Source of the DNA: an uncultured delta proteobacterium
GTDB taxonomy: Bacteria; Myxococcota_A; Polyangia; Polyangiales; Polyangiaceae
Length of the DNA: 64,000 nt
Direction: 5' to 3'
Assembly (NCBI GenBank): GCA_963827955.1
Contig: CAWHDJ010000018.1
Coordinates: 1,181,297-1,245,296 of the forward strand
Made by a program: the position numbers and the translations under genes
In this document: one piece after another, positions 1 through 64,000 of the stretch
How the letters are laid out: each line of letters opens with the position of its first letter
Position numbering within the stretch: the stretch's first letter is position 1
Notes under the pieces: generated by a model
The model's database searches: none
Told to the model about the DNA's origin: nothing
What the model saw: the letters and a program-made list of their open reading frames with translations, nothing else

Positions 1-62
1 GATCCCGCGCGCGACGCGCTCGAGCCACGCCTCGGGCATGAAGAACGTGAGCGCCGCGAGCA

Positions 63-890
63 TCACGTACGCGCTGAAGAGGCCGATTCGAGGCGGAGCA
101 CCGTGGCCCCGAGGTGGATCGCCGCCGCGCCCGCGAGGGCCGCCCACGCGAGGCGTCGCCGCCACGGGCTCCGGCGCGCGCGGCGGCGCGTGGCGAGGAG
201 GTAGGCGGCCGCGATCAAGAGCTCCAGCGCGGTGACGCCGAGGCTCGCCAGGATCCAGAACGTCGGCGCCGCCACGCCGAGCCTCGCCGCCAGGCCCACG
301 AGCGCGGAGAAGGGCGGCCGGCCTTCGGCGAGCGACGCGAGCGGGCCCCCGCCCCGCCAGCGCGCCTCGTACTTCGAGGCGGCGGCGAAGGCATAGACGA
401 TCGCGAGCGTCACCGCGAGGAGGCGGTGCGAGAAGGCCGAGCGGCGCCGCCCGACGTCCTCGGCCCGGAGGGGTGGCAGGAGCGCGAAGCAGAGGAGCGC
501 GAGCGAGATCAGGTAATGGTGCTGGAAGCCGTCGAGCAGGCTCATCGCCCAGCCGTAGGTGTAGATCGCGGCGAGCGCCGCGATGGCCGCGCGGGCGCCG
601 GTCATCGCGCCGATGAACGCGAGCATCCCGGACATGACGAGCACGCCCGCGTAGAGGCCCGCGCTCGGGATCGGCTGCACCGCGTCGAGCCAGGCGAAGT
701 GGGCGACGTTGAACCCGCCGAGCCCGTAGCGGCCCGCGTGCGGCAGCATCAGGATCCACGCGTCGAACGCGAGCAGGAGGAGCGTGCCCCGGACCAGAAG
801 GTAGGGCCGCACCGCCGCGACCGCCCCGTACCAGTACCCGTCCCACGCGGCCTCCCAGCCACGGGCGCGATCCGCGTCGCCCGCCGTCAT
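63..890 (-). CDS. HTTM-domain (vitamin K-dependent gamma-carboxylase-like) integral membrane protein
   Basis: The ORF 63..1238 has a low-complexity N-terminus, so the start is more plausibly the internal M (MTAGDADRARGWEAAWDGYWYG), with ATG at 888-890. It has multiple TM helices and LLLLAFDAWILMLPHAG.., typical of the HTTM domain. Its start overlaps the stop of the upstream ORF (ATGA). Confidence 0.45.
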   Translation of the reverse strand: MTAGDADRARGWEAAWDGYWYGAVAAVRPYLLVRGTLLLLAFDAWILMLPHAGRYGLGGFNVAHFAWLDAVQPIPSAGLYAGVLVMSGMLAFIGAMTGARAAIAALAAIYTYGWAMSLLDGFQHHYLISLALLCFALLPPLRAEDVGRRRSAFSHRLLAVTLAIVYAFAAASKYEARWRGGGPLASLAEGRPPFSALVGLAARLGVAAPTFWILASLGVTALELLIAAAYLLATRRRARRSPWRRRLAWAALAGAAAIHLGATVLRLESASSART

Positions 891-1258
891 GGCGCGGGCC
901 GACAAGCGCGCGTCACCATGGAGGCCGGCGCCTCGCCCTCGCACCGGCGCACCAGCGTCGCCGAGATCGCGCCCGCCTCCTCGCACGCCCGCGCGAGCAC
1001 GCCCTCCACCACCCTCGGTTGCCCTCGCGTGAGCTGGACCACCCAGCCTCGCTGCAGCGGCTCGTCGAGCGGGAACGGCCGCGGGGGGCCCGACGCCGTG
1101 TCGCGCACCGTGACGGCCGCTTCGCAGCGATCGAGGCGAGCGGCCGAGAACATCCGCCAGGCGAAGCGCTCGTCCGCGGGCGCCCGGAGGCCGAGATAGT
1201 AGCCGAGCGGCAGCGCCACCTGCGCGACGAGGTAGCACGCGATGAACGCGTCGGTCAC
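887..1258 (-). CDS. hypothetical protein with an FAWRMFS-type motif, translationally coupled to the HTTM protein
   Basis: A 123-aa ORF with non-biased composition (MTDAFIACYLVAQVALPLGYYLGLRAPADERFAWRMFSAARLD..). Its stop overlaps the downstream start. Confidence 0.3.
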   Translation of the reverse strand: MTDAFIACYLVAQVALPLGYYLGLRAPADERFAWRMFSAARLDRCEAAVTVRDTASGPPRPFPLDEPLQRGWVVQLTRGQPRVVEGVLARACEEAGAISATLVRRCEGEAPASMVTRACRPAP

Positions 1259-1363
1259 GAAGCGCCCGCGCTTCGGGCGCGGGGCGGATGAGGCGGCGGT
1301 GGCGATGGGACGCAGTATCGCAAGGACCTCACGGGAAGTCCTGCTCCGTTCACGCGCCGCCGG

Positions 1364-2215
1364 TCACTTGAAGTCCTGCGCGTACCAGCCCACGGTCGAG
1401 AAGCCGCACGCCACCGTGCTGAGCACGCTGCTCTTCATGTTCAGGTAGTGACCGCACTCCCCGTTGGACCCGCTGAATACGCAGTTCTTGCAGTTGTCGT
1501 ACGGGAAGTCGCAGGTGTCGCAGCCCGAGCAGATGGACTGATCCTTCTCCGCCCACATCAGCGCGAGGCAGGTGGTGATCCCGTCGGTCGCGTTGAGCGG
1601 GTTGACGGAGTAGCCCGGGCACTCGTCCTCCGCGTTGCTCCCGCACATCCCCTGGTTGATGAACGACCAGTGCGCGCTGTTCTTCATCTCGTCCGTGGTC
1701 GCCTCCTGGGCGACGCACGACTCTGCCGAGGTCCAGCGCGTGTACGCGGGCAGCCCGCGGGTCGCGCGGTACATGTTGATCGTGTTCAGGCAGACCTCCG
1801 CGGGGCTCGTCGCGCCGCTGCTGGTCGTGCTGCTGCTCGAGGACGAGCTCGCGCTGCCCCCGCTCGTGCTCGACGTGCTCGTGGCCGCGCTCGTGCTTGC
1901 AGCCGCGCTCGTGCTCGTGGTCGCGCTCGTGCTCGTGGTCGCGCTCGTGCTCGTGCTCCCGCTCGTGCCCGTGCTGGCGCCGGCCCCGGTGCTCACCGCG
2001 CCCGTGCCTTCGCCCGACGAAGCCGGCCCCACACCCGCCGTCGCTCCGCCCACGCCTTGCCCGGTGGCCCCGCCCGCGCCGCTCGCCCCGTGCTCTCCGC
2101 CGGCGCCGCTGCTCGAGTCGTCGACCACGAGATCGTCGACGCCCGTGAGCGCGTTGCAACCCGCGAGCACCGCGAGCATCAGCGAGGCGACGGAGAGTGG
2201 CCAGGCGAAGCGCAT
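1364..2215 (-). CDS. CAP/SCP/PR-1-like domain lipoprotein with a Ser/Thr/Gly-rich linker
   Basis: The start is the internal M of ORF 1364..3307 (MRFAWPLSVASLMLAVLAGC, lipobox LAGC; ATG 2213-2215). A long S/T/G linker follows. The C-terminal domain (NTINMYRATRGLPAYTRWTSAESCVAQEATTDEMKNSAHWSF...GHYLNM) matches the CAP/PR-1 fold. Confidence 0.6.
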   Translation of the reverse strand: MRFAWPLSVASLMLAVLAGCNALTGVDDLVVDDSSSGAGGEHGASGAGGATGQGVGGATAGVGPASSGEGTGAVSTGAGASTGTSGSTSTSATTSTSATTSTSAAASTSAATSTSSTSGGSASSSSSSSTTSSGATSPAEVCLNTINMYRATRGLPAYTRWTSAESCVAQEATTDEMKNSAHWSFINQGMCGSNAEDECPGYSVNPLNATDGITTCLALMWAEKDQSICSGCDTCDFPYDNCKNCVFSGSNGECGHYLNMKSSVLSTVACGFSTVGWYAQDFK

Positions 2216-2310
2216 GTGCGTGAGCCTACGGGGCAGACGCCATGCGTCAACGGCTACCGTTTTCGCGGGAATCGGCCATCTGGTGGAAAAGTGCAGCAGC
2301 CGCGTCGAGG

Positions 2311-3307
2311 CTACGATCGGTGCAGGTTCGCCACGATCCGCGCCCCGTCGACGTCGAAGCGGAAGCGGAGCTGGCGGAGGCCGCGCAGGGCCATGGCCTC
2401 GAGCACGCGGCGCCGGTCGGCCGGGCGCACGTAGAGCATGAAGAAGCCGCCGCCGCCCGCGCCCATCAGCTTGCCGCCGAGCGCGCCCGCGGCGCGCGCC
2501 GCCTCGTAGTGCTCGTCGAGCGTCGCGTCGGTCATCTTCGACGCCAGCTTGCGCTTGCGCTCCCAGTGGTGGTGGAGCAGCTCCCCGTAGCGATCGACGT
2601 CGCCCTGCACGAGCAGGCGGTAGACCTCGTGCCCGATCTCCTTGATGGCGTGCATCCGCTCGATCGCGTCGCCGTCCAGCTCGCGCAGCCGCTTGCCCTG
2701 CTCGGAGAGCACCACGCTCGCGGGCCGCTCCACGCCGGTCCAGACGATGAGCAGGTTGGTCTCGAGCTCGTCGAGCACCTCGTCCCGCACCGGGACGGGC
2801 TCCACCGCCACCGAGCCGTCGGTGCCGAAGGTGAACGCCGTCACGCTCCCGAACGCGGAGATGTACTGGTCCTGCTTGCCGATGGGCTCGCCGAGGCGGT
2901 CGATCTCGATGGAGCACGCCTCCTCCGCGAGCTGGCGCGAGCTGACGAACTCGCGCTTGTACGTGTGGAGGGCGTTGAGCAACGCCACTGTGAACGCGCT
3001 CGACGACCCGAGCCCGCTGTTCGCCGGCAGGTCGGCCACGCTCGTGAGCTCGATGGAGTGCTCGATCTGCGTCATCCGGAGCGCCTCGCGGAAGATGCGG
3101 TGCTCGATCTTGTCGACGCTGGGGACGATCTCCGTGTGCGAGTACGCGAGGCGGATGTCGCGGTGGAACCGCTTGTTGGCCGTGACGTAGATGTACTTGT
3201 CGATCGCGGCCGAGATCGAGGTAGCCGCCGAAGCGGTTGGAGTACGCGGGGAGGTCGGTGCCTCCACCGCCGAGGGAGAAACGGACGGGGGCGCGAGAGA
3301 CGATCAT
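2311..3307 (-). CDS. GHMP kinase (D-glycero-D-manno-heptose 7-phosphate kinase HddA-like), frameshifted near 3225
   Basis: The N-terminus in one frame (MIVSRAPVRFSLGGGGTDLPAYSNRFGGY) carries the GHMP P-x-R-[IF]-S-L-x-GGGTD motif. The remainder is in another frame (ORF 2311..3267: ISAAIDKYIYVT, PANSGLGSSSAF, MGAGGGGF). The single frameshift is either a sequencing indel or a pseudogene. Confidence 0.6.
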
Positions 3308-4035
3308 GGGCTCTTGTCTCCGTTAGCGTTGCGGAGCTCGGTCTCGAGGTCGGATAGTCCCTCGGGGGAGCCGATCTCGAAGAAGCGGCGGGTGGCCACG
3401 TGCGCGCGCAAACGGCCCCGGGCGGCGAGGTCGTGCTGCACGGCCGAGAGGTCGTGCGCCTCGCCGGGCGGGAGGGCGGCGACGACCTCGCGCCGGAGCG
3501 CGGTGGCGCCGTAGTCGATCGCGTCGAGCGACGGATCGGGCGGCGCGCCCTTCGGGCGCTTCTCGTAGCGGGCGACGAGCTCGCCCTCCACGCGGGTGTT
3601 GCTGCGATCGAAGCGATCGTCGTTCTTGAAGACCGCCATGGTGCCGAGCGCCTCCGGGTGCGCGCGGAGGTCGCGGAGCGGCGCCATGTAGTCGAAGGGC
3701 AGGTACGAGTCGCCGTACGTGACGAGGAACGTGGGCGCGAGGAGCGGCGAGGCCTTGCGAAGCGCGCCCGCGGTGCCGAGCAGGCGCTCGCCGTCCTCCA
3801 CGTAGGCGAGCGAGATCCCGAACGCGCTCCCGTCGCCGAGGCTCCGCCGCACCTCGTCGCCGAGGTGCCCGATGCAGAGCACGGCCTCCTCGAACCCCGC
3901 TGCGGCGAGCCGTTCGAGGAGCCACGCGGCGAAGGGGCGGCCGGCGACGGGCAGCAGGAGCTTGGGGATCCGCTCGGTGCGCGGGAGCATCCGCGTGCCG
4001 AGACCCCCTGCGAGGATGACGACTTGGTCAGCCAT
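3304..4035 (-). CDS. sugar-phosphate nucleotidyltransferase (HddC/mannose-1-P guanylyltransferase-like)
   Basis: It starts at the internal M (MADQVVILAGGLGTRMLP..) with the classic nucleotidyltransferase G-x-G-T-R motif, and LLGTAGAL, YGDS. ATGA overlaps the GHMP kinase start. Confidence 0.65.
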   Translation of the reverse strand: MADQVVILAGGLGTRMLPRTERIPKLLLPVAGRPFAAWLLERLAAAGFEEAVLCIGHLGDEVRRSLGDGSAFGISLAYVEDGERLLGTAGALRKASPLLAPTFLVTYGDSYLPFDYMAPLRDLRAHPEALGTMAVFKNDDRFDRSNTRVEGELVARYEKRPKGAPPDPSLDAIDYGATALRREVVAALPPGEAHDLSAVQHDLAARGRLRAHVATRRFFEIGSPEGLSDLETELRNANGDKSP

Positions 4036-4975
4036 TGGGCGGGAAGACTTCCGCCGCCAGCGCGGCCACCGCGCGCCCCACCGCCTCGTCGCTGGAGAAG
4101 CGGACGCGGAACCCGAGCGCCGCGAGCTTGGCCGGATCCATGCGCGAGCGCGGCACGTCGCCCGGCCATCCACGGTCGCCGCCGGTGTAGCGGATGACCG
4201 CGTCCTTGTACGGCGAATGCGCCACGCAGAGCTCGGCGATGCGCGCCACGCTGGTCGCGTCGAGGGGCGCGAGGTTGTGGATGTTGAGCCGCTCCTTCGC
4301 GTGGTCGAGGCCGAAGAGCATGCCCTGTACGCAGTCCGTGACGAAGAGGTAGGGCTTCGACTGCTTGCCGTCGCCGAGCACCTCGAGCTCCGTCTTCTTG
4401 TCGCGGAGCTTCCTGAGGAAATCGAGCGCCGCGCCGTGCGTGCCCCGCGGGCCGACGACGTTGCCGAAGCGGTAGATGTACGCCGTGAGGCCGAAGCACT
4501 CGACGAAGGCGGAGACCATCGCCTCGCCCGCGAACTTGCTCGCGCCGTAGAGCGAGATGGGGAGGCAGCCGAGGTCGCCCTCGGCGCACGTGGCCGGCGT
4601 CTCGCCGTACACCGTTCCCGACGACGAGAAGACGAGCTTCGGCACGCCGCCGAGGCGCATCGCCTCGAGCACGTTGTACGTCGCGATGGTGCCCTGCTCC
4701 AGGTCGAGCCGCGTACGCGCGAGGCCCCAGCGCGCCTCGGGGTTGGCGGCGAGGTGGAAGACGACGTCGTGCCCCGCCACGGCGGCGGTGAGGCGCTCGA
4801 GATCGAGCATGTCGGCCTCGATCAGCGTGGCGCGCCCGGACGCGAGGTGACCCTCGATCCACGCGCGCTTGCCGACCGAGAGGTTGTCGTAGACCGTGAC
4901 GGGCCCGCGCGGGGCGAGCGCGTCCACCATGTGGCTGCCGATGAAGCCGGCGCCCCCGACGACGAACGATTGCAT
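4028..4975 (-). CDS. NAD-dependent epimerase/dehydratase (extended SDR)
   Basis: It starts at the internal M (MQSFVVGGAGFIGSHMVDAL, Rossmann GxxGxxG) and has YGASK (the catalytic YxxxK). There is an 8-bp overlap with the downstream gene. Confidence 0.7.
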   Translation of the reverse strand: MQSFVVGGAGFIGSHMVDALAPRGPVTVYDNLSVGKRAWIEGHLASGRATLIEADMLDLERLTAAVAGHDVVFHLAANPEARWGLARTRLDLEQGTIATYNVLEAMRLGGVPKLVFSSSGTVYGETPATCAEGDLGCLPISLYGASKFAGEAMVSAFVECFGLTAYIYRFGNVVGPRGTHGAALDFLRKLRDKKTELEVLGDGKQSKPYLFVTDCVQGMLFGLDHAKERLNIHNLAPLDATSVARIAELCVAHSPYKDAVIRYTGGDRGWPGDVPRSRMDPAKLAALGFRVRFSSDEAVGRAVAALAAEVFPPNG

Positions 4976-4977
4976 GC

Positions 4978-5640
4978 TCAGGTTCTCCCGGGGAGGACGA
5001 CGCCGGGCTGGGCGCCGGCGAGGCGGTCCGCCCGCTCGATGCGGGCGGCGAACTGGACCTCGTCCCGCGTGATCCAGCGGAACGGGATGTCGTGGATCCG
5101 GAGCGGCCAGTCGAGGCCGGTGAAGCGGCCGCCCGCCGTCGAGACCAGCTCCGCCCACTCGCGCGCGTCGAAGTACGTCCCGCGCACGGCGACGCCGGGC
5201 CCTGCGTTGCCCACGACATCCATCGCCAGCAGGATCTTCTCGGACAGCCAGCCGAAGCGGAAGTGATCCTTGATGGCGACGACCTTGCTCGCGACGCGCA
5301 GCGCGTCGCGGAGCACGGCGCCCGGGTCCGTGCAGTGGTGGAGCACGTCCGAGATCACCACCGCCTCGAAGGCGTCGTCGGGGAAGGGGAGGTGCAGCCC
5401 GTCGTACGCCACGACCTCGACGGCGACCGAGGGGCGGACCTTGATGTCGACCCCGGCCACGCGATCGGCGCCGACGCGGGCGGCGATGGTCTTCGCCACG
5501 GTCCCGTCCCCGCAGCCGACGTCGAGCAGCGAGCGGGCACTGCCGATTTGCGCGGCGAGCGCCCGCGCCACGCGCTCGACGCGGGGGACGTGGACGCGGT
5601 GGTGGTGCGCCGAGAAGAAGGCGCGCTTGAAGAGGTCCAT
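4978..5640 (-). CDS. class I SAM-dependent methyltransferase
   Basis: It has LLDVGCGDGTVAK (SAM-binding motif I) and VVISDVLHH (motif II-like). It starts at the internal M (MDLFKRAFF..). Confidence 0.65.
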   Translation of the reverse strand: MDLFKRAFFSAHHHRVHVPRVERVARALAAQIGSARSLLDVGCGDGTVAKTIAARVGADRVAGVDIKVRPSVAVEVVAYDGLHLPFPDDAFEAVVISDVLHHCTDPGAVLRDALRVASKVVAIKDHFRFGWLSEKILLAMDVVGNAGPGVAVRGTYFDAREWAELVSTAGGRFTGLDWPLRIHDIPFRWITRDEVQFAARIERADRLAGAQPGVVLPGRT

Positions 5641-5715
5641 GGGCGCCCCCGTTCTAGTGCAGGGCACGCCGGATGCGAGCAACTTTCCGAGCCCGTTCCC
5701 GTTCCCGCTCCCGTT

Positions 5716-5742
5716 CCCGTTCCCGGACGAGTCGGGAACGGG
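5716..5742. repeat. hairpin (10-bp stem CCCGTTCCCG / CGGGAACGGG) embedded in a GTTCCC hexamer tandem repeat (5692-5726)
   Basis: This is a direct reading of the intergenic sequence between the patatin stop (5765) and the methyltransferase start (5640). There is no U-tract after the stem, so it is not a classical intrinsic terminator. Confidence 0.4.
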
Positions 5743-5764
5743 ATGGGGCTCGGGAAGAGAGGCC

Positions 5765-6673
5765 TCAGTTCAGGCTCACGTCCGTGCTCTGCGACCCCCC
5801 GAACACCCCTCGCTCCTTCGCCTGGGCCAGCACCCGGAGCGCCGTCCTGTACCCCCGCAACACCAGCGGGCGGGCGGCGAAGCGGTTCAGGTAGCCGTAG
5901 TGGCCGATGTCGGGGGCGATGTCGAGGAAGGTGACGTGGGGGTAGAGCTTGGAGAGCAGCTCGACGCCGCGCCGCTCCTTCTCGGTGAGCAGGATGTTGA
6001 GGGCCTGGCGCACCACGGCGTGGGCGCCGCGGCGGGCGATGTTGGAGTCGGTGGGGAGGACGCTCCTCCGGGCGGTAGATGTTCGAGATGATTACGACCG
6101 TGGCGCCCGCGGCGACGGCGATGTCGGCCGAGAGGGTGCGCGCGACCTCCCCGTCGAGGAAGTAGCGGCCGCCGATGCGGTACGGCCGGAAGAGGCCGGG
6201 CACGCAGCAGCTCGCCGCCACGGCCTGGCTGATGGGCACGCGCTCCTCGTACCCCGGGCCGAAGACGACGCGCTGGCCGTTGTCGACGTCGACGGCCGTC
6301 ACGAAGATCCGGTTCGGGAGCGCGCGGAAGTCGTTGATGGGCAGGTAGCCTGCGAGGTACCGCTCGAGCTTGTCGAGCGAGAACATGCCCGAGAGCACGT
6401 AGCCGGGGTCGAGCAGGTCGCGCAGGCGCGGCGCGCCCATGAACTTGTTGAGGTGCAGGCGCGGGCCCTGGTGGCGGCGCCGCCAGGGCAGCCGGTAGCC
6501 GTCGAGGAGCACGTCGAGCGGGATGTTCTGCCCGTAGGTGGCGCTCACGATGGCCCCGGCGCTCGCCCCGACGAAGACCTCCGGCTCGATGCCCAGCTCC
6601 TCGCAGGCCTTCAGCACGCCGAGGTGGGAGAGGCCGCGGGCGGCACCGCCGGATCCGATGAAGGCAATCTTGG
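5765..6673 (-). CDS. patatin-like phospholipase, frameshifted near 6050
   Basis: MPRTKIAFIGSGGAARGLSHLG (oxyanion GGxR), VGASAGA (GxSxG nucleophile) and FLDGEVA (catalytic DG[AG]). The C-terminal 83 aa are in another frame (ORF 5765..6016, MVRQALNILLTEKE..). Confidence 0.65.
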
Positions 6674-6752
6674 TTCGGGGCATGCAAACGTAGTTTCGCC
6701 GACCCGTCGAGGAGGGGCAAGAACGCGGCCATGCGTGTGCTACAGGTGAGCG

Positions 6753-7313
6753 GTGCCCCACCTCCTTCGCGTCGTGTTCCCCGCCCTGACCCTCTCGCTC
6801 GCGGCCCTCGGCTGCCAGGCCAACCCGCAGGAGGGCATGATCCGCCCCGAGGCCTCCGTTCACGCTCCGGCGGCCCCTCCGGCTCGCCCGGCCGGCGGCA
6901 CCCACCCCGGCGCCACGGGGGAGTCGTGGAACGCCCAGCAGATCGACTGGCAGGGGTACGAGGCGGGCCTGGCGAAGGCGAAGGCGGAGAAGAAGCCCGT
7001 CGTCCTGGTGTTCTACACGAACTGGTGCCCCCACTGCCGGAACTACAGCCACGTCTTCGACGACCCGACGGTGGTCGCGCAGAGCAAGAAGTTCGTGATG
7101 GTCCGCGCCAACGCCGACGAGGAGGCGGATCTCGCCAACCGATACAGGCAGGATGGCGGCTACGTGCCCCGCACCTTCTTCCTGAAGCCGGACGGCACCC
7201 TCGACCCCGACATCCACGTCCCCCGGCCCAAGTTCCTCTACTTCTTCGACGAGAAGGACCCGCGCTCGCTGCTCGGGGGGATGGACGAGGCGCTGCGCAA
7301 GCTCGCGGGGTGA
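6753..7313 (+). CDS. thioredoxin-fold lipoprotein (WCPHC active site)
   Basis: GTG start. The signal/lipobox is LSLAALGC. VLVFYTNWCPHCRNY has the CxxC motif. The gene is divergent from the patatin gene. Confidence 0.7.
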   Translation: MPHLLRVVFPALTLSLAALGCQANPQEGMIRPEASVHAPAAPPARPAGGTHPGATGESWNAQQIDWQGYEAGLAKAKAEKKPVVLVFYTNWCPHCRNYSHVFDDPTVVAQSKKFVMVRANADEEADLANRYRQDGGYVPRTFFLKPDGTLDPDIHVPRPKFLYFFDEKDPRSLLGGMDEALRKLAG

Positions 7314-7374
7314 GCGGCGCGCAATCCGCGTGCCAAGAGACTCGTCGTTCGGGTCGAGCCGCTCGTCGTTCGAG

Positions 7375-7935
7375 CCGAGCGGATGGGCAAGCGTGCCGCG
7401 CGGATGGGTGAGCGTGCCGCGCGGATGGGCAAGCGTGCCGCGCGGATGGGCAAGCGAGCCGCGCGGATGGGAAAGCGTGCCGCGCGGATGGGCAAGCGAG
7501 CCGCGCGGATGGGCAAGCGAGCCGCGCGGATGGGCAAGCATGCCGCGCGGATGGGTAAAGCGAGCCGCGCGGATGGGCAAGCGTGCCGCGCGGATGGGCA
7601 AGCGAGCCGCGCGGATGGGCAAGCGTGCCGCGCGGATGGGCGGGTCGAGCCGCGCGGATGGGCAAGCGTGCCGCGCGGATGGGCGGGTGAGCCGTGCGGA
7701 TGGGCAAGCGTGCCGCGCGGATGGGCAAGCGAGCCGCGCGGATGGGCGGGTGAGCCGCGCGGAGGGGCAAGCGAGCCGTGCGGATGGGCAAGCGAGCCGC
7801 GCGGATGGGCGGGTGAGCCGCGCGGATGGGCAAGCGAGCCGCGCGGATGGGCAAGCGTGCCGCGCGGATGGGTGAGCGAGCCGCGCGGATGGGCAAGCGA
7901 GCCGCGCGGATGGGCAAGCGAGCCGCGCGGATGCG
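7375..7935. repeat. 21-bp tandem repeat array, about 27 copies (unit GCGCGGATGGGCAAGCG[A/T]GCC), intergenic
   Basis: It is directly visible in the sequence. Units are 20-22 bp with variants (gggtgagcg, gggcgggtgagcc), so no frame is conserved throughout. It lies between the thioredoxin stop and the next + strand gene. Confidence 0.85.
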
Positions 7936-7970
7936 ACCTCGCAGTTGTGATACACGAAGGCGTGGCGGGC

Positions 7971-8756
7971 GTGGTTGAGGGTGCGAGCAGCAGGTGGCTC
8001 CTCCTGGTTCGACGCGTCGCCGCCAGCGCGCTCGCCGCGGCCGCGTTCACGCTCCCGTCGGCGCGCGCCGAGGCGTACCGCCCCTTCGACGGCACCGACG
8101 CGGACACGGCGGAGCCCAGAGAATTCGAGCTCGAGCTCGGCCCCGTCAACTACTACCGCCAGGGGGATCAGATCTTCCTCATCACGCCCGGCATGGTCCT
8201 GAACTACGGCCTCGGCGCGAGGACCGAGCTGGTCTTCGACGCGAGTGTGTACGTGGGGGTCCACAAGCCGACCCCCGGGGCGCCGCGCGTGGCCCTGCGT
8301 GGGGACGACCTGCTCTTGAAGCACGTGTTCCGCGAAGGGATCCTTCAAGGGAAGACGGGCGTCAGCATCGCGGCGGAGGGAGGCGTGCTCACCCCCGAGA
8401 GCAGCGGGGGAGTCGTCGGCCTCGGCGCGTCGCTCGATGTCATCCTCTCGTACCAGTGGTCGTGGGGCACCATCCACTGGAACGAGTGGTTCCAGTACAC
8501 GCGCGACCACCACGCGGACCTCTACACCGGAGCCATCCTCGAAGGGCCTCACGACTGGAAGGTGCGACCCGTCGCCGAGCTCTACTACGAGAAGGATTTC
8601 GCGGCCGACCGAACCGGGTCCGTCCTCGTCGGCGCGATCTGGACCGTCAGCGAGTCGATCGCGATCGACGCCGGCTTTCGCGGCGCGCGGTCGGGCTCGG
8701 CGTACGTCACCGAGGCGAGGCTCGGGCTCACGTGGTCCATCCCGACCGAGGGCTGA
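7971..8756 (+). CDS. secreted protein, putative outer-membrane beta-barrel (MetA-pathway/phenol-degradation-like family?)
   Basis: The signal peptide (VRRVAASALAAAAFTLPSARA|EA) follows an in-frame GTG after the repeat array. Alternating hydrophobic beta-strand patterning is seen (LGLTWSI, VLVGAIWTV). The start is uncertain: GTG 7947, 7962 or 7971. Confidence 0.45.
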   Translation: MVEGASSRWLLLVRRVAASALAAAAFTLPSARAEAYRPFDGTDADTAEPREFELELGPVNYYRQGDQIFLITPGMVLNYGLGARTELVFDASVYVGVHKPTPGAPRVALRGDDLLLKHVFREGILQGKTGVSIAAEGGVLTPESSGGVVGLGASLDVILSYQWSWGTIHWNEWFQYTRDHHADLYTGAILEGPHDWKVRPVAELYYEKDFAADRTGSVLVGAIWTVSESIAIDAGFRGARSGSAYVTEARLGLTWSIPTEG

Positions 8757-8817
8757 GTCGAGGCCGCGCCAACCCACTGGCCCCCGCGCCCGTCTTCCGG
8801 TACTCCCTGATCGCTCC

Positions 8818-10216
8818 ATGAGCGACCCCGACGCGCCCTTCCAGCGTGAAGAGTCCCTCGACAAGCCGGGCATCGTCGGCGCCCGCTGGTGGCAGCGCAG
8901 CCTGGAGGCGCCGCCGGACATGATGTCGCGCCGGCAGGCGGTGCAGGGCATGCTCGTCGCCGGCGGGGTCGTGGCGGGGCTCGGCGTGATGCTCGCCGTC
9001 GCGGGCGCGGCGTCGCACGCGTCGAGCGCTTCGAGCGCTTCGAGCGACTACCGGACGGAGACGCGCCCCTCGCTGGAGGCGCAGAAGAGCTTCGGGTGGA
9101 GCTTCGGCGCGCCCGGCGAGGCGCTGACCTTCGACGGCCGGTCGAAGCAGCCCTTCGACCGCGACGCCCTCGGGCGGATGGTGGACGACCTCCGCCCCGC
9201 GCGCCGCGAGCACGCGCCCTGGTACGTGCCCACGCTCTTCCAGGCCATCGGCGCCCAGCCGCGTGAGCGCGCGGTCGAGGAGACGACGCCCACGGTCCCG
9301 CTCGCGCAGGTCCTCCAGCCCATCTCCACGGCGGCGATGGACCTGGCCTATCGCCGCGGCAAGGCGCTCGCCTCGTTGTTCCAGGGCAAGGACGCGGCCG
9401 TCATGGTCGTCGTCGACCTGCCGGGGCCCGAGGCCGTCGCCTTCGCGGCCGGCGCCGCGGCCGTCTTCGATCCCGTCTTCGCCTTCGACAACTGGCCCCA
9501 CCCGCGCGGCGTCGTCCCTGCGCACCAGACCCTCGCCGCGGCGGCGTACTACCAGCCCCTCTTCGCCAAGCGTAGCGCCCCCGCCGGCGCGCCCGCGCTC
9601 GTCGCCCTCGATCGCCGGAGGCTCGCCTCCTATGCCGACGACGCGACGCAGTTCGACAACCGCCACGTCGCCCGCGTGCCCGGCGCCGCTGCGCTGAAAG
9701 CGCTCGGGATCAAGCGGGTGCTCTACGTCGCGCCGAGCGGGACGGACCGGGAGCTCGACGATCTCAACGACGATCCGGTCGCCTACATGCTGGCCGGGAT
9801 TGAGGTGCGGCTGGTCGGCGCGGACGCCTTCGGCCCCGAATCCGAGCGACGCGGGCAACACCGACGCGCCCTTCTACTACGGATCGAGCGCCCACACCCA
9901 CCTCGGGTTCTGGCTCGCCTACCGCTGGATCGAGCCCCCCCACTCCGCCCATCCGAGCGCGCCGGTCACGATGGGGGGAGACCCCCCATACCCCCCGGCC
10001 CAGCCGGTCCCACCCATGGCGGGCGCCGCATACGCCTTCGCGCCGCGCGCCTCGCCGTTCTCCAGCGGCTCCCTCACGGGATCGGCGGAGAGGCCGAGGC
10101 CGCCGGGCTTTGCCACCGTGCCGGTGATCGTCTCGGTCGCCACCGGCCTCGTCCTCGGCGCCAAGCTGTTCCGGAGCGGGTCGTGGAACCGCGCGTCGGG
10201 CTACTCCGGAGGGTAG
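8818..10216 (+). CDS. hypothetical protein with a Tat-like signal (SRRQAVQGMLVAGGVVAGLGV), frameshifted near 9838
   Basis: It starts at the internal M of ORF 8437..10434 (MSDPDAPFQ..). The real-looking C-terminus (NPSDAGNTDAPFYYGSSAHTHLGFWLAYRWIEPP...TVPVIVSVATGLVLGAKLF) lies in the frame of ORF 9800..10216. Confidence 0.4.
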
Positions 10217-10222
10217 GGGAGC

Positions 10223-10840
10223 GTGGAGCACTCGATCTTCGCCCTCGAGGTCTGCGCCAAGCTCGTGCCGGAGAGCCCGCTCCGCGCCGGCCTGTGCGAG
10301 CTGATCACGATGGGGGCTGCGCCCCCAAACCCCCGCTCAGGGCTGGTCCGCGACGCCACCGCCGGGATGAGCCTGCACGCGAAGTGGTCGCAGTACCAGC
10401 GGGCCGCGCTGCTCGTCATCGAGCACCTCGGTGACGTCGAGCGCGGGTGCTGGGACTACTTCGACGACGAGGCGCGGGCGCGGCGCGACTACGACATGTG
10501 GACGAACGGGATGCTGACCGAGGAGGGCGTGCGCGCCGAGCCCTCCGGCCTCGCCGACCCCTACCGCGGCGAGCCCCGCTACCTGACGTTCACGATGGCG
10601 ATGCTCATCGCGCAGGGGTCGCCCGCCGATCGCATGATGCGGGGCGTGTGCGACATCCCCGAGGCGCAGCTCTGGCAGCGGGAGACGTTCGCCCGCATCC
10701 TGCGCGGCGTGTGCCAGATCAGCTTCGCGAGCGTGAAGAGCGACGTGCTCTACCTGATCCCGCGCGACGACGCGTGGGCCCTCACGGCGCAGGACCTATC
10801 GCAGAGCAAGTTCGAGTACCTGCGGATGCTCGAGGGGTAG
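10223..10840 (+). CDS. hypothetical protein
   Basis: A 205-aa ORF of non-biased composition with a GTG start 6 bp after the upstream stop. No recognisable domain. Confidence 0.4.
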   Translation: MEHSIFALEVCAKLVPESPLRAGLCELITMGAAPPNPRSGLVRDATAGMSLHAKWSQYQRAALLVIEHLGDVERGCWDYFDDEARARRDYDMWTNGMLTEEGVRAEPSGLADPYRGEPRYLTFTMAMLIAQGSPADRMMRGVCDIPEAQLWQRETFARILRGVCQISFASVKSDVLYLIPRDDAWALTAQDLSQSKFEYLRMLEG

Positions 10841-11224
10841 GTCGCGCGCCGGCGTAGGCGCATTCGCGACATGTAGGAGAAGAGGCGCGCCCGCGGCATC
10901 GGCTGCTACCGATACTTCTTGCGAGGTCCCGGACCTCGTTGCGAGGGTCGGCGTGCGGGTGCCCGATCCGCCGCCCTCGTTTCACCTTCGACGCCGAGAT
11001 TCGAGGCCATTTTGCAGCGCATCGAGCGCGGCGGCGCTCGTATGGTGCGGACCCCTCGCGCTTGGAACGGGACGTGCATGGCGGCCCCCCGCCGGGGTGT
11101 CTCGGCCTTCGGGCAAACGAAGGGCATCCCAGAAGAGCATGCTTCGAATGAAATCGGCTCACGTTTGTGGTGCCATGGACCGATGGGATTCTCGTCCCCT
11201 CCGGCGAGGCGTGGGAGGCGTGCC

Positions 11225-14200
11225 ATGAGCCACGGTTCAGGAGCGAAGCATTCTGCCCCGCCGAGGGCCCGCTGGCTCCCTTCATTCGTCGCGCTGCTCG
11301 TGGCGGCCCTCGGGATTGTGGTCGGCTCCTCGTCCTGCTCGAACCTGGACCAGTTCAAGCCCGGGGGCACCGGCCCGGTCAACTCGACCGGCAGCGGCGG
11401 CTGCACCGGCCCGGAGTGCGCCGCGCTGTGCGACGAGCACCCGCAGCCGGGCTGCAAGTGCGACGTCGAGGGCCAGCACCTGCTCTGCAGCAAGGCCGAG
11501 GCGAGCTTCCCGACCGAGGGCACCAGCGATGGCGCCACCGTCTGCGGGACGGGCTTCTCCGTGTGCACCAAAGGGGTCTGGGGAGAGTGCCAATCGACGG
11601 CGCGGTCACCATCGTGCCCAACGCGCCCCCCGGGTTCTACGCCGAGAACCTCGGCACCGGGACGAACTGCGCGAAGAACCCGTGCGACCCGGCCTGCAAG
11701 GACTTCGTCGACACGCCGACCGGCGTCACGGGCACCGGCATCGCGTCAGCGACTCGGGCGTGACCATCGCCGGGACGGAGCACGTCTGCGTGCCGAAGAG
11801 CTGCGCGGCCTCGGCATCAACTGCGGGATGCAGAGCGACAGCTGCGGCGGCGTCATCGACTGCGGCACCTGCGCGTTCCCGCAGGTCTGCGGCGGCGGCG
11901 GCCCCAGTCAGTGCGGCGTCGGGGTCAGTTGCACCAACCTCTGCCCTACCAGAAGCAGTGCTCGGCCGGCGTCACGACGAGCATCAGCGGCACCGTCTAC
12001 ATGCCGAACGGCACGACCCGCTGCCGAACGTCCTCGTCTACGTGCCCAACGCGCCCCTCTCCGCCTTCACCAGCAGACGGCGTGCGTGACCGGCGGCAAC
12101 TGCCGGCCGAGGTCTCCGGCTCCCCGCTCGTGGCGACGACGAGCGCCATCGACGGCACGTTCCTGCTGACCAACATGCCGGCGGGCATCAGTTTCCCGGT
12201 CGTCCTCCAGCTCGGCCGCTTCCGGCGCGTGTTCACGATGCCGGCGGTCACGCAGTGCACGAACGCAACCGTGTCCTGCTCGACCCCGCAGAGCTGCCTC
12301 TCCCGCTTCCCGCAGTACGAGAACGAACGTCGTCCTACGACAACATCCCGAAGATGGCCTTCATCACGGGCTGCGTCGACGCGCTCGAGTGCGTCTGGCG
12401 GAAGGTCGGCATCGGCAGCACCGGGGCCCCGGGCCTCGGCGGCACCAGCTACGGCACGGGCGAGTTCACGCCCGGGCTCACGAACGGGCGCATCAACTTC
12501 TACGCCGGGAGCGGCTGCCCCGGGACGTACGTCACCGACATCGGCACCACCACGCCGTGGGATTCGACGCTGCTCGGCGACTCGACGATGCTCGCCAACT
12601 ACGACATGGTGCTCTTCCCCTGCCAGGGCAAGGAGTACTACTACGGGACGAACCGAATCCCGTACGAGTCGAACGTCACGACCTTCGTGAACGCGGGCGG
12701 GCGCGTCTTCTCGACCCACTACAGCTACACCTGGATCTTCTCGGACACGAACGGCTACTACAACTCCGCCCTCAACCCGGCGATCAACTGGCACGTCAAC
12801 CAGAGCTACGGCGGCTCCGATCCGACCACGGGTTACATCAACACCACCTTCCCCGGGGGCCAGACCCTGGCTTCGTGGCTCATGGTCCCTGCCGTCGGCG
12901 CGTCGACGACGTACGGCCAGATGCAGATCAACACGATCCGGCACGACTTCGACAGCGTGAACCCGCCGAGCCAGCTCTACGTGAGCCTCGGCACGCTGTC
13001 CTGCGCCAGCACCGGCTCGGACCCGAAGAACTGCGGTGGCTGCGGGAAGACCTGCGGCTTCGGGAAGGTCTGCTCGAACGGCGCTTGCGCGAGCTCGTGC
13101 GCGTCGGGCCTCAAGAGCTGCTCCAGCGCGTGCACGAACGTCAACACCGACCTGAACAACTGCGGGTCCTGCGGCAACGTGTGCGACCCCGGCCAGGTCT
13201 GCACCTCCGGCGTCTGCAAGTGCCCGTCGGGGAGCACCGACTGCAACGGGAGCTGCGTCGTCACCAACAGCGATCCGACCAACTGCGGCTCCTGTGGGAA
13301 TGCGTGCGGCGTCGGCCAGACGTGCAGCAGCGGGACGTGCACGTGCGTCCCCGGGCTGACGAAGTGCAACGGCGCCTGCGTGCTCACGTCCACCGATCCG
13401 AGCAACTGCGGCGGGTGCGGCACCACCTGCTCCTCGGGCAAGAAGTACTGCCGCGGCGGGACGTGCAGCTCGTCGACGTGCACCGCCGGCGGGTACCCCA
13501 ACACCTGCACCGTCGGGAACCGGTTCGCGTGCGACACCGCGACCAACCTCCTGTCGGATCCCAAGAACTGCGGGATGTGTGGCAACGCGTGCGCCGCGGG
13601 CCAGGTTTGCAGCAACGGCACCTGCACGAGCGGGGTCACCGTGTGCGGGTCCGGGCTCACGATCTGCAGCGGCTCCTGCACGCTCCTGTCCAACGATCCG
13701 AGCAACTGCGGGGCGTGCGGCACCGTGTGCCCCGACGGGGACGCCTGCGTGAACGGCGCGTGCACCTGCTCCTCCGGCGTCACGTGCCAGAACGGCATCC
13801 CCCAGCAGGCGAGCTTCAACACGCCGCTCGGGATCGCCGCGAACAACCAGTGCGGCCGCGTCGTGTTCAGCGACTTCCACGTCGAGTCCAGCAACGACTC
13901 GCAGTACGCGTTCCCGAGCGAGTGCGGCGGCGGCGGCCTCAGCCCGCAGGAGTTCATGCTGGCGCAGGCGCTCTTCGATCTCGCCGGGTGCGTCAACATC
14001 AGCCCGCCGCCGACCTGCACCCCCGTCACGTGTGGCTACCTCGGCCTCAACTGCGGGACGGCGGGCGACGGCTGCGGCAACACCATCAACTGCGGGACCT
14101 GCCCATCGGGCCAGAGCTGTGGCGGCGGCGGCTTCCCCGGTGTCTGCGGCGTCCCGCAGACCTTCTCCTCGGCGAGCTTCGTGCGCGACTACGACGCTTC

Positions 14201-14612
14201 CACCGTCTGCAACATGGCCGCGGGGGAGCACCCCATCTGGCGCCTGTACTCGTGGAGCGCGCTCACGCCGAAGGACTCGCACATCGACTTCAACATCGCG
14301 ACGGCGACATCGCTCGCCGGGCTCGCCACCGCGACGCCCTACCCGCTCCGCTGGTCCAACCCGCCGGGCATCCCGGCGACGTACACGTCCGCCCAGCAGG
14401 CGTCGGCCCACGCCGTGAACGAGCCCACGTCCGGCAAGCCCGACACGGAGCTCGGCGGCGCCTCGCCCGACGCGACGCTGCTCGCCAACGTGCTGCCGCA
14501 GAACAACTACTACGTCCGCGTGATCGCGACCCTTCAGCCCTCGAGCGACCTGCTGAGCGCGCCGGTCCTGTCCTCCTGGGACATGCAGATCGACTGCACC
14601 ACCATGGAGTGA
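11225..14612 (+). CDS. large secreted cysteine-rich repeat protein (at least 12 CxxCGxxC modules); the N-terminal 1.1 kb is broken by about 8 frameshifts
   Basis: The signal/lipobox is MSHGSGAKHSAPPRARWLPSFVALLVAALGIVVGSSSC. Protein-like segments alternate between the three + frames from 11225 to about 12320 (ORFs 10919, 11167, 11316, 11911, 12255). From 12320 to 14612 there is a single intact frame containing NCGGCGKTCGFGKVCSNGAC-type repeats and PTCTPVTCGYLGLNCGTAGDGCGN motifs. Confidence 0.55.
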
Positions 14613-14639
14613 TCCGGCGCCGCTCGATCGCAGACGCTC

Positions 14640-15524
14640 ATGATCGAAAGGCCCATGCCCACGCGCAAGCCCGTCAGGCAGCAACTCTTCGTGCTCGTGC
14701 CCGCGGTCGCGGGGATCGCCCTCTCCCTCGGGAGCGGCTGCGGCGGCGGCAGCCCGTCGTACCCGCTCTCGGATGGAGGGCTCGGGGCCTCGAGCACGTC
14801 GAGCTCCTCGCACGCCACGTCGAGCTTTTCCGGCGCCGGCGGCACCAGCTCGTCCAGCACGAGCGCATCGAGCACGAGCGCGTCGAGCACGAGCACGTCG
14901 AGCACGAGCGCATCGAGCACGAGCACGTCGAGCACGAGCACGAGTAACACGAGCGCGAGCACGAGCGCGAGCACGAGCACGAGCACGAGCACGTCGAGCG
15001 CGAGCAGCAGCGGGGAGGCGTGCACCGCCAACGGAGAGGCCTGCGTCGTGTTCTCCGACTGCTGCTCCCAGCAGTGCAACGCCGGCTTCTGCGGGCCGAT
15101 CGGCTGTTTCGCGAACGGTCAGGCCTGCTCCAGCGACAACGAGTGCTGCTCCATCAACTGCACCGACGGCATGTGCGCGAAGGGAGCGAGCTGCCTCGCG
15201 AACGGCTTCTCGTGCACGCTGGCGTCCGAGTGCTGCTCGACCGAGTGCAACGGCGGCAAGTGCGGTCCGGCGGGGTCGTGCAACGGCAACGGGATGGCGT
15301 GCTCGGACGACAGCCAGTGCTGCTCGAGCACGTGCGCCGGCGGCCAGTGCGCTCCGCAATCCTGCGCGCCGCCCGGGGGGAGCTGCAAGTCGGCGAGCGA
15401 TTGCTGCGGTGGTCTCAGCCAGTGCACCAAGGGCACGTGCACGAGCTGCAAGACGCTCGGGCAGCCATGCGCCGGGGCCGCGGACTGCTGCTCGGGTACG
15501 TGCAGCGGCGGGACCTGCGAGTGA
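14640..15524 (+). CDS. lipoprotein with S/T-rich linker and six cysteine-rich (C-x4-5-C-x4-DCCS-x2-C-x3-4-C) knottin-like repeats
   Basis: The signal is VLVPAVAGIALSLGSGC. The (STS)n linker is followed by CTANGEACVVFSDCCSQQCNAGFCG repeated 6 times. Confidence 0.6.
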   Translation: MIERPMPTRKPVRQQLFVLVPAVAGIALSLGSGCGGGSPSYPLSDGGLGASSTSSSSHATSSFSGAGGTSSSSTSASSTSASSTSTSSTSASSTSTSSTSTSNTSASTSASTSTSTSTSSASSSGEACTANGEACVVFSDCCSQQCNAGFCGPIGCFANGQACSSDNECCSINCTDGMCAKGASCLANGFSCTLASECCSTECNGGKCGPAGSCNGNGMACSDDSQCCSSTCAGGQCAPQSCAPPGGSCKSASDCCGGLSQCTKGTCTSCKTLGQPCAGAADCCSGTCSGGTCE

Positions 15525-15590
15525 TCGGTCCGATCGAGCAAGCCCCGGGCCCGGCTCCGCGTTTTCCGGTAAGCTCCCGGCGCCTCCGTC

Positions 15591-18478
15591 ATGGATCCCG
15601 CACCCCTGCCTGCTCCGCGCTCCAGCCAGAAGCCCGCCTCGCCCCGCGTCCGGGTCGACGAGCTCGCCGTGTTCCTCCGCCGTGTGCTGCCGAACGGCGT
15701 GCGCATGGAGATCCGGCCACCCCGCCCGGTCACGGCCGCGGAAGCGCAGGTGCTCCCGCTCTTCGAGGGGTGGATCCTCGGGGCTGAGCTCTGTGTGCGG
15801 GCTTCCGGTCTCGCCGACGGGCCCTTCACCGCGGCGCTCACGGGGGAGGGCGGCGCCGTCCTCGGCGCGTCCGCGGCGGCGTCCACGCAGCCCGCCCAAG
15901 CCGAGGGCGCCGAGGGAGATGCCGAGGCGCCCGGGCGCGTCGCCTTCTCGCTCGAGCTGGCCGTCCCGCTGCAGTCCCTCACGTCGTACGCGGGGTCGAA
16001 GGCGGCGCTCGGCCTCCTCCTCGGTCGTGGCGCCGCCGCGCCCGGCAAGGATGCGCGCCGCGTCGCGCTCGTGGCGCTCACGCTGGTGGGCAAGAATGGG
16101 AGCGGGCCGCAGCTCTCGCAGGTGGACCTCCTCGACGCGACGGGCGCGACGCTCTTCGACGCTCCGGAGCGGCGCCTCTTCGACCTGCAGAACCCGGAGG
16201 AGGGGCTGTGGCTCGGCTCGGGCAAGTGGCGGCTCCGCCTCGTCGCGGACTGGGCACCTGCTCCGAAAGGCGGTGCGTCGTTCGCGCTCGATGCGCGGCC
16301 GGCCCAGCTCTTCCACCGTTACCTGCGCGGTGACGACGCTCCCGCGGTGGTCACCGAGGATCCGACCCGTCGCGCGGGCCAGGACGGCCGGCGCACGCTC
16401 GCCGAGCTGACGCTCGACACCTCGCACCCGGAGATCGGAAAGGTGCCGCAGGAAGGCAAGGATCTGCCGCTCGACATCGCGGTGGAGCACGCGCTCTCCT
16501 TCGGCGAGCACGCGGCGGTCCTGAGCTGGCACGCCGCGCTGCCCGTGCGCCTGCGCGACCCTCTGCCGCTGCTCAAGTCGTTCCAGCGGCTCTCTGCCGT
16601 GGGCATCGACTTCGGGACGACGTCGACCGTCGCCGCGCTGTACCAGAAGGGGTACCGCTCGCTGATGCGCCTCGGCAGCACGGCGGCGGCGGGCGCCAAG
16701 GGGGCGGAGAACCCGACCTACCTCCTGGTCGAGGATCACGAGCGGCTGTGGACCGAGATGGACCGCGACCCGGCGGCCTCCCGCTTCCCGAACCTGCTCC
16801 GCGTCGTGCGCGGCAGCCACGCGGCGCGAGAAGCGCTCGCCGACGTGCCGAGCGCCGTGGTCGGCGAGCTGAAGAGCCTGCCGGAGCGGGTCGTCACGCT
16901 CGACCAGTCGCCGCAGCTCCGCGACCGCGAGCGCCAGCGGGACTTCCTCCTCGACGAGGCCCGCGTGCGCGTGCTGGTCCGCGCGTACGCCTACCTCCTC
17001 GGGCCGCGCCATCAACCGCCCCGGGCAGGACGTCTACCTCCACTACTGGCTCACCCATCCGGCAAAGTTCGACGCGCGCGCCAAAAAGCTGCTCGAGGAG
17101 GAGATCAAGAACGGCATCCTCCTCAGCATCCCGTCGGGCATCCCCGCGAGCGAGGTCACCGTCGCCATGAGCGCCAGCGAGCCGGAGGCCTTCGCCGCCG
17201 AGGTCTGCCCCGAGCTCGCCGCGCACCCGGCGCTCGAGCCGGTGGTGGCGCGCTTCGGCGAGCTCCGCTTCGCGGTCTTCGACTTCGGCGGGGGCACCCT
17301 CGACGTCGCCTGCGGAAGGTTCCGCCCCGCGACCACGGAGGAGCAGGAGGAGTTCGGCAGCTCCACGGTGATCGAGACGCTCCAGGTGAGCGGCGACGAT
17401 CACCTGGGCGGCGAGTACCTGACCCACGAGCTGACCTGGCTGACGCACCAGCACGACCAGGCCCTCCCCGAGATGGAGGACAAGGAGGTGCCGATGATGC
17501 GCCCGCAGACGGTGCCGCCGAACAACCTCGCCGAGAAGGCGCACCTGTACAAGCGGAGCCTGGCGGGCCGGCAGAACCGATTCCGCTTCGAGCGCGAGCT
17601 CGGGCTGGAGGAGGTGAAGTTCGGCCCCGACCACGCGCCCCGGCGCACCGCCGGGATCGAGGCGGCGCGCCTCGACGGGACGGCGGCGAGGATCGAGTCG
17701 CTCGCGGGGGATCTCTCCGGCCTGCACGCGCGGCTCGAGGAGCACCTCGCCGCCCGCATCCGCGACGGCGTGAAGCTGATGAAGAGCATGCTCGCGATCG
17801 CGCCTTGGTCCGAACAGGCGTCCGAGCAGCAGGCCCCCGCGGCCAAGCCCGTCGACTTCCGCGAGCAGGGCGTCGTCATCCTCCTCGCCGGCAACTCGTC
17901 GCGGAGCGGCTTCGTCGAGCGGGCGCTCGCGGCGGAGCTGGGCATCCCCGGATCTCGCGGTCTGGCGGCCCGACGGCGCCGATTCACAGCCGTTCTCCCA
18001 CGTGGTGCTGTGGGAGACGCCCGAGCGCAAGGAGCGGGGCGCGACCATCGTCGGGGTGACGCCCAAGACCGCGGTCGCGCTGGGCGCCCTCAAGATCGCG
18101 AACCACGAGGTGCACCTCGTCCGCCGATCGCAGGGCTTCAGCTTCTTCCTGGGCGACCTGCGCGGCTTCCCGCCGAAGTTCACCGCCATCCTCCCCATGG
18201 GCACGCCGACGGCCGACCCTTCCGTCTTCGGCCCGCACTACGTCGACTTCGGCCGCTGGGACTCGAAGACCCCGCTCCGCGCCACCCGCGAGTACGTGCC
18301 CGGCAAGATGACGTCGAGCGACCCGCGCGTCTCGCTCGTCCCCACCGGCCTGCCGCCCGGCATCGTGGGCCGCCTCTACGTCTGCGTGGTCGCGCCGGAG
18401 GAGGTCGCCCTCATGCTCCAGCGCGAGGGGCAGGAGCCGGTCTGTGTGATGCTCGACCTCCAGAAGCTCACCTGGTGA
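15591..18478 (+). CDS. non-canonical Hsp70-family ATPase with an N-terminal extension of about 300 aa; two frameshifts (near 17005 and 17960)
   Basis: VGIDFGTTSTVAAL (phosphate-1), FAVFDFGGGTLDV (phosphate-2), SGDDHLGGEYLTHEL and VILLAGNSSRSGFV match Hsp70 nucleotide-binding-domain signature motifs. The protein continues across frames (ORFs 15591.., 17167.., 18002..18478). Confidence 0.55.
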
Positions 18479-18624
18479 GAGGGCCGGCGGGCCAAACGGC
18501 GCGCTCTGTCGGGTGAACCACTCGGGCGCCCGGCCCTAAACGGCCTCGCCGCGCTTGTCCACTCCGCGGCGATTCGCGCGCAAAACTCCGGCTGTTCGGG
18601 CGCCTTGCCTACCATCTGCCCCGG

Positions 18625-20949
18625 ATGCCCCGGATGCACGGTCTAACGCTCGTCGTCGCCCGCCCCCAGGCGGGCCGCCCCGATTCCGAACCGACCCCGG
18701 CCGAAGAAGCAGGCGTCACCCCGAGGACGCAGGCCGACGCGATCCTCGACAACCTCGTCGAGGGGTCGAAGGTCCGCCTCCGGCTCGCGGAAGGAGAGGC
18801 GCTGCCCTTCCTCTGCGACCTCGGCGCGGCGCTCGCCACGCTCGCCGCCCGGGATCGGGCGCGCGCCACGCTGCGGCTCCCGGTCCACCCGGAGCCCTGG
18901 GAGATGGGGATGGAGCGCGCCGGCCGCGACGTGCTCGTCTCGGTCTTCCAGGGCGGCGGGATCCCCGAGGTGGCGCTCCACGAGCGGCGCGTCGACGGCG
19001 AAGCGATCGCCGCGCGCACGCTGGCGGCGCTCGGCGCGGCCGGCACGGCGCTCGCGCGCGAGGCGGAGACGCTGCTCGCCCAGGGCCTCCCCTTCGGCCC
19101 CGACGGCCCCTCGTCCGAGCCTGCCATCGTCGCGATCGAGCCGACCGGCGACGTCCCCCTCGTCCTCGCCGCGGACGTGCTCCTCCGCCCGCCTCCGCCC
19201 GCGCCCGTCGCGCCCCCGCCCGCCGTCCTGCGCGCCGACCTCTTCGCGCTCCTCTTCCGCGGCAAGATCCGCATCACCGTCGGAGACCACGCCCGCGAGC
19301 TCCCCGACGTCTTCGTCTTCCCCCTCGCCGAGCAGCTCGCCGCGCTCGCCGTCGAGGCCGTCGAGGCGTGGACGCGCGGCCGCCCCTACTACCGCAGGCT
19401 GGCGGCGTTCGGCGCCATCTGCGGCATGAAGCTCGACAGCGGCGGCGCCGCGTCCCTCACCCTCGGCGTGGAGCGCCGCCGCGAGGAGTCGCGCGCCCAG
19501 ACCTGGACCTTCCCCGCCGTCGACGTGGGCGCGCTCGGGCAAGGCGTGGTCGCGTTCGGGCGCGCGCTCGTGCGGAGCATCTCCCGCCGCGATCGCGCGC
19601 AGGCCAGTAACCTCCGCCTCCACGCCTTCCGCGGGCGCATCCGCGAGCTCGGCGAGCTGCTCCGCGCCGCGACCCGCGACGACTCCAAGATCAACGACGC
19701 CCCCGAGCGCTACCGCGCCTTCGCCGCCGCCGTGCGCCCCGCCGCCAACAACGCGGAGACCCCGCTCGCCCGCGCGCGCCTCCGCTACACCGCGCGCTGG
19801 ACGGCGGCCGTCCCCTCGATCGACCTCCGGTCCACCTTCCTCTGCGGCGACCGCGTGGTGGTGGGCGCGGCGCGCGAGCTCCACTGCCTGGACGCCGAGA
19901 CCGGCTCGCCCCTCTGGCGCCGGCCCGCCGGCCGCGCCGTATCGGTGATGACGCCGCTCGGCCTCGGCCGCCTCGACCCCGAAGGCCTCTTCTGCCTGCA
20001 CGACCTCGTGAGCGGCGAGCCGCTCTGGTCGACCCGCCTCTCGCCCCGCGTCGGGACGAGCGCGTCCGGCGCCGTGGTGAGCGCGCCCGGGCTGCCGCGG
20101 ATGCTCATCGTGAGCGAGGGGGCGCGGCACCTCGTGGCGATCGACCTCCACGGCGGCGAGATCAAGTGGCGCTTCGCCGCGCGGCGGGGCGGCGTCTTCC
20201 GCCTACGCCGGGCGGGCCGCCTCGTCATCGTCGCCAGCTCGGACCCGGCGCTCACCGCGCTCGACGTCCTGACGGGCGAGGTCGTGTGGCGCTTCTGCGA
20301 CCGCCTCCGCTTCGCCTCGCACGTCGCCGTGGACCACGACGCGCTCTTCGCCATCGCGGGCGGCGGCGCCTTCGTCGGCCGCGGGGGCACGCGCCTCCAC
20401 CACCTCGACCCCTGGTCCGGCGAGGGCCGCTGGAGCGTCGACCTCCCCGAGCACCTCGCGCCCGTCGGCGCGCCGCTCCTCGGGCCGGAGACGGTGGTCG
20501 TGGCGACGCACGGGCGGCGCGGGACGGGGCTCGTCGGCTTCGACCGCAAGACGGGCGCGCGGCGCTTCGAGCAGGCCGTCTGCGGCTCCGCGGCGTCGTG
20601 CCTGATGGTCGACGGCACCGTCATCGTCAACGGCGAGGACGGCGAGCTGACGGCCGTGTCGGCGAACGACGGGTCGACGCGCTACCGCCACGTCTTCTCC
20701 GGCGGCGGCGAGGGGGACCGACCGCGGCGCCTCGAGCCCGTCCTCCGCTCCGGCGCGCTCTTCGTCCCGCAGACCGAGGTCCACGTCGTGCGCCCCCAGG
20801 ACGGGACCATCCTCGGCCGCGTGCCGAACGACATCATCCCCGACCTGCTCCGCGTCGGCGAGCGCTGCGACGTGTACGTGGCGGAGGAGAGCGGGCACCT
20901 GGCCGCCTACGACGCGGGGCCCCGGCTCATGCTCGTGACCCCGGTGTAG
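18625..20949 (+). CDS. PQQ-like beta-propeller repeat protein with an N-terminal domain of unknown function
   Basis: The 774-aa ORF is intact. The C-terminal half shows repeated [G][S/E]xLW / DG-[TL]-[VI] propeller motifs (GSPLWRR, GEPLWST, GEIKWRF, GEVVWRF, DGTVIVNGEDGELTAV). It is co-oriented with the Hsp70-like gene. Confidence 0.6.
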   Translation: MPRMHGLTLVVARPQAGRPDSEPTPAEEAGVTPRTQADAILDNLVEGSKVRLRLAEGEALPFLCDLGAALATLAARDRARATLRLPVHPEPWEMGMERAGRDVLVSVFQGGGIPEVALHERRVDGEAIAARTLAALGAAGTALAREAETLLAQGLPFGPDGPSSEPAIVAIEPTGDVPLVLAADVLLRPPPPAPVAPPPAVLRADLFALLFRGKIRITVGDHARELPDVFVFPLAEQLAALAVEAVEAWTRGRPYYRRLAAFGAICGMKLDSGGAASLTLGVERRREESRAQTWTFPAVDVGALGQGVVAFGRALVRSISRRDRAQASNLRLHAFRGRIRELGELLRAATRDDSKINDAPERYRAFAAAVRPAANNAETPLARARLRYTARWTAAVPSIDLRSTFLCGDRVVVGAARELHCLDAETGSPLWRRPAGRAVSVMTPLGLGRLDPEGLFCLHDLVSGEPLWSTRLSPRVGTSASGAVVSAPGLPRMLIVSEGARHLVAIDLHGGEIKWRFAARRGGVFRLRRAGRLVIVASSDPALTALDVLTGEVVWRFCDRLRFASHVAVDHDALFAIAGGGAFVGRGGTRLHHLDPWSGEGRWSVDLPEHLAPVGAPLLGPETVVVATHGRRGTGLVGFDRKTGARRFEQAVCGSAASCLMVDGTVIVNGEDGELTAVSANDGSTRYRHVFSGGGEGDRPRRLEPVLRSGALFVPQTEVHVVRPQDGTILGRVPNDIIPDLLRVGERCDVYVAEESGHLAAYDAGPRLMLVTPV

Positions 20950-20963
20950 GAGGAGGCTGGGTT

Positions 20964-21335
20964 CTACGCGGCGGACTTCGGGCGCTCGAAGCGCTGCGCG
21001 CGAGCGAGGCTCCAGCCTTTCGGGAGCGCCTCCGGTCGGCAGCGGAGCGCTTCGAGCTCGTCCGGCGTGATGTGGTCGGCGAGATCGGCCACCACGCTGG
21101 CGAGCAAGTGCGGCGCCGGCGGGGTACCGGGACGGCTGCGCCGGACGACCACGACGTCGATGCGCAGAGGTTCGCGGGAGAGCTGGAACTCCGAGATGCA
21201 CTGGTAGAAGCCGCCCGGGAGCACGTGCTCCAGCAACACGACGAGCACCGGATGCCACGCGGTGTAGACCCGGGTGAGCTTGTGCCGCTGAGCGGGCTCC
21301 GCCTTCTTCGTCGCCTTGCGCGCGACCTTCGCCAT
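20964..21335 (-). CDS. hypothetical protein
   Basis: The ORF is 129 aa (or 123 from MAKVARKATKK). It has a Lys-rich N-terminus and non-biased composition. No recognisable domain. Confidence 0.3.
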   Translation of the reverse strand: MAKVARKATKKAEPAQRHKLTRVYTAWHPVLVVLLEHVLPGGFYQCISEFQLSREPLRIDVVVVRRSRPGTPPAPHLLASVVADLADHITPDELEALRCRPEALPKGWSLARAQRFERPKSAA

Positions 21336-21514
21336 CGGCGGCAGCCCTACCACGGTCGCTGCCGGGTCGCGATCCCCATCGCGGCGCCGCCATCACGCGT
21401 GGGCAAGTGCGCTTCCGCGTAGGCGAGCGCTGCGCTGTGGCTCCGCACGAGCGTCATCGTGGACCGGATTTCAACGCAGAGACGCAGGGACGCAAAAAGG
21501 CAAGAAGAGCAAGC

Positions 21515-22003
21515 TCATGGCTTGGGCCATTCGACGTTCCAGAGGTCGAGGGCTCCGGCGAACGTTCGGAAGTCTTCGGCCATGGTCACCCAGCGATTCT
21601 GCTGCCGCGTCGCGCCCCAAAGCAGCCGGACAATGCGCGGGGGCGTGCATCGGTAGTCGAGCAAGATGGGGGCATCGGAGCCGAGGCCAAAGTCTCCGAT
21701 GAGCAGGGAGAGGTTGATGTCGATGCCCGATGGGCTCATGAACGGCTCGTTCCAGAATTCGCGCTCGGTGCCCGTTGCCCTCTCAGCAACCAGACGCGGA
21801 GGATGACAGAAGAGGTAGATGCGTGATTCCTCGGGCGCGAGGAGCTGGACGCGCGCGGCAGATATCAGCGGCGGCTCTCCGTTCTGCGCCAGCTCCTGCT
21901 GGTTGGTCCTTGGCCATCGCCCCGCGACGACGAGCGCCATGTACTCTTGCGGAAGCGGTAATCCTGCAATCAGCATCCGTCCCTCGTCTGCCCAACGTAC
22001 CAT
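21515..22003 (-). CDS. SUKH-1 (SMI1/KNR4) family immunity-like protein
   Basis: Starting at the internal M (MVRWADEGRMLIAGLPLPQEYMALVVAGRWP), it matches the SMI1/KNR4 LP..Y..FL motif. C-terminal LIGDFGLGSDAPILLDYR...VTMAEDFRTFAGAL matches the family's conserved C-terminal block. Codon usage is atypical (GTA, GCA, GGA, TTA, ATT) and local GC is about 60%. The ORF stays open upstream through the 21-bp repeat to M at 22288. Confidence 0.5.
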   Translation of the reverse strand: MVRWADEGRMLIAGLPLPQEYMALVVAGRWPRTNQQELAQNGEPPLISAARVQLLAPEESRIYLFCHPPRLVAERATGTEREFWNEPFMSPSGIDINLSLLIGDFGLGSDAPILLDYRCTPPRIVRLLWGATRQQNRWVTMAEDFRTFAGALDLWNVEWPKP

Positions 22004-22320
22004 TCCGATCCCCACACACGCCTCGGCGATCCCCGCGTACGCCTCGGCGAACCCCACGTACGCCTCGGCGATCCACGCATACGCCTCGGCGATCCACGCA
22101 TACGCCTCGGCGATCCCCACATACGCTTCGGCGATCCCCACGTACGCCTTGGCGATCCACGCGTACGCCTCGGCGATCCCCACATACGCCTCGTCGATCC
22201 CCACGTACGCCTCGGCGAACCACGCGTACGCCTCGTCGATCCACACGTACGCCTCGTCGATCCCCACGTACGCCTCGGCGATCCACACGTACGCCTCGGC
22301 GATCCACGCCCGAGCTTGCG
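22003..22320. repeat. 21-bp tandem repeat array, about 15 copies (unit CGCCTCGGCGATCC[C/A]CRCGTA), in frame with the SUKH gene and encoding (EAYVGIA)n heptads on the - strand
   Basis: Direct reading. It is a different unit from the 7375-7935 array but the same 21-bp period. Confidence 0.85.
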
Positions 22321-22373
22321 CGCACGACGCCGCCTCCGGTCGCCTCCGAACCTACATCGGCCCCTGCCGTCTT

Positions 22374-22436
22374 GCCCTGTCTCCGTTTGGGCCATGCCTG
22401 TCTCCGTTTGGGCCCTGCCTGTCTCCGTTTGGGCCC
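22374..22436. repeat. 3 x 21-bp tandem repeat (CTGTCTCCGTTTGGGCCMTGC)
   Basis: Direct reading. It lies 200-260 bp upstream of the 22634 gene. Confidence 0.8.
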
Positions 22437-22633
22437 TGCGACCCCTGGGCTGCGCCTCGACCAGGCGCTCGGGCCCCCTCAGGATCCTTCCCAACCTTGC
22501 GAAACCACGATTTATTTTGGACCCACAGGCCACGGCGCGTCCGGCTCGCGGCGGGCAGGCACGGCGCTTGCGATGAGGGCTCGTCGACGCGGCAATCGGG
22601 CCGCGGATCACCCATCACAGAAAGGAGGGCCCC

Positions 22634-23281
22634 ATGGCTACCGTGAATCGGACCCGGGCCATTTTGAAGATCGACAGACGCAGCACCCCCAGCGTGACGG
22701 GGAGGGCGAAGGCCGCGCGCGACGGGCTCGCGAGCGACACGACGAAGTTCGGCGCGTCCAACCCGAGCTCCGCCGCCATCGACGCCCAGATCACCGTCGT
22801 CGACAAGGCCGAGGACCAGGCGCGCAAGAGGGTCCCTGGCGCCGCTGCGGCGCGCAACGTCCAGCGATCGCTCCTCGTGGGCATGCTGGAGAAGGTGCTC
22901 ACGTTCGTGCAGGGGATCGCCGACACGAGCGCGACGCGCGAGGACGCCGTGGCCACGATCCTGGCGGCAGGATTGCTGGTCGCGACGCCCCCGCAGGCGC
23001 GGAAGCAGATCCTCGCGGCCAAGCAGGGTCCGCAGTCGGGCTGCGTGCTGCTGGCCGCCTTCGCGAAGCTGCTCGGCGCCGCGGGGAGCGCGAAGAGCTG
23101 CTTCAACTGGCAGCAAACCAGTGACGGCAAGACCTTCGTCAACCAGCCGTCGACGCCGAAGGCGAAGACCATGGTCACCGGCCTCACGCCGGGCCAGAGC
23201 TACGGCTTCCGCGTGAGCGTCACCCGCTCGGACGGCACCACCGGCGAGTGGACGCAGGTCGTCACCATCATCGCTCACTGA
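22634..23281 (+). CDS. hypothetical protein with C-terminal fibronectin type III-like domain
   Basis: A strong RBS (AAAGGAGG) sits 6 bp before the ATG. The C-terminus KTMVTGLTPGQSYGFRVSVTRSDGTTGEW fits the FN3 consensus (LxPxTxYxFRV). Confidence 0.5.
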   Translation: MATVNRTRAILKIDRRSTPSVTGRAKAARDGLASDTTKFGASNPSSAAIDAQITVVDKAEDQARKRVPGAAAARNVQRSLLVGMLEKVLTFVQGIADTSATREDAVATILAAGLLVATPPQARKQILAAKQGPQSGCVLLAAFAKLLGAAGSAKSCFNWQQTSDGKTFVNQPSTPKAKTMVTGLTPGQSYGFRVSVTRSDGTTGEWTQVVTIIAH

Positions 23282-23401
23282 CCCGATCCTCCCCCCTCCT
23301 CGCGCCGGCCCCTGCCCGGCGCGAGCCCCACCCCCTCGCCCGCCCCGTGACGATCGCCTCGTCCACGGGGCGGGCCTTCTTGGGGCCGGCGAAAGATTCA
23401 G

Positions 23402-24427
23402 TCAGCTCGGCGGGCTCGCCTCTTCGGCGGCGAGGGCCTCGAACGGGTCCTGCCACGACTCGAACTGGAGGATGCCGAGCGCGTCGAAGCGCTCGCGCTG
23501 CCGCGGCGAGAGCAGGCCGATCCGCTTCACGGCCGGCACGATCTTGGCGAAGAGGAGCTGGCGGAACATCTGCTGGCCCTTGTTGTGGAGGGCGATCTGC
23601 ATGCACTCCTCGACCGGGAGCCCCAGCTTCTCCCACACCTGCTGGAAGAGGAGCCGATCGCGCATCAGCACGGCGGCCTCGTAGACGAAATCCTCGCGCT
23701 CCCGCCGCTCCGCCTCGGGGAGATCGTCGTAGTAGTCGCGCAGCGAGAGGACGCCGTAGGCGACGTGGCGCGCCTCGTCCGCCATCACGTACTGGAGCAG
23801 CTTCTTGAGGAGCGGCTCCGGCATCGTCTGGCGCATGATCCCGAACGACGCGAGCGCCAGGCCCTCGACCATGATCTGCATGCCGAGGAGCTTGATGTCC
23901 CAGCGGCTGTCCTTGAGGATGAGGTCGAGCAGCGTCTTGAGGTGGGGGCTCACCGGGTACGAGTTGCCGAGCTTCTCGTGCAGGTAGCGATCGAAGACCT
24001 CGACGTGGCGGGCCTCGTCGACCACCTGCGTCGCGACGTAGTACTTCGAGTCCATGTCGGGCACGGAGGCGACGAGCTGCGTCGCCGCCATGAGCGCGCC
24101 CTGCTCGCCGTGGAGGAACTGCGAGAGCACCCAGGCGTTGGTCTCGACGTGGACCGTGTCCTTCTCCTTCGGCGTCATGCGCGCGTCGATCGCGGAGCCG
24201 TAGAGGGGCATCATCTCCTCGGGCGGACGCGACTGCATCACGTCGACCTCGGTCGACCAGGGCAGCACGTCGTCCGGGATCCACTGGCTGCGCTTCGCCT
24301 TGCCGTACAGGTCGCGCAGGTCGCGCCGCGTCTCCTCGTATCCCCAGTTGTAGACGAGGTCGAGGCTGCACTCGATGCGCTCGAGGGACGACGGGGAAGT
24401 GCGCTGGCGGGCGGATGACGCGGGCAT
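23402..24427 (-). CDS. ferritin-like diiron-carboxylate protein (two E..H / DEARH motifs)
   Basis: It has VDEARHVEVF and MADEARHVAYG, a duplicated DEARH diiron-ligand motif. It starts at the internal M (MPASSARQ..), ATG 24425-24427. Confidence 0.55.
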   Translation of the reverse strand: MPASSARQRTSPSSLERIECSLDLVYNWGYEETRRDLRDLYGKAKRSQWIPDDVLPWSTEVDVMQSRPPEEMMPLYGSAIDARMTPKEKDTVHVETNAWVLSQFLHGEQGALMAATQLVASVPDMDSKYYVATQVVDEARHVEVFDRYLHEKLGNSYPVSPHLKTLLDLILKDSRWDIKLLGMQIMVEGLALASFGIMRQTMPEPLLKKLLQYVMADEARHVAYGVLSLRDYYDDLPEAERREREDFVYEAAVLMRDRLLFQQVWEKLGLPVEECMQIALHNKGQQMFRQLLFAKIVPAVKRIGLLSPRQRERFDALGILQFESWQDPFEALAAEEASPPS

Positions 24428-24506
24428 GGGGCCTCCTCTGCTCCGGACAAGGTTGTCGGCAGGGGGCACCCGCGGTCAAGCAGGAAGGCTCGTCACGGGC
24501 GCGGGA

Positions 24507-25577
24507 TCACTCCGGGGCGGCGCTCGACGCGGCGATGCTCCCCTTGCCGAAGAGCCGCTCCCCCTCCGCCACCAGGATGCCCATGCCGCCGGCCACCGAG
24601 GGCAGGAGCTGGGTGAAGTGGTAGACGAACATGAACGCCAGCGCCTTCTCCTGGTCGACCCCGAAGAACATGAGCGCCGCCGTGCCGCCCGCCTCGACCG
24701 TCCCGATGCCCCCCGGCGAGGGGACCACCGTCGCGAGGTTGAACCCGATGAGCACGCTGAACGCCATCCCCAGCGTGAGCTGGATCCCGAACGCGTGCCC
24801 CGTCAGGATGAGGGCGCCGACCTCCCACGCCCAGGGCAGCGGCGCGACCGCGAGCGCGATCGCGAGCATCCGCTTGCTCTTGAAGGCCGCGATGCCGGAG
24901 CGGAACGCGCCGAAGATCGAGCTCAGGCGCGAGCCCGGGCGCGGCGTCCACCCGCGGATCGTGAGAAAGAGCATGGTGCCGCCCCAGCTCACGAGCAGCG
25001 CGCCGAAGATGAGGAGCGCCTTGTAGAGCCACCACGGGAGGTCGCTCACCAGCGAGAGGACGAGCAGGATCGGGATCCAGCCCCACCAGTCGAGCCAGCG
25101 ATCGACGAACTCGGTGCCGAGGATGGTGGCCCGGCTCTTCCCGCTCCGGCGGCCGAGGTACTGCACCCGGAGCAGGTCCCCGCCGCGCGCCGGCAGGATG
25201 GCGTTGAAGAACTGCCCGACCATCTGCGCCCGGTACGCCTGCCCGTATGCGAGCCCGAGGAGCGGGTGCATCACGAGGTGCCAGCGGAGCGACTGGAGCG
25301 CGAGCACCATCAGGGCCGAGAGCGCGCAGCCCACGATGACGAGCGGCGAGATCCCGGCGACGTAGTGCGCCACCTCCGCCGGCCGGATGCCGCGCCAGTA
25401 CCCGACGCCGCCGGCCACGGCCAGGCCCACCACGAGGCCGAGCAGGACGCGGCCGAGGCGCCCGGCGAGCGAGGGGACGGCCGGCGTCTCGCCCTGTTCG
25501 GCCTCGCCGCGTCCGCCGTGTTCGGCCTCGCCGCGTTCGGCCTCGACAGGGGGGGCGGCGTCGCGGGCGGGCTCCAT
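24507..25577 (-). CDS. flippase-like / lysylphosphatidylglycerol-synthase TM-region (UPF0104) family membrane protein
   Basis: It has more than 7 TM helices and PSPGGIGTVEAGGTAALMFFGV near the C-terminus, the characteristic GG-G-E motif of LPG_synthase_TM. Confidence 0.55.
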   Translation of the reverse strand: MEPARDAAPPVEAERGEAEHGGRGEAEQGETPAVPSLAGRLGRVLLGLVVGLAVAGGVGYWRGIRPAEVAHYVAGISPLVIVGCALSALMVLALQSLRWHLVMHPLLGLAYGQAYRAQMVGQFFNAILPARGGDLLRVQYLGRRSGKSRATILGTEFVDRWLDWWGWIPILLVLSLVSDLPWWLYKALLIFGALLVSWGGTMLFLTIRGWTPRPGSRLSSIFGAFRSGIAAFKSKRMLAIALAVAPLPWAWEVGALILTGHAFGIQLTLGMAFSVLIGFNLATVVPSPGGIGTVEAGGTAALMFFGVDQEKALAFMFVYHFTQLLPSVAGGMGILVAEGERLFGKGSIAASSAAPE

Positions 25578-25666
25578 GGGCCCCGGGCCGTATCACTCCG
25601 CGGTGTCGAGGGGAAGGGCAGGGGAGGGCTTGACGCAGAGGCCGCGGCCGCGTCCCATACGCTCCG

Positions 25667-26188
25667 ATGCCACCCGTACGCGGCTCCCTCTCGCTCGCCC
25701 TGACGTTGCTCGCGTCGACCACCCTGTGCGCCGCCCTCCCGGGCTGCACGGCCGCGGTTCCGCCCCCGCCTCCCGTTGCGCCCGAAGCGCCGGCGCCGGC
25801 GCCTCCCCCTGCCCCCGCCAAGCCGCCTTCCCTCGACCCCGCGGTGGTCAAGCTCGGCGGCGGCTGCGAGGGTGCGATGCAGGAGTACGTCAAGCGCTGC
25901 ATGGAGAGCCCGGCGGACTGCAGCGACAAGAGCAAGACCGACGGCGTGATGGGCGCCTACGGCGCCGTGCTCAACAACCCCGCCTACCTGGACGACTGCA
26001 AGTCGCCCCCCAGCACCGGGGTGAAGGTCTGCGCCGCCGTCACGAAGGGGCACGCGGTCGGCGTCACGGTGACCACCTCCCCGGGCGACGAGGGCATCGC
26101 CACCTGCATCGCGCAGAAGGTCCGGGGCCTCGCCTTCCCGGTGTATCCCCGCCTCGACGTCACCAACACCAACTTCGCCGCGCAGTAG
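25667..26188 (+). CDS. lipoprotein, hypothetical (Pro-rich linker, Cys-containing C-terminal domain)
   Basis: The signal is SLSLALTLLASTTLCAALPGC with a lipobox. Confidence 0.5.
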   Translation: MPPVRGSLSLALTLLASTTLCAALPGCTAAVPPPPPVAPEAPAPAPPPAPAKPPSLDPAVVKLGGGCEGAMQEYVKRCMESPADCSDKSKTDGVMGAYGAVLNNPAYLDDCKSPPSTGVKVCAAVTKGHAVGVTVTTSPGDEGIATCIAQKVRGLAFPVYPRLDVTNTNFAAQ

Positions 26189-26213
26189 GCCCGCCGAGCG
26201 GGCCCAGCGGCGC

Positions 26214-27050
26214 TCACGCCGCGGCCGTCGCGCTCTTCGCCACCATCGCCTCGCTCGCCTCCCAGAGCCGCCGCCCGACCTCCGGGTCGCGCGCCCCCTT
26301 CCCCGGCGTCACCGGCTTCCGCTTCTCGAAGTACTTACCGGTCACCTTCTCCACGTCCGGCGACGACGCCAGGTAGAGGCTCGTGTCCGCGCCCTTCTCC
26401 GAGGTCGTCAAGAAGGGCCGGATCAGCTTCACCCCGAGGCGCATCCAGCCCGGCCCCGTGGCGCCGAAGTTGCTCGCGATCACGCCGGGGTGGAGCGAGT
26501 TCGAGGTCACCCCGGTGCCCTCGAGCCGCCGGGCGAGCTCCTCGCTCCACACGACGTTGGCGAGCTTGGAGGCGCCGTACACCTGCATGGGGACGTACGA
26601 GCGGCGCGCGAACTCCAGATTTTCGAAGTCGAGGCGGGCGCTCCGGTGCGCCAGGGAGGCGACGTTCACGACGCGCGCCGGGGCGGCGGCCTCGAGGGCG
26701 CCGCGGAGCAGGTTCGTGAGCAGGAAGTAGGCGAGGTGGTTGGTGGCGAAGGTCCGCTCGATCCCGTCCACCGTGAGCGCGCGATCGCCGTTGATGGCGC
26801 CGGCGTTGTTCACCAGCACGTGGAGCCTGTCGTACCGGCCGAGGAACTCGGCGGCGACGCGCCGGATGTCGGCCTGCGACGAGAGGTCGCACGTGAAGAG
26901 GTGGACGTCGCCGTTCCCGGTCTCGCGCCGGATCTCCTCCACCGCGTCGCGCCCGCGCCCCGCGTCGCGCGCGACGGCGGCGACGGTCGCCCCCTGCCGG
27001 GCGAGCTCCAGCGCGGTGATCTTGCCGATGCCGGAGGTGAAGCCGGTGAC
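26214..27050 (-). CDS. SDR family oxidoreductase, frameshift at codons 3-4
   Basis: The body is ORF 26214..26942 (NNAG, YGASK). The true N-terminus, EIVLVTGFTSGIGKITALELARQGATV (TGxxxGIG), is preceded by ATG AAA GGC in the +1 frame. A single-base indel in an AAA run is implied. Confidence 0.6.
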   Translation of the reverse strand, partial: VTGFTSGIGKITALELARQGATVAAVARDAGRGRDAVEEIRRETGNGDVHLFTCDLSSQADIRRVAAEFLGRYDRLHVLVNNAGAINGDRALTVDGIERTFATNHLAYFLLTNLLRGALEAAAPARVVNVASLAHRSARLDFENLEFARRSYVPMQVYGASKLANVVWSEELARRLEGTGVTSNSLHPGVIASNFGATGPGWMRLGVKLIRPFLTTSEKGADTSLYLASSPDVEKVTGKYFEKRKPVTPGKGARDPEVGRRLWEASEAMVAKSATAAA

Positions 27051-27126
27051 CAGGACGATCTCTGCCTTTCATGGCGCGCATGGGAGGGGCGCGCCGGTGA
27101 AGCGTCAAGGGGTCGTGCGCGGCGCT

Positions 27127-27930
27127 TCAGGCGGGCGGGAGGATGACGGCGACGGGCGCGGCCTCCAGGCGCGCCGCGATGAGCCCGTCGTGCACCGCGA
27201 TGCGCACCTGGTGGAGCGCCGGCGCGAGGTCGGCGCTCTTGGCCCAGATGAAGAGGGTGGCCTCGAGCGACCGCGCGATGCCCGTGACGACGACGTTGGG
27301 CGCCGGCGTCGTCAGGACGAGCTTCGATGCGCGCGCCGCCTCGAGCAGCACGGCCGTGAGCTTCGCCGGATCCGTGCCCCAGGCGACGGTGACGGGGATC
27401 CCGCCGCGGAGCGTGCCGAGGGTGGAGCTGTTGACGATGCTGCCCTTGGTGATCTCCTTGTTCGGGACGAGGATGACCTGGTTGTCGGCCGTGAGGAGCG
27501 TGGTCGCGAAGAGGCCGATCTCCTTGACCGTGCCGGTGACCCCGGCCGCCGAGACGCTGTGCTCCAGATCGAAGGGGCGGAACACGAGGATCATCACGCC
27601 GCTCGCGAAGCTCTCCAGGCTGCTCTGGAGCGCGAGGCCGATCGCGAGGCCGGCGGAGGCGAAGACCGCGACGAGGCTGGTGGTCGGGACGCCGACGGCG
27701 CCCAGGGCCGCGATGACCGCGGCGGCGAGCACCGTGTACCGGAGCAGCCTGCCGAGGAAGCCGCCGAGCGCCCCGTCGAGCTTCCTGGCGTGGAAGGCGT
27801 GCTGGAGCATGTTCCCCGCCGAGCGGCCGATCACCGCGCCGAGCAGGAGGATGACGACGGCGAGGACCAGCCCCTTGGCCAGGGGGATGAGGTGCGCCTG
27901 GAGAAGGGCGATGGACTCGAGGGCCTGCAT
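27127..27930 (-). CDS. mechanosensitive ion channel, MscS family
   Basis: It starts at the internal M (MQALESIALL..) and has 3 TM helices, then LLTADNQVILVPNKEITKGSIVNSS (MscS beta-domain signature). Confidence 0.65.
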   Translation of the reverse strand: MQALESIALLQAHLIPLAKGLVLAVVILLLGAVIGRSAGNMLQHAFHARKLDGALGGFLGRLLRYTVLAAAVIAALGAVGVPTTSLVAVFASAGLAIGLALQSSLESFASGVMILVFRPFDLEHSVSAAGVTGTVKEIGLFATTLLTADNQVILVPNKEITKGSIVNSSTLGTLRGGIPVTVAWGTDPAKLTAVLLEAARASKLVLTTPAPNVVVTGIARSLEATLFIWAKSADLAPALHQVRIAVHDGLIAARLEAAPVAVILPPA

Positions 27931-28072
27931 GCGCGCCCAATCGCCTACTCGGTGCGGGGCCGCAAACGTCTTCCGACGATGCGGTGCCGCCCAGCCTCCG
28001 GGACGGTGTTGACGGAGCGTACCACGCGGATTGCGCGTGCAACGCCGTGGGTCCGCCGGTAGATTGCAAGGG

Positions 28073-28354
28073 ATGGCGGAGGAGCGAAGGGCCCGCACCA
28101 AGCACGCAAGCCACGTGAGCGTCCGCCTCGACGCGGCGACGATGATCCGCGTGGAGGCCGTGGCCCCGCTCTTCTCGACGGAGTGGCGCACCGCCTCCCG
28201 CTCGGACGTGCTGCGCGGGCTGATCCTCGACGCGCTGGATCGGTTCGAGCAAGGCGCCCGGCCCGAGGGGTGGCGGGGTGCCGCGCCGGAGAAGGCGGGG
28301 GCGAAGCCTGCGGCGGGGAAGAAGGGGAAGCGAGGGGCGAAGCCGAAGCGGTAG
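28073..28354 (+). CDS. ribbon-helix-helix (CopG/Arc-like) DNA-binding protein with Lys-rich tail
   Basis: MAEERRARTKHASHVSVRLDAATMIRVEAV...SRSDVLRGLILDALDRFE follows the beta-strand, helix, helix pattern of RHH proteins. It converges on the low-GC island. Confidence 0.4.
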   Translation: MAEERRARTKHASHVSVRLDAATMIRVEAVAPLFSTEWRTASRSDVLRGLILDALDRFEQGARPEGWRGAAPEKAGAKPAAGKKGKRGAKPKR

Positions 28355-28356
28355 GC

Positions 28357-28941
28357 TCAGACGCAGAGCGTCGATAGCCAGTAATCCGCTCCGTCGCTGA
28401 GGTGGGCGACCTGGAGCGGGAGGCGCCCCTTCGTCGTCGCATAGGCCATCCTTCCGGGCCTCGGGCCGGACTTGGACACCGCGTGGTGACTGAAGACGAT
28501 CCCGCGGTACTCGACGCGAGGTTTTCCAAGGTCCGCGTGATGACCCACCATTGCGAGGAAGTAATCGGCGAGGAGCCTCGCGTTCTCGAGCTGGTCGATG
28601 GCGCCCTCCAGTTTCCCCGATTTGAGCTCGCACAGGAGCACGTAGAGCACGGGGTCATCCTCCCCCTGCTCGCAGAATATCCAGTAATCGCACATGCGCG
28701 CGACGCCTTCGATCTCGCGGAATAGCGGGAACAGCCGGTCCTTGACGCAGATCGGCTGACCCCTCGGGCCGAAGGAGATCTTCGCGTTGAAGGAGACCAC
28801 CACGCACTTGCCCGATTGGTGGATCCTCACGGGCTTGCACGTGCTGCCTTCGTCCTCCTCGCGCAGCTCGTTGTCCGTCACCACGAGGCCATGGCGGAGC
28901 ACCTCGTCGACGGCCTGGAGCCAGCGGGAGCCCTTACCCAT
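28357..28941 (-). CDS. hypothetical protein, partner of the AAA_21 ATPase (possible effector; acidic cluster CEQGEDD)
   Basis: It is 194 aa and its start overlaps the ATPase stop by 8 bp. GC is about 62%, against about 72% in the flanks. No HNH motif is seen. Confidence 0.45.
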   Translation of the reverse strand: MGKGSRWLQAVDEVLRHGLVVTDNELREEDEGSTCKPVRIHQSGKCVVVSFNAKISFGPRGQPICVKDRLFPLFREIEGVARMCDYWIFCEQGEDDPVLYVLLCELKSGKLEGAIDQLENARLLADYFLAMVGHHADLGKPRVEYRGIVFSHHAVSKSGPRPGRMAYATTKGRLPLQVAHLSDGADYWLSTLCV

Positions 28942-30280
28942 TGAGGGCCACGTAGATCTGCTGGGACACCGCGTTCAACTTGTTGATCTCCTCCTCGATG
29001 GTACGCGCCTCGAACCCTTCCTCGGTCACGGGCACGTTCTCGGCCGTGCCGCCCTGGAACAGGTACACGCCGAGCTTGGACGGGCTCAGCAGCTCGGCGT
29101 CGGCGTAGCCGAGCTCGGCGCGCAGATCCTTGATGGGCTGCGTGTCGCGAGAGAGGAGGACGAGGTTGTTCAGCTCGCGCAGGATGTAGTCGCTGTGCGT
29201 GCTCATGATCATGCGCAGGCCCCGGTTCACCGCCTTGGCGAGCACGCGAGCCACCTTCCGCTGATTATCCGGGTGGAGGTTCAGCTCGGGCTCGTCGATC
29301 ATGAGGAGGTCGCCCTTCCTGGCGATGTGGCGGAGAAAGAAGACGAGCCGCACGAGCGATTTGACGATGGAGGAGGAGAGGTGGATGCCGAGCGTCGCTG
29401 GCGCACCTTCCGGCTTGAATCCAACCTCGCCTTCTTTGGACAAATAGACGGCGCCGCCGAGGAGCGTCTCGAGCTCGACGGCCAGATCGGCGAACTCACC
29501 CTTCCCTTTTGCGAGGCGAACGAGATCATTCGCCATGCGAAGACTATCCTGTATCGGCCACGGATAGCGTCCGACATCGCGTGTGAGCGACATGGGCTCC
29601 GGTTGTGCATCGATTTTCGCCTCGACGATCCTGTCCACGAGCTCCATGCGGCGGGTAGAAAGCTCTTTCGCGAACATATCCACATCGACGCGCTCCGTGG
29701 GCAGGATCGCGCAATATGGCCAGCATGTCTTCATCACGATCGTGCCCAGTTCATCTCCAATTCCATCGGCCAGCACGTCCATCAGAGCGGACGGGATCTG
29801 AGTGAAAGGAACAGATTTGGGGGAATCGCGGTGAAAGGCATACGCAACCAGTGCGCGCCCTTGGATGTAAATGCGGACCTGATATTCTCCAGAATACGCA
29901 TATCCGATCGGGCTCACCATGCCCCAGCTTGGCTCGTTCGCTCCAGCGCGCAGCACGACTCGGACGTCTGCAAAATACTGCCGCTCGGCGGCGAAACACA
30001 GGTGTAGGCGGCTCGCGAGCTGGTCGGCCGCCTCTGCGAGGATGCGGGGCCACAGTGCGGCGATGCGCTCGATGGGGATCGCTTGCTGCGGCGACGCCAG
30101 CATCTCGCCCGCGAGCTCGTGGAATACCTTGGGCGCGCTGGGCGACCGGAAGAGCCCGTATACGCTCCACGCCACGTACGTCTTCCCCGTGCCGTTCGGC
30201 CCGGTCAGCAGGATCATCTCCTTCGAGAGATCGACCTCCGCCTCGCGCAGCGGGCCCAGGTTTTCGACGCGGAAGAACAT
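28934..30280 (-). CDS. AAA_21/AAA_15 ABC-type ATPase (OLD/AbiL/PARIS/Septu-like ATPase component)
   Basis: It starts at MFFRVENLGPL. It has Walker A LTGPNGTGKTY, Walker B LLMIDEPELNLHP and H-loop IMSTHSDY, and is low-GC relative to the surroundings. Confidence 0.65.
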   Translation of the reverse strand: MFFRVENLGPLREAEVDLSKEMILLTGPNGTGKTYVAWSVYGLFRSPSAPKVFHELAGEMLASPQQAIPIERIAALWPRILAEAADQLASRLHLCFAAERQYFADVRVVLRAGANEPSWGMVSPIGYAYSGEYQVRIYIQGRALVAYAFHRDSPKSVPFTQIPSALMDVLADGIGDELGTIVMKTCWPYCAILPTERVDVDMFAKELSTRRMELVDRIVEAKIDAQPEPMSLTRDVGRYPWPIQDSLRMANDLVRLAKGKGEFADLAVELETLLGGAVYLSKEGEVGFKPEGAPATLGIHLSSSIVKSLVRLVFFLRHIARKGDLLMIDEPELNLHPDNQRKVARVLAKAVNRGLRMIMSTHSDYILRELNNLVLLSRDTQPIKDLRAELGYADAELLSPSKLGVYLFQGGTAENVPVTEEGFEARTIEEEINKLNAVSQQIYVALNG

Positions 30281-30397
30281 CGCCCGGGCACCATACCCGC
30301 GGCGCCCCAGGCCCGGCAAGCCGCCGGCCGACCAGCCCCGACGCAGACGCCCGTCCCGGGCGCCGCGCCGTCATGCGAGCGCGTTTGCGTGACGGTC

Positions 30398-30460
30398 GGC
30401 GTCTCTCGCGATGGCGCGAGCGCCTCTCGCGATGACGCGAGCACCTCCCGCGATGGCGCG
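30398..30460. promoter_or_regulatory. 3 x 21-bp tandem palindromic repeats (CTCTCGCGATGGCGCGAGCGC; core TCGCG-N4-CGCGA) in the divergent ATPase/MVP intergenic region
   Basis: Direct reading. Each unit contains a perfect 5-4-5 inverted repeat, which is operator-like. It sits 120-180 bp upstream of the ATPase start and about 110 bp upstream of the MVP start. Confidence 0.45.
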
Positions 30461-30566
30461 AGCGCTTCTCGGGTAACGCGCTCGCGCTGACGCGTTGCGT
30501 TGCCAGGCCCATCCGACGAGCACGCGCGTCCCGCTCCTGGTGCCCATTCCGGTGTAGCCTTCCCCC

Positions 30567-33434
30567 GTGACAGAGCGCACGAGCCGCAAGATCCCCGTCA
30601 CCGAACGCCAGTTCCTCTGGGTCCAGGACGACGACAAGGGCGAGGTCACCCTCCACGTCGGCCCCACGATGGTCTCGCCCACCGCGGCGGACCGCGTTGT
30701 CGTCGACGACGGTGAGGGCGGGTTCCGGGAGGACCTCTCGGGCCGGCCCCAGCAGATGGTGGAGCTCAGCGACAGCCAGTACGCGGTGCTCTTCAACCCG
30801 CTGGGGGAGAACGACGGGGGCCCGAACGGGAAGTTCCGCGCCGGCCGCAACGAGTCGCGCCCGGTGCGCAACGGCACGCGGGCGATGATCCCCGGCCCGT
30901 GCAGCTTCTACCTGCGCCCCGGGCAGCGGATCGACGTGCGCGACGCGCACGAGCTGGCGTCGAACCAGTACCTCGTCGTCAAGGTGTACGGCGAGGTCGA
31001 CACCACCGCGCCCTTCTTCCAGGTCACGGCGCGATCCGCCACCATCACCCGCGCCACGGCCGAGAGCCCCATCGCCCCCGGCAGCACCTCGCCCGACGGC
31101 GACGCGCGCGACGTCGTGCTCAAGCGCGGCCAGCTCATCGTCATCCGCGGCCTCGACACCCAGTTCTACATCCCGCCGACCGGCGTCGACATCGTGCCCG
31201 ACACCTCCGTCGACGACTCCGGCGCGGGCCTCAACGCCGCCGCCGCCCAGCGCCTCCTCGCCGCCCTCGCGCCCCCGCCTCCGCCTCCGCAGGCCGATCC
31301 GGCGGCCGTGGGCGGCGCCTTCGGCGCGCCCGCGATGAAGGCCGAGGCCGCCTACGACGAAGAGCGCGCCGAGGAGCCCGAGCAGCAGCAGACCCGCGCC
31401 CCGCGCCGCGCCGCCCCCGTCGTCGACCAGACCGCGCGCTCCCGCCAGCGCGTCATGCCTGCCGCCGCCGCAGCGCCCCCCGGCTTCGGTCCTCCTTCAC
31501 CTCCGCCGGCGCCGGCGCCCCAGCCGTTCCCGCCCCCGCAGACGCTCTCCGAGCTGGGATTGCTCGCCGCCGTGCGCCGCGCCCTGGAGCGCGAGGCCCG
31601 CCAGGCCCGCCTCGTGCGCCAGGCCGTCGTGCTCGGCGAGAAGGAGTACTGCGTCATCGTCGACGCCGACGGCAAGCGCGAGATCAAGGTCGGCCCGGCC
31701 CGCGTCTTCCCCGGCCCCTACGACGTCTTCATGGTCGAGGGCTCGAAGAACCGCGTCTACGACGCGTACGAGCTGCTCCCCCAGCGCGCCCTCTGGCTCC
31801 GCGTCATCGCCCCCATCTCGCGCGACGACCTCGCCGCCCGCCTCCCGCGCGGCTTCGCCCTCGACAAGGACCAGTACTACCCCGGCGACGAGCTGCTCCT
31901 CACGGGCGTCTCCACCTTCTTCGTCCCGTTCAACGAGATCGAGGTCCTCTCCCCGCAGACGGGCGAGGCCGTCGTCGGCAACGATCACCGCACCGTCTTC
32001 ATCGAGGCCATCGGCATCGACCAGAAGAGCGGCATCTACGTCCGCGATCTGGCCACCGGGGAGGTGCGGCTCGTCCGCGGCAAGCAGAGCTACCTCGTCG
32101 ATCCGCGCAAGGAGGTGCAGATCACCCGCACCGTCTCCGCGACGGACTGGAACCTGTGGATTGCCGGCAACGAGCCGCACAAGCGCACGGGCGCGCCCAT
32201 CACGACGCCGTGGGCCCTCTCCATCGTCGTGCCCCACAACATGGCCGCCCTCGCGACGTCGGCCGACGGCCAGCGCGTCATCCTCGGCCCGTGCGTGACC
32301 TTGCTCGGGTACGAGGAGACGCTGACCTCCATCCTGCTCTCGACGGGCACCCCCAAGTCGGATCAGGACCCGCTCCGCACCTCTTTCCTCCGCGTCGGCG
32401 GCAACCGGATCAGCGACGCGATCACCGTCGAGACGCTCGACTTCGTCGCCATCAGCGCCAAGGTCTCGCTCTCCGTCACCTTCCTCCAGGAGCAGAAGGA
32501 TCGCTGGTTTTACCACGAGAACTACGTGCAGGTCCTCGTCGACCACCTCCGGTCCATCGTCCGGAGCCGCTGCCGGACGCTGCCGCTGTCCACGCTCTGG
32601 CCGCAGATCCCCGCCGTCGTGCGCGACACGATCCTCGGCGAGAAGAGCGCGGCCGGCGGGCGCCCGGGGCGCGCGTTCCCGGAGAACGGGATGGTCGTGA
32701 CGGAGGTGGAGGTGCTCTCCGCCAACATCGTTGACAAGTCGATCGCCGCGCAGATGCAGCGGGTGCAGTCGGAGTTCGTGACGCTCCAGATCGGAGACCG
32801 CCAGGCGCAGGAGGCCCTCGCCTCCGCGCGCCTCCGCGCCGACATCAAGCGCCAGCACCAGGAGCTGGAGCAGGAGGCGCGGGAGCGGGAGGCGAGGCTC
32901 GAGGAGCAAGCGCGGCGGACGGCGCACGAGGTGAGCGTGGCGCGGGTGAAGGACGAGGAGTCGCTGCGGCGCGAGCAGCAGGCGCTCGGCGACGCGCGCG
33001 AGGCGGCGGCGCTCGCGGCGCGGCTCGGGCGGCAGGCGGACGAGCGCGACGCCGAGCGGGCCAACCTGGAGAAGTCGGCGGCCGCGCAGGCGGCGGCGAG
33101 GCGCGTGGTGGACGCGGCCGACGTGGAGAACCGGCGGGCGCTGCGCGATCTGGAGGTGCTGCTGATCCAGGCAGAGAGCGCGGCGACGGTGGCCGAGCGG
33201 CAGGCCGTGCAGGCGGGGCTCGTCGAGGCGCTCACGGCGCTCGGCGACAAGGCGCTGCTCGGCGAGGTCGCGCAGAACATGAACCTCGTCACCCTCTTCA
33301 AGGGCAAGGACGTGGGCACCATCCTCGCCGAGGTGCTCGGCGGCACGCCGGCGATGCCCGCCGTGCAGGCCCTGCGCGCGAAGTTCGCCTCGGCGCTCAC
33401 GACCGGCAGCACCCAGCCCGACGACGCCGGCTGA
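30567..33434 (+). CDS. major vault protein (MVP) homologue
   Basis: The 955-aa ORF is intact. From my recollection of the human MVP sequence, it shares blocks in the N-terminal repeats, the shoulder region and a coiled-coil cap-helix region at the C-terminus, for example: HVGPTMV / [31 protein letters not shown] / [46 protein letters not shown] / [30 protein letters not shown]...[27 protein letters not shown] / RVPHNAAV...[41 protein letters not shown] / VFPQNGLVVSSVDV. GC and codon usage look native. Confidence 0.8.
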   Translation: [955 protein letters not shown]

Positions 33435-33513
33435 CGGGCGGGCTCACGCGCGGCCGTGGTTGCGTGCCGAGCCTGCGTGACGCTACCGTGTCGCCGAGCG
33501 AGCCACCGAGACC

Positions 33514-35806
33514 ATGCCCAAGGACGCCCCCGGACATCGCTTTCGTTTCTTTCGCGCCGGCGGATTCGATCAGGTCCGCCTCGACCGTGGGGAGGACATC
33601 CTGGCCCTCCAGGAGCTGGATCAGAAGCTCTGGGTCGCGCTGGGCTGCCCGATCCACGGCCTCGAGTTCGACGAGAAGACGCTCTCGCTGATCGACACGG
33701 ACAAGGACGGCCGCATCCGCGCGCCGGAGATCCTCGCGGCCATCAAGTGGGTCGGCTCGGTGCTCAAGAGCCCGGACAGCCTGCTCAAGCGGCTGCCCTC
33801 GCTCCCGCTCGCGGCCATCGACGGCAAGAGCGAGGAGGGCAAGCGGCTGCTCTCGTCGGCGAAGCGGATCCTCGCGAACCTCGACAAGAAGGGCGCCGAG
33901 GAGATCTCGCTCGACGACACGACGGACACGGCGAAGGTCTTCGCCGCGACCAAGTTCAACGGCGACGGCATAGTCCCCGCCACGTCCTCGGACGACCCGT
34001 GGCTCGCGAAGGCGATCGAGGACGTCATCGCGTGCGCCGGCTCGGTCGTCGACCGCAGCGGCGCCCCCGGCGTCTCGCAGGAGAAGGTCGACGCGTTCTT
34101 CGCCGAGGCGGAGGCGTTCGCGGCCTGGTGGGCCGAGGCCGACGACGACGCGGCGAACGTGCTGCCGCTCGGCGAGCGCACCGCGGCCGCCGCCGACGTG
34201 ATCCGCGCCGTGCGGGCGAAGATCGACGACTACTTCACGCGCACGCGCCTCGCCGCCTTCGACCTCCGAGCGGTGAAGGCGCTGAACCGCGACGAGGCCG
34301 AGTACGTCGCCCTCGCGGCGCAGCAGCTCTCCGCCTCGGCCGACGAGGTCGCCTCCTTCCCCATCGCCCACGTCGAGGCGGATCGCGCCCTGCCGCTCCG
34401 CGCGGGGCTGAACCCCGCGTGGGCCCCGGCCATCAAGAAGCTGGTGGCGGAGGTCGTGGTGCCCGTGCTCGGCGACAAGACGGAGCTGACCGCCGACGAC
34501 TGGCGATCGCTCTCCGCGCGCTTCGACGCGTTCGAGGCGTGGCGCGGGCGGAAGAAGGGCGCGACGGTGGAGCCGCTCGGGCGCGATCGGGTCAAGGAGC
34601 TCCTCGAAAGGGGGGCCAAGGCGCAGATCGAGGCGCTCATCGCCGAGGACAAGGCGCTGGAGGACGAGGCGAACGCCATCGACCAGGTGGACAAGCTCGT
34701 CCGGTACCACCGCGACCTCCACGCGCTGCTCAACAACTTCGTCACCTTCCGCGACTTCTATTCGAAGAAGAAGAAGGCGCTCTTCCAGGCGGGCACCCTG
34801 TACCTCGACGGCCGGAGCTGCGAGCCTCTGCGTCAAGGTCGCCGACGCCGCCGCGCACGCCACGCTCGCGACGCAGAGCGGCACCTACCTCGTCTACTGC
34901 GAGTGCGTGCGCAAGGGCACGGGGGAGAAGATTGTCATCGCCGCCGCCATGACGGGCGGCGACGCCGACGACCTGATGGTCGGCCGCAACGGCATCTTCT
35001 ACGACCGCAAGGGCAACGACTGGGACGCGACCATCATCAAGCTGATCCAGCACCCCATCAGCACGCGGGAGGCGTTCTGGCTCCCCTACAAGCGGGTGGC
35101 GAAGCTCATCGGCGATCAGGTCGAGAAGTTCGCGTCGACGCGCGACAAGGAGATGCAGGACAAGGCGGCGACGAGCATCGCCGAGACGGGCAAGGCGGCG
35201 GAGGGCCCGCCTGCCGCGGCCGCTCCCGCTGCCCCGCCGGCGCCCGCGCCGGGCGCGGCGGCGGCCCCGCCCGCGAAGCCGGCGTTCGAGATCGGGGCGC
35301 TGGCGGCCATCGGGCTCGCGATCGGCGCCGTCGGCTCCGCGGTCGCCGCGGTGGCGACCGGCTTCCTGGCGCTGTCGTGGTGGCAGATGCCGCTCGCGAT
35401 CGGGGGCGTGCTCCTCGCGATCTCCGGGCCCTCGGTCATCCTCGCCTGGCTCAAGCTGCACCGGCGCAACATCGGGCCGCTGCTCGACGCGAACGGCTGG
35501 GCCGTGAACGCGCGGGCCAAGCTGAACATCCCGTTCGGCAGCTCCCTCACGGGGGTCGCGGCGCTCCCGGCCAACGCGGAGCGATCCCTCGAGGACCCGT
35601 TCGCCGATCCGAAGCCGGTCTGGCCCCGCTACGTCGCCGCGATCGCCGTGATCGGCGCCCTCGGCGCAGCGTGGCACTACGGGTACCTGTCGATGCTGTG
35701 GGCGAAGGTCACCGCGCCGCCGGCGCCCCGCCCCGTCGCGAGCGCCGCCCCGCTGGCTTCCGCCGCGCCACCGGCGCCCGCCGCGCCCGCGGCGCCCCAC
35801 AAGTAA
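33514..35806 (+). CDS. hypothetical membrane-anchored protein (EF-hand-like loop DTDKDGRIRAPE; C-terminal TM hairpin), frameshift near 34830
   Basis: It is 80 bp downstream of MVP on the same strand. The first 430 aa are in ORF 33514.. and the remainder in ORF 34907..35806 (LCVKVADAAAH...). Two C-terminal TM helices (AFEIGALAAIGLAIGAVGSAVAAV, LAIGGVLLAISGPSVILAWL) are followed by an Ala/Pro-rich tail. Confidence 0.5.
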
Positions 35807-35848
35807 CGCGGGGCGCCCGTCACGCTGGGGCCGCGAGCGGCCCCAGGG

Positions 35849-36274
35849 TCAGTTGTTGACGCGCTGGAAGAGCACCACGTCCCCGGACGGGGCCTCGGGC
35901 GCGGTGTCCTGCTCCACCGTGACCTGGAGGTCGAACGCCGTCACGGGGACGCTCGCGCCCTCGATGCTGCCCTTGCGCGCGCCGTCGTCGTACTTCATCG
36001 CCCCCACGCGGTGCCACTTGGGCTTGTCGGCCTTGGTCCAGACGACGAAGCCCTTCCCACCGGGGCCGAGGCGATCCGGCGGCGCGAGGTGCTCGATCTC
36101 GATCTTGAGCGTGGTGAACGAGCCGTCCTTGTTCACGTCGGCGACGATCTTCGCGTCCATCTCCGGCGCCTTCGGGCTGCCGTGGACGGCGTACTTCAGC
36201 GGCCCGCCGCACCCGGCGAGGGCGGCTGCAAGGAACACCAAGGATCCTGTGATCTTCCACCTGTTGACGTGCAT
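35849..36274 (-). CDS. lipoprotein, hypothetical
   Basis: It starts at the internal M (MHVNRWKITGSLVFLAAALAGCGG, lipobox LAGC); 141 aa. Confidence 0.5.
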   Translation of the reverse strand: MHVNRWKITGSLVFLAAALAGCGGPLKYAVHGSPKAPEMDAKIVADVNKDGSFTTLKIEIEHLAPPDRLGPGGKGFVVWTKADKPKWHRVGAMKYDDGARKGSIEGASVPVTAFDLQVTVEQDTAPEAPSGDVVLFQRVNN

Positions 36275-36719
36275 GGGATCTCCTGACAGTGGGGCCGGCC
36301 GAATAGCACACGGGGCCGATGCCCCGGAAGCCCTTTCAGGCGGCGCCCGCCGCATGGCGTCGCCCTCATCCGCAGCGCACACCGCCGGAGACCAGCGCGA
36401 GGATCGCCGCCGCGAGGGCCGCGAGGCCCACGCACGCCAGCGCGGCGCCCGGAGCCAGGACGACCGCCGCGAGGAGCGCGCCCGGCCGCGCACGGCGCGC
36501 CGCAGGGAGGACCACGCGGGGGACTCCAGCGTCGCGGTGCAGGCGAAGGGGAAGGTGGCCGGGGCGCTCCGGGGGAGGGTGGGCTCGTCGTCGTCGAGGA
36601 AGGCGGGCGGGCGTAGAATCTCGCAGGGTGTCGGGGGCGTGGGTCATGCCCCTCCATCGACGGAGGCGGGGCCAGAGTTGCGTGGGCATGCCGGAAAAAC
36701 GACCGGGCCCTCGAAAATC

Positions 36720-37532
36720 TTACCAGGCGAGCGGCTCCCGATCCTCGAAGACGCCCCCTTGCGGCCCGCCCGGGGGCAGGAGCGCGAGCCACACCGGCGT
36801 ATCCGCGCCCTCCTCCACGCTGCGGGGCGCGTGGGCGCCCCCCATCCGGGTCTTCACCCAGCCCGGCCCGGCCGCGTTGCAGAGGATTCCGCGCCCATCC
36901 CGCGAGAGGCTCCGCCCGTAGATGCCGGTGAGCGCGTTGACCCCCATCTTCGAGACCCGGTACGCCGACGAGGGCCAGCCGTCCTTCCGGTGCGTGCCCG
37001 CGGCCACCCCCTCGACGAACCCCTTCATGAGCGCGTCCAGCTCCTCGCGCCGCAGATCGGGGGCGTGGAGCCGCGCGCGCAGGGGAGCGGGCAGGTCGTT
37101 CGTGCCGCCGAGGCCGCTCGTGACGTTCACGATGCGCCCGCCGGGGCGCACGAAGGGGAGGAGCGCGTCCGTCACGCGCTCGATGCCGAGGTAGTTCACG
37201 TCGATCGTCGTCCTGGCGATCTCGGCGTCGAGCCCATCGAACATCACGCCCGCGTTGTTCACGAGCACGTCGAGGCCGCCGTGCGCCTCCCGGACCCACG
37301 CCGCCAGCGCGCGGACGGTCTCCTCCCGCGCCACGTCGACGTGCCGCGCCTCGGCGGCGATCCCCTCGCCTTCGAGCGCCCGCGCCGCCTCGCGCCCGTC
37401 GCGCTCCACGCGGCTGCCGACGACCACGCGCACCCCCTTCTTGCCGAGCTGGCGGGCGATCGAAAGCCCGATGCCGCGGTTGGCCCCGGTCACGATCGCG
37501 AGCTTCGTCGTGCCATTCATGACCGCCAACAT
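36720..37532 (-). CDS. SDR family oxidoreductase (carbonyl reductase-like)
   Basis: It has IVTGANRGIGLSIARQL (TGxxxGIG), NNAG and YRVSK (YxxxK). Confidence 0.65.
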   Translation of the reverse strand: MLAVMNGTTKLAIVTGANRGIGLSIARQLGKKGVRVVVGSRVERDGREAARALEGEGIAAEARHVDVAREETVRALAAWVREAHGGLDVLVNNAGVMFDGLDAEIARTTIDVNYLGIERVTDALLPFVRPGGRIVNVTSGLGGTNDLPAPLRARLHAPDLRREELDALMKGFVEGVAAGTHRKDGWPSSAYRVSKMGVNALTGIYGRSLSRDGRGILCNAAGPGWVKTRMGGAHAPRSVEEGADTPVWLALLPPGGPQGGVFEDREPLAW

Positions 37533-37576
37533 AGCGCCTCGGGGCGCCTCGGGCTTCCGGGAGCCGTCCACCACTC

Positions 37577-37657
37577 CGCGGCTGAGCTCAACCGGAATTG
37601 AACCGCCAAGACGCCAAGGCGCCAAGACGCAAAAAGGAAATCATCTTTTTGGCGTCT
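37577..37657. terminator. long (about 35-bp arm) AT-containing palindrome/hairpin between sppA and the SDR gene
   Basis: TTGAACCGCCAAGACGCCAAG(GCGCCAAGACGC)AAAAAG-gaaatcat-CTTTTTGGCGTCTTGGCGTCTTGGCGGTTCAA; near-perfect inverted repeat with A/T runs flanking the loop, conspicuous in 72% GC DNA. Could act as a bidirectional terminator. Confidence 0.4.
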
Positions 37658-37696
37658 TGGCGTCTTGGCGGTTCAATCTCTTTCTCGAACAGGTCT

Positions 37697-39346
37697 TCAG
37701 CCGATCCGGAACCGCGCGGGCAGCACCATCCAGCTCGTCTCCCGCAGCACGGGCGCCGCGATCGCCGCGAGCGAGGCCTCGTCGAGCGAAGCCGGCAGCA
37801 CCGGCTCGTCCGGAGCCTCCACGTTCCACACCGGCGCGCCGGGCCCGAGGCCCGCGAGCTCTCGCGCCCGTGCGATGCCCGTCTCGAGGTCGCCCAGCTC
37901 GTCCACGAGGCCGTGGGAGAGCGCGTCCGTGCCGGCCCAGACGCGCCCGCGCGCGATCTCCCGCACCTTCTCGATCGAGAGGTGCCGGCCGTCGGCCACC
38001 TTGGCCACGAAGCGGTCGTAGATCTCGTGGTTCGCGCGGCGGAGGAGCGCGCGATCCTCCTCGCCGAGGGGCTTCGACGGGTCGAGCAGGAGGGCGAAGC
38101 GGCCACGGCGGATCTGCTCCGCGTGCAAGCCCCAGCGGGAGAAGAAGTCCTCGGCCACCAGCTTGCCGGTGAGCACACCGATGGATCCGGTGACGGTGGT
38201 GGGGGCGGCGATGACGCGGGTGGCGTGGGTGAGGACGTAGTAGCCGCCGCTCGCGGCGACGGCGCCCATCACGGCGACGATCGGCTTTTTGTCGCGGATG
38301 CGGGCGACCTCGCGCCAGATGAGGTCGCTGGCGAGGGCGGAGCCTCCGCCCGAGTCGACGAAGAAGACGACGGCGCGGGTCTGCTTGTCCTTCGCGGCGG
38401 CGCGCAGGGCGCGGACGAGGGTCTCGGCGCCGGCGATGGGGCCGCCCATCGGGAAGCGGCGGGACTTGCCGGGGACGATGCCGCCCGTGAGGGAGACGAC
38501 CGCGATGCGGCCGCCCGCGATCGACGGGACGCGCGCCCCGAGGAAGCGCTTCGCCTCGGCGAGCGGGCGGTGCTTGTCGCCGACGATCTCGTCCTCGTAC
38601 GCGAGCCGGTCGACGAGGCCCGCCTCCTTGGCGCGGGCGGCCGAGGTGATGCCCTCGTCGATCAGCGCGCGGAACGTGTCGGGGGAGAGGCGGCGGCTCG
38701 CGCCGATGGCGCCGGCGTAGTGCTCCACGAAGCGGTCGAGCAGGGCCTCGAGCTGCTCGCGGTGCGCGGGGCTCATCTCCTGCCGGACCAGGGTGTCGAA
38801 GGCGTTCTTGTACTCGTCGATGGCGAGCTTCTCGAAGCGGACGCCGAAGCGGGCGAGGGCGTCGCGCATGAAGGTGATGGAGAGCCCGAGGCCGCGGAGG
38901 CCGACGTCGGCGCTCTCGGGGACGACGATCTCGGCCGTGGCGGAGGCGACGTAGTAGCCGGTGAGGTCGATCTGGGTCAGGTATGCCATGGTCCGCTTGG
39001 CGGCGGCGAGCGCGCCGATGGCCTGGCGGAGGGCGAAGGCGGTGGCCGGGTCGACGTGGAGGGCGTCGATGTGGAAGACGACGCCGGTGAGCCACGGGGC
39101 GCGCGCGAGGGCTTCGAGGTCGGCGGTGATCTGCTCGAGCGAGGGGCGCGGGTGGAGGCCCTGGACCGGGATGGGCACGGGCAGGCCGAAGAAGCGGGGC
39201 CGCTCGGCGCGCGGGACGATGACGCCGGACAGCTCGACCACGACCCACGGGGGGCGCTCTCCGGGCAGGTGGGAGAGGGCGTTCCTGGCGCCGGCGCGGG
39301 CGGCCTGGACGGCGGTCTGGAGGGCGGCGAGGCGCTTTGGGCTCAT
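37697..39346 (-). CDS. sppA: signal peptide peptidase SppA (67K type, two ClpP-fold domains)
   Basis: The ORF is 549 aa with two ClpP/crotonase-like halves (GGIVPGKSRR, SGGGSALASD, AVAASGGYYVLTHA). Confidence 0.75.
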   Translation of the reverse strand: MSPKRLAALQTAVQAARAGARNALSHLPGERPPWVVVELSGVIVPRAERPRFFGLPVPIPVQGLHPRPSLEQITADLEALARAPWLTGVVFHIDALHVDPATAFALRQAIGALAAAKRTMAYLTQIDLTGYYVASATAEIVVPESADVGLRGLGLSITFMRDALARFGVRFEKLAIDEYKNAFDTLVRQEMSPAHREQLEALLDRFVEHYAGAIGASRRLSPDTFRALIDEGITSAARAKEAGLVDRLAYEDEIVGDKHRPLAEAKRFLGARVPSIAGGRIAVVSLTGGIVPGKSRRFPMGGPIAGAETLVRALRAAAKDKQTRAVVFFVDSGGGSALASDLIWREVARIRDKKPIVAVMGAVAASGGYYVLTHATRVIAAPTTVTGSIGVLTGKLVAEDFFSRWGLHAEQIRRGRFALLLDPSKPLGEEDRALLRRANHEIYDRFVAKVADGRHLSIEKVREIARGRVWAGTDALSHGLVDELGDLETGIARARELAGLGPGAPVWNVEAPDEPVLPASLDEASLAAIAAPVLRETSWMVLPARFRIG

Positions 39347-39406
39347 GCGCCGGGCAGCATAGCCAGGGCGGGCGGTGAAGGCGAACCGCCCGGACCCTCT
39401 CTGCCT

Positions 39407-40975
39407 TCACTGGAACTGAACGAAACAGCGGTAGGCGGTGCCGGTGTTCACCGGGTCCTGCGTGGCGGCGCGGAGCTCGAGGAGGAGGGTGGCGCCGCCC
39501 GTGACGGCGATCGGGCTGGTGTTGCCGAAGTTGGCCTTGGGGCTCGCGGGCTCGGGGCCGATGGGCTCGCCGAGCACGGTCGCCGGGGACTTGCCGTCGT
39601 GCAGCGTGGCCGAGAAGCCACCGAGGCCCGAGCCCGCGCGGTCGACCTCGCAGAGCAGGAAGGCGCCCGTGGCCGAGGCGGGCACCATCATCTGGAACCA
39701 GTCGACGTCGGGCTGGGAGGCGGCGGCCGGCGCGGAGATGTCGCCGTCGACCCCGTAGATGCCCGTGCTCGTCAGCGCGAGCATCTCGGCCGCCCCGGGG
39801 TCGTCGTTCTCCCCCTGCCCCGAGGGGCCCTCGAGTTCGGCCTGGCCGACGTAGTACGAGCCGATGAAGTGCTCGACGAAGTAGTAGTCCGTGGCCGGGC
39901 TCGACGTCGGCGCGGCGCTCTCGACGAAGAGGTAGTACGTGCCGCCGAGGGTGATCGGGAACGAGAGGTCGAGCGGGCCGTTGGAGTGGTCGTCGCCGTT
40001 GGTGAAGTCGGTCTGGTCGACCTGGGCGACGACGTGCTTGCCGGCCGCGTCGTCGGTGACCGTCGCCCGGATGGGGGAGGTCGAGCCGTCGCCGTCGTCG
40101 GCGCCCGTGGGCTGGACCCAGAGCTCCGCGCGGGGGCGCTCGCCCGTGTCGATGGCGGTGTCGAGCGGCGGGGTGAACGAGAAGACGTGCGTGTCCGTCG
40201 TGCTCCGGAAGGCGCCGTCGAGCACGTAGAAGCCGTACTCGCCCGCGTTCGCCATGGCCGGGAGCGCGTAGGGCACCTCTACCGCGTGGCCCGTGCTCCC
40301 GTCCTGCTCCGCGCCCGCGGCGACCTCGACCGGCGTGGCGAGCGCGTTCGTGCGGTAGACGAAGACCTGGTAGTCGAACGTCGTGACCTGGCTCGGATCG
40401 GTGTCGTTGCAGGGGACACCCGGGTGCGCGGCCGCGTAGGCGGAGCAGTCCTCGACCTCGATGTAATACGTGCCGTCCTCGGGGAGCGTGACGAAGAGCT
40501 GCGAGTCCGTCGAGCTGCTGGGCCAGCCGTCGTTGTCGCCGGCGATCGCCGTCTGGTCCGGGCCGAGGAGGGTGAGGTACGTGTCGATGACGGTCGGGTC
40601 GTAGCCGTTCGGGTTGGTGGAGAGGCCCTGGGCGATCGCGCCGAGGACGAGCATGTCGCCCTGCTTGCCCGTGAACGCGTAGTAGTCCGGCGTCTGGGTG
40701 CTCACGAGGGTGCCGTTCGTGGGCGGGGCGTCGATCTCGACGTGGAGCGCGCCGGTAGGGTCGTGCCCGGCGGACGCGCCGCCGGTGCTGGCCGACGTGG
40801 AGAACGAGCCCGTGCCGGTGCTGGCGTGCGAGGCGCTCGTCCCGGTCCCCGCGGTGCCGCCGGCGCCCGAGCTGCCCGAGAATGCCGCGGCGCCGCTCGC
40901 GCTGCACGCGGCCCCGAGCGCCGCCGTGCCGAGCACCACGAGGGCGACGCGCGCGCGCGAAAGTGAGGCAAGCAT
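39407..40975 (-). CDS. secreted lipoprotein with Gly/Ser-rich linker and beta-sandwich (PPC/pre-peptidase C-terminal-like) repeats
   Basis: It starts at the internal M (MLASLSRARVALVVLGTAALGAAC, lipobox). Repeated YY[IL]FVE / DYY.F segments are typical of PPC-like beta-sandwiches. Confidence 0.5.
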   Translation of the reverse strand: MLASLSRARVALVVLGTAALGAACSASGAAAFSGSSGAGGTAGTGTSASHASTGTGSFSTSASTGGASAGHDPTGALHVEIDAPPTNGTLVSTQTPDYYAFTGKQGDMLVLGAIAQGLSTNPNGYDPTVIDTYLTLLGPDQTAIAGDNDGWPSSSTDSQLFVTLPEDGTYYIEVEDCSAYAAAHPGVPCNDTDPSQVTTFDYQVFVYRTNALATPVEVAAGAEQDGSTGHAVEVPYALPAMANAGEYGFYVLDGAFRSTTDTHVFSFTPPLDTAIDTGERPRAELWVQPTGADDGDGSTSPIRATVTDDAAGKHVVAQVDQTDFTNGDDHSNGPLDLSFPITLGGTYYLFVESAAPTSSPATDYYFVEHFIGSYYVGQAELEGPSGQGENDDPGAAEMLALTSTGIYGVDGDISAPAAASQPDVDWFQMMVPASATGAFLLCEVDRAGSGLGGFSATLHDGKSPATVLGEPIGPEPASPKANFGNTSPIAVTGGATLLLELRAATQDPVNTGTAYRCFVQFQ

Positions 40976-41185
40976 CCCTTTGGGGTACACCCGCGAACGC
41001 CTGCGAACAAGCCGGGCGAGGCCCTGAGCGGGGGGAAGGCCGGGCCCGGGGGTGCTCCTCCTCGCGCGACGAGCGCGCGCAACGAGCCTGCGCAACGAGC
41101 GCGCGCAAAGAGGGCCGCGCTCGTCGTACGCTGCACACGTGCCACCGCCCACCGCCCACCGCTCCAGCTCCGCCGGGATCGCGCA

Positions 41186-42760
41186 GTGAAGCTCCAGCGG
41201 AGGGGCGGCCTCGCGGCCTCGTTCGCGCTCCTCGCGGCGCTCCAGTGGGCCGTCTCGTTCCTCGTCGCCGGGGCCATCCGCACGGTGGGCACGTACGACA
41301 CGGCCTATTACTACGTGATCGCGCGCAACCTCGCCCAGGGGCGCGGGCTCCTCGACACGGTGGTCTGGCAGTACCTCGGCGCGCCAAGGGCCGTGGCCCG
41401 GCCCGCGGGCGATTACTGGGAGGTGGGCTGGCCGCTCGTGCTCGGCGCGCTGATGCGCGTCTTCGACACCTCGCAGCGCGCCTCGATCCTCCTCTGCGCG
41501 GCGCTCTCGGGCCTGCTCCCGGTCCTCACGGCGCTCGTGGCCCGCCTCGCGACCCGCCGCGCCGACGTGGCGTGGACGGCGGGGCTCCTGGTCGTGGCGC
41601 AGACCCGCCTCTGGCCGACGGACGCGACGCCGGACGCCACGCTCGCGTACCAGCTCACGACCCTGGGCGCGCTCGCCGTGTTCTACCTCGCGCGGGACCG
41701 CGCCCTCTCGCCGGGCGCCCGCGTCGCCGCCGGCGCCGCGCTGATCCTGCCCGCGTACGTGCGCGGCGAAGGCTTCGTGGTCGCGGCGTGCTTGCTCCTG
41801 CTCCTCTTCTTCGCGGGCGAGGCCCCGCTCCGGGATCGCGCCCGTCGCCTCGCGCCGCCGATCCTCGGGGTGGCGCTCGTCGTCCTGCCCTTCACGATCC
41901 GCAACCAGCTCGTCTACGGGGAGCTCTTGCCCACGGGGCGATCGCTGCGCTTCTGGATGCGGACGCTGAAGGACCTCGACCGCTTCGCCTCCGATCCGAC
42001 GCCGGCCGCGTGGTGGGCGCAGGGGCCTTCGCGGCTGCTCTACGTGCGCTACCGATCGATCGTGGGGCACCTCGCGCAGCTCACGATCCAGATCCCGTGG
42101 CCGCTCCTCGTGCTTGCGGCGGTCGGCGTCGCCGTCCACGTCTCCGCCGAGCGCCGCCGCGCCGCGGCGATCCCGTCGCTCGTCGTGGCGTCGCTCCTCG
42201 TGCCCTGTCTCCTGGTCCCCATCGTCGCGAACCCCGACCGGTTCGTGATGAACACGCTGCCTCTCTTCTGCATCCTCGCGGCGCACGGGGTCTTCGCGCT
42301 CGTGGACAGGGCGCGCCGCGCCGTGGACCACCCCGCGGTCGCCGCCCTCGTCGTGGGCGCCGCCGTCCTCGCCTCGTCGCTCGTGTACCGCGAGGGCGGG
42401 AGCGCCTGGGACAACGTCCACGTCCTGCGGCTCTACGGCGACGCGCCGCCCGTGCTCTCGGACCCGGAGGCGATCGCGCCGCTCCGGCTCGGGCGCGACG
42501 ACGTGGTGCTCACCGACGACCCGCTGCGCGTGGCGGCGGTGCTCGACGTCGCGGCCATCTTCTGCCCGACGGACGGTCCCGCTGCCGTGGAGGCGCTGGT
42601 GGACAGGTACCGCCCCCGCTTCGTGCTGGTGGGATCGCGCGCCCTCGAGCGCCTGGTGAAGAGCGGCCGCTTCCCGTTCCGCGCGGTCTCCAGCGCGGGG
42701 GGCGCGACGTGGTACGAGCTCTCCGAGGGGGTGCGGAACGCGGACGGGAGCGCGCGTTGA
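41186..42760 (+). CDS. glycosyltransferase family 39/83 (ArnT/PMT-like) membrane protein
   Basis: There are about 11 TM helices. The N-terminal loop YDTAYYYVIARNLAQGRG matches the PMT_2/ArnT motif. Confidence 0.6.
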   Translation: MKLQRRGGLAASFALLAALQWAVSFLVAGAIRTVGTYDTAYYYVIARNLAQGRGLLDTVVWQYLGAPRAVARPAGDYWEVGWPLVLGALMRVFDTSQRASILLCAALSGLLPVLTALVARLATRRADVAWTAGLLVVAQTRLWPTDATPDATLAYQLTTLGALAVFYLARDRALSPGARVAAGAALILPAYVRGEGFVVAACLLLLLFFAGEAPLRDRARRLAPPILGVALVVLPFTIRNQLVYGELLPTGRSLRFWMRTLKDLDRFASDPTPAAWWAQGPSRLLYVRYRSIVGHLAQLTIQIPWPLLVLAAVGVAVHVSAERRRAAAIPSLVVASLLVPCLLVPIVANPDRFVMNTLPLFCILAAHGVFALVDRARRAVDHPAVAALVVGAAVLASSLVYREGGSAWDNVHVLRLYGDAPPVLSDPEAIAPLRLGRDDVVLTDDPLRVAAVLDVAAIFCPTDGPAAVEALVDRYRPRFVLVGSRALERLVKSGRFPFRAVSSAGGATWYELSEGVRNADGSAR

Positions 42761-42782
42761 TCGCGTGCTCCCGTAGGTGGCC

Positions 42783-45209
42783 TACTGGCCTTCGCAGGTG
42801 ATGAATGTCTCGGATCCGTCGGCGGGGTGGCCCGCGCCCACGAAGCGGATTCTGTCGCCGCTCTGTCGAGGGGCACTCGGCCACGATCTGCTCGTTCCCC
42901 ACGTTGGGGATCACGGTCGCGTCCACATAGCACCAGCCGTCGACGCCCGACGGCTCCGTCACGCTCTCCTGGCACGACGTGAGCTCGGCGCCGTGGGTCT
43001 GGGTGATCTCGCAGAAGCAGTCGCCGGAGACCGTCTCGTCGCGCTCGATCGCGGCGAGCACCACCGGGTCGGTGGCCGAGACGGCCTCGCGGGCCGCGCC
43101 GCAGGAGCACCCGCTGGGCCCCTTGGGCGTCGCCTCGAGGACCACGCACTGCACCTGGCCGGAGGCGTCGGGGTGGAGCGGGCGCGCGAGGCACTGGTTG
43201 CTGAGCCGCTGCTTGAGCCGGTCGATGATCGCCTGGACGGCGGGCTTGTAGCCGTAGTCCGCGGCGCTCGAGTCGTCGGTCTGCTTGGCGCAGATGGAGG
43301 CGACGATGCCCCCCGAGGTCGGGTCGTTGTCGTACATGCCCTTCACGATGGCGAGGTTGCGCACGCCCGGGTACGCCTTGGCCTGGTACTGCTGGGTCGG
43401 GTTGCCCGTCGGGTCGCTGCTGTTGGCCTGGCAGAGCGGGTTGTTCTGCTCGGGGGTGTTGCCGTAGCAGTTGCAGGCGCCGCTCGCGTCCTTCGAGCAA
43501 TCCCTCGGCTTGGGGATGGGGAAGGTGCACGCGTACTCGATGTCGTTCGCGGGGGAGGCGATGTTCCACTCGTGCCCGTTCAGCGCGTTCTGCGAGCCGA
43601 TCGAGAGGCCGGTGATCGGGTCCCGGCCCGTGCGGGGCACCGTCGACTCCTGCATGAACGGAGACCTGGGCGGCTGGTAGTTGTCCGGATCGCCGACGAT
43701 GTCCTCCCAGAACGTGTTGCCCAGCGGGTCCTTCATCGCGAGCTCGGCCGGCGTCTTGAAGCCGCCCTTCGGCGTCTTGTCCGAGGGATCGATCCCGTTC
43801 AAGAGGTCCGGCGCGCCGCTCGCCGTCTGCCGCGCGATGAGCTGCCAGGGCACGCCCGTGATGGTTGCGTAGTAGAGCAGGCTCGAGTCGCGCTGGGCGA
43901 GGAGCGGGTTCTGGAACGTGTTGCCGGCGTCGTCCTTCAGCTTCGTCTGCGTCAGCGCCGCCACGTAGCGCGAGGTCGGGTAGAGGAAGTCGATGCCGTA
44001 GCGCGCCTTGAGGCTCTCCTTGCCGTTGGTGAGGCCGAACGCGCGGATGCCGTGGCGCGGGTCCTCGTCGGCGGAGGAGTACTGCGGGTTCGAGGCGCAG
44101 GCGGGATTGGGCGGGCAGCCGTCCGGGGTGGGCAGGCCGCACGAGGTGCAGCAGCGGTCGCCCGGGCCCTTCGCCGGGTCGGTGCACTCCGCGCGGGCGT
44201 GGGGGAGGTAGTCGCCCTCCGCGAGGACGGGGTTGTAGGAGGACTGCTTGATGGACACGTCGGTCTCGTCCGTGAGGACGATGATCGCGAGGAGCGAGTC
44301 CGGACGGAGGAACTTCTGCCGCTCGTTGAGGAGATCCTTGTCGACGTGGTGATACGTGCCGAACTGGTTGTTGGCGAGGTGCTGCATGTCGAACGCGTCG
44401 AGCGTGTTGGTCTGCGTGTTCTCGACGCCGACGTTGAGCTTCGAGCTGTTCGGGTCCGCGACGAGGACCAGCGGCGCCGGGTCGACGAGGAAGTGGTACC
44501 AGGCCTCGTTCTGCTGCTCCCAGCCGCAACCCTCCTGGCCCGTCCCCTGCACGAGCTCGGTGAGGTTGGACGTGAACCGGGTGATGTCCGTCTCCCCGTT
44601 CGGCGTGAGCTGCTTGTTCGGGTCCCAGGCCAGGAACCCCTCGTTCTGGTACGTCGGCACGTCGGGGGCGGCGGCGTCGCACGGATCCGTGCGCGTGATC
44701 AAGTGGCCGAGGTCGTTGTTGGACGTGTTGGTCGAGCCCGTGGGGCACGTGTTGACGGCGCTGTCCGGGCAGCCCGACGCGCCGAAGGTCCCCATGCTCG
44801 ACGTGATGATGCCCACGTGGACGTCGGTGACGGGGGAAAACTCCCGCTGCGAGCCCGTGGGGCAGGCGGCCGTCGGGGTCCCCGGCTGCAGGTTGGCGGC
44901 GACGGGCTGGCCGGTCCTGCCGTCGAGGCAAGGCGGGTTGAGGATGCCGTTGATCAGGTTCGGCACGGCGGCGGCGAGGATGTCCTGCTTGTCCGCCATG
45001 GACGCGGAGTTGTCGATCATGAGGAGCAGGTCGATCTTGTCGACGCCGCTCTGCCGGAGGACGTCCGTCTCCGTCGAGGTGGTGAGCGGCTGGATTGGCG
45101 CGACCGGCCGATCGAGGCAGCCGGCGACGGCGGGCGCGGCGAGGGCGATGGAGGCGGCGGCGAGGCGGGCGGCGCGATGGACGCCTCCCCCCAGGGGTCG
45201 ACCCTTCAT
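42783..45209 (-). CDS. vWA-like (MIDAS DxSxS) secreted lipoprotein, Cys-rich; C-terminal frameshift near 42860
   Basis: The signal/lipobox is LAAASIALAAPAVAGC, with IDLLLMIDNSASMADKQD (MIDAS). The true C-terminus (..DRIRFVGAGHPADGSETFITCEGQ*) is in another frame, with stop at about 42783. Confidence 0.5.
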
Positions 45210-45636
45210 GACGAGCTCCTTTTCGAGCGCGGGCTTCGCGGCGCGATTTCGCGCGCTCGGGACGTGGGTGGGGGGTGCCCCCCGCCGCCCTCACGAAATC
45301 GTGATCGGGTCCACTGGTTTCCGTGCTGCGGTACGCTTCCGGCGCCGGTGGAACGTGGCGGGGGTGGACCGAGGTGACGTGGCGCAGCGGGTTGTGCGCC
45401 CGGGGCCTGGCTTGCGCTTCGGCGGCACGAACGTCACGTCGGCATCCCACACGCTCATGTCGAGCGTTACGCCGGCCATGTACTCCTCGTCGCGCGCTGT
45501 CAGCGCCTGCCGGAACTCCACCGAAACGATGACGGTGACGACCGCCACCGCGAAGATGATCCACGAGGCCGTGTTGCTCGGGTTCGTCACGTGGACGATG
45601 ACGAGAAGGCCCTCGCCGAGGACGCCGCCTGCGAGC

Positions 45637-46167
45637 TCAGTAAACGAGCCGCGGCTCCTGCTTCAGCTCGAACCGGAGCATGTTCTCGGTGATCACGCGG
45701 GAAGCCGTGGGGTTGAACCTCTGGCCCCAGTACTTCCCCAGGCCGACCGTCCGCGCCTCCTCGGCGTTCACCTTGTCCGTCTTCCCCTCGGTGATGCACT
45801 CGATCGTCGCGCCGCGGTCCCGCTCGTTCCAGGGATCGTTCATGAAGTGGTGGGCGTGAATCATCTCGTGCCCGAGGACGAGCGCCTCGTCGGTCGCCTG
45901 CGCCAGGATCGTGACGTCACACGGCTTTCCGGCGCTCGAGAGGTTGAAGTTGGCGTCGCCGGCGGGGCGCGCGCAGGCCGGTTGCTCGTCGAGGATGATC
46001 TCGCAGCTCCGCTCCGAGTTCACCAGCCAGCCGATGAGGGCTCGCCCGCCTCCGGAGAGCCAGCTCCCGTCCCTCGTGAGGGCGATCAGCCTCGCGGGCA
46101 GCCCCCGGGCAGGGTCGGCGCGCGAACCAGTAGTGGCCGGCGGGCGAACAGCGTAGAAGGGTACCAT
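45637..46167 (-). CDS. putative zincin/aspzincin-like metallopeptidase (HExxH)
   Basis: It has LVLGHEMIHAHHF (HExxH) and a downstream EGKTDKVNAEE that weakly resembles aspzincin GTxDxxYG. It has no signal peptide. Confidence 0.4.
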   Translation of the reverse strand: MVPFYAVRPPATTGSRADPARGLPARLIALTRDGSWLSGGGRALIGWLVNSERSCEIILDEQPACARPAGDANFNLSSAGKPCDVTILAQATDEALVLGHEMIHAHHFMNDPWNERDRGATIECITEGKTDKVNAEEARTVGLGKYWGQRFNPTASRVITENMLRFELKQEPRLVY

Positions 46168-46810
46168 GAACCAGGCTCCCCAACTTGCTCCCGACGCGAA
46201 CGCGCCTGCTCCCGGCGCGATGGTTGCCGCGCCTTCCTACCCACTCGCCCTCAGCCACCCCACGTACCGCGTGAAGCGCTCGTTTTGGTCCTTCCTCGGG
46301 CGGACGACGCGCGTGTTCGCGCCCGATGGATCGCTCGCCTGCTACATCTCCCAGTCGGCCTTCAAGCTCCGGCAGGAGATGACCCTCTTCGCCGACGAGG
46401 GCCAGACGCAGCCGATGATCCTGATGAAGGCGCGGCAGGCGATCGGCTTCAGCATCAACCACGACGTCTTCGACTCGCGCACCCAGCAGAAGCTCGGCAG
46501 CGTGCGGAACAAGGGCATCGGGTTCTTCCGCGACGAGTGGGAGCTCCTCGACGCGAACGACCAGCCCGTCGGCAAGATGCTCGAGATGGGCAGCGCCCTC
46601 CTCCGCCGCATCTTCCCGATCCTCAGGAACGGCAAGTGGGATGTCCAGGTCGGCGGGCAGGTCTGCGCGCAGGTGCGCGAGATGTGGCGCATGTTCGCCA
46701 AGGAGTACACGCTCGACCTGACGATGAACCAGGGCCGCCTGGACCCGCGCTTCGCCATGGCGTGCGCGGTCCTCGCGCTGAACCGCGAGGCGATGCGCGA
46801 AGCGAGGTGA
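46166..46810 (+). CDS. LURP-one-related/tubby C-terminal-like (DUF567/YxjI) family protein
   Basis: It is 214 aa and divergent from the metallopeptidase, with overlapping start codons (ACCATGAA). Confidence 0.4.
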   Translation: MNQAPQLAPDANAPAPGAMVAAPSYPLALSHPTYRVKRSFWSFLGRTTRVFAPDGSLACYISQSAFKLRQEMTLFADEGQTQPMILMKARQAIGFSINHDVFDSRTQQKLGSVRNKGIGFFRDEWELLDANDQPVGKMLEMGSALLRRIFPILRNGKWDVQVGGQVCAQVREMWRMFAKEYTLDLTMNQGRLDPRFAMACAVLALNREAMREAR

Positions 46811-46828
46811 TCCCGAAGCGCCGGGGGC

Positions 46829-47777
46829 TCACCGGGGGCGCAGGCGCCAGACGTGGAACCGATCGGTGGCGTTGGCGTGGAAGTAGACGTACCCGTCGCG
46901 CCCCCACGTCGGGTGGCACGCCTCGCGGTCGCCCTCGGTGAGCTGGACGAGGCCCGAGCCGTCTGGGCGGACCGTGAACAGGTCCGCCTGTCGGGCCTCG
47001 AGCGTGGCGTTCACCGAGCAGAACACGATCCGATCCCCGTCCGGGGACCACGCGGGCTCGACGTCGTCGCTCGGGCCCTCGGTGATCTGCGCCGCGCCCG
47101 TGCCGTCGGCGTTCGCGGCGAAGAGGTGCGCGCTCCCGCCCGACGTGCGCACGAACGCGAGCCGCTTGCCGTCCGGGCTCCACGCCGGCTCCGTCCCTTC
47201 GCCGGAGACCTTGAATCCGCGGGCGTCCGGCCTGGAGAAGGCGAGGGCCGCGTCGAAGTGGCGCGCGGTGCGCCAGCCGGTGCGGTACACGGCCATGTTC
47301 GCCATGCTCATCGCGATGGTCGAGCCGTCCGGCGACACCGCGGGCCACTCGCCCGCGAACCCGACCTCGCCCGCGTCGGCGACCAGCGGCGGCTTGCCGG
47401 AGCCGTAGCCGATCATCTGCATCAGCGTGCGCCCCGGCGGCCCGACGGAGAAGAAGAACAGGGCCGAGCCGTCCGGCTTCCAAGCCGGCTCGAGCCCCGT
47501 CACGTCTCCCGAGCTGTACGCGATCGTCCCTGACCCGCCCGAGTCCACCCCATCGAGCGACATCACCTCGATGCGGGGCGGCGCGTCGGGCGAGGCGGCC
47601 ACCTCGTAGGCGATGGACTTCGCGTCGGGCGAGACGGCCGGGTCGAGCTCGTTCTCGTCCGAGCGCGTGACCTGCGTCAGATCCGTCGCCGCGTCCGTCG
47701 CCGAGAGCGGGCGCCACACCGCCGGGGAGCACGCCACGAGCGCCGTCGATCCTGCGATGAGAAGCACGCGCTTCATG
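46829..47777 (-). CDS. TolB-like periplasmic beta-propeller (PD40/WD40-like repeats) lipoprotein
   Basis: It starts at the internal M (MKRVLLIAGSTALVACS). PD40-like motifs recur: SPDAKSIAY, AWKPDGSALFF, VSPDGSTIAMS, AWSPDGKRLAFV, AWSPDGDRIVF. Confidence 0.6.
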
Positions 47778-47790
47778 GCCGCTCTCCCTC

Positions 47791-49036
47791 TCACTCGCCG
47801 TAGGGGTCCGTCATCGCGGGGTTGGGCTTCACCGGGGTGACCATCGACGCGTGGGTCGTCCTCCCGCCCGCCGCGCCGCCCGGCGGCGTCATGAGCCACG
47901 GCGCCGTCTGGAAGCCCGGGATTGACGGGAAGAGCCAGTTCGGCAGCTTCGAGTAGTCGCCGAAGAGGAACGTCGACCCCGTCCCGCCGAGGCGCCCGAG
48001 CGCGTCGTACGCGTGCATCATCACCTCGTTCGTCGTGACGTTCGCCGCCGTCGCCTCGTTCTCCGCGGCGGACGCCTTGGCCAGCGCGATCCTGCTCTCC
48101 GCCTCCCCCCTCGCGGCGGCGACGGTGGTCGCGGCGTTCGCGTCCGCCTTCAGCTTGTCGATCGCCGCCTGCTCGACCGCGAGCTTCTTCTCCGTGCGCT
48201 TGTTCAGGAGCGCCGAGTCGAGGCGGGCCTTCTCCTCCTCGGTCTCCTTGGCGATCTCCATCTTCTTGACCTCGGTCTCGGTCTGGGCGGCGAGCTTGCG
48301 CTGCTCGGCCTGGGCCTGGAGCTCCATCCGCTTCTGCTCGGTCTGGGCCTGGAGCACCATCTTCTTCTGCGCGGACTGGAGCTGCGAGCTCGCGCTTCTG
48401 CTGGAGCGCCGCGTTCTCGAGGAGCTGCTTCTTGGTGAGCGTCTCCTCCTGCGAGACGATCCGCTGCCGGTAGGCCTCCATGATCTCGGGCGCGTACTGG
48501 ATCTTCTCGATGAGGACGCTGGCGACCTCGATGTGCTTGCCGTGCAGGCGCTGGCGGAGATCCTTCTCGACGTCGTCCTCGATCGCGCCGTTCTCCTTCT
48601 GGAGGTCCGCGTACGAGGTGTGGGCGAGGACGCCGATCGCCGCGCTCCTGAGCTCGGGTCCGATGACCTCGTCGAAGTAGTTGGGCCCGATCTCCGTGTC
48701 GAGGAGGTAGAGCTCGGAGACCACGGGCCGGTACTTGAGCGCCAGGTGGATGTCGAGCGGGAGCTTCTCCGAGGAGAGTGTCTTGATCTCCTCCTTCGCC
48801 GTCGAGTACGTCACGTCGAAGTCGTCGACGCGCGGGCACTTGTTCTCCGGCTCCCAGAAGTAGCACGCCGTGCGGTACCACCCGGGCTGGAGAACCTCGT
48901 GCTGGATGCCCCCGTGCCCGGGATCGAAGAAGAGCGCACGGTGGCCGGGCTGGACCAGGGCGCCCGCGCAGCCGGTCCCCGTCGTGAGCGCGGCGAGGGC
49001 GATGAGAGAGAGTCCGATCGTCGAGAGATTTCGCAT
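47791..49036 (-). CDS. SPFH/band-7 (HflC/prohibitin-like) lipoprotein with C-terminal coiled coil, frameshift near 48400
   Basis: It has MRNLSTIGLSLIALAALTTGTGC (lipobox) and an SPFH core (HTSYADLQKENGAIEDDVEKDLRQRLHGKHIEVASVLIEKIQYAPEIMEAYRQR). The C-terminal coiled coil is in the frame of ORF 47791..48360 (MVLQAQTEQKRMELQAQAEQRK..). Confidence 0.55.
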
Positions 49037-49116
49037 GACAGTACCCATCGCGAGCCGGAGAGTCACTCCGGTCGCCCCTTTTTCTTCGTTGTGATTCAAA
49101 TAGTCGAAAGCAGTCG

Positions 49117-49662
49117 TCAGCGCGTCACGCCAACCGCGTTGAGATCGACCCCTTCGAGCCATCCATCGAGATCCCGCCCGATCTGCATCATGCACTTGTA
49201 CATGATGGGTCCCCCCTTGTCGGCGCGGGCGGCGCCGCTCTGCCGGCAGCTCGCCTGTGTCTGCGCCAGGTACACGTTGCCGGCCCGCGCGTGCAGCGTG
49301 GCGCGCACGGCGACCGAGAAGACGACGCGCTCTCCGTCGTACAGCGCGTCGGCGTTGGTGACCTCGACGAAGAGCTCCCAGCCGTCCTTGCTCGCGGGGT
49401 GCGACCTGTGCTCGCTCGCCCACGGCACGGTGGCCGAGGAGATGGCGTACCCGAGGGCGGACTCGACGTCCGAGTACGTGGTGTCCGAACCTCGCACGGG
49501 CAAGGGGTCCTGCACCGCCGTCGCGCGCGTGACGACGCGGAGTGGGGCCGCGGTCGGGGGCGTGAGCGGGACGCCCGCGGTGCTGAGGAGGGGAATGATT
49601 TGGCGCGAGCCCTCGCACCCGGTGATGAGCAACCCGCAGACGGCAATGGCGGCTGTGCGCAT
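49117..49662 (-). CDS. lipoprotein, hypothetical
   Basis: It starts at the internal M (MRTAAIAVCGLLITGCEG, lipobox); 181 aa. Confidence 0.45.
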   Translation of the reverse strand: MRTAAIAVCGLLITGCEGSRQIIPLLSTAGVPLTPPTAAPLRVVTRATAVQDPLPVRGSDTTYSDVESALGYAISSATVPWASEHRSHPASKDGWELFVEVTNADALYDGERVVFSVAVRATLHARAGNVYLAQTQASCRQSGAARADKGGPIMYKCMMQIGRDLDGWLEGVDLNAVGVTR

Positions 49663-49961
49663 GCCCTGTGTGGTGCAGCACGCATGCCACACGGCGACGA
49701 TGACGGGGGGCGGGCCGCGCGGTCGCCGTCGCCGTCCGCGCGTCGACGTGTCTATTGCCTCGATCGGCTTGCGGAATTCGGTCGAGACACCCGCTCGACG
49801 CGGCCGGCCCGGCACCGTCCGGTTTTCATCCGGGTGGCTGTAAATCAGACGGAGCCCTCGACCGGGGCCCGGGACGCGGTGGGAGCATTTCCCGGTCGCC
49901 GGGAAAAGCTCCACCTGGAAGCTCGCCTCTCTGCCGCCCCGACCGGGCGGCGCGCGCTTCA

Positions 49962-50156
49962 TCAGCAGATGCACTCGGGCCCGCCGTCGGGCAGCTCGAG
50001 GATGCCGCCGTCGGCGGTCTCGGCCGCGACGCAGTCGGGCCCGTACTCCTTGGTGCACGGGTCGTTCGAGCTGGTCTGGGTCTGGCATGCGCCGGCGAGG
50101 GTCAGGACGGCGATCGAAGCGGGGATGACGAGCCGCTTCGTCTTCTTCTTCTCCAT
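49962..50156 (-). CDS. small Cys-containing lipoprotein
   Basis: MEKKKTKRLVIPASIAVLTLAGACQTQ (lipobox LAGC); 64 aa with 5 further Cys. Confidence 0.35.
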   Translation of the reverse strand: MEKKKTKRLVIPASIAVLTLAGACQTQTSSNDPCTKEYGPDCVAAETADGGILELPDGGPECIC

Positions 50157-50234
50157 GCTGAAATGTATGCGTCGAGCGCACCCTCGGATGCAATGGCGCA
50201 TTCGTGCTCCGCCGCCGTCACCCTCCGGCCCGGT

Positions 50235-51488
50235 CTACTCTCCTTCCTCTTCCACCCGGCGGCGCGAGCCGCGGAGGCCGTAGGCGACGATGTAGAGGTA
50301 GGAGAGCGCCGGGAGGACGTACGCCCGGCCGAGGCCGAAGCGGTCGGCGGTGAGGCCGAAGATCACGGGGACGACGGCGCCGCCCACGCAGGCCATGACG
50401 AGGAGGCCGGACCCGCGGCTGGTCTCGTGCCCGAGCCCGGCGATCCCGAGCGTGAAGATGGTCGGGAACATGATGGAGTTGCAGAGGCCGACCGTGAGGA
50501 TCGACCACATCGCCAGGGCCCCGGTGGAGAGGAGCGAGGTCGTCACGAGCGCGGCGGCGGCGGTGGCGCAGGCGGCGAGCACCCGGCCGGCGTCGGCGCG
50601 CCGGAGCACGAGCGCGCCGGCGAAGCGCCCGACCATGGCGCCGCCCCAGTAGAGCGACACGTGACGGGCCGCGTCCACGGCGTCGAGGCCCCCGACGCGC
50701 GGCTCCGCGAGGAGGTTGATCAGGAAGCTCCCGATCGAGACCTCGGCGCCGACGTAGAGGAAGACGGCGACGACGCCGAGCGCCAGGTGCCGTGCGCGGA
50801 GCGCGTGGAGGAGGGAGCCCCCGGGGCTGCCCTCGGCCGAGGGGACGCGCGGCAGGTCGACGAGGGAGATCGCGCCGGCGAGCAGGAGGAGGGCGAGCGT
50901 GATGCCGAGGTAGGGCAGCCGCACGGCGTGCGCGTCGGCGAGGGCGCCGGCGCCGCCGTGCGCGAGGATGAGGTAGCCGCCGAAGACGGGCGCGACCGTG
51001 GTGCCGAGCGAGTTGAAGGCCTGGGTGAGGTTGAGCCGGCTCGGCGCGCCCTCCGGGGGGCCGAGGACGGCGACGTACGCGTTGGCGGCGACCTGCAGGA
51101 AGACGATGCCCGAGGCGAGCACGAAGAGGGCGCCGAGGAAGAACGTGTACGAGGGGATGCTCGCGGCCGGGTAGAAGAGGAGGGCGCCGGCGCCCGCGAT
51201 GGCGAGGCCGGCGAGGATGCCGCGCTTGTAGCCCACCCTCGCGATGACCTTGCCGGCGGGCAGGCTCACCAGGAAGTACGCCGAGAAGAAGCAGAACTGC
51301 ACGAGCGCGCCGCGGGCGTACCCGAGGTCGAAGACCTTCTTCAGGTGAGGGACGAGGATGTCGTTCAGGGCCGTGAGGAAGCCCCAGGCGAAGAAGAGCG
51401 CGGTGACGGCGGCGAGCGCCGGCCCGTAGCGCCTCCTCGAGGCCGCGCTCGCCCCTGCGCTCGCCGCCTGCGGATCCCCGGGGTGCAT
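50235..51488 (-). CDS. MFS transporter, FucP (L-fucose/glucose-galactose:H+ symporter) family
   Basis: The ORF is 417 aa with 12 TM helices. The N-terminal FFAWGFLTALNDILVPHLKKVFDL fits the FucP-family signature. Confidence 0.65.
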   Translation of the reverse strand: MHPGDPQAASAGASAASRRRYGPALAAVTALFFAWGFLTALNDILVPHLKKVFDLGYARGALVQFCFFSAYFLVSLPAGKVIARVGYKRGILAGLAIAGAGALLFYPAASIPSYTFFLGALFVLASGIVFLQVAANAYVAVLGPPEGAPSRLNLTQAFNSLGTTVAPVFGGYLILAHGGAGALADAHAVRLPYLGITLALLLLAGAISLVDLPRVPSAEGSPGGSLLHALRARHLALGVVAVFLYVGAEVSIGSFLINLLAEPRVGGLDAVDAARHVSLYWGGAMVGRFAGALVLRRADAGRVLAACATAAAALVTTSLLSTGALAMWSILTVGLCNSIMFPTIFTLGIAGLGHETSRGSGLLVMACVGGAVVPVIFGLTADRFGLGRAYVLPALSYLYIVAYGLRGSRRRVEEEGE

Positions 51489-51548
51489 GAGCGGGTCTTA
51501 CTCCAGGCTTCCAAAGGACGCCTCCGGTGGGTCATCCTCCGCCGCCCG

Positions 51549-52997
51549 ATGAGCCGACGCCCCGAGCCCCCGCCCCCTCCGCACCCGCTCGAGCTCTCCC
51601 CCGAGGCGATGCGCGCCATGGTCGATCGGGCCATGGAGCGCATCGAGCGCCACCTCGCGTCGCTCCCCAGCAGCCCATGCACGCCACCGCCGGCGGGAAG
51701 AAGCTCGCGCGCGCGCTGCGCGAGCCGATGCCGGAGCGCGGGCAGCCCTTCGAGAAGCTGCTTCGCCTCCTCTTCGGCCGGGTCATCCCGGCGAGCCTCA
51801 ACACCGCCTCGCCGGGGTACCTCGCCTACATCCCCGGCGGCGGTCTCTTCCACGCGGCCGTCGCCGATCTGATCGCCGACGCGACGAACCGCTACGTCGG
51901 CGTGTGCATCGCCGCGCCGGGCCTGGTGCAGATCGAGGAGAACGTCATCCAGTGGTTCTGCGCCATGATCGGGCTCCCCGGCGTCCGCCGGCGGCATCCT
52001 GACCACCGGCGGCTCGCTCGCCAACCTCATCGCGGTCGTCACCGCCCGCCGCGAGCGCCTCCCGCCCGACTTCCTCCGTGGCGCGATCTACACGTCGGAG
52101 GAGGCGCACCACTCGGTGCGAAGGCCGCGCTCCTCGCCGGGCTCCTCCCCGAGCGCGTGCGCGCCGTGCCCACCGACGACCGCTTCCGCCTCGCGCCCGA
52201 GGCGCTCGCCGCGGGCCGTGACGCCGAAGACCGCGCGGCCGGGCTCTCGCCCTTCCTCGTCGTGGCGAGCGCGGGGACGACCAGCACCGGCGCGTCGACG
52301 ACCTCGAGGCGCTCGCCGATCTCGCCTCGCGCGAGGGCCTGTGGCTCCACGTCGACGCCGCGTACGGCGGCTTCTTCGCGCTCACCGCGCGCGGCGGGCG
52401 GCCCTGCGCGGCATCGAGCGCGCCGACTCGATGACGCTCGACCCCGCACAAGACGCTGTTCTTGCCCTATGGCACGGGCTGCCTCGCTCGTCCGCGACCG
52501 CGAGGCGCTGCGGCGCGCGCACGCCGTGCCGGCCAGCTACCTGCCGCCGATGCAGAGCGACGAGGGGCTCGTCGATTTCTGCGAGCTCGGGCCCGAGCTC
52601 TCGCGCGACGCCCGCGGCCTGCGGGTGTGGCTCCCGCTCGCCATGCACGGCGCCGGCGTCTTCCGCGCCGCGCTGGACGAGAAGCTCGATCTCGCGCGCT
52701 GGGCGGCCGACGCGCTCCGCCGCATGCGACGGCATCGAGGTCGTGGCCGAGCCCGAGCTCTCGCTGCTCGCGTTCCGGGCGCGGCTCGCCGGCGACGAGC
52801 GACGCCGAGGAGCCGACGCCGCAATCGCCGGCTCTGCCGAAGGTGAACGAGAAGCAGCGGGTGCTCCTCACGGGCGCGGTGGTGAAGGGGCGGTTCCTCA
52901 TCCGCATGGCGGTGCTGAGCTTTCGCACCCACGACGATCGCATGGCGAGGCCGTGGAGGACGTGCGCACGAGCCTCGCCGAGCTCCGGCGAGCGTGA
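51549..52997 (+). pseudogene. PLP-dependent group II decarboxylase (aromatic-amino-acid/glutamate decarboxylase family) interrupted by about 7-8 frameshifts
   Basis: Segments appear in three frames: MSRRPEPPPPPHPLELSPEAMRAMVDRAMERIERHLASLP; SPGYLAYIPGGGLFHAAVADLIADATNRYVGVC; GSLANLIAVVTARRERLPPDF; FLVVASAGTTSTGA; GLWLHVDAAYGGFFALT; DSMTLDPHKTLFLPYGTGCLLVRD; VNEKQRVLLTGAVVKGRFLIRMAVLSFRTHDDRM. The PLP-lysine HK context (DPHKTL) is present. Confidence 0.5.
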
Positions 52998-53087
52998 CCC
53001 CGGCCCCTCTCCCTTTGCCTCCCCGCCGGCTGGCGCGTATCCTGAAACCCTGCCTCACGTCGTCTCCCGTCTTGCTTCGGAGGTCGG

Positions 53088-54057
53088 ATGAGCCATCGGC
53101 GCGCGCTCCTCGTCCCGCTCCTTCTCCTCGCAGTGGACGCCTGCTCCGCGACGTCGACGCCGGGCCAGCTCGGCAACGGATCGTTCGTCTACGTCTGCAA
53201 CGACCCGACGAACGACGCCGCCTGCGACGGCACGACGGAGACCACGACCGCGCTGCCCGGCGCCGTCGCCGTCGGGGCGAGCTTCATGGTCGGGTACGAC
53301 CCGAGCCTCGACACGATGTCCCTCGACCCGGGCACGCCCGAGTCGGCCACGCCCTCCATCCTCGCCGACGAGGGCGGCGCCCTGCGCTTCCTGGGCGCGG
53401 GCAGGGCGACGATCGTCGTGGAGGGCAACGGCGGGATCGTGGACTTTGCCGAGCTCTCCGGCGGGGACATCGCGACGTTCACAATCGACGTCCAGGCCAA
53501 CGGGTTCGACTGCGACGGGCCCCCACCGCCTTCTCCGGACGCCGGCGCGGGCGGTGGAGGCGCAGGCGGCGCGGGCGCGGGTGGAGGCGGCACGGGTGGA
53601 GCGGGCAGCGGCGGTGGAGGCACCGCGGACGCGGGCGCGACGGACGCAGGCTCGAACGATGCAGGCGCTGCAGATGCGGGGGCGGGCACCGGCGGGGCGG
53701 GCTCGGGAGGCGGCGCGGCGGGTGGCGCCGGCGGCTCGCCGAGCGCCGTTGGCTCGGGGAGCGGTGGGGCTGCCGGGGGCGGCGGGCACATGATCGACGC
53801 CGTGGTGAACATCTCGCTGGACGCGACGACCGACATCACGTGCGACCCCATCGACTCCGGCGGCAACGTGCTCGCCGGAGAAATCGCGGTCACGGCGGAG
53901 AGGCTCCAATCCCACCATCGTGTCGGTCGCTCCGAGCTCGTTCTCGTCGGCGCACGCGATCCAGCTCTGCGGCTGGGCGCCCGGGACGGTCACCATCACC
54001 GTCAGGGGCGGCGGGAAGACCGCGACGTTCCGCGCCACCGTCTCGAGCACTCCATGA
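53088..54057 (+). CDS. lipoprotein with Gly/Ala-rich linker and C-terminal Ig-like (Big_2-like) domain; frameshift near 53900
   Basis: The signal/lipobox is LLVPLLLLAVDAC. The C-terminus SNPTIVSVAPSSFSSAHAIQLCGWAPGTVTITVRGGGKTATFRATVSSTP* is in another frame. ATGA overlaps the next gene. Confidence 0.45.
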
Positions 54058-54452
54058 GCCACCTCCCGCGCCTCTCCGCTCCGCTCGCCGCGGCCGTGCT
54101 CGCGCTCTCCTCCGGCTGTGGGACGGCGCCCTACGACCACACCGAGATCGACTCGGTGAACGCCGACGGGACGACCTCGCCGCTCGCCGCCATCGTCATC
54201 CAGGCCGGCAGCGCCATGGAGATCGCGGCGATCCCGATGAGCGCCGACGGCCCGCTCGGCGGCAGCTTCACCTTCGACCTCACCTCCAGCGACTCCAGCG
54301 TGCTCGACGTCCAGCCCGCCCTCGGCCAAACGTCCCAAGAGCCCGACTTCGTGGTGATCGGCGTCAGCGCCGGGGACGCGCGGATCCTCGTCACCCTCGA
54401 CGAGACGCTGAAGGCCCCCATCCCCGTTCAGGTCGTCCCGCAGCAGCCGTGA
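54054..54452 (+). CDS. lipoprotein with Ig-like (Big_2-like) domain
   Basis: It has MSHLPRLSAPLAAAVLALSSGC (lipobox) and ...DARILVTLDETLKAPIPVQVV. Confidence 0.45.
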   Translation: MSHLPRLSAPLAAAVLALSSGCGTAPYDHTEIDSVNADGTTSPLAAIVIQAGSAMEIAAIPMSADGPLGGSFTFDLTSSDSSVLDVQPALGQTSQEPDFVVIGVSAGDARILVTLDETLKAPIPVQVVPQQP

Positions 54453-54468
54453 CGCTCGCGGGCCCCAA

Positions 54469-55119
54469 TCAGAACGACCAGCGCCACCCGTTCGACCCGG
54501 GGGCCCCCACCCAGCGTGGCAGCGCAGCTCCCTCGCTCGTGCTCGACGCGGGCACCCTCCCGGACCCGTAGGCGATGAGCGGGATCCCCGCCACTGCCCC
54601 CGCGATCGCGACGGCGGTCAGCGCGATGAGCCCGGTCTCGATCCCCTGCGTGCTGCACGAATAGCCGGCGCCGTCGGAGGTGCAGATCTGCGGGCCGACG
54701 TGGAGGAACGGCGCGGTTGTGGCGGCGGTGATCGTCCCGACGACCAGAAGGGCGATCCCGAACCCGACGGCCGTGCCTGAACGGCGCACGGTCAAGGGCA
54801 CGGGCGGCGCCTCCGGCGCGTAAGGCACGTACGGGTAAGGCTGCGCCGCGGGCCACGCCGCGGGAGGCGCGTAGGCGGGCGGGTAGCCCGGCGGCGCGTA
54901 CCCGGGCGCCGGTGCGTATGCGGGTGGCGCGTATCCCGCGGGAGGCGCGGCGGGCAGCGGGACGTACACCGGCGCTGCGGGCGGGGCCGCAGCAGGCGCC
55001 GCTGGGGCGGTAGGCGCGGGAGGTGACGGCGCGACTGCGGGCGGCTCGTCCGCGCTTGCGGGGGTCGCGAGCCCGACCAGGAGGGGAAGGAGAGGAAGGA
55101 TGAGCCAGCGACGGCGCAT
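54469..55119 (-). CDS. Pro/Ala-rich secreted membrane protein
   Basis: It has a signal MRRRWLILPLLPLLVGLATPASA, a PAPY-rich region, and C-terminal TM helices. Confidence 0.4.
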   Translation of the reverse strand: MRRRWLILPLLPLLVGLATPASADEPPAVAPSPPAPTAPAAPAAAPPAAPVYVPLPAAPPAGYAPPAYAPAPGYAPPGYPPAYAPPAAWPAAQPYPYVPYAPEAPPVPLTVRRSGTAVGFGIALLVVGTITAATTAPFLHVGPQICTSDGAGYSCSTQGIETGLIALTAVAIAGAVAGIPLIAYGSGRVPASSTSEGAALPRWVGAPGSNGWRWSF

Positions 55120-55138
55120 GCCCCAGGATAGCGCGGTT

Positions 55139-56302
55139 CTAGGGAGAAGGCGGGGGCCTGTCCGGCGCGGGCGTGTCGATGAGCACCGGCGACGCTCCCC
55201 CCTTGGACGGGCGCTTGGACGGGGTCTCGTCCTGATCCCAGGGCTTCTTCTCCTCCTGGAGGGCCTTCGCGTCGAACGAGGGCGGCGTCTTGGGATCGCA
55301 CTCGGGGGGCGGGCCGAGGCCGTCGGCGTTGAACGTGTAGGTGAGCGAGCCCGAGGCGTCCGGGTTCTTGATCTGCGCCTTGATCCGGACCTCGCGCTCC
55401 CCCTTGCGGGCCTTGGTGCAGAACGAGAGCAGGTAGTAGCGCTGCGCGTGGGCCTCGACCTTCGCCGCGATGCGGTCGAGCGGGCCCGCAATCGCGGCGC
55501 GGTCCGCCGCGGCCTCGATGCCGTCGCGCCCCACGTCGTCGAGCTCGGGGTGCTCCGCGCCGCCGCCGGCGGCGAAGATCTCGTAGAGCTTGTACTTGTC
55601 GTCGTCCCACTCCTGCCGCATCGCGTCCCGGGACACGCGGTTCGCCTGGTCGATGCCCTGGGCGAGGACGACCAGGGTGCCGAAGCGGAGCGGCCGGCGC
55701 TCCCGGTCCAGCGCGCGCTTGAGCTCGCGCAGCCCCTCGACGACCGCGCCGTGGAGGTTGGTCGACGAGTCCTTCGTCCGGAACTTGCGGAGGGCGTCGA
55801 ACGCGTTGGCGGCCAGCTTCCCGTCGGCGGAGAACGGCACGATGGGGTGGATCTTCTCCTCCCCGTCGTAGGCGTAGACGCCGACGCGCTGCCCCTTGCC
55901 CAGGCGCTCGGCGAAGGCCTTGGCGGCGTCGACGATCGAGTCCGGCGCGGCGGCGGTGCTGGTGCCGCTCAGGTCGACGAGCAGGAGCGTGTAGCTCACC
56001 GCGGCGACGTCGGCGCTCTGGAGGAGCTGCTTGGTGTCCTCCTTGGCGATGGGGTTGCCGTCCTCGGAGATCGAGAAATCGTCGGCGGTGAGGCCGGTGA
56101 CCGGCGCGTCCAGGCGCTCGACGCTGAAGAAGACCCACGCGTTGTTGGGCTTCTTCTGTGCGTTCGCGACGCGGTTCATGCTGATCCACCCGCCGCACGC
56201 GGGCAGGAGGAGCGAGGAGGCGAGGAGGATCGCGGCGCGCGCGACGAGGGGCGGTCTCGGGCTCACGCGGGGGGTTAGAGCGGGGCGGCGGCCTGCTGTC
56301 AA
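55139..56302 (-). CDS. vWA-domain lipoprotein
   Basis: The lipobox is LLLPACGG, with TLLLVDLSGTSTAA (MIDAS-like DxSGT) and a C-terminal Pro-rich tail. Confidence 0.55.
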   Translation of the reverse strand: MTAGRRPALTPRVSPRPPLVARAAILLASSLLLPACGGWISMNRVANAQKKPNNAWVFFSVERLDAPVTGLTADDFSISEDGNPIAKEDTKQLLQSADVAAVSYTLLLVDLSGTSTAAAPDSIVDAAKAFAERLGKGQRVGVYAYDGEEKIHPIVPFSADGKLAANAFDALRKFRTKDSSTNLHGAVVEGLRELKRALDRERRPLRFGTLVVLAQGIDQANRVSRDAMRQEWDDDKYKLYEIFAAGGGAEHPELDDVGRDGIEAAADRAAIAGPLDRIAAKVEAHAQRYYLLSFCTKARKGEREVRIKAQIKNPDASGSLTYTFNADGLGPPPECDPKTPPSFDAKALQEEKKPWDQDETPSKRPSKGGASPVLIDTPAPDRPPPSP

Positions 56303-56326
56303 CCGACCCGCTCCGGACGCGGCGCG

Positions 56327-58346
56327 CTACAGGGTCTCGAGGAACGCGGTGAGGTCGGCGATGTCCGACGGGGAGAGCTGCGCGGTGTGGCCGTGGCTCT
56401 CGCCGCCGTTGCACGCGGCCATGGCGGGGTCGAAGCGGTCCGAAAGCTTCGTCGCGCAGCCGTCGTGGAAGTAGGGCGCGCGCGCGGACAGGCCGAGGAG
56501 CGGGGGCACCTGGAAGCTCTCGCCGGTGCCGACGTTCTCGTTCATGTTGTTGGTGAAGTGCGCCCCGCTGTGGCACCCGCTACATCCCACGTCGGCGCGC
56601 ATGAAGAGCTGCCTGCCGTGGTCGATCTGCGCCTCGCTGCCCGTGGGCGAGGGCGGGAAGGACGGGAGCCCGTCGAGCCACGCAGAGGCCGCCGCGACCG
56701 TCTCCGGCTGCGCCTTCGACGCGTCGCCGCCCATGCGCTTCACGAAGATCTCCTGCATCAGCGTGCCCATGTCGCGGATGCTCCCGTCCCAGTGCAGGGG
56801 GACCGTCTCGAGGACGTGGCCGGAGGCGGCCGGCGTCTTGCGGGGGCCGAAGTCGAACTGCCAGACGTGCCCGTCCTGCTCGCCCTCGGGGTGGCACGAA
56901 GCACAGGCGATGAAGCTCGAGGGGCCCGCCTGATGGTTGAAGAGCTCCTGGCCGGGGTCCGCCTTCGAGGCGCCGGGGAGCGCGATGGAGGTCTTGGTGG
57001 ACTCGAAGAACTGCGCGTCGACGACGACGATGGACGCCGGCTGCCGCGTCTGGATCACCCACGTGAAAGGAGACGCGACGGCGACCGCCACCGGCTGCGC
57101 GGGGAGCGCGATCTCCGCGTTCTCGGAAACGCAGCTGCCCGAGGCCAGGCCACTCGAGAGCGCCGAGGCCGTGGAGAACATGACCGCGTTCGCGCCGGCC
57201 GCGGCGACGGCGACGTTGCCGCGCTCGTCGACGGCGACGTCGACCGGGAGGGTGGCGCCGACGAGGCTGGGCCCGGGCAGCGGGATGCGGGGGTTGCCGT
57301 CGGGGTCGAACCACGTGACCGCCGTCTTGACGACCGTCCCGTCGCAGCCCGGCGGGACGGGCGGGAGCCCTCCGCCGCCGGCGCCGCTCCCGTTGCCATT
57401 GCCGCCGTTGTAGCTACCGCTGCCGCTGCTCCCGCCCCCTTGGCCCATGTCCCCCTGGCCCATGCCGTTGCCCCCGCCGGTCCCGGGATCGACGACGGTG
57501 GGCCCCTGCGCGACCGGGGCGCCCGGCAGCGGGCTGACATCGATCGTCGTGTTGGACGCGAGCTGGTGGACGACGAGGAGCCCGCCGGTGCCGTCCGGGA
57601 TCGCCCGCCACGCGACCTCGGGCGTGCTCATGGGGAGCGTCGAAGGCGTCCCTGCGAACGGGTTGCTCGGCGCGGGCGGCCTCTGACGGTTGATGATGTT
57701 CCCCTTGGCGTCGAGGACGAGGACCTCGGCGGAGCGGAAGCGCGTGACCATGAGCTCGTCGCCCTGGACGACGACGTCGCGCAAATCGCGGTCCGGGAAG
57801 CGGAGCGTGCGGACGGGCGCGCCGCCCTTGGCCGGGAGCGTGACCAGCTCGCCGCCCGCACAGGCGACGTGGACGACAGAGGCCTTCGCGTCGAAGGCGA
57901 GGCCGCGGGGCGCCGGGCACACTTCGCTGCGATCGACGACCTTCCCCGCCGCGACGTCGATGGTGGCGACCGCCCCCGCGCCGCGGAGCGCGACGTGGAC
58001 GCGGCCGGCGCCGTCCTCGACGACGCGCCCGGGCTCGTCACCCGGCCGGAGCGCGACGGCCCTGACCGCCCGCGTCGCGATGTCCACGAATCCACACCCC
58101 GTCGCGGTCGCTGTCCGCCGCGACGGCGAGCCCGCTCTTCGTCACGAGCAGCGTCCCGCCGCTGACGGGCACCGGCGGACGCGTCGCGTCGCCCAGCATC
58201 ACCTGCTCGGGGGTAGGGGAGGGGGATCCTGGCGACGTGGCGCCGGGGCTCGAGCTGTCCCCCTGGGTCGAGGGGCCATGGGCACTGCAGGCGGACACTG
58301 CCGCCAATGAGGAAACCAGAAGCGCGCGCGCCGTACGTCGCGTCAT
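56327..58346 (-). CDS. di-haem cytochrome c peroxidase/MauG-family lipoprotein with N-terminal beta-propeller-like region; frameshift near 58085
   Basis: Two CxxCH motifs (CASCHPEGEQDGHVWQF, CSGCHSGAHFTNN) lie in the C-terminal 230 aa. The N-terminal signal/lipobox (MTRRTARALLVSSLAAVSAC) is in ORF 58038..58358, in a different frame. Confidence 0.6.
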
Positions 58347-58507
58347 GAGACCTCCCACCGGCGCCGGTCTTCGGTGCCGCCTCGTCTCCGTGGCGGGTTC
58401 CGCCCGCCGCCATCACGAAAAAGTCGTCACCCGAGGAGAGGAGGGAGCACGCGGCCTCCTCCGGGCGGGAGTGGGGCCGCCTGGTTGCGCTCCCCCCGCA
58501 CGGTCGT

Positions 58508-59599
58508 ATGAAGATCCGTCCAGTGGGGGCGGCGAGACTCCGCGCCTCCCTCGCGAAGCCCAACGGGGAGGGGGAGGGGGATGACGAAGCCGCCGACCGG
58601 GCGCTGCCCGACGATCTCGATGGGCATCTCCGGTCTCGACGACGTGCAGCATGTCTCCGCGAGCAGGAGCCCTGGAGTGACCTGCCCATCGTCCTCGTGA
58701 GCGTGCCCGGGGAGCCCCAGGAGGCGCGCGTACGGGCGCTGAAGCTCCTCGAGCCCGTGGGCAACATCGCGATCCTGGAGCGCCCCTTCCAGAAGCGGAC
58801 GCTGGTGAGCGTGTTCGAGGCCGCGCTCCGCGCGCGCCGCCGGCAGTACCAGATGCGCGACGCCATGGGCGAGCTCCTGCGGGCGGAGCAGCAGCGCGTG
58901 AAGGCGGAGGCCGTCTCGCTGAGCGTCCACGCCCTCGCCAAGCCCGCGCTCTCCCGCGACAAGGTGCTCGCCGGCACCAATCGGATCGGCCGCGCCGCCG
59001 ACCGCATGAGCCGGATGATCCGCGATCTGCTCGACTTGACGCGGGAGCGTCAGGGCGGCGGCATCCCGATCGCGCCCGCGCCCACGGACATCGAGGGGAT
59101 CGCCCGGGGCGCGGTCGAGGAGATCCAGGCGGCGAGCCCCGACCGTCGCATCCTCCTGACGATCGACGGCGACATGCGCGGCGAGTGGGATCCCGACCGG
59201 CTCTCGCAGGTCGTCACGAACCTGCTCGGCAACGCCGTCGCGTACAGCCCGCCCGACACCGCCGTATCGGTCGACCTCTACGCCGAGGGCGAAGGCGTCG
59301 TGCTCTCGGTGCACAACCTGGGGGATCCGATCCCTCCCGAGCGGATGGCGACGCTCTTCGACCCCTTCAAGCGCGCGCCGGCGCGGGGCGAGCGGGAGCC
59401 GGCCCGGCGCGGGCTCGGGCTCGGCCTCTTCATCGCCGACCGGATCGTCCGGGCCCACGGCGGCAAGGTCTCCGTGACGAGCACGGCCGAGGACGGGACG
59501 ACGTTCCGCGTGACCTTGCCGCGCCGCCGGCCGGTCCGGACCGCCGAGGCCGCGCACCTGGAGAACCTGCTCGCCGCGGTGCACGAGAGCTGCGCGTGA
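58508..59599 (+). CDS. sensor histidine kinase (HisKA + HATPase_c) with N-terminal receiver-like region
   Basis: The H-box region is followed by N, G1 ([25 protein letters not shown]) and G2 ([18 protein letters not shown]) boxes. The N-terminal 100 aa resemble the end of a receiver domain (PIVLVS...). Confidence 0.55.
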
Positions 59600-59640
59600 G
59601 CCCTTTGCTTCCCCTGGGCCCCTCTGGCATTGAGAGCCGC

Positions 59641-60036
59641 ATGCGCATCCTCCACACCATGCTCCGCGTCGGCGACCTCGATCGATCCATCGCGTTCTAC
59701 CGGGACGTGCTCGGGATGCAGCTCCTCCGCCGGAAGGACTACCCCGAGGGCAAGTTCACCCTCGCCTTCCTGGGCTACGAGAAGAACCCGGAGCAGGCCG
59801 AGATCGAGCTCACCCACAACTGGGGCGTCGAGACGTACGAGCTGGGCACGGCGTACGGGCACATCGCGATCGGCGTGGGCGACATCCACGCCGTGTGCGA
59901 TCGCATCCGCGCGGCGGGCGGAAAGATCACCCGCGAGCCCGGGCCGATGAAGCACGGGACGACGGTGATCGCGTTCGTGGTCGACCCGGACGGGTACAAG
60001 ATCGAGCTGATCGAAGAGGGCAGCCGGGGGCGCTGA
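59641..60036 (+). CDS. gloA: lactoylglutathione lyase (glyoxalase I)
   Basis: As I recall the E. coli GloA sequence, it is near-colinear: [20 protein letters not shown]...[14 protein letters not shown]...[21 protein letters not shown]. Confidence 0.8.
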
Positions 60037-60040
60037 GCGC

Positions 60041-61508
60041 ATGGTGGAGGACGATCTCTTCGCCGAGGTGCCGAGGGAGCGGGGGATCTTCTGCAACCGC
60101 ACCCTCAACATGCGGTCCATCCGGGCCATCGGCTACGACATGGACTACACGCTGATCCACTACCTCAGCGAGGCGTGGGAGCGGCGCGCGTACGAGCACC
60201 TCCGGCAGAAGCTCCTCGCGATGGGCTGGCCGGTCGACTCCCTCGCGTTCGACCCGGGGTGGGTCATCCGGGGGCTCTGCCTCGACCTCGAGCTGGGCAA
60301 CGTGGTGAAGCCCAACCGCTTCGGCTACGTCAAGCGGGCGTACCACGGCACGAGGAGGCTCGAGTACGACGAGCAGCGGCGCGTCTACGCCCGCACGATC
60401 GTGGACCTGTCCGAGCCGCGCTGGGTCTTCCTCAATACGTTCTTCTCGCTGTCCGAGGGGTGCATGTACGGCCAGCTCGTCGACCTGCTCGACGCGCGGA
60501 GGCTGCCCGAGGTGCTCGGGTACACGGAGCTCTACGATCGGATGAAGCGCGCGCTCGACCTCGCGCACATGGAGGGCGCGCTCAAGGCCGAGATCACCGA
60601 GCGCCCCGAGGACTACGTCGTCCTCGACCCGGAGACGCCGCTCGCGCTCCTCGACCAGAGGCGCGCGGGCAAGAAGCTGCTGCTCGTCTCGAACTCGGAG
60701 TGGTTTTACACGCGCGCGATCATGCGGTACGCGTTCGACCGCTTCCTCCCCGATGGGATGGGCTTCCGCGACCTCTTCGACGTCTTCATCGTCTCGGCCC
60801 GCAAGCCCGAGTTCTTCACCGAGCGGGCGCCGCTCTTCGAGGTGGTGAACGACGACGGGCTCTGCCGCCCGGCGCTCGGGCTCTCGGAGGGCCGCGCCTT
60901 CCTCGGCGGGCACGCGGGGCTCGTGGAGAGCTACCTGGGGATGTCGGGCGACGAGATCCTGTACGTGGGGGACCACATCTACGGCGACGTGAAGGTATCG
61001 AAGAGCGTACTCCGCTGGCGGACGGCGCTCATCGTGCGGGAGCTGGAGGGCGAGATCCTGGCGGAGGACGCGGCGCTCGCGGCCGAGGAGCGGCTCTCCG
61101 GCCTGATGCGGGACAAGGAGCGCCTGGAGCACGCGCACGCGCGCGTGCGGCTCGAGCTGCTGCGGCTGAAGGACGGCGACGGGGCGGGCGCGGGCGCGGT
61201 CTCCGAGGAGGATCTGACGGCGAAGATGAACGGGCTGCGCTCGAGGATGGCCGCTCGACGCGGAGATCGCCCCGCTGGCGAAGGCGTCGAGCGAGCTCAT
61301 CAACCCGCGCTGGGGCCTGCTCTTCCGCGCGGGCAACGACAAGAGCCACCTGGCGCGGCAGCTCGAGCGATCGGCCGACATCTACACCTCGCGGGTCTCG
61401 AACTTCCTCCTCCGCACCCCCTTCGCCTACATGCGCCCCCCGCGCGGCAGCCTCCCGCACGACCCGATCGCGGCCGCCCCGGGCCCGCTCCCTGTTGATA
61501 GCGCCTAG
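60041..61508 (+). CDS. HAD-superfamily 5'-nucleotidase (cN-II-like), frameshift near 61255
   Basis: It has IGYDMDYTLIHY (HAD motif I DxDxT). The C-terminus (LDAEIAPLAKASSELINPRWGLLFRAGNDKSHL...) is in a second frame, with stop TAG 61506-61508. Confidence 0.6.
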
Positions 61509-61524
61509 ATATGCGAACCGTGCG

Positions 61525-63133
61525 ATAGAACCCCGGGCGTCAGCCCTGGGCATTGGTCTCATCTGCGGGCGGACGAGCGGGGCGGTGCGCCGGTGGCGAA
61601 AATGATGGCCGATCGGGTCAGCGTGAGGGCTGGCGCGCCGGAGTCCATGTAGTCGTACTGGACAACCGTCCCGCGGGTGGTCGTGCCGCTCGATGGATGA
61701 AGGCTGCGAGATTGAGCGATGGGCGGAGGAGCAGGTTGCCTCGGCGAAACTTGGCGACGTACGGCGAGTCCGGCGCGCAGCGTCGATGCTGCGACGCACC
61801 GCTGAGCAACCTGCGGGTCGGCTGACGGAGGTCTTCGAAGCGCGTGCGGAGCTGCAGGCCGCGTACGACTTCATCGAGGGCGACATCTCTTCGAGGGCGC
61901 TCATCACGGGGTTCGCGAAGGCGTCGCTTCGCGTGGTGGGCGGCGCCTCGTTCTTCTACGCGATCGTCGATGGGACCAGCTTCTCGCTCACGGACGCCTC
62001 GAAGACGAAGGACTTCGGATCCATCGGCATGCGCTCGCTGCCGACGCGAGGGTTGAAGGTCCTCGACATGCTCGCGGTAGCTGCCGACGGCACTCCCGTG
62101 GGGTTGCTCGATCTCGAGTTCTGGGCGCGCGGGCCGAAGAGCAAGAAACCGCGGTCCGTGCGACGACGCGAAGGGGAAACCGAGACGGCACGATGGGCCG
62201 ACTTCGTGACCCGTACCGGCGAACAGGTGCACCAGGAGGCGCCCTCGTGTGTGCCGTGGTTCCTGATCGACCGTGAGGGTGACAACGCCGGGGTTCTGCG
62301 TGCCGCTGCGAAGCACGGGCATTTCACCATTCGCGCCGTCCAGGACCGTCCTGTGGTGCTCGCGAACGGCCGACGGCGCCTGCTGTTCAAGCACATGCAC
62401 AAGCGCCGCACCGTGGGCAGCTACTACCTCGACGTGCCCGCCGGGCCGAACCGACGCGCCCGCCGCGCACTGCTCGACGTGCGCTTCGCCGACGTCGTGC
62501 TCGATCTACCTGAGTACGCCACGGACAGCCGCACGACGTTGAGCGTGCGCGTGGTCTGGGCCCACGAGCGTCGTGCGCCGCACGGCGAAGACCGTATCGA
62601 TTGGATGCTCCTCACCGACGCCGACGTGAACGGGTTCGATGACGCCATGGACATCATCGCGGGCTACAGCCACAGGTGGCGGGCGGAAGACTTTCACCGG
62701 GCCTGGAAGCGCGGTCATTGCAACGTCGAGGACACACAGCTGCACACCAAGGACCACGTCATCCGCTGGGCTACAATGCTCGCTGCCGTGGCTGCTCGCG
62801 TCGAACGCCTCAAGCACCTCGCCCGCACCCAACCCGATGCTCCGGCCACGATCGCGCTGTCCGCGATCGAGATCGAGGCGCTCCGCGCCGCGAAGACCAA
62901 GATCAAGATGCGCACCGAGACCATCCCGGAGGGCGTGCCCAGCATCGCCCAAGCCGTCCGCTGGATCGCCGACCTCGGCGGCTACACCGGCAAGTCCTCC
63001 GGCGGGCCCCCGGGCTCCACGACGATCGGACGTGGGTTGGAGCGCCTGATGATCTGGGCCGACGCGTTCGAATATGCCGAGAAACTGCGGCAAAAATGAG
63101 ACCAATGCCCAGGGCTGACGCCCGGGGTTCTAT
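61525..63133 (+). mobile_element. IS4-family insertion sequence (1609 bp) with 38-bp perfect terminal inverted repeats
   Basis: The left end ATAGAACCCCGGGCGTCAGCCCTGGGCATTGGTCTCAT (61525-61562) is the exact reverse complement of 63096-63133. It encloses a single 468-aa transposase ORF, is inserted between convergent genes, and has no obvious target-site duplication. Confidence 0.8.
61693..63099 (+). CDS. DDE transposase, IS4 family (YREK signature)
   Basis: YSHRWRAEDFHRAWK matches Y-x2-R-x3-E-x6-K. The ORF is intact and its stop codon lies inside the right inverted repeat. Confidence 0.7.
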   Translation: MDEGCEIERWAEEQVASAKLGDVRRVRRAASMLRRTAEQPAGRLTEVFEARAELQAAYDFIEGDISSRALITGFAKASLRVVGGASFFYAIVDGTSFSLTDASKTKDFGSIGMRSLPTRGLKVLDMLAVAADGTPVGLLDLEFWARGPKSKKPRSVRRREGETETARWADFVTRTGEQVHQEAPSCVPWFLIDREGDNAGVLRAAAKHGHFTIRAVQDRPVVLANGRRRLLFKHMHKRRTVGSYYLDVPAGPNRRARRALLDVRFADVVLDLPEYATDSRTTLSVRVVWAHERRAPHGEDRIDWMLLTDADVNGFDDAMDIIAGYSHRWRAEDFHRAWKRGHCNVEDTQLHTKDHVIRWATMLAAVAARVERLKHLARTQPDAPATIALSAIEIEALRAAKTKIKMRTETIPEGVPSIAQAVRWIADLGGYTGKSSGGPPGSTTIGRGLERLMIWADAFEYAEKLRQK

Positions 63134-63138
63134 ACGTT

Positions 63139-64000
63139 TTATTTGTGCCAGTACGTGTCCAGGTAAATCTCGTCCTCGTCGTCGGTCAGCCCCGCCCCGT
63201 GGCGGTTGTCGGACCATGCGGTGACGAAGCTGGTCCCCGTCGCCGCCAGGGTCGGGTACATCGGCGGGAGCGCGATCGAGCCGGGCATCTCCACGTACGT
63301 GTCGAGCAGCTTCGAGAGGTCCGGCGCGACGGTGTTGGCGGCCATGCCGATGTGGCCGCCGGTCGGGTCGCACTCCGATCGTTGATCCTCCCAGAACAGC
63401 GCGAACCCCTCGGGCACCTGCGCGATTCGCGGGTACTCGCGCGTGCCCTGGTGATTGAAGATCGGCTTGGGCGCGGCGAGGAGCTTGCCCGTCTCGTCGA
63501 TCTTCACCGCGAAGACGAGGTCGCGCTCCTCCGTGTCGTCGCACCCGACGGGGTTCTCCGCGGCGGCGGTGTCCACGCCCTCGTAGACCAGGACGAAGGA
63601 GCCGTCGGGGAGCGCGAGGAGGTGGTTGCCGAAGAGCTGCGGATCCCAGCTCGTCGCCTCGACGGGCGCGGGTTTGTTCGCCAGCGTGCCGGTGGCGAGG
63701 TCCACCACGGCGAGGAAGACCTTGGGCTCGTTGAGCTGGACGAGGACGTTGTACACGTCGCGCACGTACGCGACGAGGCAGACGCCGGCGTTGCAGGCGA
63801 TGCTCATCTCGGCGAGCGGCTCGAGGGCCTGCGGGCCCTGGGTGCTCTCCGGAGGCTGCGGCTGGTCGCTGTCGAGCGTGAGGGGCCCGGAGAGCATGTT
63901 CTTGCTCGTGTCCCAGCGGGCGAAGCGGATCTCGACGGGCGGCGGGTTGCTCGGATCGGTCGCCGGCGTGATGTGCAGCCACGCGGCCGAGAAGCCGCTC
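63139..64000 (-). CDS. hypothetical secreted protein, 5' end outside the window
   Basis: ORF 63139..63897 looks protein-like and the reading frame stays open to the window edge. No domain is recognised. Confidence 0.35.
   Translation of the reverse strand, partial: SGFSAAWLHITPATDPSNPPPVEIRFARWDTSKNMLSGPLTLDSDQPQPPESTQGPQALEPLAEMSIACNAGVCLVAYVRDVYNVLVQLNEPKVFLAVVDLATGTLANKPAPVEATSWDPQLFGNHLLALPDGSFVLVYEGVDTAAAENPVGCDDTEERDLVFAVKIDETGKLLAAPKPIFNHQGTREYPRIAQVPEGFALFWEDQRSECDPTGGHIGMAANTVAPDLSKLLDTYVEMPGSIALPPMYPTLAATGTSFVTAWSDNRHGAGLTDDEDEIYLDTYWHK

Follow-up and report, generated by a model that had tools for sequence, protein, structure and literature searches.

A probable PD-T4-4-family anti-phage gene pair inserted between two host genes in a Polyangiaceae genome

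Results

Gene content and layout of the locus

The locus described here is part of a 64,000-nucleotide stretch of DNA (hereafter the window) and carries two adjoining genes on the minus strand, with an ABC ATPase gene upstream and the gene of a small partner protein downstream (Table 1). The start of the partner gene and the stop of the ATPase gene have 8 bp in common (ATGGGTAA), and the two overlapping reading frames, of 448 and 194 aa, are both present as the initial annotation described them. The ATG at 30280 is supported as the ATPase start because M1 is invariant among 33 homologues. On one side a small ribbon-helix-helix (RHH)-like gene converges on the partner gene, with stop codons 2 bp apart; on the other, a divergent intergenic region holding a 21-bp tandem array leads to the gene of a major-vault-protein (MVP)-like protein. 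The arrangement of the pair recurs in relatives: the ATPase lies directly upstream of the partner, on the same strand, in each of the 13 related loci where ATPase sequence is preserved (L001–L014 except L002 duplicates; Polyangium and Polyangiaceae MAGs), and the same order, with gaps of at most about 15 bp, is seen in L001–L013 and in the E. coli plasmid locus L020.

Table 1. Features of the locus, in window coordinates
Feature	Position	Strand	Description
RHH-like gene	28073..28354	+	93 aa: strand VSVRLD, then helices 21-34 and 43-59; outside the module
Inferred inserted segment	28355..30545		About 2.2 kb: both genes with about 240-260 bp of non-coding DNA upstream; right edge +/- about 25 bp
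Partner gene	28357..28941	-	PD-T4-4_B-type, 194 aa; predicted divergent PD-(D/E)xK (restriction-endonuclease-fold) nuclease
Putative catalytic K107 codon	28623-28621	-	
Putative catalytic E105 codon	28629-28627	-	
Putative catalytic D85 codon	28689-28687	-	
ATPase gene	28934..30280	-	PD-T4-4_A-type ABC (OLD-like, AAA_15/AAA_21), 448 aa from ATG
H-loop H362 codon	29197-29195	-	
Walker B D329-E330 codons	29296-29291	-	
Walker A K33 codon	30184-30182	-	
21-bp tandem array	30399..30471		3.5 copies, 84% matches, TRF score 111
MVP-like gene	30567..33434	+	Major-vault-protein-like, 955 aa; right side of the insertion site; outside the module

Both proteins match models of the PD-T4-4 family

Residues 1–446 of the ATPase aligned with positions 1–458 of the 460 in the PADLOC model PDLC04033 (PD-T4-4_A; E = 4.7e-88, 294.4 bits), and in Pfam the protein exceeded the gathering cut-offs of both AAA_15 (5e-21) and AAA_21 (2.7e-12). 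Together with the Walker A residues G27-P28..G32-K33-T34, the signature residues S304/K307/S308, the Walker B pair D329-E330 and the H-loop S360-T361-H362, all invariant across the 33 homologues, these matches uphold the original description of an AAA_21-type ATPase with Walker A, Walker B and H-loop; the Q-loop position is occupied by R197. Relatives of the ATPase occur on plasmids, the enterobacterial plasmid copies being about 22–25% identical, and the phage family phrog_13167 also matches it (2.7e-49). As PDLC04033 gives high scores to ATPases of the PDC-M47 type as well, placement in a subfamily hinges on the B protein.

The B protein, or partner, had been described as lacking a recognisable domain, and it indeed returned no match in Pfam or NCBIfam. 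It did match the PADLOC PD-T4-4_B model PDLC04037 (E = 1.6e-12, 45.6 bits, residues 24–160) and a second B model, PDLC04035 (3.5e-5), with PDC-M47B as the runner-up family (E = 0.0034, 15.2 bits); the moderate strength of the PD-T4-4_B match suggests that the partner marks a divergent subclade. When its profile was aligned by hhalign with a B protein encoded on an E. coli Col plasmid, the probability was 90% (E = 1.6e-6) and the D..(E/D)xK..Q.EN residues fell into register, and that plasmid pair is bona fide PD-T4-4 (3e-123 for A, 1e-43 for B).

Among partner homologues the D..ExK motif is invariant. The AF2 model of the partner (pLDDT 86) places D85 and E105-x-K107 on successive strands that lead into a long helix, a layout that points to the core topology of restriction endonucleases. 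On sequence and model, the partner is predicted to be a divergent PD-(D/E)xK nuclease of the restriction-endonuclease fold. Searches of the PDB, by sequence profile and by Foldseek with the model, gave nothing significant, and tblastn of the partner against plasmids returned no matches. The reported lack of an HNH motif was borne out, as neither PADLOC nor Pfam gave an HNH match at E ≤ 1; the further suggestion of a possibly novel effector was not, given the PD-T4-4_B match and the invariant D..ExK motif.

A low-GC cassette with orthologous empty sites

The pair has a GC content of 62.9%, whereas the remainder of the window stands at 71.6%. A 1924-bp segment starting at 28351 has the lowest GC of any segment of that length across the window (mean 0.713, sd 0.023), the minimum coincides with the gene pair, the two genes rank lowest in GC of the 41 candidates compared (z −2.7 and −3.2), and local 300-bp segments reach 57%. 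The low-GC island noticed initially is thus a significant dip and the lowest in the window, although it lies at about 63% and not at 60%. Codon usage is likewise atypical overall, with A/T-ending codons making up 17.9% in the pair and 5.9% in background genes, about a threefold difference, and with AAA, TAT and GAT strongly enriched (p 2e-9 to 2e-5). The codons first singled out as rare carry little weight, however: the pair has just two each of GTA and ATT, which is not significant, and GCA reaches p = 0.02. In all 8 related loci measured, the homologous pair has a GC content below that of both flanks.

At three orthologous loci (L017, L018 and L019) the pair is absent and the orthologue of the small gene lies 36–50 bp upstream of the MVP-like orthologue. 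Because such loci join the RHH-like gene to the MVP-like gene, the pair is best understood as an insertion. Its left edge is supported by conservation of the 93-aa protein through the last C-terminal residue, and on the MVP side homology restarts at about 30525–30551. The proposal that this cassette was acquired horizontally is now backed by low GC, codon bias, the empty sites and relatives on plasmids and in phage families, and we conclude that it was; among relatives, the contexts of the cassette vary and its distribution is patchy. A search around the insertion gave no mobility gene, no tRNA and no clear duplication of a target site, and PADLOC returned no matches for nine neighbouring proteins; with neither a tRNA nor PADLOC-positive neighbours, the site is not part of a defence island or an integration hotspot. 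The best candidate for terminal inverted repeats (28409–28436 with 30514–30541, 28 nt, 79% complementary) is marginal as a pair of mobile-element ends; random segment pairs equal its score 1.9% of the time, and its left arm lies within the partner coding sequence.

The flanking genes belong to the host

Thirteen homologues of the 93-aa protein share the invariant pattern VSVRLD..RV.A..P.FS..W..A.RSD.LRGLI..AL. The protein itself has no sequence matches in Pfam, NCBIfam or the PDB; its AF2 monomer consists of two helices with a core pLDDT of about 90, and the best Foldseek matches, all weak (E 0.04–3), were TTHA0139, ParD RHH domains and TCP domains. A small gene does converge on the island, as had been noted, but its RHH label comes from a sequence pattern and weak fold matches and not from a profile. 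Its proposed tie to the island was abandoned: in L017–L019 it is the ancestral upstream neighbour of the MVP-like host gene, and since it adjoins that gene where the pair is absent, it is the host's rather than the island's. A role for the small convergent gene as a third component of the module was also considered and rejected, as the convergent 95-aa gene of L001 is not homologous to it and the gene in the window goes with the MVP-like gene. The 955-aa protein encoded by the latter matches MVP_shoulder (1.4e-16), Vault_3 (1.5e-5) and Vault_4 (3e-4) in Pfam and is 78–83% identical to its counterparts in L017 and L018. With low probability, the insertion uncoupled a conserved operon of the RHH-like and MVP-like genes and thereby altered expression of the vault-like protein.

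The 21-bp tandem array

Each unit of the array contains an internal 6+4+6 palindrome, CTCGCG-N4-CGCGAG, with one mismatch in the third copy. The array lies in the divergent intergenic region, 119–191 bp upstream of the ATPase ATG and 96–168 bp upstream of the MVP-like GTG, and has inverted matches to 30469–30494. Three perfect TCGCG-N4-CGCGA units had been reported; the tandem array is real, but two of the three are perfect and the third reads CCGCG-N4-CGCGA. About 1.5 chance occurrences of this 14-mer pattern are expected in the window. The array palindrome was absent elsewhere in the window and from 19 related loci, there was no array upstream of related ATPases, the tandem pattern was absent from metagenome contigs, and the intergenic region showed no similarity to related loci. 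Because the array is absent from related modules and is one of many period-21 arrays, a common class in these genomes, the suggested role as an operator is unsupported, as is the idea that the array is a functional part of the module. With low probability, the array acts in cis as one of a class of period-21 arrays found across the lineage at gene 5' ends. Its reading as a structured RNA or a known RNA family is likewise unsupported, with no Rfam matches and folding z-scores of only −2.2 and −1.4. A scan for promoters and terminators, the consensus promoter part of which is uninformative for myxobacterial promoters, gave no sigma-70-like promoter and a single terminator-like site, inside the ATPase gene and within chance expectation.

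Discussion

Our analysis indicates that the two genes probably constitute an intact two-gene anti-phage module of the PD-T4-4 family, gained horizontally as a cassette of ~2.2 kb between the RHH-like and MVP-like genes. By their profile matches, both proteins are members of this family, in keeping with the early view that an ATPase with a small partner is a defence-type module; the searches of NCBIfam and Pfam yielded no housekeeping assignment, and the partner fell in the matching defence family rather than in an unrelated one. The module cannot be called a new system, since PD-T4-4 had been described earlier and validated in E. coli (Vassallo 2022, PMC9519451), and the locus holds no new kind of system or effector. 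What it offers is a clean comparison of a filled with an empty site, in which two genes travel as a minimal cassette with no recognisable mobility gene, and the extension of a defence family, in which EcPD-T4-4 cut no DNA substrate in vitro, to a myxobacterial clade of high GC. We think it improbable that the Polyangiaceae copies form a distinct PD-T4-4 subclade with a different effector substrate (e.g., a specific tRNA or rRNA, not DNA) and/or with a genuine cis-regulatory role for the 21-bp array.

Several other readings of the pair deserve consideration. A solitary, mobile cassette found in unrelated contexts, with relatives that account for most of what Col plasmids of only 4.2–4.8 kb carry, might also be a selfish addiction module of toxin-antitoxin type, in which the ATPase restrains a nuclease toxin, cells that lose the cassette die, and defence is incidental or absent. 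Such an arrangement would fit the 8-bp gene overlap, which suggests coupled stoichiometry, the Pfam name of AAA_21 ("putative AbiEii toxin, Type IV TA system" domain), and the toxicity of overproduced WonB (PMC12137116). We nevertheless regard it as unlikely, because toxicity of the WonAB nuclease requires the presence of an active ATPase, a dependence incompatible with simple sequestration (PMC12137116), and because PD-T4-4 was isolated through selection for phage resistance (PMC9519451). Addiction and defence are not mutually exclusive roles.

It is also conceivable, with lower probability, that the cassette is a decaying and nonfunctional remnant, carried passively, lodged just 2 bp from a host gene that converges on it and lacking a terminator of its own. 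Decay is known in relatives, where the ATPase is split into two ORFs (L005–L007) or a partner fragment stands alone (L015), and the tight spacing of the partner and RHH-like stop codons agrees with it, as does a scan that gave neither a sigma-70-like promoter nor a terminator for the cassette. The promoter part of that scan is, however, uninformative for myxobacterial promoters, and both ORFs are full length and have kept every invariant catalytic residue as well as the conserved 8-bp overlap. Far less credible is a housekeeping or DNA-repair pair of an ABC ATPase and a nuclease (RecF/SbcCD/OLD-like), low in GC by chance. The matches that favour it are weak and local: AAA_23 and SMC_N in Pfam, and the solved structures of UvrA, FtsE and an OLD-family nuclease, reached at E 2e-6 to 3e-4 in the Walker B region only. 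Against them stand an SMC_N score of 21.4 bits under a gathering cut-off of 40, housekeeping NCBIfam models all far under their cut-offs (the top-scoring one, FtsE, reached 32.5 bits where the cut-off is 264.85), full-length hits on models of defence systems, and orthologous loci without the pair along with a patchy distribution in varied contexts.

For an anti-phage module of the PD-T4-4 family, analogy with WonAB, EcPD-T4-4 and PARIS makes an ATPase sensor controlling an infection-aborting nuclease the likely mode of action. On the model of characterised relatives, the ABC ATPase would dimerise around ATP and hold the small PD-(D/E)xK nuclease in a complex, and a phage-derived cue, acting via ATP binding or hydrolysis, would license the nuclease. 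The nuclease would then cut nucleic acid and halt the infection with loss of the infected cell, that is, by abortive infection, and RNA such as tRNA or rRNA would be a more probable target than bulk DNA. The invariant residues K33, R197, E330 and H362 of the ATPase and E28, D85, E105, K107, Q117 and N120 of the predicted nuclease offer targets for mutagenesis.

Comparison with known systems

The initial annotation had placed the architecture alongside AbiL, PARIS, Septu and Gabija. The overall ATPase–nuclease logic, with an OLD-type ABC ATPase as sensor and a nuclease as effector, is indeed common to all of them, and so is the C-terminal Walker B/H-loop region of the ATPase (AriA 2e-22, PtuA 9e-13, GajA 8e-12, AbiLi 9.3e-10). 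The partners, on the other hand, are unlike, and the nearest system is PD-T4-4: the ATPase matches are local (about 70–120 residues), the partner gave no matches at E ≤ 1 to the PADLOC models for AriB/Toprim, PtuB/HNH, GajB helicase or RloB, and its predicted fold is PD-(D/E)xK as opposed to Toprim or HNH. All four assignments were accordingly rejected. The AriA model of PARIS covers residues 297–367 only, with AriB (DUF4435/Toprim) absent in the partner; the PtuA match of Septu is local (NCBIfam PtuA, 31.8 bits against a cut-off of 500), with PtuB/HNH absent; for Gabija/OLD, the GajA and Old models cover about 307–383, the 448-aa ATPase is without Toprim and the neighbouring gene is not a helicase; and the AbiLi match is weak, with AbiLii/RloB (DUF3226/Toprim-like) absent in the partner.

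Closer is PDC-M47, a PADLOC candidate and sister family, which has the same architecture and whose A model the ATPase matches at 8e-72; a cyanobacterial plasmid pair of this family also has a D..ExK partner. The scores nevertheless separate the two, at 240.6 bits on PDC-M47A against 294.4 on PD-T4-4_A for the ATPase and 15.2 against 45.6 for the partner, and aligning the partner profile with a PDC-M47B protein in hhalign gave a probability of only 19%.

PD-T4-4 itself guards E. coli against phage, sits in an ICE-like element and was found by selecting for phage resistance (Vassallo 2022, PMC9519451). Like the system of E. coli ECOR58, the pair described here has an AAA_15/ABC ATPase of roughly 450 aa first and a partner of roughly 190 aa second on the same strand, and is carried by mobile or variable DNA; with the E. 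coli plasmid PD-T4-4_B it shares the D..(E/D)xK..Q.EN motif. It differs in its large divergence (about 22–25% for the ATPase against enterobacterial plasmids, 45.6 bits for the partner), in its high-GC myxobacterial host and in being a solitary chromosomal insertion outside any ICE or defence hotspot. The EcPD-T4-4 proteins form a higher-order complex and, when given 11 different DNA substrates in vitro, cleaved none (bioRxiv 10.1101/2025.07.10.664194). One 2026 preprint calls the PD-T4-4 effector an HNH nuclease, a label that conflicts with three other sources and with the partner sequence.

Finally, WonAB from the Vibrio cholerae WASA-1 prophage, described in the literature as related to PD-T4-4, and the 'OLD-ABC ATPase + novel REase' operons (Krishnan et al. 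2020) resemble the pair in combining an ABC ATPase with a small variant PD-(D/E)xK nuclease. K34 (Walker A), R182 (the Arg at the Q-loop position), E300 (Walker B Glu) and H333 (H-loop His) of WonA correspond to K33, R197, E330 and H362 here. The two systems are reported to differ in their ATPase inserts and C-terminal extensions (PMC12137116). WonAB requires its ATPase motifs and the nuclease lysine, and acts by abortive infection in which translation is blocked and the chromosome is not degraded (PMC12137116). By analogy, WonAB would be the best mechanistic model for the pair: an ATPase-dependent nuclease that arrests translation and aborts infection.

A PD-T4-4-like ATPase and its partner

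As judged from sequence, the gene pair is a new divergent myxobacterial representative of the known anti-phage family PD-T4-4, carried on a defence-type cassette that is real, intact and of horizontal origin. At the level of profiles, the PADLOC library was decisive for the identity of the ATPase, which aligns with PD-T4-4_A over its whole length (PDLC04033, E 4.7e-88). Its Pfam families are AAA_15 and AAA_21, and NCBIfam returned only sub-threshold local matches to nucleotide-binding domains of transporters and to defence ATPases. A housekeeping origin, an alternative set out beforehand, was not borne out, as the NCBIfam search assigned the protein to no such family. The Walker A, Walker B and H-loop motifs proposed in the initial annotation are all present and invariant across 33 homologues (G27-P28..G32-K33-T34; D329-E330-P-E-x-N-L-H-P-D, including the D-loop; S360-T361-H362-S-D), as are P194..R197 at the Q-loop position and the signature residues S304/K307/S308. 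The ATPase has more than 3,000 homologues, many of them from Sorangium, Polyangium and other Polyangiaceae. An extension of the ORF to a TTG start at 30319 was rejected, because all 33 aligned homologues start at the equivalent of M1. The ATPase stop and the partner start share 8 bp, ATGGGTAA.

The partner is matched by PD-T4-4_B (PDLC04037, E 1.6e-12), and otherwise PADLOC returned for it only additional PD-T4-4_B models plus PDC-M47B, the last of these weakly. PADLOC models for AriB, PtuB, RloB, Toprim and HNH did not match it, in agreement with the earlier remark that it lacks an HNH motif. The reading as a defence-type ATPase with a small partner thus stands, both proteins being matched in PADLOC, but the type is the known PD-T4-4 and not that of AriB, PtuB or RloB. 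Searched by profile at E<=1e-3, 1.84 billion representatives yielded 825 family members, and among 20 close homologues E28, P72, F74, D85, E105-L106-K107, Q117, N120, H135, R146-G147 and C193 are invariant. In a confident AlphaFold2 model (pLDDT 86, pTM 0.85), D85 starts strand 86-92 and E105-x-K107 ends the next strand, 98-107, followed by a long helix (114-135) and another strand; the order of these modelled elements is that of the restriction-endonuclease core. Foldseek with this model gave no significant match, and sequence searches of the PDB returned nothing. We predict that the partner is a nuclease-type effector, and not the possibly novel one that had been suggested, given its match to PD-T4-4_B, its invariant D..ExK and its restriction-endonuclease-like core order. 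Published accounts of the PD-T4-4 effector conflict, three sources describing a PD-(D/E)xK nuclease and one 2026 preprint an HNH nuclease. The D..ExK motif is invariant in the partner family and no HNH motif occurs in its sequences, which leaves the preprint's account unsupported by sequence.

Coordinates of the gene pair, tandem arrays and compared loci
Feature	Sequence	Coordinates	Strand	Remarks
ATPase ORF	window	28934-30280	minus	448 aa, ATG start
Partner ORF	window	28357-28941	minus	194 aa, downstream of ATPase ORF
21-bp tandem array	window	30399-30471		3.5 copies, TRF score 111
Period-21 arrays	window	7371-7933, 22006-22305, 22376-22439, 30399-30471
Period-21/42 arrays	L001	12821-13575, 8851-9268
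Period-21/42 arrays	L016	12251-12363, 12808-12978
Period-21/42 array	L010	222-276
Period-21/42 array	L015	12890-12959
Split-ATPase locus	L005	6650-8004
Split-ATPase locus	L006	879-2233
Split-ATPase locus	L007	644-1998
Small gene and MVP-like gene without cassette	L017	1031-4204	same strand
Small gene and MVP-like gene without cassette	L018	6048-9201	same strand

Horizontal acquisition and insertion site

The low GC noted initially (about 60% against about 72%) was confirmed as a dip to 62.9% in the pair vs 71.6% in the remainder of the window (71.3% overall). The lowest-GC 1924-bp segment of the 64 kb starts at 28351 (mean of all such segments 0.713, sd 0.023), and the two genes have the lowest GC among 41 candidate genes (z -2.7 and -3.2), with GC3 of 0.86 and 0.81 vs a mean of 0.915. 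Atypical codon usage was also upheld, since A/T-ending codons are three times commoner in the pair than in 29 background genes (17.9% vs 5.9%) and AAA, TAT and GAT are highly enriched, but GTA and ATT, which had been named, occur only twice each.

In all of L001-L014, metagenomic and genomic loci whose partners are 38-62% identical to ours, the ATPase lies directly upstream of the partner on the same strand, while the flanking genes vary from locus to locus. The pair's GC was below both flanks in 8/8 related loci measured; low GC is therefore a property of the cassette at any site. Decay also occurs in this PD-T4-4-like family. At one homologous locus, represented by L005-L007 (ENA, NCBI GCA_005776825.1 and Logan contigs), the ATPase is annotated as separate 184-aa and 233-aa ORFs, with overlapping tblastn segments in different frames; this copy is probably frameshifted and in decay, next to a partner gene that remains intact. 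A Pseudomonadota MAG (L015, JBBCIN010000001.1, 8001-8316) encodes only a partner-like C-terminal half (residues 92-194) with no ATPase upstream, an apparent module remnant outside Polyangiaceae.

The pair was inserted in a conserved two-gene host unit, as follows from empty sites and boundary evidence. In the orthologous contigs L017, L018 and L019 (the latter two nearly identical), the orthologue of the small gene at 28073-28354 (+) lies 36-50 bp upstream of the MVP-like gene on the same strand; the small proteins are 59-70% identical to ours, and the MVP-like proteins (955/957 aa) 78-83% identical to the 955-aa product of 30567-33434 (+), which matches Pfam MVP_shoulder (1.4e-16), Vault_3 and Vault_4. 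In the window these genes are 2.2 kb apart, separated by the opposite-strand pair and ~250 bp. The small protein is conserved up to its final residue, the partner stop codon starts 2 bp beyond the small gene's stop, and MVP-side homology restarts at ~30525-30551, so that the unit looks split by the defence cassette. Close to each end of the presumed insertion, 28409-28436 and 30514-30541 form an imperfect inverted repeat (28 nt, 79% complementary). Among segment pairs of equal spacing drawn at random from the window, only 1.9% reach its score, but its significance is doubtful because the left arm falls within the coding sequence of the partner. There was no sign of a larger mobile element or of a defence island: the window holds no tRNA gene, none of nine neighbouring proteins matches a defence model, and adjacent genes are housekeeping-like (MscS, SDR, LPG-synthase TM, AurF-like, S49 peptidase).

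The small gene and the 21-bp array

Two further elements had been linked to the module, namely a converging RHH gene and three perfect TCGCG-N4-CGCGA units read as operator sites. The small gene (12 homologues) does converge with the partner, but by the synteny of L017-L019 it is a host gene; in these other Polyangiaceae contigs a conserved RHH-like gene of ~80-90 aa directly precedes the MVP-like gene. Its RHH character is plausible from a conserved VSVRLD-helix-helix pattern, two confident modelled helices and best fold matches that include ParD RHH domains with weak E-values. As for the array, which sits between the two divergent genes, on inserted DNA, two units are perfect and the third has one mismatch; some 1.5 such 14-mers are expected per window by chance. 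No such array occurs upstream of related ATPases, its palindrome was found neither elsewhere in the window nor in 19 loci, its exact tandem pattern is absent from the metagenome collection, no Rfam family matches, and its predicted folding is barely stronger than that of shuffled sequence. Period 21 is, moreover, the commonest tandem-repeat period both in the window (four arrays) and in related Polyangiaceae loci, where it accounts for 11/35 arrays, with period 42 in three more; unit sequences are unrelated, and several arrays lie at or just upstream of gene 5' ends. As the period is common and the unit missing from related modules, the array looks like an instance of a lineage-wide repeat class rather than a module-specific operator, and neither the repeats nor the RHH-like gene are demonstrably module parts. 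A literature search restricted to 21-bp tandem repeats in Sorangium found nothing. One ORF reads through the 26.7-copy array at 7371-7933, which is open in all three frames (MGKRAAR, ADGQASR, EPRGWAS) and thus probably non-coding. Other arrays lie within a few hundred bp of related pairs: three 85-bp units some 100 bp ahead of the ATPase (L009 1583-1842), 88 bp x3.1 immediately downstream of the partner (L014 841-1112) and 42 bp x10 downstream (L001 8851-9268). Their periods and sequences are unrelated, and such proximity is near chance level because arrays are frequent, about one per 7-8 kb.

Comparison with known systems

In WonAB, mutation of Walker A, the Q-loop Arg, Walker B, the H-loop or the nuclease Lys abolishes defence; the nuclease is toxic only with an active ATPase, translation halts with the chromosome left intact, and abortive infection results (PMC12137116). 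WonA R182 is an Arg at the Q-loop position, as is R197 in our ATPase. EcPD-T4-4 forms a higher-order complex, and 11 DNA substrates were left uncleaved (bioRxiv 10.1101/2025.07.10.664194). For our pair, the analysis itself establishes that it belongs to the family, keeps its motifs intact, is organised as an operon and was acquired horizontally. From these relatives and the wider ABC-ATPase-plus-nuclease systems we infer trigger, target and outcome: most likely, an ATPase dimer would hold the nuclease and sense a phage cue; the nuclease, activated in an ATP-dependent manner, would cleave an essential nucleic acid (possibly RNA), and the infection would be aborted.

PD-T4-4 was found via functional selection in E. 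coli and sits in an ICE-like element (PMC9519451). An independent check of the assignment came from a 4.8-kb E. coli Col plasmid recovered by tblastn (NZ_CP051743.1, 4802 bp), which bears an ATPase and a 198-aa gene at 1352-3350, scoring 3e-123 on PD-T4-4_A and 1e-43 on PD-T4-4_B. On very small Col-type plasmids, including Klebsiella plasmids of ~4.26 kb, the pair is essentially the sole cargo besides replication functions, and these plasmids show the mobility of the two-gene cassette. Our partner-family profile aligns with the Col plasmid B protein (hhalign probability 90%, E 1.6e-6), pairing CDYWIF/CELKSG/QLEN with plasmid CDLVIV/LDLKSK/QIEN, whereas a cyanobacterial plasmid pair of the sister candidate family PDC-M47 aligns far more weakly.

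What the first reader, a model, noticed from the sequence alone, without database searches (positions are those of the whole stretch)
30567..35806. Bacterial major vault protein gene with a co-oriented uncharacterised membrane partner
- The 955-aa ORF at 30567-33434 shares blocks with my recollection of eukaryotic MVP, including the N-terminal repeats, the shoulder region and a coiled-coil cap-helix region at the C-terminus.
- MVP is the shell protein of eukaryotic vault particles, and I know of no functionally described bacterial vault.
- The gene has native GC and codon usage and is intact, while many neighbours carry frameshifts. This argues against a decaying recent transfer.
- It is followed 80 bp later, on the same strand, by a 764-aa protein with an EF-hand-like loop and a C-terminal TM hairpin. 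That partner has no similarity to known vault partners (vPARP, TEP1) that I can recognise.
- The pair may form a prokaryotic vault-like particle locus with a membrane tether or cargo protein.
Basis: partly seen in the sequence, partly recalled or inferred. Interest (0 to 1): 0.85.

Follow-up and report, generated by a model that had tools for sequence, protein, structure and literature searches.

The report
Stand-alone myxobacterial major vault protein homolog
The 955-residue gene is a real bacterial relative of the eukaryotic vault shell protein, of a kind already noted in myxobacteria, but the membrane-protein gene behind it is a frameshifted, unrelated neighbour and not a vault partner.

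Summary
The ORF at 30567-33434 (+) is a full-length major vault protein (MVP) homolog. Pfam MVP_shoulder scores E 1.4e-16. A family profile hits rat MVP at E 1.7e-58. An AlphaFold model (pLDDT 77) has only MVP chains as its top 12 PDB matches (E down to 5e-37), and its N-terminus matches the murine R1-R7 crystal structures. Composition is native (GC3 0.97), and there are hundreds of orthologs in Polyangia-type Myxococcota.

Bacterial MVP homologs, myxobacterial ones included, have been described in silico since 2013. None has been studied experimentally. This is a new member of a known kind.

The "partner" reading fails. The downstream gene (33514-35806) carries a 1-nt frameshift. It has no homolog within 10 kb of MVP in 73 genome loci, nor in the closest relatives. 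It belongs to a far larger family spread across several phyla, whose members sit without MVP in the three contexts examined. No neighbour of MVP is conserved across the family.

New details:
- The protein appears to have about seven repeats instead of nine.
- A Pro/Ala-rich disordered insert of 108-158 residues, specific to this clade, carries a conserved VDQxARxRxR motif.
- A lower-GC PD-T4-4 antiphage cassette is inserted just upstream of the gene.

Interest is modest.

The parts
30567..33434 (+). MVP-family gene, 955 aa, GTG start, intact
   Evidence: The ORF is seen. Pfam MVP_shoulder scores E 1.4e-16. PDB MVP chains score E 2e-20, 2e-32 and 1.7e-58. Foldseek's top 12 matches are all MVP, best E 5e-37. 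There are 381 orthologs, many named 'major vault protein' by JGI. GC3 is 0.97. No TM-like segment is present (maximum KD 1.37).
30588..31202 (+). N-terminal beta repeats, aa 8-212, about three vault-type repeats (R1-R3-like)
   Evidence: Model pLDDT is 85-90 and the region is all-beta. Foldseek matches the murine MVP R1-R7 crystal structures 3gng, 3gnf and 3gf5 at E about 1e-14, TM 0.53-0.56. hhalign of aa 1-228 against aa 345-612 gives probability 83%, E 8.7e-6, with the recurring motif v.L...qY..v.D..tG.v....GP. Sequence similarity to MVP R1-R5 is not significant on its own. The count of three repeats is my inference.
31212..31610 (+). Clade-specific Pro/Ala-rich disordered insert, aa 216-348, holding the conserved motif [10 protein letters not shown] (aa 286-295, nt 31422-31451)
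   Evidence: Model pLDDT is below 50 over aa 216-227 and 236-325. The insert is 108-158 residues long in all 23 close orthologs, and 22 of 23 carry [VI][DNE]Q[STA][ATG]RxRx[RK]. At the same alignment position, 22 of 31 distant (~850-aa) relatives have only 2-4 residues.
31611..32399 (+). Four vault repeats, aa 349-611, equivalent to MVP R6-R9
   Evidence: HMMER and hhalign align query 354-611 to MVP 274-519. Pfam Vault_4 (aa 481-512) and Vault_3 (aa 555-600) score just below their cut-offs. Model pLDDT is 90-96.
32400..32735 (+). Shoulder (SPFH-like) domain, aa 612-723
   Evidence: Pfam PF11978 scores 61 bits and covers profile positions 2-118 of 118. The secondary Foldseek hits are flotillin, prohibitin, HflK/C and stomatin.
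32736..33206 (+). Cap helix, aa 724-880, one continuous helix of about 157 residues rich in Ala, Arg and Glu
   Evidence: DSSP assigns helix 724-880 in model 2 and 724-891 in model 1. The region aligns to the rat MVP cap helix at about 647-802.
33207..33431 (+). C-terminal helices with the conserved block [25 protein letters not shown] (cap-ring region)
   Evidence: Invariant columns are G893, D894, K895, N904-V908 and G913. The profile alignment extends to rat MVP residue 825.
33514..35806 (+). Adjacent gene, not a partner: EF-hand-loop and TM-hairpin protein of a large uncharacterised family, broken by a 1-nt insertion at about 34825
   Evidence: The frame break is shown. The family has more than 7,966 hits and no Pfam domain. 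It shows no synteny with MVP.
28031..28354 (+). Small (107 aa) gene whose homolog lies 40-60 bp upstream of MVP in the closest relatives; here a 2.2-kb gap separates it from MVP
   Evidence: tblastn gives 57% identity to the small genes directly upstream of MVP in L074 and L075/L076. It is not found upstream of MVP in the other loci. The database lists only a faint RHH_1 hit for the L075 homolog. This copy has no Pfam hit.

Best explanation
The gene at 30567-33434 encodes a native, vertically inherited member of the bacterial MVP-like family. This family is the prokaryotic relative of the eukaryotic vault shell protein.

Shown here: the protein has the full MVP layout.
- N-terminal beta repeats, about 3 + 4 = 7 rather than 9.
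- An SPFH-like shoulder.
- A cap helix of about 157 residues.
- A conserved C-terminal cap-ring-like block.
- No signal peptide and no TM segment.

Also shown: it is a stand-alone gene with no partner conserved across the family. The downstream EF-hand/TM gene is an unrelated neighbour that happens to be frameshifted.

Inferred, not shown: like MVP and the related SPFH proteins, many copies associate side by side in the cytoplasm through the cap helices and repeat walls. They would form a closed, or half-closed, vault-like homo-oligomeric cage with a shorter barrel than the eukaryotic vault.

Speculative: the disordered Pro/Ala-rich insert specific to the Polyangia clade, with its conserved basic motif VDQxARxRxR, would project from the barrel wall as a tether for cargo such as protein or nucleic acid.
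For: Identity:
- Pfam MVP_shoulder E 1.4e-16.
- PDB MVP E 2e-20 for the single sequence. Profiles give 2e-32 and 1.7e-58, aligned to rat MVP 275-825.
- hhalign probability 100%, E 5e-41, against human MVP 274-675.
- AF2 model: pLDDT 77, pTM 0.54.
- Foldseek top 12 hits are all MVP, E 5e-37 to 1e-28. The R1-R7 crystal structures score E 1e-14. SPFH proteins reach only 4e-7 or worse.
- Internal repeat signal between aa 1-228 and 345-612.

Native and vertical:
- GC3 0.97.
- 381 orthologs at 57-85% identity, mostly from Polyangia-type Myxococcota.
- 958 cluster representatives in the wider family.

Stand-alone:
- No window neighbour recurs next to MVP in 73 loci.
- No neighbour family is widely shared. 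The largest, in 14 loci, is the generic Ser/Thr kinase family.
- No PARP, TROVE or vWA among the 10 flanking genes scanned, and no Rfam RNA in the 64 kb.

Cytoplasmic: no TM-like stretch.

Insert.
Against: - Oligomerisation into a cage was not tested. No multimer modelling or microscopy was available, and no bacterial MVP homolog has been imaged in the literature I searched.
- Pfam vault-repeat models are sub-threshold.
- The N-terminal 230 residues have no significant sequence match to MVP R1-R5.
- The count of seven repeats rests on motif and secondary-structure reading, not on coordinates.
- Global rmsd to MVP chains is large (about 85 A). That is expected for a long, flexible multi-domain chain, but it means only domain-level similarity is established.
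- Co-transcription with the downstream gene cannot be excluded. The gap is 79 nt with no terminator-like site.
- The role proposed for the insert has no direct support.
Confidence: 0.7

Rival explanations
1. MVP and the downstream EF-hand/TM protein form a two-gene prokaryotic vault locus, in which the membrane protein tethers the particle or is its cargo.
For: The two genes share a strand and are 79 nt apart, with no terminator-like site between them. The same adjacency is seen in an independent short-read assembly of the same strain, L083. Both families occur in Polyangia genomes.
Against: - No homolog of the downstream gene lies within 10 kb of MVP in 73 loci or in the closest relatives.
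- In assembly ERZ12293633 the two homologs sit on different scaffolds.
- The downstream family is more than 20 times larger and occurs in Chromatiaceae, Contendobacter and Verrucomicrobia. No MVP lies within 8 kb in the three contexts inspected.
- The gene is frameshifted in this window.
Confidence: 0.04
2. The protein is functionally an SPFH-type scaffold, like flotillin or HflK/C. It would form a single dome sitting on the inner membrane or on another surface and organise client proteins, rather than a free closed vault.
For: The shoulder is SPFH-like. After MVP, the next Foldseek hits are flotillin, prohibitin, HflK/C, stomatin and QmcA cages. Some ~850-aa relatives also hit Pfam Band_7. 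The literature links MVP and band-7 proteins (PMC3762200, 10.1101/872010, PMC12962969).
Against: There is no TM or amphipathic anchor and no Band_7 hit for this protein at E up to 0.1. About seven vault repeats precede the shoulder, which SPFH proteins lack. MVP matches are about 30 orders of magnitude better than SPFH matches.
Confidence: 0.15
3. The gene is a recent transfer from a eukaryote, or eukaryotic contamination of the assembly.
For: MVP is best known from eukaryotes, and transfer from eukaryotes was proposed for some bacterial homologs (PMC3762200).
Against: - GC is 72% and GC3 is 0.97, like the flanking bacterial genes.
- The database places this protein on a 1.78-Mb contig.
- There are hundreds of bacterial orthologs at 57-85% identity, against about 18% identity to animal MVP.
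- The wider bacterial family has 479 representatives at E up to 1e-30.
Confidence: 0.02
4. The gene is part of a defence island and acts in antiphage immunity. This is suggested by the adjacent PD-T4-4 system and by recent links between the vault and NAD+ depletion.
For: A PD-T4-4 cassette lies directly upstream. TEP1 in the eukaryotic vault is a TIR-like NADase (10.64898/2026.05.01.722283). Huge phages carry MVP homologs.
Against: - The cassette has lower GC and interrupts an otherwise conserved pair (small gene plus MVP), so it is a secondary insertion.
- Of the 138 nearest neighbours of MVP in 40 loci, no PADLOC family matched more than 2, and those are mostly generic kinase or ATPase models.
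- MVP itself has no PADLOC hit.
Confidence: 0.05

Closest known systems
Eukaryotic major vault protein (rat or human MVP; PDB 4V60, 9BW5 and others)
   Same: The order of domains is the same: beta repeats, SPFH-like shoulder, long cap helix, cap-ring region. Sequence homology runs over MVP 275-825 (E 1.7e-58 with a profile). The best structural matches are MVP chains.
   Different: - Only about 18% identity.
- About seven repeats instead of nine, with the R4-R5 equivalents missing (inference).
- A 131-residue disordered insert where R4-R5 would be.
- No vPARP, TEP1 or vault RNA candidates among the 10 flanking genes scanned or the Rfam scan of the window.
- Assembly has not been shown.
Bacterial MVP-like proteins described in silico (Corallococcus H8MNI3, Plesiocystis A6FXM1/A6FXE2, Enhygromyxa, Saprospira, Microscilla; PMC3762200 and bioRxiv 10.1101/872010)
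   Same: Same family and same phylum for the myxobacterial members. They share the MVP_shoulder plus Vault_3 signature and the band-7 affinity. All are uncharacterised experimentally.
   Different: This is the Polyangia/Minicystis-type clade, with the Pro/Ala-rich insert and the VDQxARxRxR motif. Most of the ~850-aa relatives have only 2-4 residues at that position. I did not compare it directly with the named UniProt entries.
Asgard archaeal MVP homologs (PMC12962969)
   Same: They are prokaryotic MVP homologs with repeats, shoulder and cap helix, and cup-like multimers are predicted for them.
   Different: The Asgard proteins have five repeats, against about seven here. They belong to a different domain of life, and their relationship to this clade was not analysed here.
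SPFH family cages (HflK/C, flotillin, prohibitin, stomatin, QmcA)
   Same: The shoulder fold and the following long helix match at Foldseek E 4e-7 to 1e-5. These proteins form closed domes from many laterally packed subunits.
   Different: They are membrane-anchored and have no N-terminal vault repeats. This protein has no anchor and no Band_7 Pfam hit.
Phage-encoded MVP homologs (bioRxiv 10.1101/2023.11.10.566534)
   Same: These are MVP-family proteins outside eukaryotes. Here, three huge-phage records (462-735 kb) match query residues 11-751 at 31% identity.
   Different: They are shorter (an 809-aa ORF in L082), and the three aligned pieces abut in the phage DNA, so the insert seems absent. 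They are viral, and their function is equally unknown.

Membership tests
Major vault protein (MVP) family | MVP shoulder domain (Pfam PF11978) | tested here: met
   E 1.4e-16, 61 bits against a cut-off of 25, aa 612-723 covering profile positions 2-118 of 118.
Major vault protein (MVP) family | Tandem vault beta repeats N-terminal to the shoulder (nine in rat MVP) | tested here: inconclusive
   Pfam Vault_3 and Vault_4 are just below their cut-offs, and PF01505 and Vault_2 give no hit. However, R6-R9 align by sequence, the model matches the R1-R7 crystal structures at E 1e-14 and TM about 0.55, and internal repeats are detected. So repeats are present. Their number, about 7, differs from 9 and is inferred rather than measured.
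Major vault protein (MVP) family | Long cap helix (about 155 residues) after the shoulder, then a cap-ring region | tested here: met
   A single helix spans aa 724-880. It aligns to the rat MVP cap helix, and the alignment continues to residue 825.
Major vault protein (MVP) family | Overall fold most similar to MVP rather than to other families | tested here: met
   The Foldseek top 12 PDB hits are all MVP (E 5e-37 to 1e-28). The next family, SPFH, starts at 4e-7.
Major vault protein (MVP) family | Self-assembly into a barrel of two D39-symmetric halves (78 copies) | not testable with these tools
   No multimer prediction or imaging was available. No published bacterial example was found.
Vault ribonucleoprotein particle (MVP with vPARP, TEP1 and vault RNA) | Presence of partner components | tested here: not met
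   None of the 10 flanking genes scanned with Pfam has a PARP, TROVE, vWA or WD40 hit. Not every gene in the window was scanned. No Rfam family is found in the 64-kb window. The rest of the genome could not be examined.
Proposed two-gene 'bacterial vault locus' (MVP plus EF-hand/TM protein) | Conserved adjacency of the two genes in relatives | tested here: not met
   Adjacency is seen in 0 of 73 genome loci and in none of the three closest relatives' loci (L074, L075, L076). The downstream family occurs without MVP in L077, L078 and L080.
SPFH / band-7 family | Band_7 domain plus membrane anchor | tested here: not met
   There is no Band_7 hit at E up to 0.1 and no hydrophobic segment (maximum KD 1.37). 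The only link is secondary structural similarity of the shoulder and helix.
PD-T4-4 antiphage system (neighbouring cassette, not part of the finding) | Both components, A (AAA_15/21 ATPase) and B, adjacent to each other | tested here: met
   PADLOC PD-T4-4_A scores E 5e-88 over profile positions 1-458 of 460. PD-T4-4_B scores E 1.6e-12. The two genes overlap by 8 nt on the minus strand.

The most novel reading that the evidence does not exclude
The Polyangia-type MVP homolog assembles from a single gene, without partner genes, into a true prokaryotic vault-like nanocompartment. Its barrel would be shorter (about seven repeats). The clade-specific disordered insert with the conserved basic VDQxARxRxR motif would act as a built-in cargo or RNA tether, doing in cis what TEP1, vPARP and vault RNA do in trans in eukaryotes. 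That would give a genetically tractable bacterial model for the still unknown function of vaults.
Probability: 0.3. Interest if true: 0.75.

Novelty: new member of a known kind. Interest (0 to 1): 0.3.

Why it matters
Vault function is still unresolved after 40 years, and the origin of MVP (bacterial, Asgard archaeal or eukaryotic) is debated. A culturable myxobacterial lineage such as Minicystis or Polyangium, carrying a well-conserved, stand-alone, full-length MVP homolog, would be a practical system for testing whether prokaryotes build vault-like cages and what they contain. This window adds little beyond what was known in silico. Its main values are negative (the proposed partner is not one) and descriptive (fewer repeats, a clade-specific insert with a conserved motif, no conserved operon partner and no enrichment in defence islands).

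Tried and rejected
- Synteny of the downstream gene with MVP: none in 73 loci or in the closest relatives.
- Any other window neighbour conserved next to MVP: none.
- Any neighbour family shared among the 73 loci: only genus-level synteny and generic Ser/Thr kinases.
- The small upstream gene as a universal partner: found only in the closest clade.
- Defence-island association: a PADLOC scan of 138 nearest neighbours in 40 loci gave only scattered, mostly generic hits.
- First AF2 run with 23 close orthologs: too shallow (pLDDT 51). Replaced by a run with 36 diverse sequences.
- Third homolog search with a profile: it returned almost only the same orthologs.
- Identity of the downstream family: no Pfam, NCBIfam, PADLOC or PDB relative beyond a sub-threshold EF-hand match.
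- Rfam scan of the window: nothing.
- Promoter and terminator scan, and folding of the 79-nt spacer: uninformative.
- Checking the downstream frameshift in an independent assembly: L083 ends before the site.
- Exact look-up of the window's MVP on its source contig: not on record.
- hhalign against human MVP did not extend into R1-R5.
- A systematic check of frameshifts in other neighbours was not completed. The GC3 frame plot was ambiguous, and one suspect proved to be an intact ORF.
Full report
**What is in the sequence.** The window has 68-75% GC, so spurious ORFs are common. I used GC3 to pick coding frames. The ORF at 30567-33434 (+) is intact, 955 aa, with GC3 of 0.97. Its GTG start gives [11 protein letters not shown]..., which matches the N-termini of orthologs. 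A co-oriented gene starts at 33514, 79 nt downstream, but it is not an open 764-codon frame. Frame 1 degenerates into Arg/Gly-rich text after about residue 437, and the true C-terminus lies in the +1 frame. Deleting one C at about 34825 (GAGC[C]TCTGC) restores a 763-aa protein.

**Is the 955-aa protein an MVP homolog?** Yes.
- Pfam MVP_shoulder scores E 1.4e-16 (61 bits, cut-off 25) over aa 612-723. Vault_3 and Vault_4 score just below their cut-offs.
- phmmer against PDB sequences finds only MVP chains, E 2e-20, aligning query 354-881 to MVP 274-787.
- Profiles built from 23 orthologs, then from 36 diverse relatives, raise this to 2e-32 and 1.7e-58, covering rat MVP 275-825.
- hhalign against a human MVP sequence gives probability 100% and E 5e-41.
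- A first AlphaFold run on close orthologs was poor (pLDDT 51). A second, on the diverse alignment, gave pLDDT 77 and pTM 0.54. Residues 10-215 scored 85-90, residues 350-730 scored 90-96, residues 216-345 were disordered, and a single helix ran from 724 to 880.
- Foldseek against the PDB returns MVP as the top 12 hits (E 5e-37 to 1e-28). Next come the murine R1-R7 N-terminal crystal structures (E about 1e-14, TM 0.53-0.56). Only then come the SPFH cages (flotillin, prohibitin, HflK/C, stomatin) at 4e-7 or worse.
- Sequence comparison alone does not link the N-terminal 230 residues to MVP R1-R5. A profile-profile comparison of aa 1-228 with aa 345-612 does detect internal repeats (probability 83%, E 8.7e-6), sharing the vault-repeat-like motif v.L...qY..v.D..tG.v....GP.
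- From motifs and strands I read three repeats before the insert and four after it (the R6-R9 equivalents). That makes about seven rather than nine. This count is an inference.
- The protein has no TM-like segment.

**A clade-specific feature.** Between residues 216 and 348, all 23 close orthologs carry a Pro/Ala-rich segment of 108-158 residues that is predicted to be disordered. Within it, 22 of 23 share the motif [VI][DNE]Q[STA][ATG]RxRx[RK]; here it is [10 protein letters not shown] at aa 286-295. Of the 31 more distant relatives in the alignment, 22 (the ~850-aa proteins at about 30% identity) have only 2-4 residues at that position. I found no description of this feature in the papers I read.

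**How widespread is it, and is it native?** The word-indexed search found 381 homologs. The best ones, at 57-85% identity, come from Minicystis, Polyangium, Byssovorax and other Polyangia, and many are named 'major vault protein' by JGI. The exhaustive search of 1.84 billion cluster representatives found 958 at E up to 1e-3 and 479 at E up to 1e-30. Sampled ~850-aa relatives carry MVP_shoulder plus Vault_3 above threshold, and some also hit Band_7. The genome scan returned 73 loci, mostly Myxococcota, with a few MAGs labelled Planctomycetota or Thermoanaerobaculia. Native composition and deep conservation within Polyangia argue against recent transfer or contamination.

**Is there a partner?** No.
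- The two halves of the downstream protein have no tblastn match within +-10 kb of MVP in any of the 73 loci, including Minicystis rosea at 79% MVP identity.
- No other window neighbour recurs there either.
- Clustering all GC3-supported ORFs within 8 kb of MVP across the loci found no widely shared neighbour. The largest family (14 loci, both strands) is the generic Ser/Thr kinase family, and the rest is genus-level synteny.
- In the closest relatives (80-85% identity), MVP is followed by a kinase (L074) or an OPT transporter (L075).
- In assembly ERZ12293633, the MVP homolog and the homolog of the downstream gene are on different scaffolds.
- The downstream family is much larger, with more than 7,966 hits at 55-68% identity across Myxococcota, Chromatiaceae, Contendobacter and Verrucomicrobia. 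It has no Pfam, NCBIfam, PADLOC or PDB relative. In the three contexts inspected, no MVP lies within 8 kb.
- Its canonical EF-hand loop (DTDKDGRIRAPE, invariant D/D/D/G in the family) and its TM hairpin (aa 589-648) are real.
- None of the 10 flanking genes scanned looks like vPARP or TEP1, and no Rfam RNA is present in the window.
- Co-transcription cannot be excluded, since there is no terminator-like site. It would be incidental in any case.

**The upstream side.** In the three closest relatives' loci, a small gene lies 40-60 bp upstream of MVP on the same strand. The database lists only a faint RHH_1 hit for it. Its homolog in the window is at 28031-28354, 2.2 kb from MVP. The gap holds a lower-GC (0.55-0.65) two-gene cassette on the minus strand, 28357-30319. 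It matches the PD-T4-4 antiphage system: component A at E 5e-88 over its full length, component B at E 1.6e-12. So a defence cassette was inserted between the small gene and MVP. The same arrangement is present in an independent short-read assembly (L083, 99.87% identical). The small gene is not found upstream of MVP outside this clade.

**Is MVP a defence-island gene?** I tested this. Among the 138 nearest neighbours of MVP in 40 loci, no PADLOC family matched more than two, and most of those were generic kinase or ATPase models. MVP itself has no PADLOC hit. I rejected this reading.

**What is known.** Daly et al. 2013 (PMC3762200) list bacterial MVP homologs, including Corallococcus and two copies in Plesiocystis. 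They predict vault-like folding and docking and discuss horizontal transfer and a deltaproteobacterial origin. Sokolskyi 2019 (10.1101/872010) describes homologs in Myxococcales, Cytophagales and Oscillatoriales and notes the band-7 and TolA-like similarity. A 2023 preprint reports phage MVPs (10.1101/2023.11.10.566534). [quoted passage not shown] I found no experimental study of a bacterial MVP. Recent work places a TIR-like NADase (TEP1) and bound ADP-ribose in the eukaryotic vault (10.64898/2026.05.01.722283), but I found nothing linking that to this locus.

**Mechanism.** Shown: the protein has the MVP domain plan, is soluble, and is encoded by a stand-alone gene. Inferred from MVP and SPFH cages: many copies pack laterally through the cap helices and repeat walls into a vault-like or dome-like homo-oligomeric shell with a shorter barrel. 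Speculative: the disordered insert with its basic motif serves as a tether for cargo or nucleic acid.

**Verdict.** This is a new member of a known but experimentally unexplored kind, and its interest is modest.

Noticed in passing
window 28357-30319 (-): A lower-GC (0.55-0.65 against 0.72) two-gene PD-T4-4 antiphage cassette. Component A is 28934-30319, 461 aa, an AAA_15/AAA_21 ATPase (PADLOC E 5e-88, full length). Component B is 28357-28941, 194 aa (E 1.6e-12). It is inserted between a small gene and MVP, which are adjacent in the closest relatives.
   Followed up: yes
window 28031-28354 (+); L074 9689-9961; L075 9731-9943: A small basic protein (70-107 aa) lies directly upstream of MVP in the closest clade only. 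The database lists only a faint RHH_1 hit for it. It may be a lineage-specific regulator. It is absent upstream of MVP in the other 70+ loci.
   Followed up: partly
window 33514-35806 (+), frameshift at about 34825: The downstream gene belongs to a very large, strongly conserved family with no Pfam, NCBIfam or PDB relative. It has more than 7,966 hits at 55-68% identity across Myxococcota, Gammaproteobacteria and Verrucomicrobia. Proteins are about 750 aa, with an invariant canonical EF-hand loop and a C-terminal TM hairpin. Here it is broken by a single extra C. No intact copy from this genome is in the protein database (best hit 68%).
   Followed up: partly
window 31212-31610 (+), aa 216-348 of the MVP homolog: A clade-specific Pro/Ala-rich disordered insert of 108-158 aa, holding a conserved short motif [VI][DNE]Q[STA][ATG]RxRx[RK] in 22 of 23 orthologs. 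Most ~850-aa relatives have 2-4 residues at that position.
   Followed up: partly
L082 5974-8403 (LR756501.1); also LR756500.1 and LR756503.1: Three huge-phage genome records (462-735 kb) encode an MVP homolog of about 809 aa. It matches query residues 11-751 at 31% identity, including the N-terminal repeat region.
   Followed up: partly
L041 and L052 (MAG BF4_93, contigs JAVFAO010000065 and JAVFAO010000040): One Myxococcota MAG carries two MVP paralogs (57% and 50% identity to the query). This echoes the two copies reported for Plesiocystis.
   Followed up: no
L011, L029, L035, L038, L050, L064 (labelled Planctomycetota); L014 (Thermoanaerobaculia): Orthologs at 57-65% identity sit in MAGs assigned to other phyla. 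This could be mis-binning or lateral transfer. It was not resolved.
   Followed up: no
L083 against window 28716-33905: An independent short-read assembly is 99.87% identical, with 6 mismatches and 1 gap. In it the PD-T4-4_A gene is called only as a 200-aa fragment, whereas it is an intact 461-aa ORF in the window. So the two assemblies differ by an indel or substitution in that gene.
   Followed up: no
window 36720-37640 (-) and 35849-36643 (-): The short-chain dehydrogenase ORF matches only positions 1-139 of the 195-position adh_short profile, and the ORF after it has no Pfam hit. This may be another frameshifted or truncated gene. It was not verified.
   Followed up: no
window 27127-28191 (-); L077 10376-11239: An MscS-type mechanosensitive channel gene lies near the locus in the window. 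Another lies directly downstream of the EF-hand/TM family gene in a relative (L077). This may be coincidence.
   Followed up: no
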